Assembly: GCA_947085015.1 (NCBI GenBank)
Contig: CAMTUV010000005.1
Location: 63 to 64,062, forward strand
Direction of reading: 5' to 3'
DNA length: 64,000 nt
Source of the DNA: an uncultured Nitrospirota bacterium
GTDB lineage: Bacteria; Nitrospirota; Thermodesulfovibrionia; Thermodesulfovibrionales; UBA6898
Made by a program: the position numbers and the translations under genes
The notes under the pieces: generated by a model
The model's database searches: none
What the model was told of the DNA's origin: nothing
Seen by the model: only the letters and a program-made list of their open reading frames with translations
Shown here: positions 1 to 64,000 of the stretch, piece by piece
Layout of the letters: every line of letters begins with the position of its first letter
Position numbering within the stretch: the stretch's first letter is position 1

Positions 1-96
1 TCGGTTACACTGTTTTGATTTTTTGTGAAATCCAGCGTAACCTATTGTAGTACATAGCGTTTAAGTTTATAAACAGACTATAATTATCTATCCGCT

Positions 97-771
97 ATGA
101 CCATGCACTATATTTCAAAAATAGAAAAGGTGGCTCGCGAACTTAAGAAAGAATATAAGGACTTCGCCCACCACAATAGAAAGAACCCACTGGACGAACT
201 TTTCTTTATCCTGTGCAGCGTGAAGAGAAGCGAGAAGGTTTATCTTGAAGCCTTCAAGTCCCTGAAACGAAACTTTCCGAAATATGAGCTGCTGGCTGCT
301 GCGCCGGTTAAGAAGATCAGCAAGGCTGTAGCTTGGGGCGGTCTGCAAAATCAAAAAGCAGCAGCAGCGAAAAAAATCGTAAAATGCCTGATAGAGAGTT
401 TCGGCAGGCCTACTTTGGCCCCGCTCAAAAAGATGTCAGACGAGGAATGTGAGAGCTTCCTCACCGCGCTCCCTGGCATTGGGAAAAAAGCTGCCCGCTG
501 TGTAATGCTTTATTCCCTCGACCGGCAGGTCTTCCCGGTGGACTCCCACTGTTGGAGAATCGCGGGGAGATTAGGCTGGAACGGTAACGAGCGCAACAAC
601 AGCTATGCCTCCGATAACGCCGTAGATCATTTACAGGACCTGACCCCGCCAGCCTTACGCTTCTCTTTGCACGTAAATATGGTTTCCCATGGCCGCAAGA
701 TATGCACCGCTCGATCTCCAAAATGTCGTGAATGCGTTATAACGTCTTATTGCTGCCGAAAGATAGACTGA
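97..771 (+). CDS. HhH-GPD base-excision DNA glycosylase, endonuclease III-like
   Basis: 224-aa ORF. Helix-hairpin-helix motif LPGIGKKAARCV. C-terminal Cys cluster CTARSPKCRECVITSYC resembles the Nth/MutY [4Fe-4S] loop. Confidence 0.7.
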   Translation: MTMHYISKIEKVARELKKEYKDFAHHNRKNPLDELFFILCSVKRSEKVYLEAFKSLKRNFPKYELLAAAPVKKISKAVAWGGLQNQKAAAAKKIVKCLIESFGRPTLAPLKKMSDEECESFLTALPGIGKKAARCVMLYSLDRQVFPVDSHCWRIAGRLGWNGNERNNSYASDNAVDHLQDLTPPALRFSLHVNMVSHGRKICTARSPKCRECVITSYCCRKID

Positions 772-1008
772 AAAGTATTTCATCGGATCCCGGGCAGCTT
801 GGCCGAACGTTGCTGAAATTCGCATTCCCCGCAAGCCGAAGAACAAGCTTGGAGAGAAGTATCTGCAGCAAGGTCCTGCCATAAGGTGCACATGGTTCGA
901 CAAGCTCACCATGACAGACGAAGAGCCTGCCCTGAGCAAATCGAATGGAATTTTGAAGCGCAACGCAGCATGCTGACTTTTTACAAGCCCAGCGCAGTAT
1001 AATAAACT

Positions 1009-3138
1009 ATGTCTGAGACACTATCCCTAACCGGGCTCATCAACAAGGTCCGCTCCTACAGCCAGGATGCTGATTTTAATTCTGTTCAGCGGGCATATCA
1101 TTTTTCGCGAGAGGCCCATTGCAGTCAAAAAAGAAGTGAAGGGTCACCGTATATAAATCATCCACTTGCCGTTGCCTATATCCTTGCTGACATGAAGATG
1201 GACACGCTTTCGATCGCATCCGGCCTGCTCCATGATACGGTTGAAGACGCTGAAGTTACGATGGAAGACATCAGGATCATCTTCGGAAAAGAAATAGCCT
1301 TTATCGTAAAAGGTCTTACAAAGCTTGCAAAGGTTGAGTTCAGGACAAAGCAGGAGGTTCAGGCTGAAAACTTCAGAAAGATGCTCCTTGCCATGTCAGA
1401 AGATATCCGCGTCATGCTCATCAAGTTCGCTGACAGGCTTCATAATATGCGAACGTTGCAGTTTCTGCCCGAGCCAAAACAGCAGCGTATCGCAGCTGAG
1501 ACGCTCGAGATCTACGCGCCAATAGCGAACAGGCTTGGTATCGGATGGCTTAAAACAGAGCTTGAAGACCTGAGCTTTAAATATCTCATGCCCCAGCTGT
1601 ATGAAGATCTGGTCAAAAAAGTCGCAAAGCGCAGGGAAGAACAGGAAGGGTACATAAAAGAAGTTGTTGACCTCATCGAGCAGCAGCTCAAAGAAGAGAA
1701 CCTTCCAGGCAAGGTCAAAGGAAGGGTAAAGCACTTTTACGGCATATACCAGAAGATGCAGAAGCAGAGGATCACCTTTGAGGAGGTCCATGATGTCATC
1801 GGCGTCAGGATCATTACAGACACCAATGCCAATTGCTACGCAATCCTCGGCATTATTCACTCTCTCTGGACACCTATTCCCGGAAAATTCAAGGACTACA
1901 TCGGCGTGCCCAAGTCAAACATGTACCAGTCCCTTCATACTACCGTCATAGCCCCTAAAGGAGAGCGGGTAGAGTTTCAGATACGAACAGGTGAGATGAA
2001 CAGGGTGGCTGAACAGGGCATTGCCTCTCACTGGAAATATAAGGAAAAGGGAACCATTGACGAGAACAACAACAAGTATATTACCTGGCTCAGGGAGTTG
2101 GTGCAGGCACAGAAAGATGAACCGAATGCGGTCGATTTTCTCGAAGCTCTCAAGGGAGAGGTCGTGCCTGAAGTGGTCTACGTTTTCACTCCCAAGGGCG
2201 AGGTGAAAGAGATGCCTCTCGGCTCAACACCAGTTGACCTTGCCTACAGCATCCATACACAGATTGGCCACAAATGCGTCGGTGCAAGGATCAACAGCAA
2301 GATCGTCCCTCTGAAATACAAAATGAGAAACGGAGATACCGTCGAGATCATCACCTCGCCGACACATGGGCCAAGCAGGGACTGGCTCAAGTTCGTGGTC
2401 ACTCAGAGGGCAAAGGCACGAATAAAGCAGTGGATCAAGGCAGAAGAACGCACACAGAGCGTTGAACTCGGCATCAAGCTTCTCGAAAATGACTTCAGGA
2501 AGCATGGCATGAGCCATGCGCTGATGAAATCAGACGAGATACTGGATGTAGCCAAGGCACTCGGCGTGGGCAATCTCGAAGAGCTCTTCGTAGCTGTCGG
2601 CTTCGGCAAGATAACCCCGCACCAGGTAATCAACCGGCTTAGGCCGGAAAAAGAGGTTGCCGAAGAAGAGGCGGTAAAAATCCATCGGCCGGCAAAGGAA
2701 CATAAAGGCATCAGCATCAAAGGCATTGACGATATCCTCTACCATACGGGCAAATGCTGCTTCCCTGTTCCAGGCGACAGTCTTGTCGGTTTTGTCACGA
2801 TCGGCAAAGGTGTTACGATCCACCGAAAGGACTGTCTGAACCTTGAAAGACTTGCAATTGAGAATGCACGGCTCGTAGATGTTGAGTGGCAGCCGTCTTC
2901 ACAAATTTCGGCAAACACCCGCCTTTATGTCGAAACTGTTGACAAGCCCGGCATTCTCGCTAATCTCAGCGCCCTCATCTCGTCGCTCAATATCAATATC
3001 GTTCATCTTGAAGCATCGTCAACCCAGGACAAGAAAGGTCATATAACCCTTGTCATTGAGGTAAAGGACCTCGCTCAGCTCAAATCGCTCATGCATAAGA
3101 TCACCCAGATGGAAGGCATTCTCAGGATCAGGAGATAA
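1009..3138 (+). CDS. relA: bifunctional (p)ppGpp synthetase/hydrolase RelA/SpoT family
   Basis: 709 aa. N-terminal HD hydrolase motif (HPLAV..LHDTVED), RelA/SpoT synthetase core (YIGVPKSNMYQSLHTTV..EFQIRT), TGS region and C-terminal ACT-like region. Confidence 0.9.
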   Translation: MSETLSLTGLINKVRSYSQDADFNSVQRAYHFSREAHCSQKRSEGSPYINHPLAVAYILADMKMDTLSIASGLLHDTVEDAEVTMEDIRIIFGKEIAFIVKGLTKLAKVEFRTKQEVQAENFRKMLLAMSEDIRVMLIKFADRLHNMRTLQFLPEPKQQRIAAETLEIYAPIANRLGIGWLKTELEDLSFKYLMPQLYEDLVKKVAKRREEQEGYIKEVVDLIEQQLKEENLPGKVKGRVKHFYGIYQKMQKQRITFEEVHDVIGVRIITDTNANCYAILGIIHSLWTPIPGKFKDYIGVPKSNMYQSLHTTVIAPKGERVEFQIRTGEMNRVAEQGIASHWKYKEKGTIDENNNKYITWLRELVQAQKDEPNAVDFLEALKGEVVPEVVYVFTPKGEVKEMPLGSTPVDLAYSIHTQIGHKCVGARINSKIVPLKYKMRNGDTVEIITSPTHGPSRDWLKFVVTQRAKARIKQWIKAEERTQSVELGIKLLENDFRKHGMSHALMKSDEILDVAKALGVGNLEELFVAVGFGKITPHQVINRLRPEKEVAEEEAVKIHRPAKEHKGISIKGIDDILYHTGKCCFPVPGDSLVGFVTIGKGVTIHRKDCLNLERLAIENARLVDVEWQPSSQISANTRLYVETVDKPGILANLSALISSLNINIVHLEASSTQDKKGHITLVIEVKDLAQLKSLMHKITQMEGILRIRR

Positions 3139-3191
3139 GTTTTCCTCAAGTTGACAAGATTCATCTCTGAGCTTAATATAGTAATCTTCGT

Positions 3192-3278
3192 GCCGAAGTG
3201 GCGGAATTGGCAGACGCGCCAGATTCAGGTTCTGGTGGTGGAAACGCTGTAGGGGTTCGAGTCCCCTCTTCGGCACCA
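3192..3278 (+). tRNA. tRNA-Leu (anticodon CAG), type II with long variable arm, encoded CCA
   Basis: Hand-folded. Acceptor stem gccgaag/cttcggc, anticodon stem ccaga/tctgg with loop ttCAGgt, T-arm ggggttcgagtcccc, and terminal acca. Confidence 0.85.
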
Positions 3279-3334
3279 AGTATTTCCTTACTATAATTAC
3301 TCCAGATTCACTTTATACATCATGAGGTGACGTT

Positions 3335-3805
3335 ATGGAAAACATGGATCTTCTGAGAAACATCTCCTTTCTGAAAGACCTTTCTACCGGCGAACTGATC
3401 AAGATCACTATCCTTACCGAGAATGTATCTTTCAGTGAGGGAGAGGAGATCATGCAGGAAGGAGCGCCCTGCGACGCCATCTATATCGTAAAATCAGGCA
3501 GTGTCAGAATAATGAAAGGCGGCGCCCATCTGGAAACTGTTGAAGCAGGGGAACCGCTCGGAGAGATCGCTTTTATCGACAAGGGGCCGCGCTCTGCCAC
3601 TATTGTCGCAGCCACGGATACCGCTCTGATCAGGCTTGCATCAGACAAGTTCGAACAGGTTCTGGCCCATGACAAGGAACTGGCCAACAAGATCTACCGG
3701 TCGATCATCATGACCCTCTGCAAGAGGCTTCGCGACGCAACCCAAGCCCTCAAGATCGTCCCTGACTATGTCATGGACTCCTATAAAAACTTCGAAAATA
3801 TTTGA
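3335..3805 (+). CDS. cyclic-nucleotide-binding domain protein
   Basis: 156 aa. Crp-type cNMP-binding signature GEPLGEIAFIDKGPRSATIVA. SD gaggtga lies upstream of the ATG. Confidence 0.7.
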   Translation: MENMDLLRNISFLKDLSTGELIKITILTENVSFSEGEEIMQEGAPCDAIYIVKSGSVRIMKGGAHLETVEAGEPLGEIAFIDKGPRSATIVAATDTALIRLASDKFEQVLAHDKELANKIYRSIIMTLCKRLRDATQALKIVPDYVMDSYKNFENI

Positions 3806-3938
3806 TTTGCCTTATTGACACGAGTTCCTGTGGCCGACAGGGCACGGCATCTGCAAGTCAGGCCGCACGCATCCAGGATCTTTTAGGGAATAACAGCACG
3901 TAGGGCGAGGTCCGGGGAGTGAGTATATTTATGACTTA

Positions 3939-4646
3939 TCAGTTCAGGCTGTAGTTAATCGGTATGATCAACTGGGCCTCTATCGGTGGCTTGGGGAAGG
4001 GCGATGCCTGCTGGACAGCTAGGACCGCATTATTGTCGAGCATCTCGATGCCTGAACTTTCCCTGATCGTAATGCCCTTGGCGTGTCCGTCAGGACAGAC
4101 AATAAATGAGATAAGCACCTTTCCCTCCCACCCCATCCTTCTCGCTATCTTCGGATAACTCAGCTTCTGCTGGACAATGTTTCTGATATATGCAAAATGC
4201 TCTTTGAGATAGTTCTGTTTTGTTCCCTCAACAGGGTTGCCCTGTCCATGGAAAGCAGAGGCCTTACCCTCTGCTTTTTCGACGTTTGCCGTGGACGATG
4301 AACTACCGGATGCAGGCTGAACGCTTGCGAAGGACTTTGAAGCAGCTGCAGGCGCCTGGTTTTCAGCCACTGTTTCGCTGATTGCCGTAATCTGCTGGGG
4401 CACTGGTGCCTGCTTTGCAACAACAGGCTTTGGCGTCAACGGTTCAGCTTCCCGGACCTTGATATTTTTGCTTTTTGGCACAGCCGATGTTGTTGGGTCG
4501 CCTTTCACTGATGAGTTTTCGATACTAAAGTCGATCACCACTGGCTTGCTGAGACGAAGCATTGAACTGTTTATGAACATAATGACAAATAAAACGGACA
4601 TATGGATAACCAAAGAAAAACTAAAACCTCTTTGTTGATAGTTCAT
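3939..4646 (-). CDS. tonB: energy transducer TonB
   Basis: N-terminal TM helix, Pro/Ala/Ser-rich linker, and a C-terminal TonB domain (YPKIARRMGWEGKVLISFIV..DG). The start overlaps the exbD stop by 4 nt. Confidence 0.75.
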   Translation of the reverse strand: MNYQQRGFSFSLVIHMSVLFVIMFINSSMLRLSKPVVIDFSIENSSVKGDPTTSAVPKSKNIKVREAEPLTPKPVVAKQAPVPQQITAISETVAENQAPAAASKSFASVQPASGSSSSTANVEKAEGKASAFHGQGNPVEGTKQNYLKEHFAYIRNIVQQKLSYPKIARRMGWEGKVLISFIVCPDGHAKGITIRESSGIEMLDNNAVLAVQQASPFPKPPIEAQLIIPINYSLN

Positions 4647-5023
4647 CTCTTTCCCTCTGTCTGCAGGCTCACTTTTTTGAACCCGAGGTTCTTCACAACA
4701 TCGATCACGTCCACAAAGATCTGGAGTGCAAGGATCCTGTCGGCTCGGATCAGTATTGGAATCTCCCTTCCGAGGGCCTGCATGGATTCCCTTAACCCGT
4801 CAATAGATACAGGCTGTGCGTTCAGATATACCTGTCCCTCCCTGTTTATCTCTATTGTCTGCGTCTTCAGTATCTCTGCCTGGTTCTTGGATGCCCTCGG
4901 AAGCTCCACAGGTATCACGCCTGCAGCGATAAAGGTCGAGGTCGTGAGCACTATTGTGAGCAGTACGAGCATCACATCTACAAGAGGAATGACATTCATA
5001 TAATTAAACTCTTTTTCTTCCAT
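4643..5023 (-). CDS. exbD: biopolymer transport protein ExbD/TolR
   Basis: 126 aa with the characteristic N-terminus [13 protein letters not shown] and a single TM helix. Confidence 0.8.
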
Positions 5024-5438
5024 CTGCTATCTCCCACTTTGTGATAATGACCTTTGCCTTTCTCAGTAGAAGGTTATAAAGAACTATTGATGGAATCGCC
5101 ACAAGCAGGCCTATGGCTGTTGCCTTGAGCGCCAGCGCGAGGCCCACCATGATCTTGCTCGTATCCATGAACCCTTCCCTGCCCATGGTATAGAAGGTGA
5201 GCATTATCCCAAGTACTGTGCCGAGCAGACCGATATAAGGGGCGTTGCTGCCGATCGTTGCGATGATATGAAGCCTGTCTGTGATTACAAGTTCAAGAGA
5301 TTGCTTGTCAATAAATTCATCTGTCCTGATGTTCTTGTACGTGAGTAACCGTTCGACCGCAATCCCAACGGCTATGAAACTCATCATGATAAGCAGTCCG
5401 ATAATGCCGTAATCAACGGCCTCTTTAAGCCACTCCAT
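5004..5438 (-). CDS. exbB: MotA/TolQ/ExbB proton-channel protein
   Basis: I trimmed the start to the ATG at 5438 ([11 protein letters not shown]..), which is preceded by GGAGG. The longer track ORF (to 5690) overlaps the upstream gene. Motif [16 protein letters not shown] is typical of ExbB/TolQ. Confidence 0.75.
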
Positions 5439-5452
5439 GTTATATAAACCTC

Positions 5453-6064
5453 CTAAATAAGTATTTTTACACCCATGATAACTATCATGACAATAGAGAT
5501 GGCCTTCATATAAGGCACAAAACCCTTTGCCTCGATTCCAATATATTTCGACATTACCGCCAGTCCTCCACCTGCAACAATGAGAGGAGAAAGGGTTAAT
5601 CCCAATCCATAAACCAGACCATAAGAGATTCCCGAAATTAAAGAGCCGTTCTTTGCAGCGAGTAGAAACATTGCAACAAGCGGAGGACATGGTATAAGGC
5701 TCGTGGATATACCTAGTAAAAACAGAGAAATGTTTTTGCCCATAACCTGCCTTTTATTACAACACGCGCCCCTGCTCACAAAAGGAATGGAAAGGCCGAA
5801 GGCAATAATGGCTATACCCAAAATCCATTTTGCAGACATGCTTTTGTCAAGCATCAAGACATTCCCGAGATATGCGGAAAGTCCTCCGATGACAGCATAG
5901 CAGGTTATTTTCCCTGCAAGAAACATAAGCGATGACCTGACTCCGTCTCCAAATCCCTTCCCCGTGCTCAAGAGATAGGGGCCTAAATAGGGAAGGCATG
6001 TGAAGCTGCATACAGTCGTGCCGTAAACAAGCCCAAGCATAAAGAGACCTGCTGCATCATGCAT
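5453..6064 (-). CDS. DsbD/CcdA-superfamily thiol-disulfide (reductant-transfer) membrane protein
   Basis: Polytopic membrane protein with Cys/Pro motifs in TM helices ([13 protein letters not shown] and LIPCPPL). AAGGAGG lies 8 nt upstream of the ATG at 6064. Confidence 0.45.
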
Positions 6065-6878
6065 GAACCTTTCCTCCTTCTGCAAGAAAAGCCTCTTTTG
6101 CTATCAAGGCCGCTCCGATTGCTGTGGTAATCTGGGGGATTTCAGGCACAATAACATTTCTCAGCAGTTCATCTTCCATTGCCGCGACAAGCCCTTTGTT
6201 CATTGCAGGGCCTCCGTCAAAAAAAACCATGTCCTCGATGCCTATTCTTTTTGCAAGGCGCACGATCCTCTTTGCAATTGAGTATTGAACACCGGCAATA
6301 ATCTCTTCACGCTCATGTCCGCTTGCGAGCAGGCTGATTATCTCCGACTCGGCAAAAACAGTGCAGGTGCTGTTAATAGTAAGCGGAACTCCCTTTGCAT
6401 TCAGATGCAAGTCTCCCAGTTCGTCTACCTTTACTCCAAGATTTCGCGCTGTCATTTCAAGAAATCTGCCTGTGCCTGCGGCGCACTTGTCGTTCATTGC
6501 AAAGTTCCTGACATGCCCGTCATCATCGAGCATTATGGCTTTTGAGTCCTGTCCTCCGATATTGATTATCGTCCGCACCGTTCCGCAATCTTTCCCGATG
6601 ATTCTGGCGCCTGCGGCATTTGCCGTTATTTCGCTTACAAACTCGTCTGCCTCTTTAAAGAGTTTCCTGCCGTAGCCTGTGGCTGTGATATAGGCTACAT
6701 TATTTTTATTTGTCCCTGTCCTCTCAAGCAGCGCATGAAAACTGTCCAGCGTGTTCTTATGGAACTGGCTGCCAGTCGGGGATGTCTGGTGTGCAACGAT
6801 ATTCCCAGCTTCATCTATCAGGACTATCTTTATTGCGGTAGAACCGATGTCTATGCCGGCAAAATATTTTACGCTCAT
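6057..6878 (-). CDS. BadF/BadG/BcrA/BcrD-type ATPase, acyl-CoA dehydratase activase (HgdC-like)
   Basis: 273 aa. N-terminal actin-fold phosphate motif GIDIGSTAIKIVL and the conserved ..DKCAAGTGRFLE.. cluster-ligand region. Confidence 0.8.
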   Translation of the reverse strand: MSVKYFAGIDIGSTAIKIVLIDEAGNIVAHQTSPTGSQFHKNTLDSFHALLERTGTNKNNVAYITATGYGRKLFKEADEFVSEITANAAGARIIGKDCGTVRTIINIGGQDSKAIMLDDDGHVRNFAMNDKCAAGTGRFLEMTARNLGVKVDELGDLHLNAKGVPLTINSTCTVFAESEIISLLASGHEREEIIAGVQYSIAKRIVRLAKRIGIEDMVFFDGGPAMNKGLVAAMEDELLRNVIVPEIPQITTAIGAALIAKEAFLAEGGKVHA

Positions 6879-6914
6879 GATCTCCTTTGAGGCATAAGGG
6901 GGGGTTTGTCCCTC

Positions 6915-8204
6915 TTACGAAATACCTCTTTGCAATTTGCTTCTCTTCCTGTTTTTAATAGACTCCATGAATGCCTCAACCCTTGTAGAAAGCTGCCCTG
7001 TGTCTTCTGGGCTGTAATCAGTTTCAATATAAAGCATCGGGACGCCTTCTGTCTCAAGCATTTTTGCTATCGCCTTATGCTCCATCTCGTAGGGGTTGCA
7101 TCCTGAGAACGCCTGATACACAACGCCGTCAACGCCGAATTCCTTTGCCATCTCTTTCAATTTTCGTTTCCTGTCATCGTTCTTTACAAAGCATGGGCAG
7201 GTGCACGGCTTCAAATACCTGTCCGCAACGGCAGGGATCATGTCATAGAGATTCCCTTCGTCAAAGGATATTGGGTCGTACAGAAGCCTCGAAGACGAGC
7301 ACATCTCATCGGCGACAATAACGCCCCCCGACTGCTCTATTAGCAGAGGAAGCTTGAGATTTGGAAATATCGCAGGAGAGCCGGTAAAGAGAATCCTCGG
7401 CGCATGTTTATTAGCAACGCATACCCCTTTAGCTTCTCGTTGTTCAAGTTCAGCGTTGAGTTTTGCAAGCGCATCTGTCCAGTGCTCTATTTTGTCAAAG
7501 AAATAGCCATTGGCTACAACAAATGCGTCTTTTCCGTATATGAGATTATGCGCACCCTTTCTGAGATTATTGAATCTCCTGAATTCTGCCCTTGCCCTGT
7601 TAGCCTTCATCACCGCTTCGCTCAATCCTTTTTTGGTAATTCTGTTTCCGGACATATCCTCCAGTGCAGCTGCAAAATTTTTCACTGAACTCTGCCAGTA
7701 AACACGCGCTTCCTCCGAATCTTTTATTGAAGGCATTTCAAGGACATAAGTCTTATAACCAATATCCTCCAGCATAGAAGCCGCCTTCTTCTTCTGATCG
7801 CAGGTTGTAGCAACTACTATGGCGCTCAGCGAATCTTTAAAAGGCATATTTTTGATATTCAACATTCCCAGTGTTGCCTTAACCAGAGAGCATGACTTGG
7901 CATGCATGAATTCCGCCCCTGTCTGGTCGTATACGTATGAGCCGCTGCATATTCTTACCGGTCTTGCTCCTGACGCATAAATAAGCTCTTCGGGAACCTG
8001 AATGCACATTGTTCCTATTACTTCAGAACAGTCGTTCGGCATCTCCCCTTGTATATAAAACTTATGGAGCAGTGAATAAAAGTATCCCATTGTATCAGGA
8101 TTATCGGGGAAATCCTCTGTTATCTTTTTTAGTGCCTCCTTTGCCTCCATTGCAAGGTGAACCGCAGTTGTCTTTTTTATTCTTTCAACTCTTTCAATTT
8201 TCAT
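6915..8204 (-). CDS. 2-hydroxyacyl-CoA dehydratase family protein (HgdB/BcrC/BadD-like)
   Basis: I trimmed the start to the ATG at 8204 (MKIERVERIKK), preceded by GGAGGG. Family-typical motifs are ATTCDQKKK and SGCNPY..GVPMLYIETDYS. Confidence 0.7.
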   Translation of the reverse strand: MKIERVERIKKTTAVHLAMEAKEALKKITEDFPDNPDTMGYFYSLLHKFYIQGEMPNDCSEVIGTMCIQVPEELIYASGARPVRICSGSYVYDQTGAEFMHAKSCSLVKATLGMLNIKNMPFKDSLSAIVVATTCDQKKKAASMLEDIGYKTYVLEMPSIKDSEEARVYWQSSVKNFAAALEDMSGNRITKKGLSEAVMKANRARAEFRRFNNLRKGAHNLIYGKDAFVVANGYFFDKIEHWTDALAKLNAELEQREAKGVCVANKHAPRILFTGSPAIFPNLKLPLLIEQSGGVIVADEMCSSSRLLYDPISFDEGNLYDMIPAVADRYLKPCTCPCFVKNDDRKRKLKEMAKEFGVDGVVYQAFSGCNPYEMEHKAIAKMLETEGVPMLYIETDYSPEDTGQLSTRVEAFMESIKNRKRSKLQRGIS

Positions 8205-9186
8205 CTTTAACTTTTCCCTCCATCCTTTTGAAAAAGCCCTGCTCAGTAGAGCTAAATACAGGCAATCCCAAGAAACGTACATCAAGGCATTTCTCTTCAG
8301 GACATGCCGCCACGCACTTAAAACACATCATACAGTCATCCTGCAGTATGTTCTTGCTCACCACATCATCCGCTATCTCTCTGATGCCCATATCGCACAC
8401 GCGGGAGCAATTCCCGCACTTCGTGCATTTGGAGCCGTCTTTGATAAGCCTTAGAAGTCCCGCTTTTGAAAAGATATATTGCAAAGCGCTCATAGGACAG
8501 AAGAGACAGAAAAACCTTTTCTTTGCAAAGGCCCCCACAAAAAAAGTCCCTGTAACTGCCATACCGAGGGCTGTAAGCGTCAGTTTTGTCTTAGAGCTGA
8601 AATCCACAACGAGCTGTTTTATATCTCCATTAAAAAGTGGAAGCACCGTCCTTCCCGGACATATCATGCAGTAAGGGGTCATAAAGTCCTCGGAGAGTTT
8701 TCCAATGCCCGGGACGGCATTGCTCATTCCGAGAGAAAGAAGTATCAGCAGCACAAGCAGCACATACTTTATTTTTATCAGCCCATGAAATGTCCTCTCA
8801 GAATAAGCGCTATATCTGATTCCGAGCCTGCTCCTGAGCTTTGTTGTCCAGTCCTGTATTGTGCCAAGAGGACACGCAAACCCGCACCATGCCTTGTTAA
8901 AAAGCATGAAAAAAAGCACAAATGTTATAAGCCCTGTCAGGAAGGCGACACCCCTTCCGCCAATAAACTGTGCAAGCGGCATATTCAGTTGATGCTGAAG
9001 CGGATAGAGATAACATGTCCCTCCCCTGCCGTCTCCTACAAAAGCACAGGCAAAGGTCGGAAGGTTTGCGCCCAAGTCAATTGCCAGATAGCCGCCGTAC
9101 ATAAGCAGTCCGAAAGCGACAACTTGGGAGTAAAGTCGGAAACGGTTTATGTCTGCGCTATAGACAAGCTCCCTAATTTTTCTCAT
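8194..9186 (-). CDS. membrane-bound 4Fe-4S polyferredoxin (NapH/MauN-like), paralog 1
   Basis: TM helices plus CGFACPLGT and two ferredoxin motifs (CTKCGNCSRVC, CMMCFKCVAACP). I trimmed the start to the ATG at 9186 (MRKIRELVY). Confidence 0.7.
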   Translation of the reverse strand: MRKIRELVYSADINRFRLYSQVVAFGLLMYGGYLAIDLGANLPTFACAFVGDGRGGTCYLYPLQHQLNMPLAQFIGGRGVAFLTGLITFVLFFMLFNKAWCGFACPLGTIQDWTTKLRSRLGIRYSAYSERTFHGLIKIKYVLLVLLILLSLGMSNAVPGIGKLSEDFMTPYCMICPGRTVLPLFNGDIKQLVVDFSSKTKLTLTALGMAVTGTFFVGAFAKKRFFCLFCPMSALQYIFSKAGLLRLIKDGSKCTKCGNCSRVCDMGIREIADDVVSKNILQDDCMMCFKCVAACPEEKCLDVRFLGLPVFSSTEQGFFKRMEGKVKDEN

Positions 9187-10171
9187 TAAACTCAACCTCT
9201 CTGTAAGGCCTTTTGCGCCTCTCACGGTAAATATAAACCGCAAGCCCTCCTGCAATGGCAAAGGCTGCTGTTATTCCCAGACCATATGCGTAAGATGTAT
9301 ATTCACTGCGCTGCGGTTGGTATTTCCAAGGAAGGGTTGTGATCAGTTTGATCCTGTCATAGCGCTTGCCTTCATAAACGCCTTCTTCATCGGCCTCATA
9401 CTCTGCTGTGATCACGAAACCGCTTCTCTTTCTCGCAGTGAAGTCATTCCACTTGTCAGGATAATAATCCCTTATAAGCTGCAATGAGCCCTTGCCGTCG
9501 TCATCAGTCTTGAGCATCTTCATCCATCCGCTCTGAGTCCGCACCCTTACGGCAGCCTTTACAGGCCTTCCGTCATGCAAGACAGAAAAAACAAAATTAT
9601 CGCCCGACATTGTTTGCGTATGAAAGTAGCTGTTCCACTGGTCATGACCTATTATCTCAAGCGGAATTGCATCGAGATGCTTTGGCCTCTGCCTTTCTTT
9701 GTCGAACTTATGTTTATGCCCCCATCCGCAGCTGTGATTTATTGCATTCATCTTTGCGACCCTGATGAGGAGCGTTCTATCTAAAGCCTGCTTGTCCACT
9801 ACATAGACATTAAAGATGCCGTCCATTGAGCCGTCCATAGGCTTTGTGTCGAATGTAACGCTCCATGCTCCCTCAGCATGGCTCAACCTGCCTTCGCCAA
9901 TTGAGCCGTCAGGCCTCAGAACATAAGCCTTTGCGCTATCAGAGAGGTCATGAATATTGAGATAAACTGTCTTTACAGGAGTTGCCCTGTGCTCTGAGTG
10001 ATCGCCACCTCCGCCTCTCTGGCCTCCCTTGTGCTCTTTAAGGCCGCCCGAATGTCCGGCGGGAGGATTTTCGGAGAGGAACATGGCCTCTCCGAATTTT
10101 GCCTGAGACGGCAAAGAATACGCCTCAACCGCCAGAAAAAGTACAATTACTATTGTGATAAAGCGCATCAT
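9173..10171 (-). CDS. exported His/Gly-rich protein with C-terminal TM anchor (possibly DUF4198/NikM-like metal-uptake component)
   Basis: Signal peptide MMRFITIVIVLFLAVEAYS, a His/Gly-rich stretch (GHSGGLKEHKGGQRGGGGDHSEH), and a C-terminal hydrophobic helix. The family assignment is from memory only. Confidence 0.45.
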   Translation of the reverse strand: MMRFITIVIVLFLAVEAYSLPSQAKFGEAMFLSENPPAGHSGGLKEHKGGQRGGGGDHSEHRATPVKTVYLNIHDLSDSAKAYVLRPDGSIGEGRLSHAEGAWSVTFDTKPMDGSMDGIFNVYVVDKQALDRTLLIRVAKMNAINHSCGWGHKHKFDKERQRPKHLDAIPLEIIGHDQWNSYFHTQTMSGDNFVFSVLHDGRPVKAAVRVRTQSGWMKMLKTDDDGKGSLQLIRDYYPDKWNDFTARKRSGFVITAEYEADEEGVYEGKRYDRIKLITTLPWKYQPQRSEYTSYAYGLGITAAFAIAGGLAVYIYRERRKRPYREVEFNEKN

Positions 10172-10181
10172 CTGCCTACTC

Positions 10182-12254
10182 CTAAAAGCGGAAAGTAACC
10201 CGCGCCATCATGCTGAAGGGAGCGCCGGGCCGGTATTTGGTGCTGGTGGTGTCTTTTGTTACTTCCATCGCGTACCGTTTATCAAAAATGTTATAGGCAT
10301 CGAGCGTGATATCCAGATTTTTCTTTTCGTATCCGATCAGCGCATTTGTCAGAAACTGGTATCCTTTGTACTTTTCCGTGTTCGCGTTATCCATGTAGTA
10401 TTCACCCCAGGTGTTTGTATCCACCTTGAACTTGAGGCCTGAGGGGTGTTTGTAAAAAAGAAACAGGCTGTACTGGTGTTTGGGGATGTAGGGAAAGCTG
10501 TTTCCGTCCCTGATATAGGGCACACCCTTGATCCACTCCGTGAACTCCTTGAATTTGAAATCGCTGTACGTATAAGTACATCCCGCAAACAGGCCTTTAA
10601 TGATCTGGAACTTCCCGGTAAGTTCGACCCCCCTTTTCTCGGATTCTCCTGCATTGCTGTAGGTAGATTCTCCTCCGACCACGGTCTGGACAATCTCGTC
10701 CTTCACCTTCATGTAGAAGACCGAGAGATCAATGCTGTGGCCGCCTTCAAATCTTGCCTTAAGGCCTGTTTCATAGTTGTATACTGTCAGTGGTTTAAGG
10801 TCAGGATTGGTGCTCAACTCTGAACTCTGAGGGGTCTGGAATCCTGTTGATATATTCCCGTAGAGGTTCACAATCTCGTTGAGACTGTACACAACCCCGA
10901 TCCTCGGGCTGACAGCCTCGTAGGTCTTCTCCCTTTTCATGGTTTCAACGTTGTTAATATATTTACCCTTACTGTAGTCGTAATCAATGTAGTTCTGGGT
11001 GTCTATATCAAAGGCAACCTGGTCATAGCGCACTCCCAGATCGACAATCCACTTTTTTGACGGTCTCAGAGACTCCTGAACAAATATGCCCCATTTCGTG
11101 GTCATATCATCACTGGTCTCTGCCAGATCGCCCTTTTTATCTGAAAGAGTATTTTTTATCCGTCCCGATGGTCCCGGCACTTTGACATAATCCCTGTACG
11201 TATACTTCTCGCCTTCCCCCTTATCAACCTGTGCGGTCAGGCCTGTGGTAAGGGTCCCTTCTATACCCGCTATCTGGTGCTTCATGTCGACCTGCAGATC
11301 CGCACCGTACACATCAGAGCCCCCGTCATTGATAAGGCCTGTTACCGGATGATAATGGTTCCAGGTCTGGAAATAGACGAGTGGTTTCAGGGTAAAATTG
11401 CCGATCTCTTTTTCCATCTTGATATTCGCAGAAAAGATTTTGCTGTATCTTCCTGAATGTCTCCATTGTTCTAAGGTGAGCTGATGAATGTTACTCTCGA
11501 ACTGCGCCTTTTTCAGCGCGCCGGGAAGCTGAAGGTCTGCCTCTGTATAACTGACAGAAGCCTCGACAGAGCTGTTATCAGTGAAAAGGTGTCCGACTTT
11601 GAGACTCGCCTGGTTGGTGCTGAATTTATTCCATTCCCTCCACGAATCTGTAGACCGCCGGCTCCCGGAAACGTTGAAATAGGTGTTGTTGATGCTTGTT
11701 CCGTAGTTGAGGTTATACATCTGGGTATTGTCACTTCCGTATCCCAGCGTCAGGCTTTTCCTTTGTTCAAAGGGATTTCTCGTGATGATGTTGATCACCC
11801 CGCCTGCGGCATTGGCCCCGTAGAGAGTCGAGTTTGGGCCTTTTACGATGTCGATGCTTTCGACAAGCTGTGAGTCAACAAAGTCGAGACGTGACATGCC
11901 ATCCGGGTCTGTTATAGGGACACCATCAAGCAGGATCATGATCTCCCTGACGCCGTATCTGGCCTTAAGTCCGGCGCCTCGTATGATCAGCCGCGAGTCA
12001 TATCCGCCGTTCTTCGACTCAGACTGGACGCCGGAGATGCCGGTAAGAGCCTCTTTGAGATTGAACATCCGCGTGTTCTTTATGTCCTCTTTTGATACCG
12101 TATCGATCGCGGCAGGAATTTCCTTTGTAGTTCTTTCTGTCCTCGTTGCTGTTACGGTTATTTCTTCAAGTTCTTTTGCCTTCAGGGCGTCCTCACCTGA
12201 TGCGGTGCTGATGGACAACGATAAGAAGAAACCCAACAAAATAATATATATCAT
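10182..12254 (-). CDS. TonB-dependent outer-membrane receptor
   Basis: 690 aa. Signal peptide, plug region (EITVTATRTERTTKEIPAAIDTVSKEDI), a long beta-barrel and a terminal aromatic residue (..RVTFRF). Confidence 0.9.
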   Translation of the reverse strand: MIYIILLGFFLSLSISTASGEDALKAKELEEITVTATRTERTTKEIPAAIDTVSKEDIKNTRMFNLKEALTGISGVQSESKNGGYDSRLIIRGAGLKARYGVREIMILLDGVPITDPDGMSRLDFVDSQLVESIDIVKGPNSTLYGANAAGGVINIITRNPFEQRKSLTLGYGSDNTQMYNLNYGTSINNTYFNVSGSRRSTDSWREWNKFSTNQASLKVGHLFTDNSSVEASVSYTEADLQLPGALKKAQFESNIHQLTLEQWRHSGRYSKIFSANIKMEKEIGNFTLKPLVYFQTWNHYHPVTGLINDGGSDVYGADLQVDMKHQIAGIEGTLTTGLTAQVDKGEGEKYTYRDYVKVPGPSGRIKNTLSDKKGDLAETSDDMTTKWGIFVQESLRPSKKWIVDLGVRYDQVAFDIDTQNYIDYDYSKGKYINNVETMKREKTYEAVSPRIGVVYSLNEIVNLYGNISTGFQTPQSSELSTNPDLKPLTVYNYETGLKARFEGGHSIDLSVFYMKVKDEIVQTVVGGESTYSNAGESEKRGVELTGKFQIIKGLFAGCTYTYSDFKFKEFTEWIKGVPYIRDGNSFPYIPKHQYSLFLFYKHPSGLKFKVDTNTWGEYYMDNANTEKYKGYQFLTNALIGYEKKNLDITLDAYNIFDKRYAMEVTKDTTSTKYRPGAPFSMMARVTFRF

Positions 12255-12433
12255 TAAATCCCCCTGTTTTTTAACGAAAAATGGCTTTGTTTCAGCGATT
12301 ACTGTTCGCAGTAAATCAGCAAATTCCCTATCAGAACCGAGTTCATAAGGAGTGAACGTCGCTAATAAAGCATGTGCTTGCTATTAGACGTACTTATGAT
12401 AATTCGGATAAGGTTGCTGATCAGAACAGAAGA

Positions 12434-12721
12434 TTAGGACTGAGGAGGACGATCTTTCTGAAAGGGTACATCGAAGGATAAAACCAACAAATTTCGGGGC
12501 TCAACACATTGCAGAGATTCCAGGTGAACCAAACTAAAGACGTTTTCGAAAAATGCGGGCAGATCAGAATTTGCTGATCCAACACCATCAGTGGCATGGC
12601 AGACATCAAGGGTGATGATATAGTTGATGCCAGATTCAGGAGTGAATGACATGCTCACCGTGAGTGGCGAAAATACCGCAAGACTCATCGCGATCAATAT
12701 CAGTATGCCGGATACCTTCAT
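12434..12721 (-). CDS. small exported hypothetical protein
   Basis: An internal ATG at 12721 gives MKVSGILILIAMSLAVFSPL.. with a signal-peptide-like N-terminus. No recognisable family. Confidence 0.3.
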   Translation of the reverse strand: MKVSGILILIAMSLAVFSPLTVSMSFTPESGINYIITLDVCHATDGVGSANSDLPAFFENVFSLVHLESLQCVEPRNLLVLSFDVPFQKDRPPQS

Positions 12722-12995
12722 GGTGGTGCTATTCTGACCAAGAGAAACGATGGCTGTCAACGTCAAATTATAATTATAGAAAGAAACTAAATTGTCTCTG
12801 CAGTGCGACCTCGTTTTCGGATTCAATTTGACTCACAAAAGGTTAACAAAAGGGGGTGTCAAGGATAGTGGCATAGATACACTCACCAAGCACGGGGTCT
12901 TGCTGATCTGGCAAGCCTTGCCCTCTCCCCTGTCGGAACAGATAACCATCTGTTCGTCGGCGACTGCATTATTCATTGGATCTCGGTAAAGATGG

Positions 12996-14249
12996 TTATT
13001 CCTTTTCCCTGGTAATGTCAGCCCCGATTTTTATTAACTTCTCTTCGATCTTCTCGTAACCCCTGTCGAGGTGATATATCCTGTTTATTGTTGTCTCGCC
13101 CTCTGCAGCAAGGGCAGCCACAATAAGCGATGCACTTGCCCTTAAATCAGTTGCCATGAGCGGAGCGCCTTTGATCTTCATTACGCCTTTGATCGTTGCG
13201 GTGCCGCCTTCGGTCGAGATATCTGCACCCATCCTCTTGAGTTCTGCAACATGCATGAACCGGTTCTCAAATATCTTCTCGGATATCACACTGGTGCCTT
13301 CGGCAACACACATCATCGCCATAAGCTGGGCCTGCATGTCAGTCGGGAATCCCGGATAGGGCATAGTTGTTGTGCTCACTGCCTTCAACCTTTGCGGCCC
13401 GATCGCCCTGATCCCATTGCGCACAGGCTTAAAGACAATCCCCGTATCCCTCAGTTTGTTGATCACCGCATCGAGATGGTCAGGCCTGCAGTTCCTGATC
13501 GTTATATCAGCGTTGGTCACACCTGCTATTGCCATAAAGGTTCCTGTCTCTATCCTGTCCGGTATGACCGTATGCCTGAGCGGTTTCAACTTCCTGACCC
13601 CTTCGATCTCTATGACACTCTCTCCCGCACCTTTTATCTTCGCTCCCATCGAAATGAGAGCATCTGCAAGGTCAATCACCTCAGGCTCGCGTGCTGCGTT
13701 CTCTAAAAACGTCCTTCCCTCTGCGAGCGTTGCAGCCATCATCAGATTCTCCGTGCCGGTAACGGTTGGCATGTCAAAATAAATATGCGCGCCTTTCAGC
13801 TTCTTTGCCTTTGCAATCACATAACCTGAATCAAGAATGATGGTTGCACCCATCTTCTCAAGGCCCATCAGGTGCAGGTTTATGGGGCGTGCGCCGATCG
13901 CACATCCGCCGGGAAGAGATACCTTTGCCTTGCCGAGCCGGGCAACAAGCGGGCCTAACACAAGCACAGATGCACGCATAGTGCTGACCAGGTCATACGG
14001 TGCCTCAAAGTTCTTTATTACTGTGCAGTCAAGGATAGCCTTGTTCTTTTCGAGGTGAAAGCCTGCGCCCAGGTTGGCGATCAACCTTCCCATGGTCGAG
14101 ACATCCCTGAGATGGGGTACATTCCTGATAATATGTTCACCGGGTGCAAGGAGGGTTGCAGCCATGATCGGAAGCACAGCGTTTTTCGATCCGCTGATCG
14201 TAACACTACCCTTTAGCCTGTTGCCGCCTCTAATGACGAGTTTGTCCAG
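12996..14249 (-). CDS. murA: UDP-N-acetylglucosamine 1-carboxyvinyltransferase
   Basis: The track ORF (393 aa, GVG at 14177 read as a GTG start) lacks the conserved MurA N-terminus. The in-frame upstream codons encode [25 protein letters not shown], which matches E. coli [25 protein letters not shown]. The frame is closed by TGA at 14265-14267. The only candidate start is CTG at 14247-14249, 6 nt after GAGGAGG. Confidence 0.85.
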
Positions 14250-14300
14250 ATAAACCTCCTCAACTCAACTAAGATGTTTATAAGCGCGCCGCCGCTCTTT

Positions 14301-14360
14301 GTCACTCCGGCTTGACCGGAGTCTTTCTTCGAAAGGATTCCCGACAAGCGGGAATGACAC
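14301..14360. repeat. hairpin-doublet repeat, copy R1 (GTCAYTCC...GGAATGAC family)
   Basis: Sequence gtc-ACTCCGG-cttga-CCGGAGT-c tttcttcgaaagg ATTCCCG-acaag-CGGGAAT-gac, that is two inverted hairpin units. It shares termini with copies at 19021, 20047, 20406 and 57787. Confidence 0.8.
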
Positions 14361-14450
14361 CAGGTAATGAACGCAGCACTGATTCTCTTTTTCGTTATTG
14401 TAATACAAAAGGAGTTTTTTGGCATAACCGAAATATGGTATATTTCAGGC

Positions 14451-14609
14451 ATGAGAGAATTTATCATTTATCAGGACGATGACAACACATGGGTTGCTGA
14501 GGCAAAAGAACTCCCCGGCGTTCATATGAGGGGGAATACCCAAAAGGAAGCTCTCGAAAAGATCCAGACAGCATTGAAGATCTATTATCCCTGCAGGTGC
14601 GAAGACTAA
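14451..14609 (+). CDS. HicB-like antitoxin family protein (orphan)
   Basis: 52 aa from the internal ATG. MREFIIYQDDDNTWVAEAKELPGVHMRGNTQKEALEKIQTAL fits the HicB/UPF0150 pattern (..dG.yva.v.eLPG....G.T.eEAl). No adjacent HicA gene. Confidence 0.5.
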   Translation: MREFIIYQDDDNTWVAEAKELPGVHMRGNTQKEALEKIQTALKIYYPCRCED

Positions 14610-14894
14610 GCTGCAGAAACAGAATTCCCTGCGTTAAGAATATATCGTATCTGTAAACCGGCCTCCCGGGCCATTTTTCTTGCATTGCAATGTTGACAAG
14701 ACCCCCGTCTGTGTGGTCTAATATATTCACTAACAAACCACATAAATCTTCCCAAAACAACCCGGCTCATCACGCTTTTCCCTATATGTTCAATGCAGCC
14801 AATTTAATAATAAACAGGGTTTTTACAAGGATATAACGTTCAGAACGTTACGGCCCTCTGTAATTGTTTTAAGGGAAGAATTAAGGAGGCATGC

Positions 14895-15518
14895 ATGTCA
14901 AAAGAAATGACAGTTGATACACAGTCTAAAAGGCCCTCGCTGATTCCTCTCATGTTCCTGGTTCTTATGGCCATGATCACTCTTACGCTGGCATTTGGAG
15001 CAATAGTGCAGGGAGTGCGCCCAAACACTGAGTTCTTTTCATCTTTCAATGCTAACAGTGATGATGCGGCAAAGAAGAGGATACTGGACTGGATGGCAGA
15101 GAACTCTGCTGTGCCGGACCAGGTATTAGCGAAGATCTATAATGCAGCTTCAGTCACCGGCAACAGGGACCTGATCCTTGCGATCTGTCTTGTGGAGTCC
15201 AACTTCAACCCGCACGCGGAAAGCGACAAGGGAGCAATCGGCCTTATGGGGATAATGCCGGGCGTCTGGGTAAAAGAACTGAAGGAGCAAGGCATCATAA
15301 ACGAGAAGGCTGATCTTTATAAGATATCGGGCAATATAGCGGCTGGTGCCCATGTTCTTGAAACGTATCTATTGGAAACAAATGATCTCAGGCAGGCGCT
15401 TATCCGTTATGTGGGAGGAGCTTCCTGGTATGCGACCAGGGTCTTGAAGGCGCAAAAACAGATCAGACTTGCACAATCTGCAGACCAGCAACTCGCTTTT
15501 TCTGTTGCTCAGAATTAA
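14895..15518 (+). CDS. lytic transglycosylase (SLT domain) protein
   Basis: N-terminal TM helix. SLT catalytic region AICLVESNFNPHAESDKGAIGLMGIMP. AAGGAGG lies upstream. Confidence 0.8.
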   Translation: MSKEMTVDTQSKRPSLIPLMFLVLMAMITLTLAFGAIVQGVRPNTEFFSSFNANSDDAAKKRILDWMAENSAVPDQVLAKIYNAASVTGNRDLILAICLVESNFNPHAESDKGAIGLMGIMPGVWVKELKEQGIINEKADLYKISGNIAAGAHVLETYLLETNDLRQALIRYVGGASWYATRVLKAQKQIRLAQSADQQLAFSVAQN

Positions 15519-15547
15519 GTGTCTGCCCTCTGCGGCTCTGCTTATGC

Positions 15548-16573
15548 TTACGGATGGTCGAGATGTTTGGTCTGAGGGAGAATGCGTTGATAGTCCTGAT
15601 AGGAGACTGAGGATTCCCATCTGCCTGTCAGTTTGGCAATAGTGATGCTCCCGAAAAAGAAGGCGATGATGAGGCAGCCAAACAGAAGAGGCTGCAAGAC
15701 CTTTCTTTTGGGAAGTGATATGTCAAGCGCGCCCTTTGCCGGGCAATGACTTACGCAGGTCAGGCATCCTGTGCATTCCGGAGATCTCACCTGCAACAGC
15801 GATTCCACAGGCAAGAGCGAAGGACAGTTTTCAGTACACTTCCTGCAGTGGATGCATGCCTTTTCACTCCTCCTGATCTTAAGAGGGCTCAACATGCTCA
15901 GCAGACCGAGAAGCGCGCCGTACGGGCAGAGGTATCTGCACCAGAAGTTCTTGTAAAACAGGGAAAGAATTAAAAGCAATGACAGGGAGATTGCAGTTGT
16001 TTTTGTCATCTCTGTGAAAAAGAAGAGCATCTTCACATCTGCGATCCTGTAATAGTCGTTTTCGAGAAAGCGGAAGATCGCAGGAGTCGGCATCTTCAGG
16101 ACAATGACATAGATGAAAAATGCCATGAGCAGATACTTTACGGATCTCAGGCCAAAGTCTGCATAGCGCGGAACAGAGAAGTTCCTGCCAAAGATCTTTT
16201 CCCCCAGTTTCCAGACGCTCTCAGATATAGCGCCCACAGGACATATCCATCCGCAGAAGCCTTTTTTCAGAACAAGGGCCATGGCAATGGCTGAGACAAA
16301 GATGACAAGGCCTGCAGGATGGATGCGGTCGAATACGCCTTCCATAATCCAGAGCTTAAGGCCCATGAGCGCGCCGATCGGAAGAAAACCTTCCACTGAA
16401 GGGAACCTGTTCTTCAGCACCTCTTCTTCGCCGCCGGCCGGCAGTGCTCCCATGCCAAGGAAGTGGTCAGTGAATATGAAGAAACGATAACCTGCATAGA
16501 ACAGGAAGAGGACTATTCCCCACTGTACTGTATAGCGCAGGTACCGCACGTATGCCCGGTCGATCTTTTCCAT
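15548..16573 (-). CDS. membrane-bound 4Fe-4S polyferredoxin (NapH/MauN-like), paralog 2
   Basis: TM helices, CGWICPVGA, CIHCRKCTENCP and CTGCLTCVSHCP. Confidence 0.7.
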   Translation of the reverse strand: MEKIDRAYVRYLRYTVQWGIVLFLFYAGYRFFIFTDHFLGMGALPAGGEEEVLKNRFPSVEGFLPIGALMGLKLWIMEGVFDRIHPAGLVIFVSAIAMALVLKKGFCGWICPVGAISESVWKLGEKIFGRNFSVPRYADFGLRSVKYLLMAFFIYVIVLKMPTPAIFRFLENDYYRIADVKMLFFFTEMTKTTAISLSLLLILSLFYKNFWCRYLCPYGALLGLLSMLSPLKIRRSEKACIHCRKCTENCPSLLPVESLLQVRSPECTGCLTCVSHCPAKGALDISLPKRKVLQPLLFGCLIIAFFFGSITIAKLTGRWESSVSYQDYQRILPQTKHLDHP

Positions 16574-16661
16574 GCATATAGTGTAATGAAAAGAAGGGGA
16601 AGAATATATGATTTAGGCCATAGTTGGAATCGGTTTCAAACAGCCGCCGTGAAGACGATCA

Positions 16662-16985
16662 TTATCTCAGCAGGCGATCCTGAAGCAGGTCTTGCAGGTC
16701 CCTTCTGCCGTCAAGCACACAATAGACATGAACAATCCGCTCAGCAACCTGATAGATGATGCGATATGGCTTGAAGAAGACCTCCCGGTATTCCATCACA
16801 CCGATCCGCTCAAGCTCCGGAGGTATATGCCCTCTCAGCGGTAAGGCATCGAGCTTCATTACGGTCTTTTCGATATTCACAAGAAGCCTGTCAGCCTTTT
16901 CTGGAGAGTCATTGCGAGCAACATAACGGGATATTTCCCGAAGATCACGCTCCGCCTCTTCAACAAGAAAAACAGAGTATTTCAT
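16662..16985 (-). CDS. type II toxin, RelE/ParE family
   Basis: 107 aa with a ParE-like pattern (..A..DL..I..YVA..S...A.. ..YR.IY.V....V.V..V..GRR). The start overlaps the upstream antitoxin stop. Confidence 0.75.
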   Translation of the reverse strand: MKYSVFLVEEAERDLREISRYVARNDSPEKADRLLVNIEKTVMKLDALPLRGHIPPELERIGVMEYREVFFKPYRIIYQVAERIVHVYCVLDGRRDLQDLLQDRLLR

Positions 16986-17266
16986 TAAGCTGGATTCCTG
17001 CCTGACTTTTTCCGAATCGCTTGAAAGGCCACAGCAGCCGGGCGGAATTTTCCAGCCTCAATGTTCTTTCTGCCCATAGCGAGGATCTTAAGCAAGGCCA
17101 TGCTTTCGCGGTCCTTCTCATATTCGGTGATATCCTGAAGAACAGCACGGGCCTCACCGTTCAGCGTAATAACAACGGGGCTCCGACTGTTTGAGATATT
17201 CCTGATGATTTCTGAAGCATGTGCTTTGATATAACTGATCGGCTTTACCTGTTCGCTCAACTTCAT
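16985..17266 (-). CDS. type II antitoxin, Phd/YefM family
   Basis: ATG at 17266, preceded by GGGAGG. MKLSEQVKPISYIKAHASEIIRNI..PVVITLNGEARAVLQDI is Phd/YefM-like. Confidence 0.75.
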   Translation of the reverse strand: MKLSEQVKPISYIKAHASEIIRNISNSRSPVVITLNGEARAVLQDITEYEKDRESMALLKILAMGRKNIEAGKFRPAAVAFQAIRKKSGRNPA

Positions 17267-17453
17267 GGCACTAACCTCCCTCAAAATGGACTGAATTTAG
17301 TCTATATTATAGGCTATATTACTTCAAGGGCATAACTCGCCAGCCGAGCTGACAACAGATATCCATCCTCAGAACCCTTGTTTGGATTTTGCAGTTCGCA
17401 CAGGTCAAAACCGCTATTTCTGTTTTAAAGCCGTTTGCAGGTAAAATACTGCC

Positions 17454-18992
17454 ATGGGATACCGGGAAATTACATTACAGCTGCCGACTGATTATAATGA
17501 AGACGCGCTGAAACAAGGCATTGCAAAACAGCTCGGCATTCGGGAATTCTCGTATCAGATAGAGAACAAAAGCCTTGATGCAAGGAAAAAAGCGAATATC
17601 CACTGGCTCGTCCGGGTTGTTGTGTTATCAGATGAAGTCTCCGGGGGCAATCCCCTTCTCTTCCCTTCTCTGGATATCCCGCACAAAAAGAGAAATAAGA
17701 AAGCTATTGTTGTCGGAAGCGGTCCTGCAGGGTTCTTTTCAGCGTTTGTTCTGCAGAAGGCAGGATTTGATACCACTCTTATTGAAAGGGGCACAGATGT
17801 CCATAAGAGGACTGAAGGGATAAGGGAATTCGAGAAGACCGGTGTTTTTAACCCTATCGCCAATTACGCCTTTGGTGAAGGCGGTGCAGGGACATTTTCA
17901 GACGGAAAGCTCACGTCACGATCCAAGCATATATCAGGTGAGCGACAGTTCATATTGGATAGTTATATAAGCGCCGGAGCCCCGGAAGAAATTGGATATA
18001 TGGCACATCCTCATCTTGGCAGCGATAATCTCAGATTGATCGTCAAAAATCTCAGAGATGCATTCAGCGCTATTGGTGGACGCATGGTATTTGAGACGCT
18101 CCTTGAAGATCTGAAGATCGAAAATGGCAAGGTCATTGAGGCGATCACTTCCTCAGGCGGGATGGAGGCTGATTATTTCATTATTGCACCGGGCCATTCC
18201 GCGTATGAGACGTACCGGATGCTGATCAAAAGGGGCATCCAGTTTCGTACAAAGAATTTTGCCCTTGGCAGCAGAGTGGAACATTCCCAGCAGATCATAA
18301 ACAAGGCACAGTGGGGCAGAGAAAGCCTGCCCGGAGTAAAGGCTGCTGAATATCGCCTTACGTCCCCGGGGGACAACAGGCTCCAGGTGTATACTTTTTG
18401 CATGTGTCCCGGTGGCACTGTTGTCCCTGCGACTGCATATCCTAATACAAACATCGTAAACGGCATGAGCCGTTATAAGAGAAACGGGAAGTTCGCGAAT
18501 GCCGCATGTGTAGCCGGCGTTCATCCTGACAGACTGATCAACAGGAAAGCAGCGCCAGAAGAAGCCCTTGACTGGATTCAAACCCTTGAAGAGCGTTTTC
18601 ATCAATATTCGAATGGTTTTGCAGCCCCGTTCTGCAGCATACAGAATTTTATTGACCAGAAGGAGCCGACAGCCAGTGTTGAGTCAAGCTATCCTCTGGG
18701 ATTAAAGCCGGCAGCGCTATGGGATCTTCTGCCTGCTGAGATAAGCAGCTCTATCAGGGAAGGGCTCAGGGATTTCAGCAGAAAAATACAGGGATTCGAA
18801 ACAGGCACTATCATGGGGCTTGAGAGCAAGACTTCAGCTCCAATCCAGGTCGTACGGGAAAAAGAGCGTACCTGCACTGGCATTGAAAATCTTTACATAG
18901 TCGGGGAAGGCAGCGGATGCTCCGGAGGCATCATATCAAGCGGAGCTGATGGCATAAAGGCTGCTTTGCATATTGTGGAGAGTAATTCCTGA
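17454..18992 (+). CDS. NAD(P)/FAD-dependent oxidoreductase (COG2509-type)
   Basis: 512 aa. Dinucleotide fold IVVGSGPAGFFSAF and the FCMCPGGTVV motif typical of this family. Confidence 0.7.
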   Translation: MGYREITLQLPTDYNEDALKQGIAKQLGIREFSYQIENKSLDARKKANIHWLVRVVVLSDEVSGGNPLLFPSLDIPHKKRNKKAIVVGSGPAGFFSAFVLQKAGFDTTLIERGTDVHKRTEGIREFEKTGVFNPIANYAFGEGGAGTFSDGKLTSRSKHISGERQFILDSYISAGAPEEIGYMAHPHLGSDNLRLIVKNLRDAFSAIGGRMVFETLLEDLKIENGKVIEAITSSGGMEADYFIIAPGHSAYETYRMLIKRGIQFRTKNFALGSRVEHSQQIINKAQWGRESLPGVKAAEYRLTSPGDNRLQVYTFCMCPGGTVVPATAYPNTNIVNGMSRYKRNGKFANAACVAGVHPDRLINRKAAPEEALDWIQTLEERFHQYSNGFAAPFCSIQNFIDQKEPTASVESSYPLGLKPAALWDLLPAEISSSIREGLRDFSRKIQGFETGTIMGLESKTSAPIQVVREKERTCTGIENLYIVGEGSGCSGGIISSGADGIKAALHIVESNS

Positions 18993-19020
18993 TCCATAAA
19001 TAATGTATGTCGCATATTCT

Positions 19021-19101
19021 GTCACTCCCGCTTGCCGGGAGTCCTTTCCCCCAGAAAGATTCCGGATACCCAAACATCGGGCACAAGCAAGCCGGAATGA
19101 C
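19021..19101. repeat. hairpin-doublet repeat, copy R2 (ORF-less derivative of the GIY-YIG unit)
   Basis: Left arm gtc-ACTCCCG-cttgc-CGGGAGT-c. The right arm attccggatacccaaacatcgggcacaagcaagccggaatgac equals the reverse complement of 20047-20090 with 2 mismatches. Confidence 0.8.
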
Positions 19102-19136
19102 AAAACGTAGGACGTTATTTTTGAGCCCAACAAAAG

Positions 19137-20051
19137 TCAGTTTTTTGCCTTCAAAATCCTTCCGATCCCTGCATAATCATTGATGACCGCTATATCCCTG
19201 AATCCTTCTGCGCGTGCTATCTTCTGCACGCCTTCTGCCTGGTCGTACCCGAACTCAAGGAATATGAATCCGTTGGGGTTGAGATAACCGCCGGCTGAAG
19301 AAAGAATGGCGCGGTAAAAATCCATGCCGTCCATGCCCCCGTCAAGTGCAGCATCAGGCTCCCAGTCCCGAATTTCAGGCTGCAGGGTTTCGATCTCATC
19401 TCGCCTGATATACGGCGGATTGGCAGTGATGATATCGAACCTTTTTCCCTTCACAGGCTCAAAGAGCGAACCCTTACTGAAACGGGCATTTTTGATATTG
19501 TTTGCCTTTGCATTTCTCTTTGCATAGGCAAGCGCCTCTTTTGACAGATCAGTCCCATGCACCTCTGCGTCAGGAAACTCCCTGGCCAGTGCCAGGGCAA
19601 TACAGCCGCTGCCAGTGCAGAGGTCGAGAAACGTCCGTGATGCGTGATGAGTGAGACGTGAACTGTTTTTTTCTGAACCTTTGTCTGCCAACTCATCATT
19701 CTTCACTGCCTTTATCGCCTCTTCAACCAGCAGTTCTGTCTCAGGTCTGGGGATGAGCACCCCTTTCCCGACCCTGATCGTCAGACCGCAGAATTCGATA
19801 TGGCCGATGATATATTGGACAGGCTCGCCTTTTATTCTTCGCTGAAGCAGCCTCCTGACCTTTGCAGAATCAGCGTTCATTATTTCAGGATTGTCAACGT
19901 ACGCATCGAGTCTGTCCATCTTAACTGCGTGAAAGACAAGCATCTCCGCCTCAGTCAGGGCATCGTCAATACCAACAGCTTCGAGATACTCAGTTGATTT
20001 TCTTAACAGCTCAAGCAGTCGCATAGGATACAGTGTCCTTTTTTCTGTCAT
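19137..20051 (-). CDS. prmC: peptide chain release factor N5-glutamine methyltransferase
   Basis: 304 aa. SAM-binding [13 protein letters not shown] and catalytic NPPY (ITANPPYI). Lies downstream of prfA. Confidence 0.9.
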
Positions 20052-20428
20052 TCCGGCTTGCCTGTGCCCGATGTCTGGGTATCCGGAATCCCTCCCCTAA
20101 TATCGCCATAAAGATCTCTCAACTCAGGATTCCTGCTTCGAACGAGATTTATCTTATCCTGTCTGGTCATGTTCTTTATCTGCTTTTCCCTGACGACTGC
20201 GCTAAAACTATTTTCACAAAGCTCATAATACACAAGCCTGTGCAGATGATATTTCGCAGTAAAACAATGGGGGTCGAGATTATTCTTATGCTCATGAACT
20301 CTCCTGATAAGATTATTGGTGACACCCACATAAAGAGTTGGTCTGGCATTAGCCATAACATACACGAAAAACTGTTTATCGATCATCAATCAGCCTTTGG
20401 AGCAGGATTCCGGACAAGCCGGAATGAC
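20047..20428 (-). mobile_element. candidate TIR-bounded GIY-YIG cassette
   Basis: Ends are gtcattccggcttg (20047-20060) and caagccggaatgac (20415-20428), perfect 14-bp inverted repeats. They enclose exactly one ORF, the GIY-YIG gene at 20048-20389. Confidence 0.5.
20048..20389 (-). CDS. GIY-YIG nuclease family protein (small UPF0213/YhbQ-like type)
   Basis: 113 aa. FFVYVMAN....[17 protein letters not shown] carries the GIY-YIG core motifs. The last 14 codons and the stop are encoded by the repeat arm. Confidence 0.8.
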
Positions 20429-20533
20429 AAGATTGAAGCAAGCATAGTCATTATATGTAAGGTATTCAAGAATTGCAAAAAGGGAGGGGTTGCGAGGCTT
20501 ACGGCCCTCTATTGCCTCTATAGAAAGGAAATA

Positions 20534-21595
20534 TTACAGGTCTTTGAGGCGTTCAGCGTTGAAATGTGTGGTAAGGTTGTCGACCATCTCATCGAGGTTG
20601 CCTTCGAGAATCTGTTCGAGCTTATGCAGAGTAAACCCGGTCCTGTGGTCTGTGATACGATTCTGCGGGTAGTTATAGGTCCTGATCCTCTCAGACCTGT
20701 CGCCAGAGCCGACCTGCGACTTCCTCTCCTGAGCCCGCTCTTTATCTTTTTCTTCGAGCTCTAAATCATAAAGCCTTGAGCGCAACACTTTCATGGCCTT
20801 ATCCCTGTTCTTTGTCTGGGAACGTTCGTCCTGGCACTGAACAACAACACCTGTCGGGATATGCACGATCCTGACAGCAGAGTATGTCGTATTAACACTC
20901 TGACCGCCTGCGCCCGAGGAACAGAAGGTGTCTATCCTGAGGTCTTTCTGGTCTATCCTGATATCAACCTCCTCTGCTTCAGGGAGCACGGCAACCGTTG
21001 CAGCCGAGGTATGAATCCTGCCCGAGGCTTCAGTGCTCGGGACCCTCTGCACCCTATGTACGCCGCTCTCGTATTTCAGCCTGCTGTAAGCGCCTTTCCC
21101 CTCGATGGCAGCAACCACTTCCTTTATGCCGCCTATGCCGGTTGCGTTCATGCTGATCAGTTCAACCTTCCATCTCTTTGACTCCGCATACTTGGTGTAC
21201 ATCCTAAAGAGGTTGGCGCCGAACAAGGCAGCCTCGTCGCCGCCGGTTCCAGCACGTATCTCAAGAATAACGCTTTTTGCATCACGCGGATCAATTGGCA
21301 GAAGCATAAACTTCAGTTCCTCTTCAAAAACAGGCGCCTTCTTCTTCAACTCTTCAAGTTCAGCCTTTGCCAGTTCCTTCATCTCAGCATCATTTCCGCT
21401 CAACAGTTCTTCGGTACTCTCGATGTCAACGATAAGTTTCTTATACTCGCGTATTTTTTCGACAATAGGCAGGAGCTCTGCATGTTCGCGGGAATACTTC
21501 TGATATTCGTTCGGCGTTGAAAGCACCTTAGGGTCGCTGAGGAGATTGTTCAGCTCCTCATACTTGTGCTCAAGCGCCAGGAGTTTATCAAGCAT
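20534..21595 (-). CDS. prfA: peptide chain release factor 1
   Basis: I trimmed the start to [22 protein letters not shown], an RF1-typical N-terminus. PST tripeptide (RVPSTE) and GGQ motif (SGAGGQSVN). Confidence 0.9.
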
Positions 21596-21614
21596 TGGCG
21601 ATTCCGCAATAAAA

Positions 21615-21740
21615 GGCGGCATCGTAAAAAGCTTCGGAGGCAAGGCGCGCAAAAACTGAGGAATGAGGCGTAATTACAATTACGTTGCAGTGACGAGGGA
21701 TGAAGCGCAACGATGCATACGGATTTTTTACGATGCCGTC
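21615..21740. repeat. palindromic MITE-like intergenic element
   Basis: Termini ggcggcatcgtaaaaa (21615-21630) and tttttacgatgccgtc (21725-21740) are inverted (13 bp perfect, 15/16 overall). There is a central palindrome cgtaatt-ac-aattacg. Confidence 0.4.
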
Positions 21741-22635
21741 AAGCATCTGCTTCCTCCAGCTTCAGGACCTCGATCAACGCACTCAAGGCGACTTCAAGCT
21801 GCGCATCATCAGGCTCGCGCGTTGTAAGGCGCTGGAGCATGAGGCCTGGCGTAATCAATAGGTGCATCATCGGATGATGGTCCCATTTTGCAGAAAGCTT
21901 CAGAAGTTCAAAGGACGACCCTGCAATAAGCGGTATGAAGACAAGCCGTGAAAGAAACTTGTATGCAAAGGGCCAGCTCTGTGGGATAAACGAAAAAACA
22001 AGGATACTGACCACCATAACGATCAGGAGGAAGCTCGTGCCGCAGCGGGGATGGAGAGGGCTATGCTGCTTAACGTTATCGAGCGTAAGCTCGAGACCCT
22101 TTTCATAGGCGTGGATCACCTTATGCTCTGCGCCATGATACATAAAAATCCTCGCCATCTCCTTCCACATGCCTATACCGATCACATAACAGAGAAAGAT
22201 GAGGACGCGAATGATGCCGTCAACAAGATTAAACAGAAACGAGCTCGTGTCAACGCTCTGAATGACCAGGCCGACAAGTTTTGTAGCGTACAGGGGGAGC
22301 AGGATGAACAGACCGATGCCGAGGCCGAATGCCACGATCATGGTCATCACAAGCGAAAACTTGCTCAGGCTCTCTTCGCCCTCTTCCTCATAGGCCTTGC
22401 CTGCAGAAAACTCTATAGCCCTGATGCCCAGAGACAAGGCCTGAAACAGGGCAACAACCCCCCTGACAAGCGGCAGCTTGAGGAAACGGGGCGTTTCAGT
22501 CAGCTTTTCCTTAAGAAGATGGATCGTGCCCTTCGGGTCGCGTACGGCAACAGTCCAGTTTTTGGGGGAGCGCATCATGACTCCCTCAATAACAGCCTGT
22601 CCGCCTACGCTTTTTATCTTCTGGTGTGTGATCAT
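21739..22635 (-). CDS. DUF1385 (YqhQ-like) membrane protein
   Basis: 298 aa. The N-terminus VGGQAVIEGVMMRSP and the HGAEHKVI motif are characteristic. Position upstream of prfA is conserved. Confidence 0.8.
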   Translation of the reverse strand: MITHQKIKSVGGQAVIEGVMMRSPKNWTVAVRDPKGTIHLLKEKLTETPRFLKLPLVRGVVALFQALSLGIRAIEFSAGKAYEEEGEESLSKFSLVMTMIVAFGLGIGLFILLPLYATKLVGLVIQSVDTSSFLFNLVDGIIRVLIFLCYVIGIGMWKEMARIFMYHGAEHKVIHAYEKGLELTLDNVKQHSPLHPRCGTSFLLIVMVVSILVFSFIPQSWPFAYKFLSRLVFIPLIAGSSFELLKLSAKWDHHPMMHLLITPGLMLQRLTTREPDDAQLEVALSALIEVLKLEEADA

Positions 22636-22645
22636 AGGTGCGCAA

Positions 22646-22680
22646 GAAAAAAACAGGAAGCCATAACGGCTTCCTGTTTT
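22646..22680 (-). terminator. rho-independent terminator/attenuator after rpmE
   Basis: Stem acaggaagcc/ggcttcctgt (10 bp, extendable by A-T pairs), loop ataac, then a run of 7 U on the minus strand. Confidence 0.55.
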
Positions 22681-22699
22681 CTATAGATCCTCAGCCTAA

Positions 22700-22900
22700 C
22701 TACTTCTTGGCGTATTTTTTCTTGAACTTCTCGACTCTTCCCTCAGTGTCCATGATCTTCTGTTTGCCTGTGAAGAACGGATGACACTTGGAGCAGATGT
22801 CGAGACGAATGTCCTTGCGGGTTGAACGTGTGGTGAAGGTTTCGCCACAGGCGCAAACCACGTTGACTTCCTGATAATCCGGGTGAATATCTGCTTTCAC
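22700..22900 (-). CDS. rpmE: 50S ribosomal protein L31
   Basis: 66 aa. MKADIHPDY.. with the Zn-ribbon Cys pairs ([14 protein letters not shown]). Confidence 0.95.
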
Positions 22901-23013
22901 TGTCTGCCTCCTGAAATTTGGTCTACTATTCTAATAAATATATTCATTTTTTAGCAACATCCCGGCCCTGATGCCGCCTTGATTTCCTCTACCCCATCCT
23001 GTATCCTTGCTGT

Positions 23014-24567
23014 ATGCGACAGGAGATCGTTGATTTCCTCATTATCGGAAGCGGTGTGGCAGGTCTTCGTGCTGCCATTGAACTCGCGCCTTATGGCAAG
23101 GTCCTTGTCGTTACCAAGGACAAGCCTACAGAGAGCAATACTGAATATGCGCAGGGCGGCATAGCTGCGGTCATGAGCGATGAGGACGAAGTCGGCATTC
23201 ATTTCGAAGATACGCTCAAGGCAGGAGACGGCCTCTGTAACGAGATTACGGTCAGGACTCTGGTCGAGGAAGGCCCGGAGCGTATTGCCGAGCTTATTTC
23301 CTGGGGGGCTGAATTCGACAAAGAAGGTTCGAAGCTCGACCTGACCCTCGAGGCTGCCCACTCACGCAGGCGCGTGCTGCACGCACATGGTGACTCCACC
23401 GGAAAAGAACTGACCCGTGTTCTCCTGAATAAGGCGCGCTCCTTCCCTTCAGTCCGCAGATATCCGTTTGCAATTACAGCGGACCTTATTATTCAGGATA
23501 ACGAATGTCACGGCGCCTATGTGCTGCGCGACCGGGAAATGACCGCCCTTTATGCACGGGCGACCATTCTGGCTACCGGCGGGGCAGGGCAGCTCTACTC
23601 CAGAACGACCAATCCACAGGTTGCAACCGGCGACGGCATGGCAATCGCTTTCAGGGCAGGAGCAACGCTTGAAGACATGGAATTTGTCCAGTTTCACCCA
23701 ACAAGCCTTTACTGTCCGACTGCTCCGCAGTTCCTCCTGAGCGAGGCAATGCGGGGAGAAGGCGCGGTTCTCAGGAACATCAACAAAGAAACGTTCGTGG
23801 AGGGATATCATCACCTGGCAGAGCTTGCTCCAAGGGATATTGTATCGAGGGCTATCATCTCCGAGATGGTCAAAACCAACAGCTACCACGTCTATCTTGA
23901 TCTCAGGCATCTTTGCAAGGACTTTGTTAGAAACCGTTTTCCGCGCATCTACGCAACCTGCCTGCAGTATGGTATCGACATCACACTGGACCTGATTCCT
24001 GTATCTCCGGCAGCTCATTACATCATGGGAGGAGTAAAAACAGACGCTGACGGCAGGACCTCAATAAAAGGTCTCTTCGCAGCAGGAGAAGTTGCCTGTA
24101 CAGGTGTGCATGGCGCAAACAGGCTTGCCTCCAATAGCCTGCTTGAAGGTTTGGTGTTCGGGGCACGAACAGGAAATGCAGCGCTTTCCTCGACAATCAA
24201 TCCGTCAGCACAAGCTACAAACTCATTCAATCCAGCCTCTATCAGGGACCACGATGAGATACGCCATGCACTCAGAAAATTGATGTGGGAGCGGGTTGGA
24301 ATTATACGATGCGCTGCATCTCTTAGTGAAGCAGCTTCCAGCCTGCTTGAATGGAGCATAATCACCGAACGGAACTACGGCACCCGCAGGGAACTCGAAC
24401 TAAAAAATATGCTGACTGTCGCAGGAATTATTGTTCAGGCGGCGCTTGCAAGAAAAGGAAGCGTTGGCGCACATTTTCGTTCTGACTTCAAGTATCCCGG
24501 AAACAAATGGCAACAGCATTTTGTTTGGGACAGAAGCCGCATCAAACTATCAGCGCAGAACAGCTGA
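23014..24567 (+). CDS. nadB: L-aspartate oxidase
   Basis: 517 aa. FAD fold DFLIIGSGVAGLRAA and flavoprotein motifs (YAQGGIAAV, HPTSLY, RGEGAVLRN, HGANRLASNSLLE). Confidence 0.9.
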   Translation: MRQEIVDFLIIGSGVAGLRAAIELAPYGKVLVVTKDKPTESNTEYAQGGIAAVMSDEDEVGIHFEDTLKAGDGLCNEITVRTLVEEGPERIAELISWGAEFDKEGSKLDLTLEAAHSRRRVLHAHGDSTGKELTRVLLNKARSFPSVRRYPFAITADLIIQDNECHGAYVLRDREMTALYARATILATGGAGQLYSRTTNPQVATGDGMAIAFRAGATLEDMEFVQFHPTSLYCPTAPQFLLSEAMRGEGAVLRNINKETFVEGYHHLAELAPRDIVSRAIISEMVKTNSYHVYLDLRHLCKDFVRNRFPRIYATCLQYGIDITLDLIPVSPAAHYIMGGVKTDADGRTSIKGLFAAGEVACTGVHGANRLASNSLLEGLVFGARTGNAALSSTINPSAQATNSFNPASIRDHDEIRHALRKLMWERVGIIRCAASLSEAASSLLEWSIITERNYGTRRELELKNMLTVAGIIVQAALARKGSVGAHFRSDFKYPGNKWQQHFVWDRSRIKLSAQNS

Positions 24568-24762
24568 TTAACAGGCTCAATATAGTATAAATATTTATTT
24601 ATAAAATCCCTCCTAACCTCCCTTTGCCAACCAGAGGTAGGTGCTTTAAGCAAGGGAGGATTTATGCCCCTCTTTGACAAAGAGGGGGATGGGGAGATTT
24701 TTGGATAATGTCTTTTTTATTATGAAACGATTACTATTATCAAACAAGGAAAGGTGCAACCA

Positions 24763-26172
24763 ATGAAACAGAGAAGAGCAAAGATCGTCTGCACCATGGG
24801 GCCTGCATCCATAAAACCCAAGGTTCTGTCTGCTCTGGTGCGTGGGGGCATGGACGTGGCAAGGCTGAACTTCTCCCACGGCAATCACGCATTTCATAAT
24901 AAAGCTATACAGTTGATCAGAAAGCTGGCACAAAAATATCGCCGGCCAATTGCGATACTTCAAGACCTTCAGGGCATCAAGCTCCGCGTAGGCATGATGA
25001 AGAATGGCGGTGTAGAAATTAAAAAAGGGGCATATCTGTCAATATTCCCGGGCGAAGGTTTAGGCGATGAACAAAATATCTTTGTATCGTATAAACATCT
25101 TCTGAAAGACGCAAAGACAGGAGACAGGATTCTCCTTGATGACGGACTGATCCAGCTCAGGATCACAAAGAAAGCGAGCACGTTCCTTACGGCAAGGGTT
25201 ATCGAAGGCGGCATGCTTAAGGACAGAAAAGGCGTCAACCTGCCTGGCATGAAGATAACCATGAAGTCCTTTACTGAAAAAGACAAGAAAGATCTTGCCT
25301 TTGGCCTGAAGATAAATGTTGATTATGTGGCAGTCTCCTTTGTCCGGGAAGCGCAGGACATCAGACGGATCAGGGCCTGGATGAAAAAGAAGGGGAAGAG
25401 CACGCCGATCATCGCCAAGATAGAAAAGCCTGAGGCGCTCGATAATATCGATGCGATCCTTGATGCTGCTGACGGCATCATGATCGCCAGGGGAGATCTC
25501 GGCGTTGAAGTATTTCCTGAAAGGGTGCCGCTCATCCAGAAAGACCTTATCAACAGGGCGAACAATAAAGGAAAGCTGGTGATCACGGCAACGCAGATGC
25601 TCGAATCCATGAAAGAACACCCGAGGCCTACCCGGGCAGAGGCTACAGACGTTGCCAATGCCGTACTTGACGGGACCGATGCATTAATGCTCTCTGTCGA
25701 GACCTCAGCCGGTGCATATCCTGTAGAGTCCTTTGCCATGATGAACAGGATCATCACCTTTACCGAACAGGCCAGGACTGTTGATTCGAGCTACGAGCGG
25801 GGAAACACCTATGCAGAGGCTCTTGCCTCAGCTGCCTGCATGGCAGCAAAGGACGTAGAGGCAAAGGTGCTTGTGGCTTTTACCCAGTCAGGGTTTACGG
25901 CAAGGCTCGTATCCAAGTTCAGGCCAGGACTGCCGATCATAGCCTTTACGCCTGACAAGGCGGTCCTTGCCCGGCTTGCGCTCAGCTGGGGGGTTGTCCC
26001 GAAATACATGAAACAGCTCAGAGGCACAGACCAGATGCTTCATGAGGTGGAGAAGGCGCTGCTTTCAGAGAAGATCGCAAAAAAAGGCGATCGTATCGTG
26101 ATCATCTCAGGCTCGCCTCTTTCCAAGCAGACAAAGACAAATTTTATGAAGATACACGAAATAGGGGAATAA
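24763..26172 (+). CDS. pyk: pyruvate kinase
   Basis: The ATG at 24763 lies 6 nt after aaaggtg; the track starts at the GTG at 24754. RRAKIVCTMGPAS, ARGDLGVE and a C-terminal regulatory domain. Confidence 0.9.
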   Translation: MKQRRAKIVCTMGPASIKPKVLSALVRGGMDVARLNFSHGNHAFHNKAIQLIRKLAQKYRRPIAILQDLQGIKLRVGMMKNGGVEIKKGAYLSIFPGEGLGDEQNIFVSYKHLLKDAKTGDRILLDDGLIQLRITKKASTFLTARVIEGGMLKDRKGVNLPGMKITMKSFTEKDKKDLAFGLKINVDYVAVSFVREAQDIRRIRAWMKKKGKSTPIIAKIEKPEALDNIDAILDAADGIMIARGDLGVEVFPERVPLIQKDLINRANNKGKLVITATQMLESMKEHPRPTRAEATDVANAVLDGTDALMLSVETSAGAYPVESFAMMNRIITFTEQARTVDSSYERGNTYAEALASAACMAAKDVEAKVLVAFTQSGFTARLVSKFRPGLPIIAFTPDKAVLARLALSWGVVPKYMKQLRGTDQMLHEVEKALLSEKIAKKGDRIVIISGSPLSKQTKTNFMKIHEIGE

Positions 26173-26317
26173 GGCTCAGAGTTCTGAATCAGGGCAGGCA
26201 CAGGAACCTGCCCCTACATTTGATACACGGACAGGCGCATTCTTCCACCTCCAAGCCGCCGTCAACCGTTTCGAACACGCGGCGGCGAGGACAGATTTTG
26301 GTAATCTCCCTCATTTC

Positions 26318-26611
26318 TTACGTTCCTGTATATCCGGCTTCTTTGCAATGGCGCACAGCAACAATATATACCACATCTCCATGAATCCTGTAGCGGAGCA
26401 GATATCCGGCTGAGCCGAAAGGAATGACAAGGTCACGGTAGTCCGGCATATCCTCCACCGGTTTGCCGATAAGCGGTGTTGCTTCAAGGGCTACAACTGC
26501 GGCCCTAATAACCTTCACTGCGCGTTGAGCTGCTTCTCTGTTATGGGGCAGAATGAACTCCCTGAGCCTTTGAAGATCATGAACCGCCGGGATAAGCCAT
26601 TGTATCTTCAC
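26318..26611 (-). CDS. type II toxin, ParE/RelE family
   Basis: 97 aa. A..DL..L..FI...N..AA......I......L...P..G.. ..YR.LV.....GY.LRYR...D.VYIV.VRH is ParE-like. It overlaps the antitoxin stop by 4 nt. Confidence 0.7.
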   Translation of the reverse strand: MKIQWLIPAVHDLQRLREFILPHNREAAQRAVKVIRAAVVALEATPLIGKPVEDMPDYRDLVIPFGSAGYLLRYRIHGDVVYIVAVRHCKEAGYTGT

Positions 26612-26886
26612 TTAGGGGCCTTAAGTTCCTTGTCAGTCCCCCAGGAGTCAAGCCATTCCTTTACAGCCTTGTCGGAGATTGATCTGCCGGTCTGGCTGAA
26701 CTCCTCCCAGCGGCCAACTGTCTCCTGTTTGAACAGCTCCGCCGCCTCCTCACGCTCAAGATACTGACTAATTGCCTCTTTGGCCAGCCAGTGAGCCGTC
26801 CTTTTTTTTGCTTCTCCAAGTCTTTTAAGCCTTTCCCTATCGGTTTCGGGCAGCTTTATCGCCATTGGTCTCGCTTGCGTCTGCAT
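26608..26886 (-). CDS. ribbon-helix-helix (CopG/ParD-like) antitoxin
   Basis: 92 aa. The N-terminal beta-strand/helix pattern IKLPETDRERLKRLGEAKKRTAHWLAKEAISQYLER is typical of RHH. GAGGAGG lies upstream. Confidence 0.65.
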   Translation of the reverse strand: MQTQARPMAIKLPETDRERLKRLGEAKKRTAHWLAKEAISQYLEREEAAELFKQETVGRWEEFSQTGRSISDKAVKEWLDSWGTDKELKAPK

Positions 26887-27109
26887 AGTTACCTCCTCGT
26901 CAATAGTAATACCAAGTATCTAATAGTATCACTACAGACATAGCATGTCAATTTTATGAAGCAAAGAGATACAACGTGGTCAGGATTTCCCAAGTGTGCT
27001 AAAGGGGACTCACCATTCAGTGAGGTGGGTAGTGCTTCGCGAGCACTGCGGCTCAGAGTTCGATCATTTTTAACCATCTGATTTCTCGCACCAGCGGTGC
27101 GAGTTTATG

Positions 27110-27289
27110 TCATGCCTGTTTGCTTCTTCCCTTTCCGATAATTTTCTTGACTACATGCCCCCCTTCATACACTATTAGAGGCGTGTGCGTCTGTTGAGCA
27201 ATCGTTTTTGCCCTTTGGGCCGCACGCCGCAACGCGACCTCAGCGCCTGCCAGGTCCTTGTCCCGAATCTGTTTTTTCACGGTATTCAT
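27110..27289 (-). CDS. small hypothetical protein (59 aa, below the ORF-track cutoff)
   Basis: Hand-translated as MNTVKKQIRDKDLAGAEVALRRAAQRAKTIAQQTHTPLIVYEGGHVVKKIIGKGRSKQA. A G-rich SD lies 6 nt upstream, and the hairpin ctcgcac-cgctg-gtgcgag follows the stop. Confidence 0.3.
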   Translation of the reverse strand: MNTVKKQIRDKDLAGAEVALRRAAQRAKTIAQQTHTPLIVYEGGHVVKKIIGKGRSKQA

Positions 27290-27395
27290 ATTATTCCCCC
27301 CTCATCAAGCAATCCAGGTGTCATGCCCGAGTTATCAAAAAGAAGCCATGCATCAACCAAATGTCTAATAACCGTTTTCGCTTCGCACTACAGTA

Positions 27396-30300
27396 TTAAG
27401 TTGCCCACTCCCCGCTTAACAGTTCTGCCTGCTCCAATACCGTTTGAGTTGCCTTCTCCTGCTTGTCCGGAGGATAGCCGTATTTACGCAGGATGCGCTT
27501 CACGATTACACGCAGCTGGGCGCGGACATTTTCACGTAACGTCCAATCGATGGTAACGTTCTTCTTTACGGTTTCAACTAACTCACGGGCAATCTTGACC
27601 AGCGTCGGTTCGCCAAGCACTTTTACCGCGCTGTCATTAACTTCCAGTGCGTCGTAGAAGGCCAATTCGTCTTCTGACAGATCCAGTTTTTCGCCTCTCT
27701 CATTGGCAGCCCGCATATGTTTGGCAAGTGATATCAGTTCTTCAATAACCTGTGCCGTCTCAATCGCCCGGTTCTGATACTTGCGCACTGCCTGCTCCAG
27801 CATTTCCGCAAATGATCTGGCCTGAACTACATTGCGCCGCGACCTGGACTTAATCTCGCCAGTCAGGAGCTTGCGGAGCAGTTCAACTGCAAGGTTCCGC
27901 TGCGGCATGTCTCGCACCTCTGCAAGAAACTCATCTGAGAGAATCGATATGTCTGGCTTCTTAAGTCCTGCTGCTGCAAAGATGTCTATTACCTCTCCGG
28001 AGATAACAGCCTTAGAGATGATCTGCCGGATGGCATGTTCAAGTTCTTCGTCAGTCTTGCGATCCCCTGGTATGCTCTTGGCTAACACTGCGCGAACCGC
28101 CTGGAAAAATCCAACATCGTCGCGAATACGTAGCGCTTCCTCGTGCGGCACAGCAAGAGCAAAGGCCTGCGAAAGGTCAGTTACCGCGCGCAACAGTCTT
28201 GCCTTGCCGTCATTCTGGCTGAGGATATGTTCCTGTGCAGCAGGCAGCAGCGAGAGGCGGTCCTGCGGACTGCCAGCAGTCCAGTCTGCCCAATCAAAAC
28301 CATGGAAGAGACCTCGGCAGATTTCGTACTTCTCAAGCATGACGGCCACGGCTTCGACCTGATCTATTGCAGTCTTGCCCGTGCCGCCGCTCTCCGTGTA
28401 TGTGGCCAGCGCTGCTTTCAGTTCATCCGCAAGCCCGAGGTAGTCCACAACCAGACCGCCCGGCTTGTCCTTAAACACACGGTTGACTCTGGCAATGGCC
28501 TGCATCAGGCCATGGCCGCGCATCGGCTTGTCCAGATACATAGTATGAAGTGATGGCGCATCAAAACCGGTAAGCCACATATCCCGCACGATGACGATCT
28601 TGAAGGCGTCTTTGGGGTCGCGGAAGCGCTGCGCGAGTGACTCTCGGCGGGGCTTGTTCCGGATGTGGCGCTGCCACTCCATGGGATCAGATGCCGAACC
28701 TGTCATCACCACTTTGAGCGCCCCCTGTTCATCTTCATCACTGTTCCACTCAGGCCGCAGTGCGGCAATCTCCCGGTAGAGTTCAACACAGATACGGCGA
28801 CTCATGCAGACCACCATGGCCTTACCATCCATCGTTGCGAGGCGGTTCTCGAAGTGGTCCACAAAGTCGCGTGCTATGAGCTTGATTCGGTTCTCAGACC
28901 CGACCACTGCTTCGAGTTGTGCCCAACGGCTCTTGAGCTTCTCCTTGCGTTCGACCTCTTCTCCCTCGGTTGCCTCTTCAAACTCAGGATCGATCTTCGG
29001 GCGCTCCGATTCCTTTAGCTCTAATTTGGCGAGCCTGCTCTCGTAATAGATAGGAACCGTTGCCCCATCTATGACTGCCCGCTGTATGTCATACACGCTG
29101 ATATAGTCGCCGAACACAGCGCGAGTATTGGCGTCTGTCTTTTCGATAGGCGTTCCGGTAAAGCCGATAAACGAAGCATTCGGCAATGCATCGCGCATGT
29201 GGCGGGCAAAGCCGTCGATAAAATCATACTGGCTGCGGTGCGCCTCATCAGCAATAACCACAATATTGCGCCGGTCCGAAAGCACAGGATAGCGGTCTCC
29301 CTTTTCTTCAGGGAAGAATTTCTGGATCGTGGTGAAAACTACACCACCGGAAGCGACCTTTAGCTTCTCCCTCAAATCGTTACGATCCGTAGCCTGGACC
29401 GGCGGCTGGCGCAAGAGATCGCGGCAGCGGGCAAAGGTGCCGAAGAGCTGGTCGTCGAGGTCGTTGCGGTCAGTGAGAAGCACAATCGTGGGATTCTTCA
29501 TTGCCGGATGCAGAATCACGCGGCCGGCATAGAAAGCCATTGTCAGGCTCTTGCCAGAGCCCTGCGTATGCCAGACAACGCCGACTCGCCTATCTCCGGG
29601 ATCGCCGCCGGGCTTCTGGCCTGATTCATAACGGCCCAACAGCTCGCCACTCTGATCGTCAGCTACAAATTGGGCTGCGCGCAGCGTTTCTTCAACCGCC
29701 ACATTGACCGCGTGGTATTGGTGATAGCCAGCCATCTTCTTGGTGAGCTTCCCGCCTCCGGCATCTTCGAACACGATAAAGTGGCGCACAAGATCAAGAA
29801 ACCTCCGCCTCTCGAACACGCCTTCAAGCACAACCTGCAACTCGGCTAACTTCACCGCAGCATCTTCGCGGCCTGTGATCGTGCGCCAGGGCTTGAACCA
29901 TTCCTTGCCTGCGCCAAGAGAACCAATTCTTGCTTGAACACCGTCGGATATAATCAACGCCGCGTTCGTTGCAAAGAGCGATGGGATCTGTGCCTGATAG
30001 GTCTGAAGTTGCTGGAATGCGCTCCAGACAGTGGCATTCTCATCAGCCGGGTTTTTCAGTTCGATAACAGCAAGCGGCAGACCATTCACAAAGAGCAGAA
30101 CATCAGGCCGCCGTGTGTGCTGTGTCTCAGAAACAGTAAACTGGTTGACGGCAAGCCAATCGTTATTGTCCGGCTTTTCATAGTCAAGAACCCGCGCCTG
30201 CGCGCCGCCAATAGACCCATCAGGTCGGCGATACTCCACGGTGATGCCGTCCACGAGCATGCGATGCACAATGCGGTTGCGTTCCACGAGAGACGGTGCA

Positions 30301-30536
30301 TCAACCCTTGTCAGCTTGCGGAAGGCATCTTCAAGCGCTTCCGCTGGCAAATCGGGATTGAGAATTACAAGGGCCTGATGCAGACGGTTTTCGAGGATTA
30401 CATCACGGTAATTCGGATCGCTGCGCTCAGCGCCAAGCATGCCCACTGCGATGTCGGGGCCGTGCAGCACAGCATAGCCGAGAGATTCCAGCCAGGCAAG
30501 GGTGGCGTCTTCGACTACTGATTCGGTAAAAGTCAT
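27396..30536 (-). CDS. hsdR: type I restriction endonuclease subunit R
   Basis: I trimmed the start to the ATG at 30536 ([21 protein letters not shown], typical HsdR N-terminus). SF2 helicase motifs are [18 protein letters not shown] and QAIARVNR. Confidence 0.9.
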
Positions 30537-30543
30537 CGACCTG

Positions 30544-31095
30544 CTATGAAAGCAGCCCCCACTGCTTGTAGGCCTCACGCGAGTAGTAGTTCAATGCAGT
30601 GTTTGGCTGTTTTGTGTGGCTAAATTGACTTATCGCATCCAAGAGCGGTGCCTTCTTGAAAGGAATATGAATAACCTTCGCTGTCTTGTTATTGATTCGG
30701 TCAGCCAGTGCTTTCGGCCATAGCGGAGAGAACTTGGCCGGTTCTAAAATCGGCCCATAGTCGGGATAAACCGCAATTATCGGAATCTCGTAGGTGTCGA
30801 CTGCTGCACATATCTCGAATGGTACCCAATCCGTGTCAAATCGGGTTGTTTCCCCGATTATCAACACCATGTTCTTCGAATTTCTGAGTCGTTCTAAAAG
30901 CGATGCCCTTAATGTAGCCTTCTTGCTTGAATCGCGAACCGACGACGCTTTGTCGTGGCTGTTGATCATGGTGAAGTCATCATCAGTCTTAGCAGACCAG
31001 GCCTTCATTAGGTTGTAATAATCCATGTCTGACTTGCCAGGCAGGTTCGTGCCCTGCGCGTGAAATGCCACATAGGTGCCGTTGCGGTATGCCAT
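30544..31095 (-). CDS. TIR-like domain protein (DUF1863/ThsB-type)
   Basis: 183 aa. TYVAFHA...MKAW....[34 protein letters not shown] follows the pattern I recall for DUF1863 TIR-like proteins (FxSFHY..vvLIGs.T..r.WV.yEI). Glu94 (30814-30816) sits at the putative catalytic position. Confidence 0.55.
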
Positions 31096-31097
31096 GG

Positions 31098-31931
31098 TTA
31101 CACCTCCCAGTGTTGCTTGACGTCTCTCAAATCAAGCTCCTCAAACCGATCGCGTGACAAGACAATCCTAATTCTTTGTGTCACCGGCTTCGCCTTCGTT
31201 TCAGTGATAGCAGAGAGAATGATCAGATTGAGAAGGTCGCGAGTGGGCAAGCCGAGTCCCGAAAGACCACTACCGACGAGCGGAACATTTAGCGGATCAC
31301 CGCCCGATTCTATCCGAGCGCGCTGCCATAACTGATGCAGGGCAACCCACATCATTGTTACATCTGAATACGCTTTGCTCGTAGCTGGATCCGTTTTCGC
31401 AAAAGCGAACGCGATATACCTGTCCTTTTCTGCAGTAATCAATGCGCTGGTTCCAATCGCATAACTCGTTGACTTGCCTTCTGGTCTTTCGATCTGATTT
31501 CCTTCAACGCCCTTGAGTTGTTCATTAACCTGTTTATCAAAAGGCTCCGGGTGTCCGCCGAAGCACTTGTTGAGAAATATGCCATGCAAACTCTTATCGG
31601 ATACAGGCTTCCCGAGTTGACTGTCGAAAAACTCATTAACCGCAATGGCGCGCATACCCTCTTGCTGAAACAAATCACCGAAGAGCACTTGAATGGTGGT
31701 GTTCGAATTGGATACTTTTATATCAACGGCAGACGGTTTCCATATTTGTTTGAGCGCATAGCCAAGGCTTATCAGTATGATGGCGCCAAGTGCAATAAGT
31801 CCCTTGATCTGAATTCCGGGAACGAAGTAAGTCAGGCCCTCGGTAAGCGTCCAAAGGACGCTGAAGGATACGAATGCGTGGCGGATTGTCTTCCACGGGT
31901 GATTTCTGATTCCATTCCATAGATCATTCAT
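31098..31931 (-). CDS. membrane-anchored Macro-like domain protein (type II Thoeris ThsA-like)
   Basis: 277 aa with two N-terminal hydrophobic helices (AFVSFSVLWTLTEGLTYFV, GLIALGAIILISLGYAL). Next come GDLFQQEGMRAIAVNEFFD and NVPLVGSGLSGLGLP, which mirror the macro-domain GDI..IVNaaN and P.i.tG..G motifs. Confidence 0.5.
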   Translation of the reverse strand: MNDLWNGIRNHPWKTIRHAFVSFSVLWTLTEGLTYFVPGIQIKGLIALGAIILISLGYALKQIWKPSAVDIKVSNSNTTIQVLFGDLFQQEGMRAIAVNEFFDSQLGKPVSDKSLHGIFLNKCFGGHPEPFDKQVNEQLKGVEGNQIERPEGKSTSYAIGTSALITAEKDRYIAFAFAKTDPATSKAYSDVTMMWVALHQLWQRARIESGGDPLNVPLVGSGLSGLGLPTRDLLNLIILSAITETKAKPVTQRIRIVLSRDRFEELDLRDVKQHWEV

Positions 31932-32884
31932 GGCTTTTCCTCGATTAGTTTGAATAGTTGCTCGCCTGTAGACTTGAGAGTTGAGATCAGTGCGTATACC
32001 TCTTCGACCTGAATCTGAACCTTGCGGCCCACGACGGCAGTACTATCGCCGGTGATCTTCAAGTAGTTTTCGTCGATTATCCCCATCTTATGAGCAAGTA
32101 TGTGACGTTTTTGGAAACAGCGCAGCACTATATCCCACCTTTTTGCATCAAGGTTCGCCGCAAAATCCACACCAAACAGCTCGTTTACCCGTTCACGCGC
32201 AGTAGTAATATTTTGAAACCGGATTTCGGCTGCCCTCTCAGGCGCAACAGCTCGCGAGCAAAAGACTCGACACGTCTCACGCCCGAAGCCGTCAAACGCT
32301 GACACACAATCCTCCAGACTATTCTCAATGAGACTCTGCGCTATCGCCTGTTCCTGCGTCTCGGCAATGGTAATCATCTTCTCCACAAGCTGCAAGTTCG
32401 CCTTCAGAATTTGCAATGAGTTGTGTGCACCGCAGTCAGGGCAGAAGCCGAACACACCGTAGATCATATAGCGAAGCGTGCATTGATCACATACTACTTC
32501 CGTCTCAAGTTGCTTCTCCCGGTAGTAATAAATCGGCGTTGGCTGGCCAGATACTTTCATGCTGATACCGATACCGAAAGCGCCACGCGGGCGGTGGTCA
32601 AACTCCAGCGATTTCAAGTCCTTCAATAATGCGCCAGTGACTTGGTTCAGCACTATAGACTGGGCGTATTCTATCTGCGCCTTCGTAAAGAACTTGTCCT
32701 GATTCGCCTCATGACCACAGTAGGGACAGTGGCAAGGCAGGTTTTCACCTTTCAGGCCAGTGCCGAGTTGAATCTTGAAGTAGCTTTCGCACTCGGGGAC
32801 GGGGCACTCCCGGCCAACAAGTCCATCTTCATCAGGTGGAATTGTGATGCTGATTTGGGATGCCAGATTTTCAAGATGCCTCAT
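31928..32884 (-). CDS. double zinc-ribbon protein with C-terminal helical domain carrying an Rx4H motif, function unknown
   Basis: 318 aa. CPVPEC..x19..CHCPYC and CDQC..x13..CPDC. KRHILAHK (R260-H265, 32090-32107). Both ends overlap neighbouring genes by 4 nt (ATGA). Confidence 0.6.
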   Translation of the reverse strand: MRHLENLASQISITIPPDEDGLVGRECPVPECESYFKIQLGTGLKGENLPCHCPYCGHEANQDKFFTKAQIEYAQSIVLNQVTGALLKDLKSLEFDHRPRGAFGIGISMKVSGQPTPIYYYREKQLETEVVCDQCTLRYMIYGVFGFCPDCGAHNSLQILKANLQLVEKMITIAETQEQAIAQSLIENSLEDCVSAFDGFGRETCRVFCSRAVAPERAAEIRFQNITTARERVNELFGVDFAANLDAKRWDIVLRCFQKRHILAHKMGIIDENYLKITGDSTAVVGRKVQIQVEEVYALISTLKSTGEQLFKLIEEKP

Positions 32885-34173
32885 GCTTGGGCCTCAATTT
32901 TCATCATCCTCTTAGGTATACGCAGTTCACCGGAGATGAGCTTGAACAGTAGCGTATCACGAATGGAGGCAAGGGACCTGGATTCTTCATGTGCTGCATG
33001 TGTCTTTGCGAATATAGGTTGCACCAGCTTACCGAAAAGCTTCGCAACCTTTTCGGATGGCGTGGTCATTTTGAAGTGTGAAAGTGACTCTGCGGGAACT
33101 CGTTGCCGACCACTTGAACCCGTCATACTTTGAATCGCGAAATCTCGGAACTCCTCACTGCGCGCCAAGCAATAGGCGAACTCTGCAGGAAGTGGCGGCT
33201 TAGGACGCAGGACGATATATTCAGTCGATCCCCAGCCAACTTGATCATTTTTGAGAAAGTCAACGTATGCAGTTTTGCCGTTTTCAAGACAGGGTGTAAT
33301 TCGAGCGACTAAGGTATCTCCATTGATGAACCGCATTCCTGAACCAAAGGCGCGCTCTATTACCATGTCAGGTGAGTGCCCCTGCGTCGGCATATTTGAC
33401 ATGTCGAGATATGGCGCAAGCGAGCCTTTGCACAACTGCCGCGTAGGATTAACCTCTATCGCCTCGGGCAGAGGTGTGAGGCTCCACCCTTTCGGAATCT
33501 CCCCCAGCTCGGAGTCCTCGAAGGAATCGGGGAAAAGATCGGCGATATGTTTCGGCAGGCCAGTGTCACGGCCTTCGGCCTTGGCACGGACGGGGTCGAA
33601 GTCCACGAACCACGATTTGAAAAGCGCCCGCGCCATCGCCTCCAGCGTCTCGTTCATCCGCCGGTTCAGTTCTATCTTGTCGTCCAGCGTGCCGAGGATG
33701 TGGGCAATAGTGCGTTGTTCTGGCAGAGTTGGAAGCGTGAGGGTTATCTTGCGAAGTTCGCTTTGTTTGATCCCCAGCACTGTAGTTCCGGTAGCTCGCG
33801 CGAGAAGCTGATCTTGAACATCCGCAGACATCATTAAGAACTTTAGAAACGTGTTGTCGAGAATATCAGGTTTGCCACGGAGTGTAATCAGCCTTTGTGC
33901 TAATGCAATCCGTTCTGTCCCAAGTTGCGCAATTTCGCCTAACGGTGCTTCGGTGGTCATAACCACATCGCCAGCAATAGGCATCCCCCGCCTCATCCAA
34001 GAACCATAATCATCGGGTGCTATAAATTCATCTGGAGTTTCAATTCTGCCTCTCTTAACGACTTTTGCAGTAACCAGTGGAATTCCCCATGATGTCTTTT
34101 GCGGTGTTTTCCCACGGTAGTCAATTATTGCCGCCATTGAATCTTCCAATGTCCGAGTTGACCATTCACCCAT
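32881..34173 (-). CDS. hsdS: type I restriction-modification specificity subunit
   Basis: 430 aa with two target-recognition halves separated by conserved helical spacers (LPTLPEQRTIAHILGTLDDKIELNRRMNETLE and a C-terminal ..LFKLISGELR). Confidence 0.85.
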   Translation of the reverse strand: MGEWSTRTLEDSMAAIIDYRGKTPQKTSWGIPLVTAKVVKRGRIETPDEFIAPDDYGSWMRRGMPIAGDVVMTTEAPLGEIAQLGTERIALAQRLITLRGKPDILDNTFLKFLMMSADVQDQLLARATGTTVLGIKQSELRKITLTLPTLPEQRTIAHILGTLDDKIELNRRMNETLEAMARALFKSWFVDFDPVRAKAEGRDTGLPKHIADLFPDSFEDSELGEIPKGWSLTPLPEAIEVNPTRQLCKGSLAPYLDMSNMPTQGHSPDMVIERAFGSGMRFINGDTLVARITPCLENGKTAYVDFLKNDQVGWGSTEYIVLRPKPPLPAEFAYCLARSEEFRDFAIQSMTGSSGRQRVPAESLSHFKMTTPSEKVAKLFGKLVQPIFAKTHAAHEESRSLASIRDTLLFKLISGELRIPKRMMKIEAQA

Positions 34174-34178
34174 TCCGG

Positions 34179-34409
34179 TTACTCCCTTTCATTCCGTCCA
34201 TAAACCAGCACCGCCTGTTCTGCCTGATCGGCCTTTTCCGGGGGCGCATCATCAAATCGGCCGATGTACCATGCAGGTTTTTCTTCAGGCATAATGGCGA
34301 TCTGCTTCACCATGGTGATGTCATCATAACCATTTTCATACCCCAATACGATTACACGGAGATCAGGAGGATAATTCTGCAATGCTGCTATCAGTTCTTT
34401 AACAGTCAT
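34179..34409 (-). CDS. small hypothetical protein (76 aa)
   Basis: The ATG at 34409 lies 5 nt after GGAGGG (MTVKELIAALQNYPPDLRVIV..). No family recognised. Confidence 0.45.
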   Translation of the reverse strand: MTVKELIAALQNYPPDLRVIVLGYENGYDDITMVKQIAIMPEEKPAWYIGRFDDAPPEKADQAEQAVLVYGRNERE

Positions 34410-34429
34410 ATGGTCCCTCCGCAAATCCT

Positions 34430-34870
34430 TTAACTCCCATAAATACGAAAATCCACAAACTCACGTATTCTTAGAAAATCCTTTTCATTTTTTGTAAGCA
34501 CAAACGCCCCAATTCTCCGGGCAGAGCAGGCGATAAGAATGTCATTTTGCAGACGGGAAAGATATGTTGAGTCATACCCGTATTTCTTTCCGCTCTTCGC
34601 GATGATGCCGCCCGTTTGACGCCAGTCATCGTCGTTGGGAACTATCAGTCGTCCGACATTGTGGAAGGTCTGATACAGCTTATCGAGAAGTTTAATGGAC
34701 TGGCTGTCATGCGCTCCGGCGTAAAGCTCAGAGACGACAACCGAACTCATGTATAGTAATGGCGCAGAGGTCTCACTAAAAACCGCCGGATGCGCTATGC
34801 CCTGATTTATGAAAGGGATATATATCGAGGTATCACAAATAACCTTAAACGGATAGTCTGCCAAAGACAT
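34430..34870 (-). CDS. vapC: PIN-domain toxin, VapC family
   Basis: 146 aa with acidic PIN residues in context (VICDTS.., ..SVVVSELY.., ..NDILIA..). Confidence 0.8.
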   Translation of the reverse strand: MSLADYPFKVICDTSIYIPFINQGIAHPAVFSETSAPLLYMSSVVVSELYAGAHDSQSIKLLDKLYQTFHNVGRLIVPNDDDWRQTGGIIAKSGKKYGYDSTYLSRLQNDILIACSARRIGAFVLTKNEKDFLRIREFVDFRIYGS

Positions 34871-35054
34871 CCTCTATTTTCCCCTTGCCCCTTACCGCGG
34901 CAAGCGTTTTCTGAATTTTCTCGTTGGCAATTACCATATCAAGGGCTTTATTGATCGCCTCAGTGTCGGTAACGGCATGGGTAATCCGCCTGACCATCTC
35001 AATTTTGCCGGGTTCAAGAAGAAACTGTTTTCTTACTTTTGCTGCTGTCTGCAT
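34845..35054 (-). CDS. VapB-type antitoxin (putative)
   Basis: 69 aa. It overlaps the vapC start by 26 nt. Small helical protein in the canonical antitoxin position. Confidence 0.55.
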   Translation of the reverse strand: MQTAAKVRKQFLLEPGKIEMVRRITHAVTDTEAINKALDMVIANEKIQKTLAAVRGKGKIEDVFGRLSV

Positions 35055-35110
35055 AGTTCATCACCTCCATGATGTGTATATTATACAATAACATACACAT
35101 AAATCATCGG

Positions 35111-36700
35111 TTATCGGTAAAAGCCAAGCTCCTTCAGGTTGCCAGCGATAGCTGCGTCCAGTTTCGCGGCTTCCATTTGTTGCTCGCGCAACGTTGCGGC
35201 GAGCCGCTTCATCTTCTCTTCGAAAGGTTCTCCATCATCCTCTACAGCTTCCGCGCCCACATACCTGCCAGGCGTGAGAACATGGCCGTGTTTGCGTATA
35301 TCGTCAATTTTAGCGGCCTTGCAGAAGCCGGGGATGTCCTTATACCCCTCACCCCCGCCCTCTCCCTCAAGGGGCGAGGGAGAATTTCGATCGCCGCGCC
35401 AGGCGTGGTACGTGCCTGCGATTTTAGCGAGGTCCTCATCTGTCAATTCCCGGTGCACGCGATCCACCAACGAGCCCATTTTGCGGGCGTCGATGAAAAG
35501 CGTCTCGCCTCGCCGGTCACGGAAACGTCCGTTTTTCTTATTGCGGGCAATGAACCAGAGGCAAACCGGGATCTGCGTCGAATAGAAAAGTTGGCCCGGT
35601 AAGGCAACCATGCAGTCAACAAGGTCTGCTTCAATGATGGCCTTACGAATCTCACCCTCGCCCGACTGGTTGGACGACATCGAGCCGTTGGCAAGCACAA
35701 AGCCGGCTAACCCGGTAGGCGCTAAGTGATAGATGAAATGTTGCACCCAGGCGTAGTTGGCATTACTTGCAGGCGGCACGCCATAGACCCAGCGTTTGTC
35801 GTCCTTTAGCAACTCTCCACGCCAGTCACTATCATTAAACGGCGGATTGGCTAACACGTAATCCGCTTTGAGGTCGGGGTGTGCGTCATTATGGAAAGTA
35901 TCACCATGGCCGATCTGAGCATCAATACCCCGGATGGCAAGATTCATCTTGGCTAAGCGCCATGTCGTGTAGTTGGACTCCTGACCGTAGATGGAGATGT
36001 CGCCGAGCTTGCCGCTGTGAGCTTCGATGAATTTCTCGCTCGATACGAACATACCGCCTGAGCCGCAGCAGGGATCATAAACACGGCCTTTATAAGGCGC
36101 GAGCATCTCGACCAGCACGCGCACCACGCTGGAGGGCGTGTAGAACTGGCCACCACTCTTGCCCTCTGCGCTGGCAAAGCGCGAAAGGAAGTATTCATAC
36201 ACGCGCCCTAACGTGTCCTTTGCACGGTCAAGCGCACTGCCGAGCGCAATGTCACTTACCAGATTGATGATCTGACCTAAGCGCTGTTTGTCGAGCCCTG
36301 GCCTGGCAAAATCTTTGGGTAACACGCTTTTGAGAGAAGGATTATCACGCTCTATTGCCGTCATCGCATCATCTATTAGTTTACCGATGGTCGGCTGCGG
36401 CGCACTCCCTTTGAGATGTGCCCAGCGCGCCTCCTTCGGAACCCAGAAAATGCTCGCTGCGCGATACTCATCAGGGTCTTCGGGGTCAGCTCCCTGGGAT
36501 TTCTGCGACTCAAGCTCTGCATGCTTAGCTTCGAAAGCATCGGAGATATACTTGAGGAAGATCAGACCGAGGACAACGTGCTTATACTCTGCAGCATCCA
36601 TGTTGTTGCGGAGTGCGTCAGCAGAGGCCCAGAGCTTAGCCTCGAACCCGACATTGGCCCCAGTATCGTTATTCACATTCTTTTTCTGCTGCCTTACCAT
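35111..36700 (-). CDS. hsdM: type I restriction-modification DNA methyltransferase subunit M
   Basis: 529 aa. HsdM N-terminal domain ([32 protein letters not shown]), SAM motif DPCCGSGGM and catalytic NPPF ([11 protein letters not shown]). Confidence 0.9.
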
Positions 36701-36794
36701 ATAGTCTACCCCTCGATATATTTATGCCCTTACAAATCTATGGCCCTCATGTCCACAGTCCTTCACCTCATGCAATCTCAAATCAGTCCGTCCT

Positions 36795-38135
36795 CTACGG
36801 CATTTTAATGTCGTAGGCCTTGATCTTTCGGTGAAGGTTGCTCCGCTCAATGTCGAGCGCTTCTGCGGTCCTTGAAACATTCCAGGAATTCTCTTCAAGT
36901 TTCCTGAGGATAAAATCCTTCTCAAAGGCATCACGCGCATCTTTCAGAACAGTCAACGTAAAGTAATCGGAACGGGGAGAATCAGCCGCAATAATGTCAA
37001 CCTTGCTGATGGTCTTTGACGGCGTCATGATCACGAGTCTCTCGAGCACATTCTTCAGCTCACGAATATTGCCGGGCCAGAAATATTTCTGGAGCGCCTT
37101 GAGAGCCTCAGGCGCGACCTCCTTTTTCTGCTGACCATACTCAGCAGCAAAGAGATCCAGAAAATGATCCACCAGGGCAGGGATATCCTCTGAACGCTCC
37201 CTGAGGGCAGGAACTCTGATCGGGATCACATTAAGCCGGAAGAAAAGGTCTTCCCTGAAGGCGCCTTTCTTCACCTCTTCTGCAAGATCCTTGTTCGTCG
37301 CTGAAATGATCCTCACGTCAACCTTCAGGTTCCTGCTGCCGCCGACACGCTGGAACTCCTGGGTCTCGATCACCCTGAGGACCTTTGCCTGCGTCTGGAG
37401 CGACATGTCACCAATCTCATCAAGGAAGAGCGTGCCCTTGTCAGCAAGCTCGAATTTCCCCTGTTTCCGCTCAAACGCGCCGGTAAAGGAGCCCTTTTCA
37501 TGGCCAAAAAGTTCGCTTTCGATCAGTTCCTGGGGAATGGCAGCGCAGTTGACCTCAACAAAGGGACCGCCATGCCGGGGGCTGTTCTGATGCAGAAGAT
37601 GAGCAACAAGCTCCTTGCCTGCACCGCTTTCTCCCAGTATGAGCACCCTGCCATTGCTTGCGCCAGCCATCTGTATCTGCGCTATCACCTGTTTTATTGT
37701 TGAAGAATCTCCGACAAGCCTCCATTTTCTCGAAACGTTTTCCTTCAGAGCCCTGTTTTCTATCTCAAGACTTCTCTTTTCAAGCGCGCGCTGTACCGTA
37801 AGAATTACCTTATCAAGAGAGAGAGGTTTTTCGAGGAGGTCATAGGCTCCCATCCGTGTTGCCTTGATCGCATTCTCTATATTTGCATGGCCGGAGATCA
37901 TGATAACAGGGAGGTCGGGATATAGTTTTTTAAGTTCCTGCAGCGTCTGGATACCGTCCATGCCGTCCATCCAGATGTCTAAGAGCACAAGGTCAGGGGC
38001 TGTCTCCTTTGCGACCCTGACAGCTTCCTCGCCTGATGACGCAGTAACCGCGTCATAGTCGTCCTCAATGATCAGCGAAAGGCTTTCCCTTATGCCTTCT
38101 TCATCATCAACGATCATTACAAGAGCTTTAGCCAT
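36795..38135 (-). CDS. sigma-54-dependent response regulator (NtrC/NtrX family)
   Basis: Receiver domain (DLVLLDIWMDGMDG), AAA+ core (GESGAGKE, GAFTGA-type ESELFGHEKGSFTGA) and a C-terminal Fis-type HTH. Confidence 0.9.
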   Translation of the reverse strand: MAKALVMIVDDEEGIRESLSLIIEDDYDAVTASSGEEAVRVAKETAPDLVLLDIWMDGMDGIQTLQELKKLYPDLPVIMISGHANIENAIKATRMGAYDLLEKPLSLDKVILTVQRALEKRSLEIENRALKENVSRKWRLVGDSSTIKQVIAQIQMAGASNGRVLILGESGAGKELVAHLLHQNSPRHGGPFVEVNCAAIPQELIESELFGHEKGSFTGAFERKQGKFELADKGTLFLDEIGDMSLQTQAKVLRVIETQEFQRVGGSRNLKVDVRIISATNKDLAEEVKKGAFREDLFFRLNVIPIRVPALRERSEDIPALVDHFLDLFAAEYGQQKKEVAPEALKALQKYFWPGNIRELKNVLERLVIMTPSKTISKVDIIAADSPRSDYFTLTVLKDARDAFEKDFILRKLEENSWNVSRTAEALDIERSNLHRKIKAYDIKMP

Positions 38136-40172
38136 TTAGCCTTCCTTTGTCGGCAGTTCTATGCTGAATATCGTTCCGTGAGGTTTGTTGTCCCTGACCC
38201 TGATGTAGCCTCTGTGTTCAGTCACAACCCGGCTGGCAATCGCAAGACCAAGTCCTGTGCCGTCCTTCCTGGTAGAAAAATAGGGCAGGAAGAGTTTCTC
38301 CTTGTCCTCTTCAGGAATACCCGGTCCGTTATCAGCGATATCAACATACACCCGGTTAGAGAGAGCATCCTGATGTATCATTATATCAATCCTTCCCTGA
38401 TTCTGCATTGCCTGAATGGCATTATCCACGATATTGATGATGACCCTCTTGAACTGCTCTGCGTCAAGCTCAATAAGTCCTTCGCTGCCTTTTGCAGAAA
38501 GATGCATCTCAATACCTTTGTAGTCCCTGTAAAGATTAATAACGCTCTCTATGATCGAAGAAAGCAGCGCAGGAGCTTTAAGGATCTCAGGCATTTTGCC
38601 AAAGCGCGAAAACTCATCAACAAGCCTCTTGAGGCTCTCCACCTCCCTGATGATCGTCTTTGTGGACCGTTCAAAGACCTTGCCGAAATCCTCGTCTTTG
38701 TTCTGCCACTTCTTCACCATATGGTCAGTCGACAGCTTTATTGGCGTAAGCGGATTCTTGATCTCATGAGCTATCCTTCTGGCAACCTCCTGCCAGGCTA
38801 TGGCCCTCTGCGCCCGGGTAATCTCTGTCAAGTCATCAAAGACAACCAGCGTCCCTGTAAAGTTTTCGGCATCCCTCAGGCTCGTGATAAAGAGTCTGAG
38901 CAGGACGCGCTTCTCTCCAGCCATGATCCTGATCTCTTTTTCCACGCCCTTAAAATCCTTGATAATGATGCCTTTGACCGTTTCCCTCAGTTCATCCGAG
39001 TCTACAAGGGCAAGAAGGGCATCATAGTGCCTGTTCATGACATCAGCAGGAGCTATATTAAGTATCCTGCAGGCTGCATTATTGACAATAAGGATATTAC
39101 CCTCAGCATCCAGGGATATGACGCCCGAGTTCACGTTTTCGAGGATCTTCTCTATAACAAGCCTGCGTCTGTCCGATACCTGGGAGGCATGCTGAAGTGA
39201 CTCCTTGTTCTCCTTCAAATCCCTGACCATGTTATTGAATGAGCTGACAAGAAGGCCTATCTCGTCATCCCTTATGATATTGACCGACATATCGAGATTC
39301 CCCTTTGCAACCTCTGCGGTTGCCTGAGCAAGGGCCTGGATAGGGTCTGTAATACCGCGTGAAATCCTGAGCGCTATCCAGAGCGCCATAAAGACCATGA
39401 GCAGGGTGGAAAAGCCAAGTATCAGGAGATAATTCGTCTTGATCGGCATCTTCCACGACTCAAGAGTAAGATAATCCTTGTATGCCGTCTGGATCATTCC
39501 GGCATTCCTGCTGATGTTCCTGTCCATAATGGATTCTACGACCACGATGCCTTCCTGAGGTTTTTGCCTGTTCCTGGGCACCACCGCACGGACAATGTCA
39601 CCCTCTTTCGCAGAAATGACCTCCACATCTTCCTTGCCCTCAAAACCAGCTTTTATAATCTCTGATGCATTATCAGGCATTGCATGCAGGCTGTAGGCTT
39701 TCAACCCCTCTGGCAAGGTATGGCCTGAAGCAGCTGCCCTTGCAAAAACAAGGGTCTGCTGCCTCTGCATATCGTACGCAGACTTGGCTACCTCGATAGC
39801 AAGGTTCAGAGGCTGCTTTATCTGGGGGTCAAACCATCGGTCCAGATAGTTCGTTACAATACCGCTTGAAACAACAAAGAGAAACGCAGACGGGATAAGG
39901 GTCATGACAACAAGTACCACAACAAACCTTGTCTTAAGCTTGTATCCAAGCACCTTGTGCTTGCGCTCAAAATAGAGCCTGATCAGGCTTTTTCCGACAA
40001 AAAACATCAGAGTCAGAAGTGCAACAAGATTTAGATTCAAAAGGACAAAAAGCAGAACTTTCGTAACAAAAGGAACATCTTTAAGCCCCATATAATGGAA
40101 TTCTATGGAGAAGACCACAATGATAAAAAGTATTATAAGGGAAATAAAGAGCGGGAACCTGAAGTTCTTCAT
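38136..40172 (-). CDS. sensor histidine kinase (NtrY-like: TM-HAMP-PAS-HisKA-HATPase)
   Basis: 678 aa with multiple N-terminal TM helices, a HAMP domain, H-box AHEIKNPLTPI, and N/G boxes (DNAIQAM, DNGPGI, GTGLGLAI). Confidence 0.85.
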   Translation of the reverse strand: MKNFRFPLFISLIILFIIVVFSIEFHYMGLKDVPFVTKVLLFVLLNLNLVALLTLMFFVGKSLIRLYFERKHKVLGYKLKTRFVVVLVVMTLIPSAFLFVVSSGIVTNYLDRWFDPQIKQPLNLAIEVAKSAYDMQRQQTLVFARAAASGHTLPEGLKAYSLHAMPDNASEIIKAGFEGKEDVEVISAKEGDIVRAVVPRNRQKPQEGIVVVESIMDRNISRNAGMIQTAYKDYLTLESWKMPIKTNYLLILGFSTLLMVFMALWIALRISRGITDPIQALAQATAEVAKGNLDMSVNIIRDDEIGLLVSSFNNMVRDLKENKESLQHASQVSDRRRLVIEKILENVNSGVISLDAEGNILIVNNAACRILNIAPADVMNRHYDALLALVDSDELRETVKGIIIKDFKGVEKEIRIMAGEKRVLLRLFITSLRDAENFTGTLVVFDDLTEITRAQRAIAWQEVARRIAHEIKNPLTPIKLSTDHMVKKWQNKDEDFGKVFERSTKTIIREVESLKRLVDEFSRFGKMPEILKAPALLSSIIESVINLYRDYKGIEMHLSAKGSEGLIELDAEQFKRVIINIVDNAIQAMQNQGRIDIMIHQDALSNRVYVDIADNGPGIPEEDKEKLFLPYFSTRKDGTGLGLAIASRVVTEHRGYIRVRDNKPHGTIFSIELPTKEG

Positions 40173-40726
40173 CGGCTGCCCTCGATCGTGAAGACCGTTG
40201 AGTCCTTCAATATTTTGAATTCGTTTTCGGAAATAAAGATGAACAGGTACCCGATGACAGGCGGGAGCTTGCGGATCTTCGACTCAACCGTGATCCGTAT
40301 AAAATACTGGCCAGGCTCAAGTTCCCGGATATTGGTGAGCTTCAGGTCTCTAAACACAACGACCCATTCCATCATGGACTCAAATGATTTAAACCGCTTT
40401 TCTGTAAGCAGACTGCCATCGCCTGAAGTCGCCACATATTCCTTCTTGATAGGCTCAACCTTCAGGGTCTTGACATAGGCCTTGCCAAGCACAAACTCAT
40501 CAGGCCAGATCTTCCATATTCTAAAGAGGTCGACATAAAACTTGAGTTCCTTGTCCACACCGCCCCTGATCGCCTCCAGGCTTTTGTCATGAAGGCTGAG
40601 ACTGAAGGAAACAAAAAGATCGTTATTGACCAGTTTTACCTCAGGCTCTGCGACAGTCTGACTTTCTGACGCACGCGGGCAACACACGGCAATAACAAGC
40701 AGAAGTATGCTGAAAATACGAGACAT
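40169..40726 (-). CDS. DUF4390-like exported protein
   Basis: I trimmed the start to MSRIFSILLLVIAVCC (signal peptide). The pattern F.L.L...SLEAIRGGV...L.F.V.LFRIW..WPDE and the position upstream of ntrY-like both fit DUF4390. Confidence 0.5.
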   Translation of the reverse strand: MSRIFSILLLVIAVCCPRASESQTVAEPEVKLVNNDLFVSFSLSLHDKSLEAIRGGVDKELKFYVDLFRIWKIWPDEFVLGKAYVKTLKVEPIKKEYVATSGDGSLLTEKRFKSFESMMEWVVVFRDLKLTNIRELEPGQYFIRITVESKIRKLPPVIGYLFIFISENEFKILKDSTVFTIEGSR

Positions 40727-40813
40727 TTTGGCTTGACATCTCCTGAAAAATATTTCCATTATAGCATAACCTTGTAAATCCAAAAGGGTTCCAGATCTGA
40801 AAAAGGGGGGTCC

Positions 40814-41296
40814 ATGGAGATAACATCTGTACAACTCGAGATACCGGAAGACTGCAATGTCATACTTGGCCACACGCATTTCATTAAGACTGCTGAAGAC
40901 CTGTATGAGATTCTTGCAACAACCGTTCCCCAGGCGCAGTTCGGCATTGCCTTCAATGAGGCCTCAGGCCCCTGCCTCATCAGGACCGAAGGCAATGACA
41001 GCAGCCTGATAGATGTCTGCGTAAAAAATCTGCAGGCTGTTGGTGCAGGCCACGTATTCTGCATACTCCTGAAGAACGCGTTCCCGATCAATATTCTGAA
41101 TCAGGTGAAAAACTGTCCGGAAGTCTGCAGAATATTCTGCGCAACAGCCAATCCTGTTGAGGTGATCATGGCAAAGTCTTCACAGGGAAAAGGCGTTCTT
41201 GGGGTCATTGACGGGTTTTCTCCACGCGGCATTGAAACCGCTGAAGACAAGGCACACAGAAATGAGTTCCTGAGAAAAATCGGCTATAAATTATAG
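40814..41296 (+). CDS. adenosine-specific kinase family protein (PF04008-like)
   Basis: 160 aa. GHTHFIKTAEDL..FGIAFNEASGPCLIR..GAGH.F..L.NAFPINILN.VKN.PEV..IFCATANP..GVLGVIDG..LRKIGYK matches the family pattern I recall. Confidence 0.65.
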   Translation: MEITSVQLEIPEDCNVILGHTHFIKTAEDLYEILATTVPQAQFGIAFNEASGPCLIRTEGNDSSLIDVCVKNLQAVGAGHVFCILLKNAFPINILNQVKNCPEVCRIFCATANPVEVIMAKSSQGKGVLGVIDGFSPRGIETAEDKAHRNEFLRKIGYKL

Positions 41297-41311
41297 GAGT
41301 GAAGAATAACC

Positions 41312-41686
41312 ATGAATGTCACTGAGCTAAAATACGACTCACACGGCCTGATTCCTGCCATTGTCCAAGACGCCACAGACAATGAAGTACTGATGATGGC
41401 ATACATGAACGCTGCATCTCTTGCAAAAACGCTTGAGACGGGTTATACCCATTTCTGGTCCCGGTCCCGCCAGAAATTCTGGAAAAAAGGCGAATCCTCA
41501 GGCCACGTGCAGGAAGTGAAGCAGATCCTCTATGACTGCGATAAAGATACGGTCCTGATAAAGGTCGTTCAGCATGGCCCCGGCGCTTGCCATACAGGAC
41601 ACCGGTCCTGCTTCTTCACAGACATCACCGGCAATGAGATCGCGGCAAAGGCCTTTTCTGAAGAAGACGTTTACGGCAAAGCATGA
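41312..41686 (+). CDS. hisI: phosphoribosyl-AMP cyclohydrolase
   Basis: 124 aa. LIPAIVQD....[14 protein letters not shown]...W.KGE.SG and C..D.....V...GP.CHTG. Confidence 0.85.
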
Positions 41687-41796
41687 GAAGGCACTCAGCA
41701 CGTAGCTATCAGCTTTCAGGGAAAGACAAAGCCATTTGCAACACCACGCCGTATTTTTCGCTGAAATCTGATGACTGAAAGCTGGATGCCAAAAAC

Positions 41797-42093
41797 ATGA
41801 TCCTTGACGATCTGCAGACTGTTATTCTTGACCGGAAGAATCATCCGCAAGCTGCATCCTATGTATCAACCCTGCTTGCAAAAGGCAAGGATGAGATCCT
41901 GAAGAAGATTGGGGAAGAGGCCATCGAGGTGATCGTTGCCTCAAAGAGTGGAGACAGGCAGCAGGTCATCCATGAGTTGGCTGATCTGTGGTTCCATTGT
42001 ATGGTGCTGATGCCTGAAGACAGAGTGAGTCATAATGATGTATTCAGGGAACTCGAAAGAAGATTCAACAAAAAGGAGAACATCAATGAGTGA
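41797..42093 (+). CDS. hisE: phosphoribosyl-ATP pyrophosphatase
   Basis: 98 aa. ASYVSTLLAKGKDEILKKIGEEAIEVIVA....E.ADLWFH..VL. Confidence 0.8.
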   Translation: MILDDLQTVILDRKNHPQAASYVSTLLAKGKDEILKKIGEEAIEVIVASKSGDRQQVIHELADLWFHCMVLMPEDRVSHNDVFRELERRFNKKENINE

Positions 42094-42430
42094 CTGCATC
42101 TTCTGCAAGATCGCAGACAAAAAGATTCCGGCTAAAATCATCTACGAAGATGATCTCAGCCTTGCCTTTGAGGACATCACGCCCCAGGCGCCGGTACATA
42201 TCCTGATCATCCCGAAGAAACATATTTCAACTACCCTTGAGATCTCAGGGGAAGACAGCGCCCTAATAGGCCATCTTGTCCGGACAGCCGCGAAGATCGC
42301 AAAAGATAAAGGCATAGCAGAAAATGGCTTCAGGCTGGTCATGAATACGAACGCTGACGCAGGTCAGACCGTATTTCACATTCACCTTCATTTATTGGGC
42401 GGCAGAGCCATGCACTGGCCTCCAGGGTGA
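42086..42430 (+). CDS. histidine triad (HIT) family nucleotide hydrolase
   Basis: The ATG at 42086 follows AAGGAG. CIFCKI....IPAKIIYEDD and the triad HIHLHLLGG. Confidence 0.85.
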   Translation: MSDCIFCKIADKKIPAKIIYEDDLSLAFEDITPQAPVHILIIPKKHISTTLEISGEDSALIGHLVRTAAKIAKDKGIAENGFRLVMNTNADAGQTVFHIHLHLLGGRAMHWPPG

Positions 42431-42461
42431 GAGCGTCGATAACCCTAATGGTATTGCCAGA

Positions 42462-42878
42462 TTACGAGAGTGTTATACCTTCCTGGCGGAGCATTTTTCT
42501 TGCCATGAGCCTCACTCGATTGGCTGTTTCCACGGCCTGAACTGCCTCTTTTTTTAAAACCTTGTCTTTGCCCGGATATCGTGTGGTAACAGCATAAAAC
42601 GTTAATGATTTTGCCTCCTCCAGTTTCTCTGTCCATCCTGTAGAAGGCCCGCATAGTTCCAGCAAGAGCGAAATATTATGTGTGTAAGGAATATCCACCC
42701 TTTTGCACGCAAGATACGCTTTCAGATACTTCTCGGCACATTGCTGGGCATGATAGGCAATCAGTTTGTAGGGCGCCGAACTTTTCAGTTTGAAAGCATG
42801 CTTTGCGAGCCGCATGTCCTGCTCGGCGTGCTCAACCCATTGGCTGATGACCTTAGTTGCTTCTCTGGTTCTGCTCAT
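42462..42878 (-). CDS. HEPN domain protein (toxin partner of MNT)
   Basis: I trimmed the start to the ATG at 42878. WVEHAEQDMRLAKHAF.. and ..YHAQQCAEKYLKAYL are typical of HEPN. It overlaps the MNT gene end by 26 nt. Confidence 0.7.
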   Translation of the reverse strand: MSRTREATKVISQWVEHAEQDMRLAKHAFKLKSSAPYKLIAYHAQQCAEKYLKAYLACKRVDIPYTHNISLLLELCGPSTGWTEKLEEAKSLTFYAVTTRYPGKDKVLKKEAVQAVETANRVRLMARKMLRQEGITLS

Positions 42879-43230
42879 ACAGAGACTTGCCCTCTTTCCA
42901 CGCGTAACACGCAATTGTTCCGGGAATCTCCTTCTCGAGAACAAACTCTTTTGGGGAAATTACCACAATATCTCTTGGCAACCGAAGCCCCTCCAACACT
43001 TTGTCCATTTCGGACATGAGCCTGATTCGTTTCTTTGTGAGGGGGCAAATAACCAGCAGATCTATATCACTCTTGTCGTCAGCCGTTCCACGGGCGTAGG
43101 AGCCGAACAGGATAATCCGCTCCGGATGGAACTTATCCGCAATCCTCCTTACAGCCTCATTGATGATTTTATTGCTGATCAAATCCTTTGCCCTTTCGAT
43201 CTTCAGATTTCCTGCCCTTATTGTAAGCAC
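42853..43230 (-). CDS. minimal nucleotidyltransferase (MNT) domain protein
   Basis: The NTase signature is ILFGSYARGTADDKSDIDLLV. GTG start as given by the track; the start is uncertain. Confidence 0.75.
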   Translation of the reverse strand: MLTIRAGNLKIERAKDLISNKIINEAVRRIADKFHPERIILFGSYARGTADDKSDIDLLVICPLTKKRIRLMSEMDKVLEGLRLPRDIVVISPKEFVLEKEIPGTIACYAWKEGKSLYEQNQRSN

Positions 43231-43310
43231 AGAAGCATCGGCGTTGCAATAACCATTTCTGCGGAAGCTCGCGACGCTGTCTCGGATGATGGCAAAATGT
43301 ATATCAATAG

Positions 43311-43415
43311 GGATGCGTTCCTATTCTCAATATGAACGCCGACGCAGGCCAGACCGTATTTCATATTCACCTTCATTTGTTAGGCGGCAGACCCATGCAC
43401 TGGCCTCCGGGGTGA
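43311..43415 (+). pseudogene. 3' fragment of a second HIT gene
   Basis: It reads [34 protein letters not shown]-stop and is closed upstream by TAG at 43308-43310. It aligns with hit 42341-42430, with about 5 mismatches over the last ~66 nt. Confidence 0.65.
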
Positions 43416-43462
43416 GAAAGAGTATCTATTCATGCAATAGAGCCATCCGCTCCTTTCTGGCT

Positions 43463-43825
43463 TTAGCAGGCAGGGAACCTACCCTTATCATTGATCACTA
43501 CATTGCAGCTGCATCCCTTCAGACGCAGGATTTCAATCTGTCTTTCTACGGAGTCAACAAAAGAGGCCTGAACACTTCTCCCTTTGGCAAGAGTCTTATC
43601 CAAAGGACTCTTATGATTATACCCCCGTGCAAGCATCTCATGAACGATCTCCTCATGAACCCTGAACAATGCCTTCAGCTTACCTCTCCATCTTTTCGTT
43701 TCGGGATGACTGGCATAGCCTTTCTTTCCCTGCGTCAGAATATTCCAGATGGCATGAAGTTCATTGTGCTCACCAAGAAGATGGCTACGGCATAATCTAT
43801 CAGGAGGGATGTCCCATATCCTCAT
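43463..43825 (-). CDS. pyrimidine-dimer DNA glycosylase (DenV/endonuclease V-like)
   Basis: I trimmed the start to MRIWDIPPDRLCRSHLLGEHNELHAIW......GY..HPET.RW.G, the family-typical N-terminus. Confidence 0.75.
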   Translation of the reverse strand: MRIWDIPPDRLCRSHLLGEHNELHAIWNILTQGKKGYASHPETKRWRGKLKALFRVHEEIVHEMLARGYNHKSPLDKTLAKGRSVQASFVDSVERQIEILRLKGCSCNVVINDKGRFPAC

Positions 43826-44201
43826 GTTTCTTTCTCTTTCGTTCCTTCGGCTCAACCCCAAACCTCTGGTCATTCATCCTTATCGCTTTGACAAGATCTG
43901 AAGCCACAGACTCAAAGTCCTCTGATACTTCCGGCAAGTAAAGCCATTTTTTCAGCACAGGATGCTGTTTCACGGTTTCGAAGTCCTTGCGGATAGATTC
44001 ATGGAATTGATGGTCGGTCGGAATCAACAAACCATTCCAGGGCTCTGCCCCTGAAGCAAGTAACAGAACCAATCGCCCATGAAGATAACAGGCCTGGCAT
44101 CCGAACATGGATTTTTGCAGATAGCTTGGTTCATCCATAAGCGGTTCAATGACCCATAGGAAGGGGTTAGGCTTCTTTTTCTTCTTGGTTGAGGATGCCA
44201 T
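43800..44201 (-). CDS. hypothetical protein (weak TfoX-N-like MFGC..CY..G motif)
   Basis: 133 aa from the ATG at 44201 with a Lys-rich N-terminus. It overlaps the denV-like start by 26 nt. Confidence 0.35.
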   Translation of the reverse strand: MASSTKKKKKPNPFLWVIEPLMDEPSYLQKSMFGCQACYLHGRLVLLLASGAEPWNGLLIPTDHQFHESIRKDFETVKQHPVLKKWLYLPEVSEDFESVASDLVKAIRMNDQRFGVEPKERKRKKHEDMGHPS

Positions 44202-44335
44202 ACAGAATTTTACCGCATCAGTTACGGGTTCGGCAAAATTCCAGCAGAACGAAACGGACAAAATATATTCGTGGTTTGATCACCGTTTATTCGGAGGTCT
44301 CGGAAATATAGTTTATTGAACTTAGAGGGAAAAGA

Positions 44336-44420
44336 TGGTGCCGAAGGCGGGACTCGAACCCGCATGGATTTCTCCACACGCCCCTCAAACGTGCGTGTCT
44401 ACCAGTTCCACCACTTCGGC
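44336..44420 (-). tRNA. tRNA-Leu (anticodon GAG), type II, encoded CCA
   Basis: Hand-folded on the minus strand. Acceptor stem gccgaag/cttcggc, anticodon stem cacgt/gcgtg with loop ttGAGgg, long variable arm, and T-arm gcgggttcgagtcccgc. Confidence 0.85.
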
Positions 44421-44528
44421 AGTAAGCAAGAATATACACCATAAGGTGCTCTGTTTTCAAGAAAAGGATATTTGAGCCTGCTCACAACGACCATTATCTG
44501 ACAGTTTTCCCTGCCAGAGGGTAACCTG

Positions 44529-45629
44529 TCAGGAACTGACGATGCTTGCCTTTTTGAGCGAGCGGATGAAATTCTCAACAAGAAGGGGATTAAAGTCCGT
44601 TCCTGAGGAGTCGTTCATAAGACCTACAATAACCGGGACATCGAGAGCCTTCCTGTATGGACGGTCGGTCCTGAGGGCATCAAAGAAGTCTGACATGGCA
44701 ATGATCTGGCTAATGATATGCTGTGTTCTGCCTTTTCTCCTGGTTGCCGGATAACCCAGACCATTGAACTTCATGTGATGCTCATAGGTGGCGACAAGGG
44801 CATATTTGGGAATATCAGGGAGCGTGGCAAGATACATGGCTCCGTATACAGGATGTTTCTTCATCTCCACCCACTCCTCGTCATTCAGCTTCGACTCCTT
44901 TTCAAGAACTTCCTTGGAAACAAAGATCTTGCCGATATCATGCAGGAGGCCTGCCATGCCGATATCATGGAGAAGGTCGTGTTTCACACCAAGTGTTTCA
45001 GCCTGGAAGATAGACAACACAGCTACATTAGTATTGTGCGCATAGGTATATTCGCTGTGCGATTTGACCGGGCTTACGACCTTAAGGACATTTGCCTCCT
45101 GTTTGAGCGTTGTTATGAAGCTGATCACCACATCCTCAAGCCCTACCATATCGAGCCGCTTAAATCGGGAAACCCCATGATATACACTTTTCACCTTTTC
45201 GATATTCTCGTTCATCACTGCCCCGATATCAATGCCTCCGCCTCCTCCAAGCTTCACCTCGATAATGCCTGAAGTAATGTGAGGATAAGAGCCATTCACC
45301 TTCTCAGAAAGGGCGATCTCCGCTATAAAATCCTTCAGCTCTGTTGCGGTCACGCCCCGGGAGATAACAATCTTATCTATTCCTTTTCTCTTGAACTTTT
45401 TTATAAAACTGCCCACATGCCTATTTCTGGCCGGAAGGGGCTGTTCGTTGATGACCATGCTGTCGCCGAAAAGGGCAATACTGAACGTATCCTCAAGAAA
45501 GAGTGAATCAAGAACAGCTACGGCCTTTTCAGAAAGATGCATGACAGCCGGGTGCTCCCTGGTGTACAGAGCGCAGTTCGACATTGCAGTCATGATGTCC
45601 GATATGAACCCAACGATCTTTTCAGACAT
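44529..45629 (-). CDS. HD-GYP domain c-di-GMP phosphodiesterase
   Basis: 366 aa. HDIGMAGLLHDIGK, HH.KFNGLGYP and the ..DFFDALRTDRPYR signatures. Confidence 0.85.
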   Translation of the reverse strand: MSEKIVGFISDIMTAMSNCALYTREHPAVMHLSEKAVAVLDSLFLEDTFSIALFGDSMVINEQPLPARNRHVGSFIKKFKRKGIDKIVISRGVTATELKDFIAEIALSEKVNGSYPHITSGIIEVKLGGGGGIDIGAVMNENIEKVKSVYHGVSRFKRLDMVGLEDVVISFITTLKQEANVLKVVSPVKSHSEYTYAHNTNVAVLSIFQAETLGVKHDLLHDIGMAGLLHDIGKIFVSKEVLEKESKLNDEEWVEMKKHPVYGAMYLATLPDIPKYALVATYEHHMKFNGLGYPATRRKGRTQHIISQIIAMSDFFDALRTDRPYRKALDVPVIVGLMNDSSGTDFNPLLVENFIRSLKKASIVSS

Positions 45630-45632
45630 CTG

Positions 45633-47795
45633 TCATAATCCTCCTGCCTCCTCAGCATGCAGAGCAATAAGGAGCTTCTCGCTCAATGCATGGATCTCGT
45701 CATTGCGTGAACCAAGGCCAAATTCGATCAGCTTTCTGAGAGACTCCAGCGGATAGTTTTCGAGAGATCTGAATATCTCCACCTTCAATCCCTCCATGTC
45801 ACCTCGGTATAAGAGGGCTCTCGTATGGCAGATCTTTTCGAGCGTTTCAACTGCCTTTATATCTCCTATCTCGCCCAGCGCCCGCACAATGTCAGTCTTA
45901 TAGTAGGCCTCGGTTCCGAAAAGATCGCGCTTCTCCAGATACTTTATAAGATACGGTACCGCTTCTTTCACCCGGTATGTGCCTGATAGCCGTATGGCGC
46001 TGGTCCGGACATCCTGCGCCTTGCTCTGAAGGCATGCCCGCAGCTGGGGTATAGCATCAAGCGTCTTAAAATGCAGAAGCGTTTTCAGGGCTTCCATGCT
46101 GACATGGATGTTTTCGTGCTTAAGGAACTTGCGGATCTTTTCGAGCTGCTTTTTTCCGTTGCAATCGCGGATAAGGCAGATCATGTTTCTTACAACAAAC
46201 CAGCGGCTGTCATTGAGCCGTTGTACAGCCAGGGGAATCACATCGCTTCCAATCGCCTCAAGCATGGAGAGCAGGAATTTTCTCATGCTTGCATCATTCT
46301 CTTCCTCCAGTACATCAAAAAGCGGGACTGTGATAGAGCGCCGCAAAGCCCTGGCAAGCCTGATCGCTCCGTCCCGATCCCTTCTTCCCCATAGCCTGAA
46401 GGCCTCAACAAGCTTTGCGATGAACTCTTCGGAGTGAAAAAAATAGTCAACAATGCTCGATGCTTCGTCCTTGAATTTCCCGCTGAGAACATGGCTAACG
46501 AGGGTGTTATAGGTATTCAGGATCTCCTCAAAACGGCCGGTCTCGGTGAAAACATTCATAAACTCAGAAAGCTTGGTAATGAGAGTCAGGTAGTCTTCCG
46601 GCTTCAGATAGTCCTCATACAGGAGTTCAAGCATGATCTCAAGAGCTTCTTTGTCAACAGCCTCCTCCTCGCATTGTTTCCTGAAGCGGATGAACCTGTT
46701 ATTATCCTCTGCCTTGACCGCGAGCATGCGATCAAGCTCTCTCTGGTATTCCTTTCCCACATAGGCATGAAAATGATCCTCGCCAAAGAGCTTGATCACC
46801 TCGTCGCCAAGCTCGATATCATGGAGAACCGCAGTATCGTTATAGAAAAAATCAAACTGTTCCAATTTGCCCTTCTTAATGGAAGAAAGCTTATCAATAA
46901 GATTTTTCAGGGTTGTCGGAATGATCGAAGAATTCTCGGTCAAGAGCTCTGCGATCTTTTCAAAACCCTCAGGGGTCATCCCATTGATGATGGCCTCTAC
47001 ATCTCCTATATCTTCAGTAAGCCTTGATCCTGCCCTTGAGAGAAACTGCCGCTTGATCTCAGGCTTGAGCCTGTCGATAAAGGAAAAGAACTTGGTGAAC
47101 GCCTCCCTGCTGATCTTTGTCTCGCTTTTTTTCCTGATATACGCAGTGATCACATGGTCATAAGACTCATTATTCGCCCGTTCCGGCAAGGCGGTATTGA
47201 CCATGTCAGCTACGGTTTCCGGGGGTATAGAAAGGATGTCCTCAATGCCGTATCCCTCGCCAAGCTTGCCCTCAAGAAGGCCATATACATAATCTTCCCA
47301 GACATCACCACGTTCTCTGCCGGACCTCTGGGCACCTTCAATAAAAGAGAAATTTTCCAGCTCAATCGGGCTGAGTCTGATATGGCAGATCTCCTTTTCC
47401 GCAAGCTCGACAAGTTCCTTGCCTATGGGTGTATCCTTAACCGAAATGAGCTCATGGAGCCTCGTCAGATCTCTCTGGTTCAGTCCAAGGGAAAACGTAA
47501 CTGCAGCAATGCCCTTTGTATGCAGGGTCTGGGCAAACTCCCTGAAAACAGGATTCCTGCGGTCAAGGGTGTATTCATCAACAATAAGAACCTCCTTGGC
47601 AATGCCGAGCGAGATCTCGAACCTTATCTCGAAAAGTTTCTGCAGATGCTCGTAAGCTCTTTCAATAGAGGTTCTGACAATGGGGTGCTCAGGCGGGTAC
47701 AAGCCGACACTGCGCCGCGAAATGTTCAGCTCAATAACAGCATCTGAAAGCAGTTTCGCATCAAGGGGAAGTTTTTCCTGTTTCTCTTCTGGCAT
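45633..47795 (-). CDS. HEAT-repeat protein sharing an N-terminal module with the downstream HD-GYP protein
   Basis: 720 aa with C-terminal HEAT-like repeats (..DVRTSAIRLSGTYRVKEAVPYLIKYLEKRD..). The stop lies 3 nt before the HD-GYP start. Confidence 0.6.
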   Translation of the reverse strand: MPEEKQEKLPLDAKLLSDAVIELNISRRSVGLYPPEHPIVRTSIERAYEHLQKLFEIRFEISLGIAKEVLIVDEYTLDRRNPVFREFAQTLHTKGIAAVTFSLGLNQRDLTRLHELISVKDTPIGKELVELAEKEICHIRLSPIELENFSFIEGAQRSGRERGDVWEDYVYGLLEGKLGEGYGIEDILSIPPETVADMVNTALPERANNESYDHVITAYIRKKSETKISREAFTKFFSFIDRLKPEIKRQFLSRAGSRLTEDIGDVEAIINGMTPEGFEKIAELLTENSSIIPTTLKNLIDKLSSIKKGKLEQFDFFYNDTAVLHDIELGDEVIKLFGEDHFHAYVGKEYQRELDRMLAVKAEDNNRFIRFRKQCEEEAVDKEALEIMLELLYEDYLKPEDYLTLITKLSEFMNVFTETGRFEEILNTYNTLVSHVLSGKFKDEASSIVDYFFHSEEFIAKLVEAFRLWGRRDRDGAIRLARALRRSITVPLFDVLEEENDASMRKFLLSMLEAIGSDVIPLAVQRLNDSRWFVVRNMICLIRDCNGKKQLEKIRKFLKHENIHVSMEALKTLLHFKTLDAIPQLRACLQSKAQDVRTSAIRLSGTYRVKEAVPYLIKYLEKRDLFGTEAYYKTDIVRALGEIGDIKAVETLEKICHTRALLYRGDMEGLKVEIFRSLENYPLESLRKLIEFGLGSRNDEIHALSEKLLIALHAEEAGGL

Positions 47796-48066
47796 AGTGT
47801 TCCGGGCTACTAGTTATCAAAATCAACAGCCAGCTTGATTATATCATGCATTTCCGGGATAACAACAGAAGGTATTTGCCAGGCTCATTTTCGCTGATAT
47901 CAGATACGCAGGCATATCTGAAAAAGGTTATTTAAAGGCAGGATAACGTATAATAGTCAGCATCCAGTAGTCAGTTGCCAGAATAATTCTTGGCCGTATA
48001 TCCGCATAATCTTCATATTCTGACTTCTGAATCCTGAATACTGAATTCTCTGACGGGGGTATTATT

Positions 48067-49341
48067 ATGAAAGTACTGGTAATCGGCAGCGGAGGAAGGG
48101 AACATGCAATCTGCTGGAAGCTTTCCCAGAGCAGGTCAGTTGACAAGATCTACTGCTGCCCCGGCAATGCCGGCATTGCACAGATTGCGCAATGCATATC
48201 AGTTAATCAGAACGATTTTCATGCTCTCCTTGATTTCGTCAAGTATGAATGGATAGACCTGACGATCGTTGGGCCGGAAGACCCGCTCTCCAGAGGCATT
48301 GTAGATCTTTTTGAAAAAGAAGGCAGAAAAATCCTCGGACCGACAAAAGCAGCTGCACAGCTCGAATCGAGCAAGGTCTTTTGCAAGGACCTTCTGAGGT
48401 CCCACGGCATACCCACTGCTGAATACAAAGCCTTTACCTCCTATGTTCATGCTGAAGAGCATGTGCGCTTCAAAGGTGCGCCTATCGTGATAAAAGCTGA
48501 CGGCCTTGCTGCTGGCAAAGGCGTTTTTATCGCCTCCACTGTGGAGGAGGCCCTTGACGCCCTCAAGGTGATCATGAAAGACAAGGCTTTTGGAGAAGCT
48601 GGAGAGAGGGTGATCGTAGAGGAATGCCTTCAGGGAGAAGAAGCTTCTTACATGGCATTCACCGACGGAAAGACCATTGTGCCGATGGTAAGCTCCCAGG
48701 ACCATAAGAGGATTTGGGACGATGATAAAGGACTGAACACCGGCGGTATGGGAGCTTACAGCCCTGCCCCGGTCATAACACCTGAAATCGAAAAGATCGT
48801 CATGGCGAAGATCCTCGAGCCCACAGTCAAAGCGCTCCGTTCTGAAGGCATCATCTATAAAGGCATCATCTATGCAGGGCTTATGATCCATAATGGCGTG
48901 CCTTCTGTGCTTGAATACAATTGCAGGCTTGGCGACCCGGAAACACAGCCTGTGCTCTCAAGGCTCAAGACCGATTTCATGGAGATCGCCATGGCAATAG
49001 CTGAGGAGCGTCTCTCTGATATCACTATCGAATGGATGCCTGATCCTGCTGTCTGCGTTGTGGTCTCATCAGGGGGATATCCCGGCAAGTATCGCAAAGG
49101 CGACGTTATCACAGGCATTGATGAGGCAAACATGCTCGAAGGTGTCCAGGTCTTTCATGCCGGTACAGCTTTTAAGGAGGACAAGGTCGTCACCTCAGGT
49201 GGAAGAGTCCTTGGTGTAACAGCAACCGGCCAGGATGTTGCAACAGCAAAGGCACGAGCTTATGAGGCTGTTCAGAAGATCCATTTCAACGGCATGCATT
49301 ATCGCAACGATATTGCGGACAGGGCTCTTAAAAGGCAGTAA
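48067..49341 (+). CDS. purD: phosphoribosylamine-glycine ligase
   Basis: 424 aa. MKVLVIGSGGREHAICWKL and an ATP-grasp core (IVIKADGLAAGKGV). Confidence 0.95.
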   Translation: MKVLVIGSGGREHAICWKLSQSRSVDKIYCCPGNAGIAQIAQCISVNQNDFHALLDFVKYEWIDLTIVGPEDPLSRGIVDLFEKEGRKILGPTKAAAQLESSKVFCKDLLRSHGIPTAEYKAFTSYVHAEEHVRFKGAPIVIKADGLAAGKGVFIASTVEEALDALKVIMKDKAFGEAGERVIVEECLQGEEASYMAFTDGKTIVPMVSSQDHKRIWDDDKGLNTGGMGAYSPAPVITPEIEKIVMAKILEPTVKALRSEGIIYKGIIYAGLMIHNGVPSVLEYNCRLGDPETQPVLSRLKTDFMEIAMAIAEERLSDITIEWMPDPAVCVVVSSGGYPGKYRKGDVITGIDEANMLEGVQVFHAGTAFKEDKVVTSGGRVLGVTATGQDVATAKARAYEAVQKIHFNGMHYRNDIADRALKRQ

Positions 49342-49379
49342 GGCGTGACACATTAAAAAATGACGGAAAAAGATAGATA

Positions 49380-50225
49380 ATGAAAACCTTCATGGACTGC
49401 CTGCCCTGCTTCCTTAAGCAGACAGTCATCGCCTTAACTCAGCATGGATCCGATGAGAGCACTCAGCAGGCTGTCTTTAGGGACGTGCTTTCGATCATGC
49501 AGGATACGGATATGAGCAAACCTCCTGCGTACACCACAACGCTGATCCACAGGGCAATACGCCGGGGCATTGCAGGAGATCCTTTCGAAAAGATCAAACG
49601 GGAATATAACGACATCGCTCTCACCCTGTATCCAGGACTCAGGGAACAGGTAAAAAACAGCCCTGATCCTCTCAAAACTGCAGCACGGCTTGCCATCGCA
49701 GGCAACATCATAGACTTCGGCATATTCACGAGCATTGATATCGAAAAATCGATTGATCAGTCCTTGAAGTCAGAGATAGCAGTAGATGACTATGACGCCT
49801 TCATTCAGGATCTTTCTTCCGTGCGGGAGATCCTTTATCTGCTGGATAATGCAGGCGAGATCGTTTTTGACAGGCTTCTGATAGAAGAACTCCGCCTTAA
49901 GGGCAAGCAGGTCAAGGCTGTAGTAAAAGGTTCGGCAGTGCTGAATGACGTCACACAAGAGGATGCCGTCCAGGTCGGTCTTGATACCGTATGCGAGGTC
50001 ATAGACAACGGCTCTGACGCGATCGGCACTATACTTCCCTGGACATCATCCGGATTTCAAAAGGATTTTGACAAAGCAGAGCTTATTGTCAGCAAGGGAC
50101 AGGGAAATTTCGAAACGCTCTTTGGAACTGCAAAAAGGACCTACTTCCTCTTTCAGTCAAAATGCGACGTGGTTTCCAGGGAATTGGGACTTCCGGTCTG
50201 CTCTATGCTCTTCAGGAAATCCTGA
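49380..50225 (+). CDS. DUF89 (ARMT1-like damage-control phosphatase) family protein
   Basis: 281 aa with the N-terminal MDCLPCFLKQ motif and the ..DNAGE..FD.. and SKGQGNFE signatures. Confidence 0.75.
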   Translation: MKTFMDCLPCFLKQTVIALTQHGSDESTQQAVFRDVLSIMQDTDMSKPPAYTTTLIHRAIRRGIAGDPFEKIKREYNDIALTLYPGLREQVKNSPDPLKTAARLAIAGNIIDFGIFTSIDIEKSIDQSLKSEIAVDDYDAFIQDLSSVREILYLLDNAGEIVFDRLLIEELRLKGKQVKAVVKGSAVLNDVTQEDAVQVGLDTVCEVIDNGSDAIGTILPWTSSGFQKDFDKAELIVSKGQGNFETLFGTAKRTYFLFQSKCDVVSRELGLPVCSMLFRKS

Positions 50226-50265
50226 AGAGCTGGTCAGGCTGCCTTAGCTGACACTTCCCGGACAG

Positions 50266-50577
50266 TTAGTCTCTGTCTCTTGAGCCGCCCCTGCCACCTG
50301 ATCTCTGTCTGAATCCGCCTTCTCTCTTCTCCATGGGCTTTGCCTCGTTCACCACAATCGCACGATCCATGAACTGCTGACCGTTGAACATGGTGATAGC
50401 CTTCTGCCCGTCCTCATCAGAGACCATTTCAACAAAACCGAATCCTCTCAACCTGCCTGTGGCATTGTCTTTGATCAATTTAACGTTTGCCACTTCTCCT
50501 GCCTGCGCAAAATGGTTCTGCAGGTCTTCCTCACTGGCCCTGAATGAGATGTTCCCAACATACAGTCTCGTACCCAT
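50266..50577 (-). CDS. RRM-type RNA-binding protein
   Basis: The ATG at 50577 follows GGAGGA. RNP2 is LYVGNI and RNP1 is RGFGFVEM. The C-terminal tail is Arg/Gly-rich. Confidence 0.85.
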   Translation of the reverse strand: MGTRLYVGNISFRASEEDLQNHFAQAGEVANVKLIKDNATGRLRGFGFVEMVSDEDGQKAITMFNGQQFMDRAIVVNEAKPMEKREGGFRQRSGGRGGSRDRD

Positions 50578-50702
50578 GCTTCCTCCTAAAGAAATAAACC
50601 TCCTGAGCACCTAAAGATGCCGTCACAGGATAGCCTAAATATGCCTAATGCCTGCGCTTTTGTCAAGGAATTATTACAGAACTTCCTAAAGATGACAATG
50701 CT

Positions 50703-51347
50703 GTGCTACCATCTCCCATGGAGATCATCAGACCATCTGAATCGGGCACGGATAAAGCCATCAGGCGGCTGCGTCAGTTGCTTGATAATGCAGAAATCAT
50801 TGCCTATCCGACTGAGACTTTTTACGGACTCGGCACAAGATACGATAGTGAAGACTCACTTGAAAGACTTTACACTCTAAAAAAGCGGCCTCCTGAAAAA
50901 GCCATGCCGCTCATAATCGGCAGGACAGAGCTATTGTCTCTGCTGACACCCGTAATACCTGAAGTTGCAGAGAGACTTATGAAAAGATTCTGGCCTGGAG
51001 CCCTCACCCTTATTTTTGAGGCGCGAGAAAAACTTTCGCTCCATATCACTGCCGGCAGCGGCAAGGTGGCTGTCCGTATTCCGGGACCATCCTTTGCTCT
51101 TGACCTTGCCAGTCATCTTGACTACCCCATAACCTCTACCAGCGCCAATATGACCGGCATGCCTCCGGCTGAGACTGCGGCTCAGGTCATGGACTATTTT
51201 GACACTGCTCCCATCACCATCGTTGACTGCGGAAAGACTCCGGGAAATGCACCCTCCACTATTGTAGATGTGACCGGTTCCGAGATCAGGATAGTCAGGC
51301 AGGGAATGATTTCATCTAAAGCGATTATCTCTGCAGTTCAGCTATAA
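50703..51347 (+). CDS. tsaC: L-threonylcarbamoyladenylate synthase (TsaC/YrdC/Sua5 family)
   Basis: YPTETFYGLG, ..KKRP..KAMPL.. and SANMTG motifs. The start is uncertain (GTG at 50703 or ATG at 50718). Confidence 0.8.
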   Translation: MLPSPMEIIRPSESGTDKAIRRLRQLLDNAEIIAYPTETFYGLGTRYDSEDSLERLYTLKKRPPEKAMPLIIGRTELLSLLTPVIPEVAERLMKRFWPGALTLIFEAREKLSLHITAGSGKVAVRIPGPSFALDLASHLDYPITSTSANMTGMPPAETAAQVMDYFDTAPITIVDCGKTPGNAPSTIVDVTGSEIRIVRQGMISSKAIISAVQL

Positions 51348-52042
51348 CCGAAGGCTGCCAGGTGCAGAAGAAACGCAAAACCTTTCGCCATTTCGATCCA
51401 TCCGGTCGCTTGCAGGCCTACCCGGTAAAGGGTCAAGGCAAAGACCAGGTTGTCAATGAAAGGCATAAGCAGGAAAACGCGGTATCCCATACCCCCAAAA
51501 AGCCCGGCTGCAGCCCCCACGTAACAGAACATGACCACTCTATGATGAAATTTTCTCGTAAGTTGAATACGCACGCGGAACACTCCTGCAACAAAGAAGA
51601 CCGCAACAACGAAAAAGAGTCGCCCGTCAAGGCCACTGCCGACAATTGCCTTTGCAATGAGAGCAGCGAGTGACAGGAGGATGAAGCCGATTACTTCTGT
51701 AGCAATGGCATGTTCACCCAGAAATAGCAGCGACAGGATGTAGACTGCAGGAAAAGCAGCATACGGAAGAAGCTGAAGGAATCCGTATTCTTTATAGAGC
51801 GGACAGAGGAGCACTGAAGCACCAAGGATATGGAGACCAAAGACCATCCCCGGCACGGTCCGCGCCTTTGAGGCAGCACGCATCCAGACCGTAACAGCCT
51901 GCTTGGCATTGATAAGGAGCGCCAGTGCAAGGAATCCTGCAAGGGCCTTTATATTGATCTGACGGGCTGCAACAAGGCCGGCAAGATAGGCCATGGTCAT
52001 AACGCCCCAGGACCCGTATTCTTTTAGAAAATATTTATGCAC
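51338..52042 (-). CDS. polytopic integral membrane protein, family uncertain
   Basis: 234 aa, hydrophobic throughout. The 3' end overlaps the tsaC 3' end (convergent). Confidence 0.5.
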   Translation of the reverse strand: MHKYFLKEYGSWGVMTMAYLAGLVAARQINIKALAGFLALALLINAKQAVTVWMRAASKARTVPGMVFGLHILGASVLLCPLYKEYGFLQLLPYAAFPAVYILSLLFLGEHAIATEVIGFILLSLAALIAKAIVGSGLDGRLFFVVAVFFVAGVFRVRIQLTRKFHHRVVMFCYVGAAAGLFGGMGYRVFLLMPFIDNLVFALTLYRVGLQATGWIEMAKGFAFLLHLAAFGYS

Positions 52043-52269
52043 TGTTCCATCCCGAATGCTTCAGCATTTTCATAGTATCTCAACAATACCGGCAGAATAA
52101 AATGAGCTGCATCATATTCCCCGTAATCGGAAAACAATAATAGTGGATGGGTTATGTAAAGACCTGTTCGTCAAAAAATAGAATTACTTGATGGATAAAA
52201 AAGTATCAGGAGAATTGCAGATTATGTAAACCACGCCCGCCTGAGCCGGAACATCCCTGATATATGTGG

Positions 52270-53898
52270 TCACACTTTGTGGTTCTTGCTTTTCTTGTTC
52301 TCATACATCATCCTGTCTCCCCGGTTCAGAAGTTCCTCGATAGAGCAGGGCTGTTCAGGATCATAAAACGCAATACCATAACTTATGGATATCTTGTAAT
52401 TTCTGCTGGACTGGGCATTGACCTGAGCGATATTCTTATGCAAGCGCTCCAGAACCAGGTCGAGCAAGGCATTGTTGACAGCTGCCGGCATAACCACGAA
52501 CTCGTCTCCACCAATTCTTGCTGCAACATCAGATTCCCGAAAGGTTTCCCTCAGGATTCCGGCCACCTCGATCAGTGCCTTGTCGCCTTCCTGATGTCCA
52601 AAGGTATCGTTAATGGTCTTGAGGTGATCGAGGTCAGCATAAAGGATTGACATCTTATTTTTCATGCGGTTAACGATCTTCAAATACTGTTCGGCCAGAG
52701 CAAGAAATCCCCTGCGGTTGTGCAGTCCGGTAAGCGGATCGGTCAGCGACAGAGATCGCAACTCCTCTTCCATACGCTTGCGGTCACTGATATCCTTTGA
52801 TATAACCGTTACAGAAACAATGTTTCCTTCCTGATCCTTTACAGGGCTGAGCGTCTGCAGAAAATATCTGCCATCCCTCTTGCTCTGGTGCTCATTCTGC
52901 CATGATTCACCGGTCTTAAGGACCTTATTGACATTTTCCGTAAATTTTGCGGTATCTTCCGGCGCATGGAATTTACTGTACAGCTGCCCAATATACTGAT
53001 CATCTCCCAGGCCCATCCGCAAGAGATGCTTCTTGTTTATGAAAAGATATTGATAATTCCTGTCCACAAGATAGATCGAGTCTTCGGTAGATTCGATAAG
53101 AGATCGATACTTTGCTTCAGCATCCTGAAGGGAACTTTCAACCTGCCTTTTTTCGAGCATCTCCCTTTCGACCGTTTCGTGAGCCTGCACGATCTCCCGC
53201 GTCCTCTCTTCAACAAGCGTCTCAAGATCCTCCTGATGCTTTCTCAGTTCTTCTTCAGCCCTGTCTCGCAAGCGAATGCTTCGATTCGCTTTCATGGCGC
53301 TGATAACAACACTCACAAGAAGACTCAGCGCAACAAAAAAAACAACCGCTGATGACCCAGAAATGAGCCTGCCCAGCTTTACCCTGCCTTTCGTTATGTC
53401 ATAGTAAAGCTCAAAAGCACCGTTGAACTGTTCCCCCTTCATGAGCGGAACATAGGTCTCAACCACATCCCTGGTCATTACCTGATCCTCAAGAGAGCGA
53501 GATGACTTCTTCACCACCTGTGTATAGCTGCTACCTCTGGCAACGATCTCAACAAAGTACTTCTTCCTGTTTATCTCGCCAATGTCTTTGGCCTCAGTGG
53601 AATAGATAATCTCCCCTGACGGCGCAAACACCTTTACTTTCACCAGCTGCATATCCTTTGCGCTCTGCTCAATTGCCTGCTCAAAGGCCGGGGTTATCAC
53701 CTCTTTAGTCAATGCTCTGTTTCCGGGAATCAGCCGGGAAGCAAGATGCTCTGCGAACCTCGCAGCCTCTTCTTCTGTCCTCTCGGTAAGGAGCTTATCA
53801 AAAGATGGATAAAGAAAAAAGAAGGTATAGATGGGAAGGAACACCACTGAACAAAGTGATATCAGAAGAATTCCCCTAAGCAGATTAGATCTGACCAA
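52270..53898 (-). CDS. sensor diguanylate cyclase (TM-periplasmic-TM, PAS, GGDEF)
   Basis: 542 aa. The GGDEF active site is RIGGDEFVV. A PAS-like region lies upstream. TTG start with a G-rich SD. Confidence 0.85.
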   Translation of the reverse strand: MVRSNLLRGILLISLCSVVFLPIYTFFFLYPSFDKLLTERTEEEAARFAEHLASRLIPGNRALTKEVITPAFEQAIEQSAKDMQLVKVKVFAPSGEIIYSTEAKDIGEINRKKYFVEIVARGSSYTQVVKKSSRSLEDQVMTRDVVETYVPLMKGEQFNGAFELYYDITKGRVKLGRLISGSSAVVFFVALSLLVSVVISAMKANRSIRLRDRAEEELRKHQEDLETLVEERTREIVQAHETVEREMLEKRQVESSLQDAEAKYRSLIESTEDSIYLVDRNYQYLFINKKHLLRMGLGDDQYIGQLYSKFHAPEDTAKFTENVNKVLKTGESWQNEHQSKRDGRYFLQTLSPVKDQEGNIVSVTVISKDISDRKRMEEELRSLSLTDPLTGLHNRRGFLALAEQYLKIVNRMKNKMSILYADLDHLKTINDTFGHQEGDKALIEVAGILRETFRESDVAARIGGDEFVVMPAAVNNALLDLVLERLHKNIAQVNAQSSRNYKISISYGIAFYDPEQPCSIEELLNRGDRMMYENKKSKNHKV

Positions 53899-54040
53899 TC
53901 GTTATTTCCCCCCGGTTCGTAACTCGGCGCAGCATGAATATTCTCATGTTTTTCGTTGATTTTTGCAAGCATCATGATACTCGGCAACCCGATTTGCAGC
54001 CTATCTTCAGGTATTGAGTACCGTGCAGCTCTTACGATAC

Positions 54041-55264
54041 TTAGGCTTTTCTCATGCCTTTGGGATTCCAGGGTGCAAATTTCAGGAGAAGCAGCATCCC
54101 AGGAAGCGCGATAACAACGCAGAAGATAAAGAAACTCTCCCACCCCATATGTTTTGCAAGAAAACCGGTCGGCGCAGAAGCCAGGACCCTGGGGACTCCC
54201 ATGAGGCTGCTCAGCAGGGCATACTGTGTGGCAGTAAATTTTCTATTTGTAATGCTCGCCATAAATGCAGCGTACGCAGCGGTACCCATGCCGGCTGTCA
54301 GGTTCTCAAAGGCGATGACCCCGGAAAGCGCGGGCAGACTGTACCCGATTCGCGCCAGGACTGCGAAGCCTGCAGTTGATATTGCCTGGAGAAATCCAAA
54401 TATCCAGAGTGAACGGTTAATCCCAATGCGCAGCATCAGTATTCCGCCGATCAGGCTGCCTGCTATAGTAGCCCAGAAACCAAAGAGCTTTACAACAGCG
54501 CCGATCTCAGTCTTCGAAAAACCTATGTCAAGATAAAAGGGCGTTGTAATGGCGCTCGCCATCGTATCCCCGATCTTATAAAGCAGGATAAAGGCAAGTA
54601 TCAGGATAGCGTTCTCCCTGCTGAAGTACTCTGCTAGGGGTTCCACGATGGCCTCGCGCAGCGACTTCGGCGTGCCGTGGGCAAGAGGCGGCTCGGGCGT
54701 AAGAAGTGTCGTTATGATCCCCGGCAGCATGCAGGCCGCCATGATAACATACGCTGCAGTAAAGGAGAGAAAATCGGCGATGATCAGTCCGCCTCCCGAA
54801 GCAAGAAGCATCCCCAATCTGTATCCGTTAATGTAAAACGACGAACCGAGCCCGAGTTCCTCATCTGCAAGGTCCTCTCTGCGGTAGGCATCTACCACGA
54901 TGTCCTGCGAGGCGCTGAAGAAGGTAACGAGAAGCGCGGCAATGACCATTATCAGAGGGTTACGCGCAGGGTCTGCAAAGGCGAGCCCTGCAATCGCAGC
55001 CATCAGCGCTATCTGCGCAATCAGGAGCCATCCTCTTCTGCGTCCCAGCAGCGCGAAGGTAAAGCGATCAAAGACAGGTGCCCAGAGGAACTTCAGGGTG
55101 TAGGGGAGTCCGACCAAGGCGATCAGGCCGATCATGGTCAGGTCGATGCCCGCGTCCTTCATCCAGGCCTGGAGTACTCCGGAGGTCAGAAGCAGCGGCA
55201 GACCACAGGCAAAGCCCATGATAAAAGAGACAAGCATGCGCCTGCTGAAGATCACGTTGAACAT
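54041..55264 (-). CDS. ampG: MFS transporter, AmpG family (muropeptide permease)
   Basis: 407 aa, about 12 TM helices. AmpG-typical LKFLWAPVFDR. Confidence 0.75.
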   Translation of the reverse strand: MFNVIFSRRMLVSFIMGFACGLPLLLTSGVLQAWMKDAGIDLTMIGLIALVGLPYTLKFLWAPVFDRFTFALLGRRRGWLLIAQIALMAAIAGLAFADPARNPLIMVIAALLVTFFSASQDIVVDAYRREDLADEELGLGSSFYINGYRLGMLLASGGGLIIADFLSFTAAYVIMAACMLPGIITTLLTPEPPLAHGTPKSLREAIVEPLAEYFSRENAILILAFILLYKIGDTMASAITTPFYLDIGFSKTEIGAVVKLFGFWATIAGSLIGGILMLRIGINRSLWIFGFLQAISTAGFAVLARIGYSLPALSGVIAFENLTAGMGTAAYAAFMASITNRKFTATQYALLSSLMGVPRVLASAPTGFLAKHMGWESFFIFCVVIALPGMLLLLKFAPWNPKGMRKA

Positions 55265-55983
55265 CAGATCGGCCTCAATATAATCAGCCCGGGCCTGCCC
55301 TTTATATAATGCATGAAATCCTGATCGACTATTTTTCGAAGATCATGTAATGAGGAGGCATGACGCAGAAAAAGAGAAACTCCTGCCCTGATAATGATCC
55401 CGACATGGGAGACATCAAGCCCTGCTGAGTGTGAATAGATCCCTGCGTAGTCGCCTGTCCTGAGCCGCTGCCGCATGGTTTCATCCATTTCATCCGTGGG
55501 GATATAGGTAATTGTTCTGTCAACAGGATCCACCCCGCTGAGAAAAAGAGTCCCGTCCTCTTTTCGATTCAACGTTTTTTGCAACTCCCTTACCTTGCCC
55601 TTTCCCGTTTCCTTTGATGCATCTCTCACAAAGGCTGACCGGTATTCAGCCCAGTCAGTAAAGAAATGGTTCCTCGTCCTGTATGAGATAAGGTTACCTC
55701 TGTACCTCACCTGCGCAAGTCCATTCTGAAAATCCGAAAAAGAGCTCGATAACCTCATGACCTCGACATAATCAAGAAAGGTGAAGCAGTCCATGGCGCT
55801 TAGATCGATCACAAGCTCTTCTTCACTATTCTCGCTGCCGATAAGAGTCGCTTCCTGATAGGGGGTGTTGAGAAAATGTTCTGAAATAAGGGCGATGCGC
55901 TGTCCGGGATCAGCAATCTTTGCCGCCTCCCGAATAATGCGGTCAAGTTCGTCTTCTGTCCATCTGCCAATATTGATATGCAT
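55264..55983 (-). CDS. DUF1460 (amidase-like) domain protein
   Basis: 239 aa. PYQEATLIG....LVIDLSAMDCFTFLDYV pattern. The stop overlaps the ampG start (TGATG). Confidence 0.6.
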   Translation of the reverse strand: MHINIGRWTEDELDRIIREAAKIADPGQRIALISEHFLNTPYQEATLIGSENSEEELVIDLSAMDCFTFLDYVEVMRLSSSFSDFQNGLAQVRYRGNLISYRTRNHFFTDWAEYRSAFVRDASKETGKGKVRELQKTLNRKEDGTLFLSGVDPVDRTITYIPTDEMDETMRQRLRTGDYAGIYSHSAGLDVSHVGIIIRAGVSLFLRHASSLHDLRKIVDQDFMHYIKGRPGLIILRPI

Positions 55984-56173
55984 TCTTCAGGAAAATTATC
56001 AGATGCCTCTCAAAATAGCAAGGCAACCTCAATAATTGCCGGGCTATTAGGATTCTGTCAGTTGGCTGTAGAACTTGTGAAAGAAGGTTGCCGGTTCAAT
56101 AATGAAGTGCAACCCCTGGGGCAGTTGAACAAGTATCAGGACGGACAGACATTTTTTTATCAAATGTCCCCAA

Positions 56174-56539
56174 TCAGACCGCCACTTCGAATGCAATCTT
56201 GTCATAATTCATGTGGGGAATTTTCTTGTCATTGGACACCTCAACTTCAAGGACTCCGAGTTCCCGCAGATATTCAACATCCTGAAGCACATTCCTGAGA
56301 TCACGATGCAGTATCTTCGCCAGTTCATATACAGAAGAGGGTTTCCGCTCCTTTACCGTATGGAGAAGCTCTAATCGCTTTTCGGTGAGCGCCCGCCGCA
56401 TCTCTTTGAGGTTGCTGAAATAGATGGCGTCCTTTTTTCTGACCGCCTTGCCCTGTGCAATTTTCTCAAATGCCTCTCCGGCCTCCTTAAGTGCTCCATC
56501 CAAACCCTTGATCTCAATATGGATCGTCTTAATCCTCAT
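56174..56539 (-). CDS. HTH DNA-binding protein, putative antitoxin (TumA-like)
   Basis: 121 aa. Winged-helix-like ..SVYELAKILHRDLRNVLQDVEYLRELGVLE. It overlaps the upstream DUF6516 gene by 11 nt. Confidence 0.5.
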   Translation of the reverse strand: MRIKTIHIEIKGLDGALKEAGEAFEKIAQGKAVRKKDAIYFSNLKEMRRALTEKRLELLHTVKERKPSSVYELAKILHRDLRNVLQDVEYLRELGVLEVEVSNDKKIPHMNYDKIAFEVAV

Positions 56540-56825
56540 CGTCCCAGCTCCTTCCTCTTATGTTAATGATATCTTTCTTAAAGTCGTTGAGCAATCGCCA
56601 AATGTCGCCAAACGAATAAGGTTCTTCAACCCCCATGAAATGGCGATGATAGCCCTTCCCCTCTGCATTGTCATAGCAGACAAGCCTTTGTCCTGAGTGC
56701 ACATAGACGAGCGAAATCTTAACGCCATGAGGTTTATCTGCTGTAACCGGAACCTGCCAGAGCTTGATCTCCACAATCTCATCACCTTTCATTTCCTTGG
56801 TGTGGAGCAGCAGCCGTCCCTTCAT
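56529..56825 (-). CDS. DUF6516 (TumE-like) toxin-family protein
   Basis: 98 aa. P.G.K.SLVYV..G.R.V.YDNAEGKGYHRH......PY.F matches the DUF6516 pattern I recall. Confidence 0.5.
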   Translation of the reverse strand: MKGRLLLHTKEMKGDEIVEIKLWQVPVTADKPHGVKISLVYVHSGQRLVCYDNAEGKGYHRHFMGVEEPYSFGDIWRLLNDFKKDIINIRGRSWDDED

Positions 56826-57106
56826 GGTTGGTATTGTATACCAACGGATATATCAGGTCAACGCAAGTTCCGGATGCCAGGGAATAAGTCTTAGCGCAGG
56901 AGCATTACCTCTTCCGAATAAAAGAGAACCTGCTTAATTTCGATTTGAGCGATTTCGAGCAGGGTCTCCAGATAGCAACCGGGATTAGTGGTCTTGAACC
57001 AGCAGGGGCCTCCGGCCTTCTGGCAATTCTTTATCCCTCATATTCTGGCTGGGTTATTTTTAGGTTTTATATTATAACAGTGTTATAATTCAGGCAGGAG
57101 GAAAAC

Positions 57107-57355
57107 ATGCAAAGAAAGATATGCGCCATAGGAAACAGCAGGGGTGTCTCACTTCCGCCTGATCTGCTTGAAAAGCTTCATCTGGCGGTCGGTTCAGAAG
57201 TGAATATTGAACTTGATGCTGCTCAGGCAAAGATCATCATAGAACCTGCCAAAAAGAAAAAATATCCAAAGGGAATAGATCAGAAGTTTGTTTCCCAGGT
57301 AAATGACTTTATTGAACGGTACCGGCCTGCGCTTGATGAACTGGCAAAGAAGTGA
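57107..57355 (+). CDS. AbrB/MazE/SpoVT-family antitoxin (Phd-role partner of Doc)
   Basis: 82 aa with the SpoVT-AbrB fold signature IGNSRGVSLPPDLLEKL. GGAGGA lies upstream. Confidence 0.75.
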   Translation: MQRKICAIGNSRGVSLPPDLLEKLHLAVGSEVNIELDAAQAKIIIEPAKKKKYPKGIDQKFVSQVNDFIERYRPALDELAKK

Positions 57356-57732
57356 ACTATCTCACCCCTGAACAGGTGTTGTTTATCCACAGCAGGCTGA
57401 TTGATGAGACAGGCGGGATGCACGGGATAAGAGATCTTGGCCTGCTTGAATCTGCAGTGTCCCGGCCACAGGCAGTTTTTAACAATGCTGAACTCTATCC
57501 CACCATATTCCATAAAGCCGCAGCCCTGGCCGAGTCTCTTATAAAAAACCACCCGTTCCTTGACGGAAACAAAAGGACAGCGATAACATCAACCGCTATT
57601 TTTCTGCAGATGAACGGCCATTCTCTAAAGGCCTCACAGAGGGAACTTGTAGACTTCACTCTCGCACTGGCAACCAATAAATCATATTTTGACCAGGCTG
57701 TTATTTGGCTCAATCAATACAGCAGTAATTAA
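57352..57732 (+). CDS. doc: death-on-curing (Doc) Fic-fold toxin
   Basis: 126 aa. The Fic/Doc motif is HPFLDGNKRTA. The GTG start overlaps the antitoxin stop (GTGA). Confidence 0.85.
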   Translation: MNYLTPEQVLFIHSRLIDETGGMHGIRDLGLLESAVSRPQAVFNNAELYPTIFHKAAALAESLIKNHPFLDGNKRTAITSTAIFLQMNGHSLKASQRELVDFTLALATNKSYFDQAVIWLNQYSSN

Positions 57733-57786
57733 GAACCCTGCGGCTAAGACCGCGGACCGTCCATTTATTGATTGTTTATTTTTGGT

Positions 57787-57861
57787 GTCATTCTCGCAAT
57801 CCCGAAAGCCTTCGGGAGGTCGGGAATCCTTCCGGAAAGATTCCGGACAAGCCGGAATGAC
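57787..57861. repeat. hairpin-doublet repeat, copy R5
   Basis: Left arm gtc-ATTCTCG-[loop with nested hairpin cccgaa-agcc-ttcggg]-CGGGAAT-c, then cttccggaaag, then ATTCCGG-acaag-CCGGAAT-gac. Confidence 0.8.
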
Positions 57862-57909
57862 GGGATTAAGGCATAAATTGCCGGGTTAATATATAAGCTT
57901 TTTATGGCT

Positions 57910-58860
57910 TTATGTTCTTAAATGAGATGCGGCCTTTTGGCAGGGTTCGGAAGGGGCGTTATCAGATGCATTTGAGCACTCAGCGGCAGTCTTCTTTTCT
58001 CCGGACTGAAAGTGAAAGAGACCCTTGCCCTTGCCAAGTTCCTTGTGACAGGCGGCAATGCAGGCTCCGCAGTTCACGCATGAGATATCCCGTTTGTTCA
58101 TCCTTGGAAGAACATCCATAAAGCAGGCCTTTTCGCAGCCCCTGCAGTTCGTGCATTCATCAGCACGGTCCATGTTCATTCTCACCCGAAGTGAAACAGG
58201 GCTGATCCAGCCGAAGAGCATCTGCATAAGTCCGGCAGCACAAATATATTTGCAGAGCGAATGGCGCACCAGGATCGACGTTATCAGCATATAGATCGAA
58301 ACGCCGATTATGCCTGCCTTAACGCCAAAGGTGAAGTCCCAGTTTAAGATCTGGGCCCAGATAGTCTTTGGAGCAACAAGATAGCCAGTAAGAGCGACTC
58401 CGCCGATCAGCGGCAGAACAACCACGCTCAAGACGACAATAATTATATAGAGAAGTTTTCTGCCTCCTGGCACCTCTGGATCATTTGGTTTCTTGACAAA
58501 TAAGCTTCTTCGCCCGAGAAACTTGAGCGTGAAATTGTCTGCCAGTTCAAAGAGGGTCCCCTCAGGACAGAACCACCCGCAGAAAAATCTACTGGTCAGA
58601 AATCCAAGAAGGGGGAAGATGGCAAGAAACACGAGCCAGGGCAGGATAGCCTTTAGAAAGAACTGCAGGGCAATATGGCCTGCTCCCCGCACGCTCTGGT
58701 CAGTATAGAAGGCCTCGTTCAGGCCAAGACTCCAGACCTGTCCAAGGATGATCAGTTCTTTTGTGGCAGTGTCATACCTGAATATATTCAGCACAGGCAT
58801 AAGGAAAACAAGCAGGATAAAGGCTAACTGGGTTGTTCTTCTGTATGCTGCTGTGTTCAT
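57910..58860 (-). CDS. membrane-bound 4Fe-4S polyferredoxin (NapH/MauN-like), paralog 3
   Basis: TM helices, CGWFCPEGT, CTNCRGCEKAC and CVNCGACIAAC. Confidence 0.7.
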   Translation of the reverse strand: MNTAAYRRTTQLAFILLVFLMPVLNIFRYDTATKELIILGQVWSLGLNEAFYTDQSVRGAGHIALQFFLKAILPWLVFLAIFPLLGFLTSRFFCGWFCPEGTLFELADNFTLKFLGRRSLFVKKPNDPEVPGGRKLLYIIIVVLSVVVLPLIGGVALTGYLVAPKTIWAQILNWDFTFGVKAGIIGVSIYMLITSILVRHSLCKYICAAGLMQMLFGWISPVSLRVRMNMDRADECTNCRGCEKACFMDVLPRMNKRDISCVNCGACIAACHKELGKGKGLFHFQSGEKKTAAECSNASDNAPSEPCQKAASHLRT

Positions 58861-59051
58861 GATATGACTATACTACTGAAACACTATCGCAGCCATGATA
58901 TGCGTCATACAGAACAAAAAGAGGGATTGGGGAGAGGCTGCCCCGGTTTCTTGGAGGGGACAGGGGCAGCCTCTGGGGACAAAGAAATATTATACATATT
59001 AGACCCCTTCATGTGAAGGGGATATGATATAAATCATATTTTTTGAAAAAA

Positions 59052-59969
59052 TTATGCCCAGCGCATCAGGGCTATCACAAAGACGATCAGAAAAACAAAG
59101 ATAAGGTTCATGTATGCAATAAAGTAAAATATCCTTTCATGAAAGGGTCTTACAGGTTTTGTTTCACTAACGATCAGCCTTCCGACGTGCCTCATGGCAA
59201 ACACCTTCTCCTCGCTATGGGGAGCTGTCTTGAGCGCATCCGAAAGGTCATTTCCTGCCAGATGTTTACGCGCGTGACTGCCATCCTTCCAGAGCCTGCT
59301 GTCTGTCACATCGTAGATATTCCCCTTGAGCGCTATATAAGCAGGCCGTCCCTCTTTTCCGTCAAAATTATGGAGTTCTTCAAGAGTGAACTCTCGCCTG
59401 TCCTTCAGGCTGTCCCATGAAGGCAGCGCCTTCAGTTTTTTCCTCATTCTCGGCCCTATAAAAACCGTTACGAAAAAAGCTGTACTCATCATAACAAGGA
59501 AAAGCAGGACCTTGATGGTCAGCAGTATGCCGAACCGTGTAGTGAAAAGCACGTCCCATGCCGGGATCCTGGCAATACTGAGCAGCGTTCCGGTCACAGA
59601 CATGATGATCATGGACATCCAACCCAGGATGAGCTCGCCTTTGGGAAGGCCTTTGGCAGCATACGCAGGCTTCAGAAGTATATGAACGTACAGTATCGTG
59701 CCGAACCAGGCAATAGCAGTCAGGAGGTGAAAATAGCCGATAATAAAACGGACGATCTTCTGCGGGGTTTTAAGCGGCCGGTACAGCCCTTTCATTTTCA
59801 TCTCTTCGACAAACTGCTCACCTGCCCTGGTGAGTTTGCCACCGCCTATGGCATCAACATGGCAGACCTTGCATTCAAATCCTGTTTGACGAGCATATTC
59901 AGTCGTGGCCGCGGACAAAGCGGGAGTCAGTAGAAAGAACAGACAGAGAAAGGCCATTGTCTTATTCAT
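59052..59969 (-). CDS. membrane protein fusing an N-terminal c-type haem site with a cytochrome b5-like haem/steroid-binding domain
   Basis: Signal peptide, CKVCH (CxxCH), about 4 TM helices, a b5-like segment (FTLEELHNFDGKEGRPAYIALKGNIYDVT) and a final TM helix. Confidence 0.6.
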   Translation of the reverse strand: MNKTMAFLCLFFLLTPALSAATTEYARQTGFECKVCHVDAIGGGKLTRAGEQFVEEMKMKGLYRPLKTPQKIVRFIIGYFHLLTAIAWFGTILYVHILLKPAYAAKGLPKGELILGWMSMIIMSVTGTLLSIARIPAWDVLFTTRFGILLTIKVLLFLVMMSTAFFVTVFIGPRMRKKLKALPSWDSLKDRREFTLEELHNFDGKEGRPAYIALKGNIYDVTDSRLWKDGSHARKHLAGNDLSDALKTAPHSEEKVFAMRHVGRLIVSETKPVRPFHERIFYFIAYMNLIFVFLIVFVIALMRWA

Positions 59970-60026
59970 ACTGCTATGATAGATGAAACAAGGGACGGAT
60001 TCAACCGTCCCTTGTTCTTAAAGAAG

Positions 60027-61412
60027 CTAAGCCCTTTCAGACGCTGCTGTTACAGCAGACCCTCTGCCGAGCTTGAAGAAATCGACCACAAAGATGCCGA
60101 CGCCGATCAGGAAGCCCACACCAAAGATCGCCCTGAATATCCAGAACCAGAGATTGTAATTGGCCTTAACTGCAACGTAATCGAGTCCCATGAGCCTTTC
60201 CAAATACACCTGGACCATTCCAGCACCTGTGATTGTCATCACTATAAGGACCATGGAGATGGTCAGCCACCAGAAAGACTGATATGCTCTTGAGGAATTA
60301 AATTCCTTAACACCCCTTATAGAAGGAAGCGTGACATATATCATGGCCATTACAAGAAGGACGTATGCACCGTAGAATGCAAGGTGTCCATGGGCTGTTG
60401 TGATCTGAGTGCCATGCGTCCACTTGTTGATCTGAGGAAGCGTATGAATAATTCCCCACAACCCTGCACCGACGAAGTTAAATATTGCATGAGCAACAGC
60501 ATAGAATAGGCCAACCTTGTTCGAGACCTGTCTGTGCTCCCTCGTTGTCCTGAAGGCATCCCATACCATGAAGAGCAACGGTACCGGCTCTAATGAACTG
60601 AATATGCCTCCGACCCATAGCCAGTAGCCCGGGGTTCCGATCCAGTAATAATGATGGCCTGTGCCGAGGATTCCGGTAAACATGACAAGACCCACTTCTA
60701 TGTACATCCACTTTTCGACAACTTCTCTTTTTGCGCCGACGGTCTTCATCAGCATAAATGCAAGGAGCGCACCGGCAATGATCTCCCAGGAGCCTTCAAC
60801 CCAGAGATGCACCACCCACCACCACCAGAACTGGTCTTTCACCATGCTCTTGCTGTAGAACATGCCCGGCAGATACATAAGCGCAAGGAATAAAAGGCCG
60901 ACCATGAGAACGCCCTGTATGCCTGTCCACTTTTTTGTCTTGAGTACTGTCATTAAGTTAATAAAGAGGAAGAGCAGGACGGAAATAACGATCAGCACGT
61001 CTGCCCAGCGCGGGGCCTCAATATATTCCCTTCCTTCATTGAGAGGGTTAATGCCCATGATAGGACTGTTAGCCTGGGGGTCAAGACCCATCCAGATGTA
61101 GCCCAGAACAACAGCGGTGATCGTTCCGACCGTTGCCCAGAACTGGAGCTTTGCAAGGGGAAGGTTCCAGATCTCTGTTTCTGATTCTTCAGACACAACA
61201 TAATAGGTTGCGCCCATGAAACCCACAAGCAGCCAGACCACAAGGGCGTTGATATGCAGGGACCTGATGACGTTGAAGTTTAAGATAAAGAAATCAGGCC
61301 AGATGAACTGCACAGCAGCAATGATACCGACCAGCACCTGAACAAGGAACAGGACCACCGCAAAGGTATAGAAGTATTCTGCTAATTTTTGACTTTGGTA
61401 TTTAACGCTCAT
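60027..61412 (-). CDS. norB: nitric-oxide reductase large subunit
   Basis: 461 aa. It resembles Paracoccus NorB throughout, as recalled, e.g. WWWVVHLWVEGSWEIIAGALLAFMLMK, GTGHHYYWIG and THGTQITTAHGHLAFYGAY. Confidence 0.85.
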   Translation of the reverse strand: MSVKYQSQKLAEYFYTFAVVLFLVQVLVGIIAAVQFIWPDFFILNFNVIRSLHINALVVWLLVGFMGATYYVVSEESETEIWNLPLAKLQFWATVGTITAVVLGYIWMGLDPQANSPIMGINPLNEGREYIEAPRWADVLIVISVLLFLFINLMTVLKTKKWTGIQGVLMVGLLFLALMYLPGMFYSKSMVKDQFWWWWVVHLWVEGSWEIIAGALLAFMLMKTVGAKREVVEKWMYIEVGLVMFTGILGTGHHYYWIGTPGYWLWVGGIFSSLEPVPLLFMVWDAFRTTREHRQVSNKVGLFYAVAHAIFNFVGAGLWGIIHTLPQINKWTHGTQITTAHGHLAFYGAYVLLVMAMIYVTLPSIRGVKEFNSSRAYQSFWWLTISMVLIVMTITGAGMVQVYLERLMGLDYVAVKANYNLWFWIFRAIFGVGFLIGVGIFVVDFFKLGRGSAVTAASERA

Positions 61413-61423
61413 TTCACCACCTC

Positions 61424-62092
61424 CTATTTCAGCGTAAGCATGTAATCGGTTAATTTTTCGATGTCAGCATCCGGAGCTTCCACCTTCTGCATTGCCGAAT
61501 TCGGCACATAAGCCTGCGGATCCTTGAAATGGCCGACAAGCCATGCCCGGTCGTGCTTTGCTCCGACCTTGGTAAGATCCGGTCCGGTTGTGCCGCCGAT
61601 GCCGTTGATCGTATGGCATGCAGAGCATCCATGGGACTGATAGACCTTCTGGCCTTCTGTAAGCTCCTTGCCTGCGGCTCCTAATGATGCAAGGATCGGT
61701 TTTGGCGGCCATCCGTTGGTATCAACCTTGGAGGTCCAGTCAAGAAAAGCGATAAGATCATCAGCCTCATCAGACCTGATGCCGAGTTTCGGCATCGCTG
61801 CCTTGGGATTTGCTGATCTCGGGTCCATCAGGAACTGCTTGAGATACCCTTTTGGCTTGTTCACAGTCGTCTTGGTCAGGTCTGGCGCAAAATACGAGCC
61901 GTTCCCAAAGATCGTGTGGCAGCCGATGCAGTCATACTTGTGCCAGACCTTCTTGCCGGCATCTATCTGCGCTGTGATCTCCGGGGCCCTGCCATCCAGC
62001 TTTCCCATGGTGTCATAGGTAAGGCCTAAAAAGATCAGAAAGAAGAAGAGACTGCCGAAAATGAAAAGATTTCTTGCTGATTTGTTGCTCAT
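61424..62092 (-). CDS. norC: NorC-like cytochrome c subunit with an additional C-terminal c-type domain (two CxxCH)
   Basis: The ATG at 62092 lies 8 nt after GGAGG. The NorC-like part is KVWHKYDCIGCHTIFGNGSYFAPDL. The second haem site is CSACH. Confidence 0.7.
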   Translation of the reverse strand: MSNKSARNLFIFGSLFFFLIFLGLTYDTMGKLDGRAPEITAQIDAGKKVWHKYDCIGCHTIFGNGSYFAPDLTKTTVNKPKGYLKQFLMDPRSANPKAAMPKLGIRSDEADDLIAFLDWTSKVDTNGWPPKPILASLGAAGKELTEGQKVYQSHGCSACHTINGIGGTTGPDLTKVGAKHDRAWLVGHFKDPQAYVPNSAMQKVEAPDADIEKLTDYMLTLK

Positions 62093-62274
62093 GTGGAACA
62101 CCTCCTTATAATATTTCCAGAGAAGATCTGGTATAGTTATGAAAAGTATTCTAAGGATTTGTCATATTCGCTGCTATGATTCAAATCATATAACAAAATA
62201 ATCAGGAAGGCTATTTTTTAAAGTTTTTTTCGGCAGGTATAGTAATGAACACCTTACTATATTAAGATATTCCT

Positions 62275-64000
62275 ATGTATACGCCTTCTGACGCAGAAAC
62301 AAAAAACAGGCCCTTGCAGTCTTTACAACCCGGCCGCTTCCTGCTTGCTGCAGCAGGCCTTATATTCCTGGCTGGACTGTTCATTATCTTTCTGCTGTCA
62401 GCCTTTCCATCCCTGCCGTTTTTTTGGGCAGGCATAATCCATGCATCCTTCCTTGCCGCAGTTCTCTGCCCCTTTCTCTATCTGTTTGTCCTTCGGCCCT
62501 GGTCACATGTAATGTCAGACCTGAAGAGATCAGATGAGAACGTGCGGCTTGCATACAATGTCCTTGAAAGCAGCAGTGAGCCGGTTCTCATTACTGATGC
62601 CCATGCGAATATTGAATATGTGAACCCTGCCTTCTGCTCCATAACAGGCTATTCCCGGCAAGAAGTCATAGGCAAAAACCCGAAGATCATGAAATCAGGC
62701 CGGCATGACAAGGAGTTTTATGAAGACATGTGGGCATCTCTTGGAGAAACCGGACAATGGCAGGGGGAGATCTGGGACAGGCGGAAGAGCGGCGAACTGT
62801 ATCCCAAGTGGCTTTCTGTCAGCGCTGTCAAGGATGATTCAGGAAAAGTCGTAAAGTATGTGAGCATTTTTTCAGACATCACTTCATTGAAACAGACAGA
62901 GGAATATCTCGAGCACCTGACACATTACGACCGCCTTACGGGCCTGCCCAACCGTATCCTGCTCCATGACCGCATCAAACAGGAGCTAATGCAGGCAGGC
63001 CGCAAAAAACAGATGCTGGCGGTCATGTTCCTCGATATCGACCGTTTCAAGAATATCAACGATACCTTTGGCAATCTTGCAGGGGATCAGTTACTTAAGG
63101 AGTTCTCAGAGAGACTGTCAGACTGCGCCGGAGGGGAAAAAACAGTCGCTCATCTTGGCGGAGATGAATTTGCCGTTATTGTAAGCGATATGAACAATGC
63201 GCAGAGCGCTGCCACCGCAGCACAGAAAATTCTCGCTGCCCTGTCCAGCCCCTTTCAGATAAGATATCACGAGGTTTTTATCACGATCAGCATCGGCATC
63301 ACTGTTTATCCTGCGGACGGCGAAGAGGTAGACAACCTTCTGAGAAATGCCAATATGGCTTTACAGAAAGCCAGGGAACAGGGCAATAACAGCTTCCAGT
63401 TCTATGACAGCAGTATGAGTGACAGGGCCTTCGAATATCTCAGCATGGAGACAAACCTGCGCTATGCCCTGGAGCGTAATGAGTTTGTTTTGCATTACCA
63501 GCCCCAGGTAGATCTTGCCACAGGCCGGATCATCGGTATGGAGGCGCTGATACGCAGGCAGGAACAGGGCTGGCTGGTCCCGCCATCGAAGTTCATCCCC
63601 CTTGCAGAAGAAACAGGTCTGATCATCCCGATCTGTGAATGGACACTGCTTACGGCCTGCAGACAGGCAAAGCTCTGGCAGTCTGAGGGTCTCCCGCCTC
63701 TGCGGTTGGCGGTCAACGTGACAGCCAGTCAGTTCTATCAGAAAAAATTGTTACAAACGGTAAAAAACGTATTGGATGAAACCGGCCTCGCTCCACAGCA
63801 TCTTGAACTTGAACTTACTGAAAAGATAATCATGCGTGACGCCAAGGCAGCCATCGGCATGATGCGCGAGCTTAAAGAAATGGGGGTCTGCATGTCGATA
63901 GATGATTTCGGCACAGGGTATTCTTCTCTGAATTACCTCAAGCAGTTCCCGGTTGATAAACTCAAGATCGACATATCTTTTGTCAAAGACCTCCCTCACG
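62275..64000 (+). CDS. PAS-GGDEF-EAL signalling protein (3' end outside the window)
   Basis: Absent from the ORF track because it has no stop in the window; hand-translated from the ATG at 62275. It has 2 TM helices, a PAS domain (NPAFCSITGYSRQEVIGKNPKIMKSG), GGDEF (HLGGDEFAV) and EAL (..GMEALIR.., DDFGTGYSSL). Confidence 0.85.
   Translation, partial: MYTPSDAETKNRPLQSLQPGRFLLAAAGLIFLAGLFIIFLLSAFPSLPFFWAGIIHASFLAAVLCPFLYLFVLRPWSHVMSDLKRSDENVRLAYNVLESSSEPVLITDAHANIEYVNPAFCSITGYSRQEVIGKNPKIMKSGRHDKEFYEDMWASLGETGQWQGEIWDRRKSGELYPKWLSVSAVKDDSGKVVKYVSIFSDITSLKQTEEYLEHLTHYDRLTGLPNRILLHDRIKQELMQAGRKKQMLAVMFLDIDRFKNINDTFGNLAGDQLLKEFSERLSDCAGGEKTVAHLGGDEFAVIVSDMNNAQSAATAAQKILAALSSPFQIRYHEVFITISIGITVYPADGEEVDNLLRNANMALQKAREQGNNSFQFYDSSMSDRAFEYLSMETNLRYALERNEFVLHYQPQVDLATGRIIGMEALIRRQEQGWLVPPSKFIPLAEETGLIIPICEWTLLTACRQAKLWQSEGLPPLRLAVNVTASQFYQKKLLQTVKNVLDETGLAPQHLELELTEKIIMRDAKAAIGMMRELKEMGVCMSIDDFGTGYSSLNYLKQFPVDKLKIDISFVKDLPH

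Follow-up and report, generated by a model that had tools for sequence, protein, structure and literature searches.

A HEPN-like zinc-ribbon protein and a type II Thoeris pair, two probably independent defence modules in the cargo slot of a type I restriction–modification operon

The classical case of a gene lodged between the specificity and restriction genes of a type I restriction–modification (R-M) operon is that of PrrC in the EcoprrI system of Escherichia coli, where the order is hsdM-hsdS-prrC-hsdR. Other occupants of this interval have since been described, namely DarTG2 in the RRDM island of EPEC (PMC12255303) and TgvAB in VPI-2 of Vibrio cholerae (PMC11411939), and the ‘guilt-by-embedding’ survey of Payne et al. 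deals with defence genes found between hsdS and hsdR (bioRxiv 10.1101/2024.01.29.577857). Defence by HEC-08 depends on the histidine of its Rx4-6H motif (Payne et al.). PDC-M14, a candidate two-gene cassette of PADLOC (FAM_02625>>FAM_00494), stems from guilt-by-embedding, the genes used to define it being those that lie within BREX, DISARM or type I R-M systems. In type II Thoeris, the TIR protein ThsB senses infection and makes His-ADPR, which is bound by the Macro domain of ThsA, and the cell is then killed or arrested through the membrane-spanning part of ThsA; the system of Bacillus amyloliquefaciens Y2 works as two genes through His-ADPR signalling (bioRxiv 10.1101/2024.01.03.573942).

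The window, i.e. the whole stretch of 64,000 nucleotides analysed here, comes from an uncultured Nitrospirota bacterium and contains a type I R-M operon with further genes in its interior. An earlier note, made from the sequence alone, had taken such nesting to be undescribed, a view that does not hold given that PrrC, DarTG2, TgvAB and the survey cited above precede it. From hsdM to hsdR, the features of the operon are the following.

hsdM, 35111–36700, minus strand: 529 aa, Pfam N6_Mtase 4.5e-110 and HsdM_N 4.3e-26.
Slot between hsdM and hsdS, 34179–35054, minus strand: VapB-like ORF, PIN/VapC and small ORF.
VapB-like ORF, 34845–35054, minus strand: VapB_antitoxin, E = 0.004, sub-threshold with respect to the Pfam cut-off.
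PIN/VapC, 34430–34870, minus strand: PIN PF01850, 4.5e-07.
Small ORF, 34179–34424, minus strand: 81 aa from TTG, 76 aa from ATG (34179–34409).
hsdS, 32881–34173, minus strand: specificity subunit, 430 aa, Methylase_S 4.2e-16.
orf318, 31928–32884, minus strand: double zinc ribbon and HEPN-like bundle, 2,720 homologs without Pfam domain or name.
orf277 = thsA, 31098–31931, minus strand: PF20016 1e-45, PADLOC ThsA PDLC00410 3.7e-126 over the full length.
orf183 = thsB, 30544–31095, minus strand: PF08937 8.9e-16, PADLOC ThsB 5.1e-67.
hsdR, 27396–30536, minus strand: restriction/translocase subunit, 1046 aa, HSDR_N 9.2e-46, SWI2_SNF2 1.2e-79 and T1RH-like_C 7.7e-140.

The type I set is complete on one strand, with HsdM (N6_Mtase and HsdM_N), HsdS (Methylase_S) and HsdR (HSDR_N and helicase), and the hsdM of the window is 63–70% identical to the hsdM of loci that bear orf318. 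The ORF map and a reading of the sequence agree with the gene order and junctions given in the earlier note, and also with its placement of the cassette inside the operon, the hsd genes being intact and intergenic space absent. ATGA overlaps join the hsdS stop to the orf318 start (32881–32884) and the orf318 stop to the thsA start (31928–31931), the orf277–orf183 junction reads GGGAGGTG-TAA-cc-ATG with a gap of 2 nt, and the stop codon TAG of thsB is followed by 7 nt and the ATG of hsdR at 30536, where alignments with homologs begin. The gap between hsdM and hsdS is a second embedded slot of the operon. Of the vapB-like/vapC pair claimed for it, the PIN member is clear and the VapB member weaker; the small ORF matches no family in Pfam, NCBIfam or PADLOC and has a 44%-identical homolog at the same position in locus L005. 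Promoter- and terminator-like sites are not commoner in the 27–37 kb region than in shuffled sequence. The operon is plausibly a single transcription unit, and its genes would probably be co-transcribed and co-transferred. A search for a tRNA as island boundary returned only tRNA-Leu (44336–44420), which lies ∼7.6 kb past the start of hsdM (36700).

Profiles and motifs identify orf277 and orf183 as a canonical type II Thoeris pair, a known system. The macro-like and TIR-like characters attributed to them earlier are thus borne out by Pfam and PADLOC at the values listed above, which lie well outside what chance would give, the ‘Thoeris-II-like’ pair being ordinary type II Thoeris. In ThsB, E94 of the WVPFEI motif (30814–30816) is invariant in alignment A4, divergent ThsB-like proteins included, and is taken here, by equivalence to the known site, to be the putative catalytic Glu of the TIR domain. 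In ThsA, the Macro domain covers residues 80–258 (positions 1–182 of the 183 of PF20016), the motifs FGDLF..AIAVNEFFD and VPLVGSGLSGLGLP are present, and FSVLWT and the residues after it are conserved in the ThsA alignment. Kyte-Doolittle hydropathy with a 19-residue window places the N-terminal membrane region at about residues 19–62; of the two helices previously announced, one is a strong segment at ∼42–62 (up to 2.09 at ∼42–56), and the other, at ∼19–37, is weaker (1.28 around residue 28). Compared with published type II Thoeris, both proteins match over their full length and share the thsA-thsB order, the membrane segments and the Glu, so that the architecture is identical and only the location is notable. 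The window's ThsA is 55–94% identical to ThsA of other loci, and among 54 ThsA-centred loci its Thoeris subfamily occurs very frequently in the hsdS–hsdR interval. ThsB comes after ThsA at 32 of 33 loci, and the pair forms a self-contained two-gene unit that is also found without orf318 and without hsd genes.

The cassette of the window is probably best understood as two independent defence modules, orf318 and Thoeris, housed in the cargo slot of the type I R-M operon. The independence of the two is observed in both directions. At the 44 genome loci centred on orf318 (many homolog loci come from MAGs, and near-duplicates, L034/35/43/44 and L074/75, are among the loci), the gene is followed by about 20 types of cargo or by none (L013, L023). 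This cargo includes SIR2 with HerA, a CBASS cyclase with a 2TM effector, TIR proteins, SieB with TIR, GmrSD, RhuM, HEC-01A, DUF3800, TIR with SLFN, M78 and YhcG. Cargo containing TIR or SIR2 accounts for 8 of the about 20 types, a share that might point to a relationship that is not random. Thoeris comes after orf318 in only 5 of the 44 loci, yet it is the commonest single cargo there. Conversely, orf318 precedes ThsA in 8 of 28 evaluable ThsA-centred loci; hsdS abuts ThsA without orf318 in at least 7 of 54 (L053, L054, L055, L060, L085, L091 and L092), and at least 8 of the 54 have no hsd genes. In the orf318 tree, Thoeris-linked members occupy at least five positions, scattered among members with other cargo, and the phylogenies of orf318 and of the cargo are incongruent. 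Among the slot occupants are also a 1,267-aa protein, proteins of 668, 401 and 381 aa, and a conserved 109-aa ORF.

These distributions bear on the proposal of the earlier note that orf318, ThsA and ThsB form a single three-component Thoeris-like system wired into the R-M enzyme; orf318 would in that case be an additional sensor or a second effector. The orf318/thsA ATGA overlap, found in the window and also in L045 (89% identity) and L103–L105, speaks for the proposal, as do the first rank of Thoeris among single cargoes (5 genome loci centred on orf318 and 12 ThsA-centred loci) and its prevalence after orf318 in one hsd clade, whose hsdM is about 28% identical to that of the window. A lineage-specific functional link between orf318 and Thoeris may therefore exist. 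As a general account the proposal is nevertheless highly improbable, considering the other cargoes of orf318, the loci in which ThsAB does without orf318 inside as well as outside hsd operons, the 109-aa ORF or spacer that separates orf318 from thsA in many Thoeris loci, the sufficiency of two genes in the published type II system and the discordant phylogenies. The gene-neighbourhood check that the earlier note had suggested thus associates orf318 firmly with hsd genes (36/44) and seldom with the TM-Macro/TIR pair.

The edges of the slot can be followed in sequence remnants. The hsdS of the window ends in a C-terminal tail (..SRSLASIRDTLLFKLISGELRI..) of the type found upstream of orf318 homologs; in 14 loci an hsdS tail, duplicated or in decay (..SRTLATLRDTLLPKLLSGEL..), comes after orf318, and 5′ fragments of hsdR lie after the cargo in L001, L010, L014 and L065. 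By sequence, these hsdS 3′-end and hsdR 5′-end remnants mark the cassette boundaries; a direct-repeat search of the window detected no hsdS-tail remnant at this locus. In loci that lack orf318, the ATGA overlap of the same hsdS tail is with ThsA, and the coupling therefore goes with the hsdS 3′ end or with the slot. The ‘translational wiring’ of the cassette that the earlier note thought probable is accordingly a feature of the hsdS tail, whether orf318 is present or not, and a partnership of HsdS with orf318, considered on the basis of the overlap, was dropped for the same reason. The loci of DarTG2 and TgvAB resemble the window in slot, operon logic and proposed recombination hotspot and differ in cargo; the reports on them describe neither a conserved slot-leading gene nor hsdS-tail remnants between stacked cassettes.

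Orf318 itself belongs to a large family, with 2,056 clusters at 50% identity. It has the following parts.

Zinc-ribbon region, 32432–32806, minus strand: two ribbons with a long helix (residues 68–91) between them.
C-terminal helical bundle, 31940–32419, minus strand: residues ∼156–315, putative HEPN RNase domain.
R260-H261-I-L-A-H265, 32090–32107, minus strand: Rx4H (RHxxxH) motif at the C-terminal end of the third core helix.

The two zinc ribbons and the Rx4H motif claimed for this protein are found at the residues indicated. The ribbon cysteines, C27/C32/C53/C56 (CPxxxC..CPYC) and C132/C135/C148/C151 (CxxC..CPDC), show no variation, or conservation of at least 90%, among 74 members of 26–73% identity. 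Generic zinc-ribbon and HypA-type Pfam matches, present in 63 of the 74, dominate full-length scans, and the C-terminal domain was for this reason scanned separately. The sole library match is to the PADLOC candidate PDC-M14A (residues 10–154, 3e-18). The homologs place the family in many phyla, confined almost entirely to restriction-type operons: hsd genes occur at the 36 genome loci mentioned, orf318 standing mostly directly after hsdS and second in the slot in L002, L010, L025 and L045, and an NTGA overlap with the upstream ORF is found in 31 of 40 evaluable loci. One relative lies in a DISARM-like locus (L030), and distant relatives outside R-M loci adjoin P-loop NTPase, HipA, AIPR or GIY-YIG genes. 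Plasmids yielded only ‘hypothetical proteins’ of 26–34% identity outside hsd contexts, and the phage genomes searched contained no homolog. Ten longer members (411–535 aa), searched for fusions, had no recognisable additional domain; by eye, the C-terminal extensions of longer members look wHTH-like. No paper on the family was found in the literature, nor any that mentions PDC-M14.

The fold of orf318 was predicted with AF2 from the 74-sequence alignment (A2), at a pLDDT of 96.6; with a shallow alignment limited to 23 close homologs, the pLDDT was 67.3 and the N-terminal half unusable. The model from A2 displays two zinc ribbons with beta hairpins, then a helical bundle with helices at 156–174, 179–207, 247–265 and 293–315 and an insert at 215–237, the topology being read off the secondary-structure string rather than by superposition. 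RHxxxH does not vary in alignments A1 and A3, its conservation in A2 is 90% or more, and E191, D192, D198, R202 and E203 of helix 2 are invariant. A conserved Rx4-6H motif in which the R is followed by a polar residue defines HEPN domains (PMC3710099), and both the position of the orf318 motif and its polar residue fit this definition. In Foldseek searches of the PDB, the highest probabilities go to HEPN proteins (1ylm 0.85, 1jog 0.72, 2hsb 0.72, all at E ≥ 0.26), with further HEPN matches 8xeh, 8yuf and 3o10 (E > 0.1), and the third match in BFVD is a MAE_28990-like HEPN protein (E = 0.23). PF18735 (HEPN_RiboL-PSP) matches 1 of 29 members in the scan of the C-terminal domain (E = 1.2e-3), and hhalign pairs the motif, in register, with the RHKWAH of a HEPN domain of Swt1 type, at a non-significant E = 0.18. 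A PDB sequence profile search gave only a chance bacterioferritin match (E = 0.88), and Foldseek, hhalign and Pfam returned no statistically significant match to any characterised HEPN protein. The motif, where it lies and the type of fold are consequently what the RNase assignment is built on; by these the bundle is HEPN-like and a putative RNase domain. That orf318 acts as a latent, metal-independent RNase and abortive-infection effector has, in our estimate, about even chances of being correct.

Among described systems, PrrC/RloC and orf318 have in common the position directly after hsdS and before hsdR, an almost exclusive occurrence in R-M loci and an R..H motif of HEPN type, located in orf318 in the C-terminal domain. 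PrrC and RloC possess an ABC-ATPase domain where orf318 has its two zinc ribbons; no P-loop or ABC match to orf318 was found with Pfam, NCBIfam or PADLOC, nor any similarity to the PADLOC PrrC models. HEC-08 is likewise a single gene with HEPN and zinc ribbons embedded in a multi-gene restriction-like system. Its domain order is reversed, the zinc ribbons being N-terminal and the HEPN-like domain C-terminal in orf318, and its host system is Hma instead of type I R-M or DISARM; orf318 has no PADLOC HEC-08 match. The PDC-M14A profile (152 aa) covers only the zinc-ribbon half of orf318 and lacks the HEPN-like half, and the partner PDC-M14B gave no match among the six window proteins scanned with PADLOC. 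RptR (PMC12255303) is an unrelated 79-aa HTH repressor.

Readings of orf318 without a toxin activity have to be weighed against this background. An accessory or regulatory role in the type I system, for instance through control of how hsdR is expressed, of restriction alleviation or of how the polycistronic mRNA is processed, would agree with a place between the modification genes hsdM/hsdS and hsdR, where delayed hsdR expression matters, with the frequent binding of nucleic acids by zinc ribbons, with the stable retention of orf318 across several hsd families and with the lack of a significant match to a proven toxin. Such a role appears decidedly unlikely, since most type I operons, close relatives with the order hsdS-ThsA-ThsB-hsdR included, do without orf318, the distant relatives outside R-M have a defence-island-like distribution, and motif and fold fit the active-site definition of HEPN RNases. 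A sensor or adaptor that keeps watch on the type I enzyme, or on anti-restriction proteins of phages, and gives the downstream cargo licence to act, with no effector function of its own, is very unlikely as well. The usual lead position ahead of variable cargo, the restriction-type surroundings (L030 included), the frequent TIR and SIR2 cargo and the existence of a stand-alone N-domain, PDC-M14A, with a different partner gene favour it; it is opposed by the loci where orf318 has no cargo or comes second, by the presence of cargo in the same slot without orf318, by the self-sufficiency of Thoeris, CBASS, SIR2-HerA and GmrSD, and by the conservation of RHxxxH, which points to a catalytic effector more than to an adaptor alone.

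The preferred reading, that of two independent modules, can be put in mechanistic terms. The hsdS–hsdR gap would be a recombination-driven cargo slot of the hsdM-hsdS-hsdR operon, whose first module, usually first after hsdS, would be orf318 with its zinc ribbons and HEPN-like RHxxxH bundle. The second is a standard type II Thoeris pair, in which, by the established mechanism, ThsB would make His-ADPR, the ThsA Macro domain bind it and the membrane part act. By analogy with PrrC, orf318 may depend on its host R-M complex or guard it, and the operon would provide layered immunity, combining restriction, a predicted RNase toxin and NAD-derived signalling. The earlier note had seen in the cassette a second line that fires when restriction is defeated. 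Thoeris being a two-gene system elsewhere, this idea is not needed for it, and is plausible for orf318 alone. A wider version, in which a modular ‘R-M-plus’ immune operon found across many bacterial phyla has orf318 as its conserved guard, is rather unlikely; the zinc ribbons of orf318 would dock on HsdS/HsdM or sense anti-restriction proteins, and its HEPN-like domain would then cleave RNA or license exchangeable downstream cargo.

The Thoeris pair and its R-M nesting add little, as both the system and the hsdS–hsdR embedding are already published. The new part is the orf318 family, with thousands of unannotated members, a confident fold prediction and an invariant HEPN-type motif. Together with the hsdS 3′ and hsdR 5′ remnants, orf318 marks a cassette-exchange slot, of which the unknown occupants are candidate anti-phage systems. 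If orf318 is a PrrC-like RNase, the idea of a toxin guarding restriction would reach much further than one classical E. coli case. Should the guard role prove true, the single PrrC/Stp example would become a widespread, architecturally distinct class, and orf318 would offer a fixed point in genomes from which to look for new defence cargo.

The gene order and junctions of the type I restriction-modification (R-M) operon, as claimed in the earlier note, were found exactly so by an ORF and junction check of the window, with the following genes and ORFs.

35111-36700, minus strand, hsdM, expected Pfam domains present
34845-35054, minus strand, VapB-like ORF, sub-threshold VapB call
34430-34870, minus strand, PIN/VapC, significant PIN match
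34179-34424, minus strand, 76/81-aa ORF
32881-34173, minus strand, hsdS, expected Pfam domains present
31928-32884, minus strand, orf318, without Pfam or NCBIfam family
31098-31931, minus strand, orf277 (thsA), PF20016 and PADLOC ThsA
30544-31095, minus strand, orf183 (thsB), PF08937 and PADLOC ThsB
ATG at 30536, end at 27396, minus strand, hsdR, expected Pfam domains present

In the window, ATGA overlaps join hsdS to orf318 and orf318 to orf277, orf277 is separated from orf183 by a 2-nt gap, just 5′ of which stands GGGAGGTG, and 7 nt lie between the orf183 stop and the hsdR ATG. A single transcription unit is plausible; promoter and terminator consensus scans of the operon region gave no excess over shuffled expectation. 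G+C content (window 27396-36700) is 55% in hsdM and hsdR and 45-50% in the embedded genes, compared with 48.9% for the whole window; the cargo may differ in origin from the R-M backbone. The hsdM-hsdS interval (34179-35054) forms a second embedded slot, holding the VapB-like/PIN (VapC) pair and the 76-aa ORF. A homolog of this ORF (44% identical) occupies the equivalent position in comparison locus L005 (836-1039), and a YhcG nuclease with small ORFs is found there in L046. About 500 nt past the hsdR stop, two overlapping small minus-strand ORFs of 97 and 92 aa (26318-26886) resemble, by eye, a toxin of the RelE/ParE type together with a ribbon-helix-helix antitoxin.

The earlier domain reading of orf277 and orf183 as a Thoeris-II-like pair was right. 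The first matches ThsA_Macro PF20016 (1e-45) and the PADLOC full-length ThsA model (3.7e-126), with a strong hydrophobic segment around residues 42-62 and a weaker one around 19-37. The second matches ThsB_TIR PF08937 (8.9e-16) and the PADLOC ThsB model (5.1e-67), and its E94 is invariant, divergent ThsB-like proteins included. By sequence, the pair is assigned to canonical type II Thoeris, an already known system, in which TIR-made His-ADPR binds the Macro domain of ThsA (bioRxiv 10.1101/2024.01.03.573942). Between the window (30544-32884) and its closest relative (L045:1434-3774), identity reaches 94% for ThsA and 89% for orf318 and only 75% for ThsB, as would be expected if the TIR sensor diversified faster.

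Profile library scans returned no Pfam or NCBIfam family for orf318, the sole match being the PADLOC candidate PDC-M14A, over residues 10-154 only. Its 2,720 homologs in a 90%-clustered database are all unnamed; the top matches are 65-89% identical and come from many phyla, and the family forms 2,056 clusters at 50% identity. Eight cysteines (CPxxxC..CPYC and CxxC..CPDC) and residues R260, H261 and H265 are conserved across 74 members (26-73% identity). An AlphaFold2 model computed from a 74-member alignment (pLDDT 96.6, pTM 0.87) displays a long helix flanked by two beta zinc-ribbon units, then a helical bundle (residues 156-315). This bundle agrees with the HEPN definition given by Anantharaman et al. 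(PMC3710099) in its four core helices, the second and third of which are separated by an insert, in the Rx4H motif that closes helix 3, in the polar residue (His) following the Arg of that motif and in the invariant acidic residues of helix 2. As a rule, two HEPN subunits dimerise to build the active site. The highest-probability Foldseek matches in the PDB are HEPN proteins (1ylm, 1jog, 2hsb, 8xeh, 8yuf and 3o10; E ≥ 0.26), and the third BFVD match is a MAE_28990-like HEPN protein. PF18735 is detected at 1.2e-3 in one of 29 family members, and hhalign aligns RHILAH of orf318 with RHKWAH from a Swt1-type HEPN domain (E = 0.18). Since the HEPN criteria fit but the similarity statistics are weak, the protein is termed HEPN-like and regarded as a probable rather than a proven RNase. 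Some family members of ~500 aa (P0121, P0124, P0130, P0245 and P0269) are extended at the C-terminus by ~180 aa and have a Pro-rich linker; the extension is without Pfam match, and repeated '...EL.E.G.I/V...R' segments in it look like winged-helix units.

The proposal that orf318, ThsA and ThsB form one three-gene system was confronted with gene neighbourhoods from both sides. Among 44 genome loci encoding orf318 homologs, 36 contain hsd genes, typically in the order hsdM-hsdS-orf318-hsdR with a gap of 1-6 kb before hsdR. ThsA and ThsB fill this gap in only five loci (L014, L020, L021, L022 and L027). Elsewhere the cargo comprises SIR2+HerA, a CBASS cyclase with a 2TM effector, several TIR proteins, SieB+TIR, GmrSD, RhuM, HEC-01A-type ABC ATPases, DUF3800, SIR2+DUF4268, TIR+SLFN/AlbA_2, an HTH-M78 protein, YhcG and unknown proteins; in L013 and L023 the gap is empty. 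More divergent members lie in a DISARM-like locus (L030) or adjoin HipA, AIPR or GIY-YIG genes. On the other side, the comparison took in 54 metagenome loci, each with a ThsA homolog (48-88% identity) at its centre. ThsB follows ThsA in 32/33 loci, and hsdR lies downstream in 11 of the 15 having enough sequence; therefore, the Thoeris subfamily of the window is itself strongly R-M-embedded. Only 8 of the 28 loci that could be evaluated have orf318 ahead of ThsA, hsdS adjoins ThsA directly in at least seven loci (L053, L054, L055, L060, L085, L091 and L092), and at least eight loci are without hsd genes. A neighbour-joining tree of the orf318 homologs places Thoeris-linked members at no fewer than five positions, mixed among members with other cargo, and Thoeris prevails as cargo in only one hsd clade (hsdM ~28% identical to that of the window). 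These two counts and the tree scatter do not support a three-gene system; as judged from gene content, neither module appears to require the other, and the comparison shows the window operon to hold two evidently independent modules, orf318 and Thoeris.

Several features of the cargo deserve mention. TIR/SIR2-domain cargo accounts for 8 of ~20 distinct types after orf318 in L001-L044 (Thoeris, SIR2-HerA, SIR2+DUF4268, four TIR protein kinds and a ThsB-like pair), a share that may reflect the mere commonness of such domains in defence. The DISARM-like locus (L030:6297-20272) embeds its divergent orf318 homolog (55% identity) among genes for an SNF2 helicase bearing NOV_C, a methyltransferase with DUF1156 and a DUF499 protein that begins with a Swt1-like HEPN domain. 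Slot proteins without Pfam or PADLOC match include those of 1,267 aa (L046:9070-12873), 668 aa (L012:6363-8369), 401 aa (L009:2398-3603) and 366 aa (L030:11012-12112), and one of 381 aa that partners a HEC-01A-like ATPase (L019:7378-8523); by guilt-by-embedding logic, all of these are candidate new defence genes. A conserved ~109-aa ORF (MSDEIPIQSRDYWFKVIEMLQQNWALID...), also without Pfam or PADLOC match, starts, in one locus group, on the orf318 stop (ATGA) and lies in the orf318-ThsA interval or, in L023, directly 5′ of hsdR. Degenerate remnants occur in L013, L022 and L041; the window is without it. Its copies are as follows.

L021:3211-3540
L027:846-1175
L014:10982-11308
L023:10900-11262
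L076:7651-7968
L081:7645-7962
L082:3196-3522

The boundaries of the hsdS-hsdR slot carry traces of exchange. In 14 loci, a 75-90-nt stretch directly 3′ of the orf318 stop encodes the C-terminal tail of HsdS (..SRTLATLRDTLLPKLLSGEL..; consensus ..SRTLAxLRDxLLPKLLSGEL..). Because it is an intact mini-ORF in some loci (~35 aa, its stop overlapping the ATG of the next gene) and frame-broken in others, it is taken as a duplicated hsdS 3′ end undergoing decay; one copy is annotated as a 38-aa gene. The remnant preserves the 'tail-ATGA-cargo' junction and reads as a recombination scar at the cassette boundary. Short fragments resembling the hsdR 5′ end (N-terminus), placed 3′ of cargo genes and ahead of further cargo or the real hsdR, are its apparent right-hand counterpart.

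L002:3775-3885, hsdS-tail duplicate
L005:3445-3555, hsdS-tail duplicate
L047:2034-2150, hsdS-tail duplicate (11 more loci have one)
L001:13915-14106, hsdR 5′-end fragment
L014:12738-12989, hsdR 5′-end fragment
L010:8827-8901, hsdR 5′-end fragment
L065:9391-9603, hsdR 5′-end fragment

Loci that lack orf318 show the same ATGA overlap between the hsdS tail and the ThsA start; translational coupling is therefore a property of the slot rather than of orf318. In L002, L010, L025 and L045, orf318 is second in the slot. Together, the tail duplicates, hsdR fragments, slot-bound coupling and orf318-second loci indicate that cassettes would be swapped and stacked by recombination in the conserved flanks, hsdS-3′ on one side and hsdR-5′ on the other. 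The hsdS-hsdR site had been suggested before to be a hotspot where defence systems recombine (PMC12255303). The window itself has no hsdS-tail remnant and shows what would be the clean end state of such exchange.

Embedding between hsdS and hsdR, which the earlier note did not recognise as described for its cassette, is already published for DarTG2 (PMC12255303), TgvAB (PMC11411939) and PrrC, and by Payne et al. (2024), who singled out PrrC as occurring almost solely within type I R-M systems. Like PrrC, the orf318 family occurs almost nowhere but in restriction-type operons, which suggests by analogy that orf318 may depend on, or guard, the R-M complex hosting its gene. Unlike PrrC, it has no ABC ATPase and is therefore not a PrrC family member. 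By domain content, its closest validated analogue is HEC-08, which combines HEPN and zinc fingers in an H-dependent defence (Payne et al. 2024); however, the domain order is reversed, and the PADLOC scan gave no HEC-08 profile match for orf318. We infer that orf318 would be a latent HEPN-type RNase acting as an abortive-infection effector, and that its widespread, uncharacterised family varies the theme of HEPN toxins embedded in R-M loci. As the marker of a variable defence slot with several unknown proteins, the family is a good experimental target and a useful anchor for the discovery of new defence genes.
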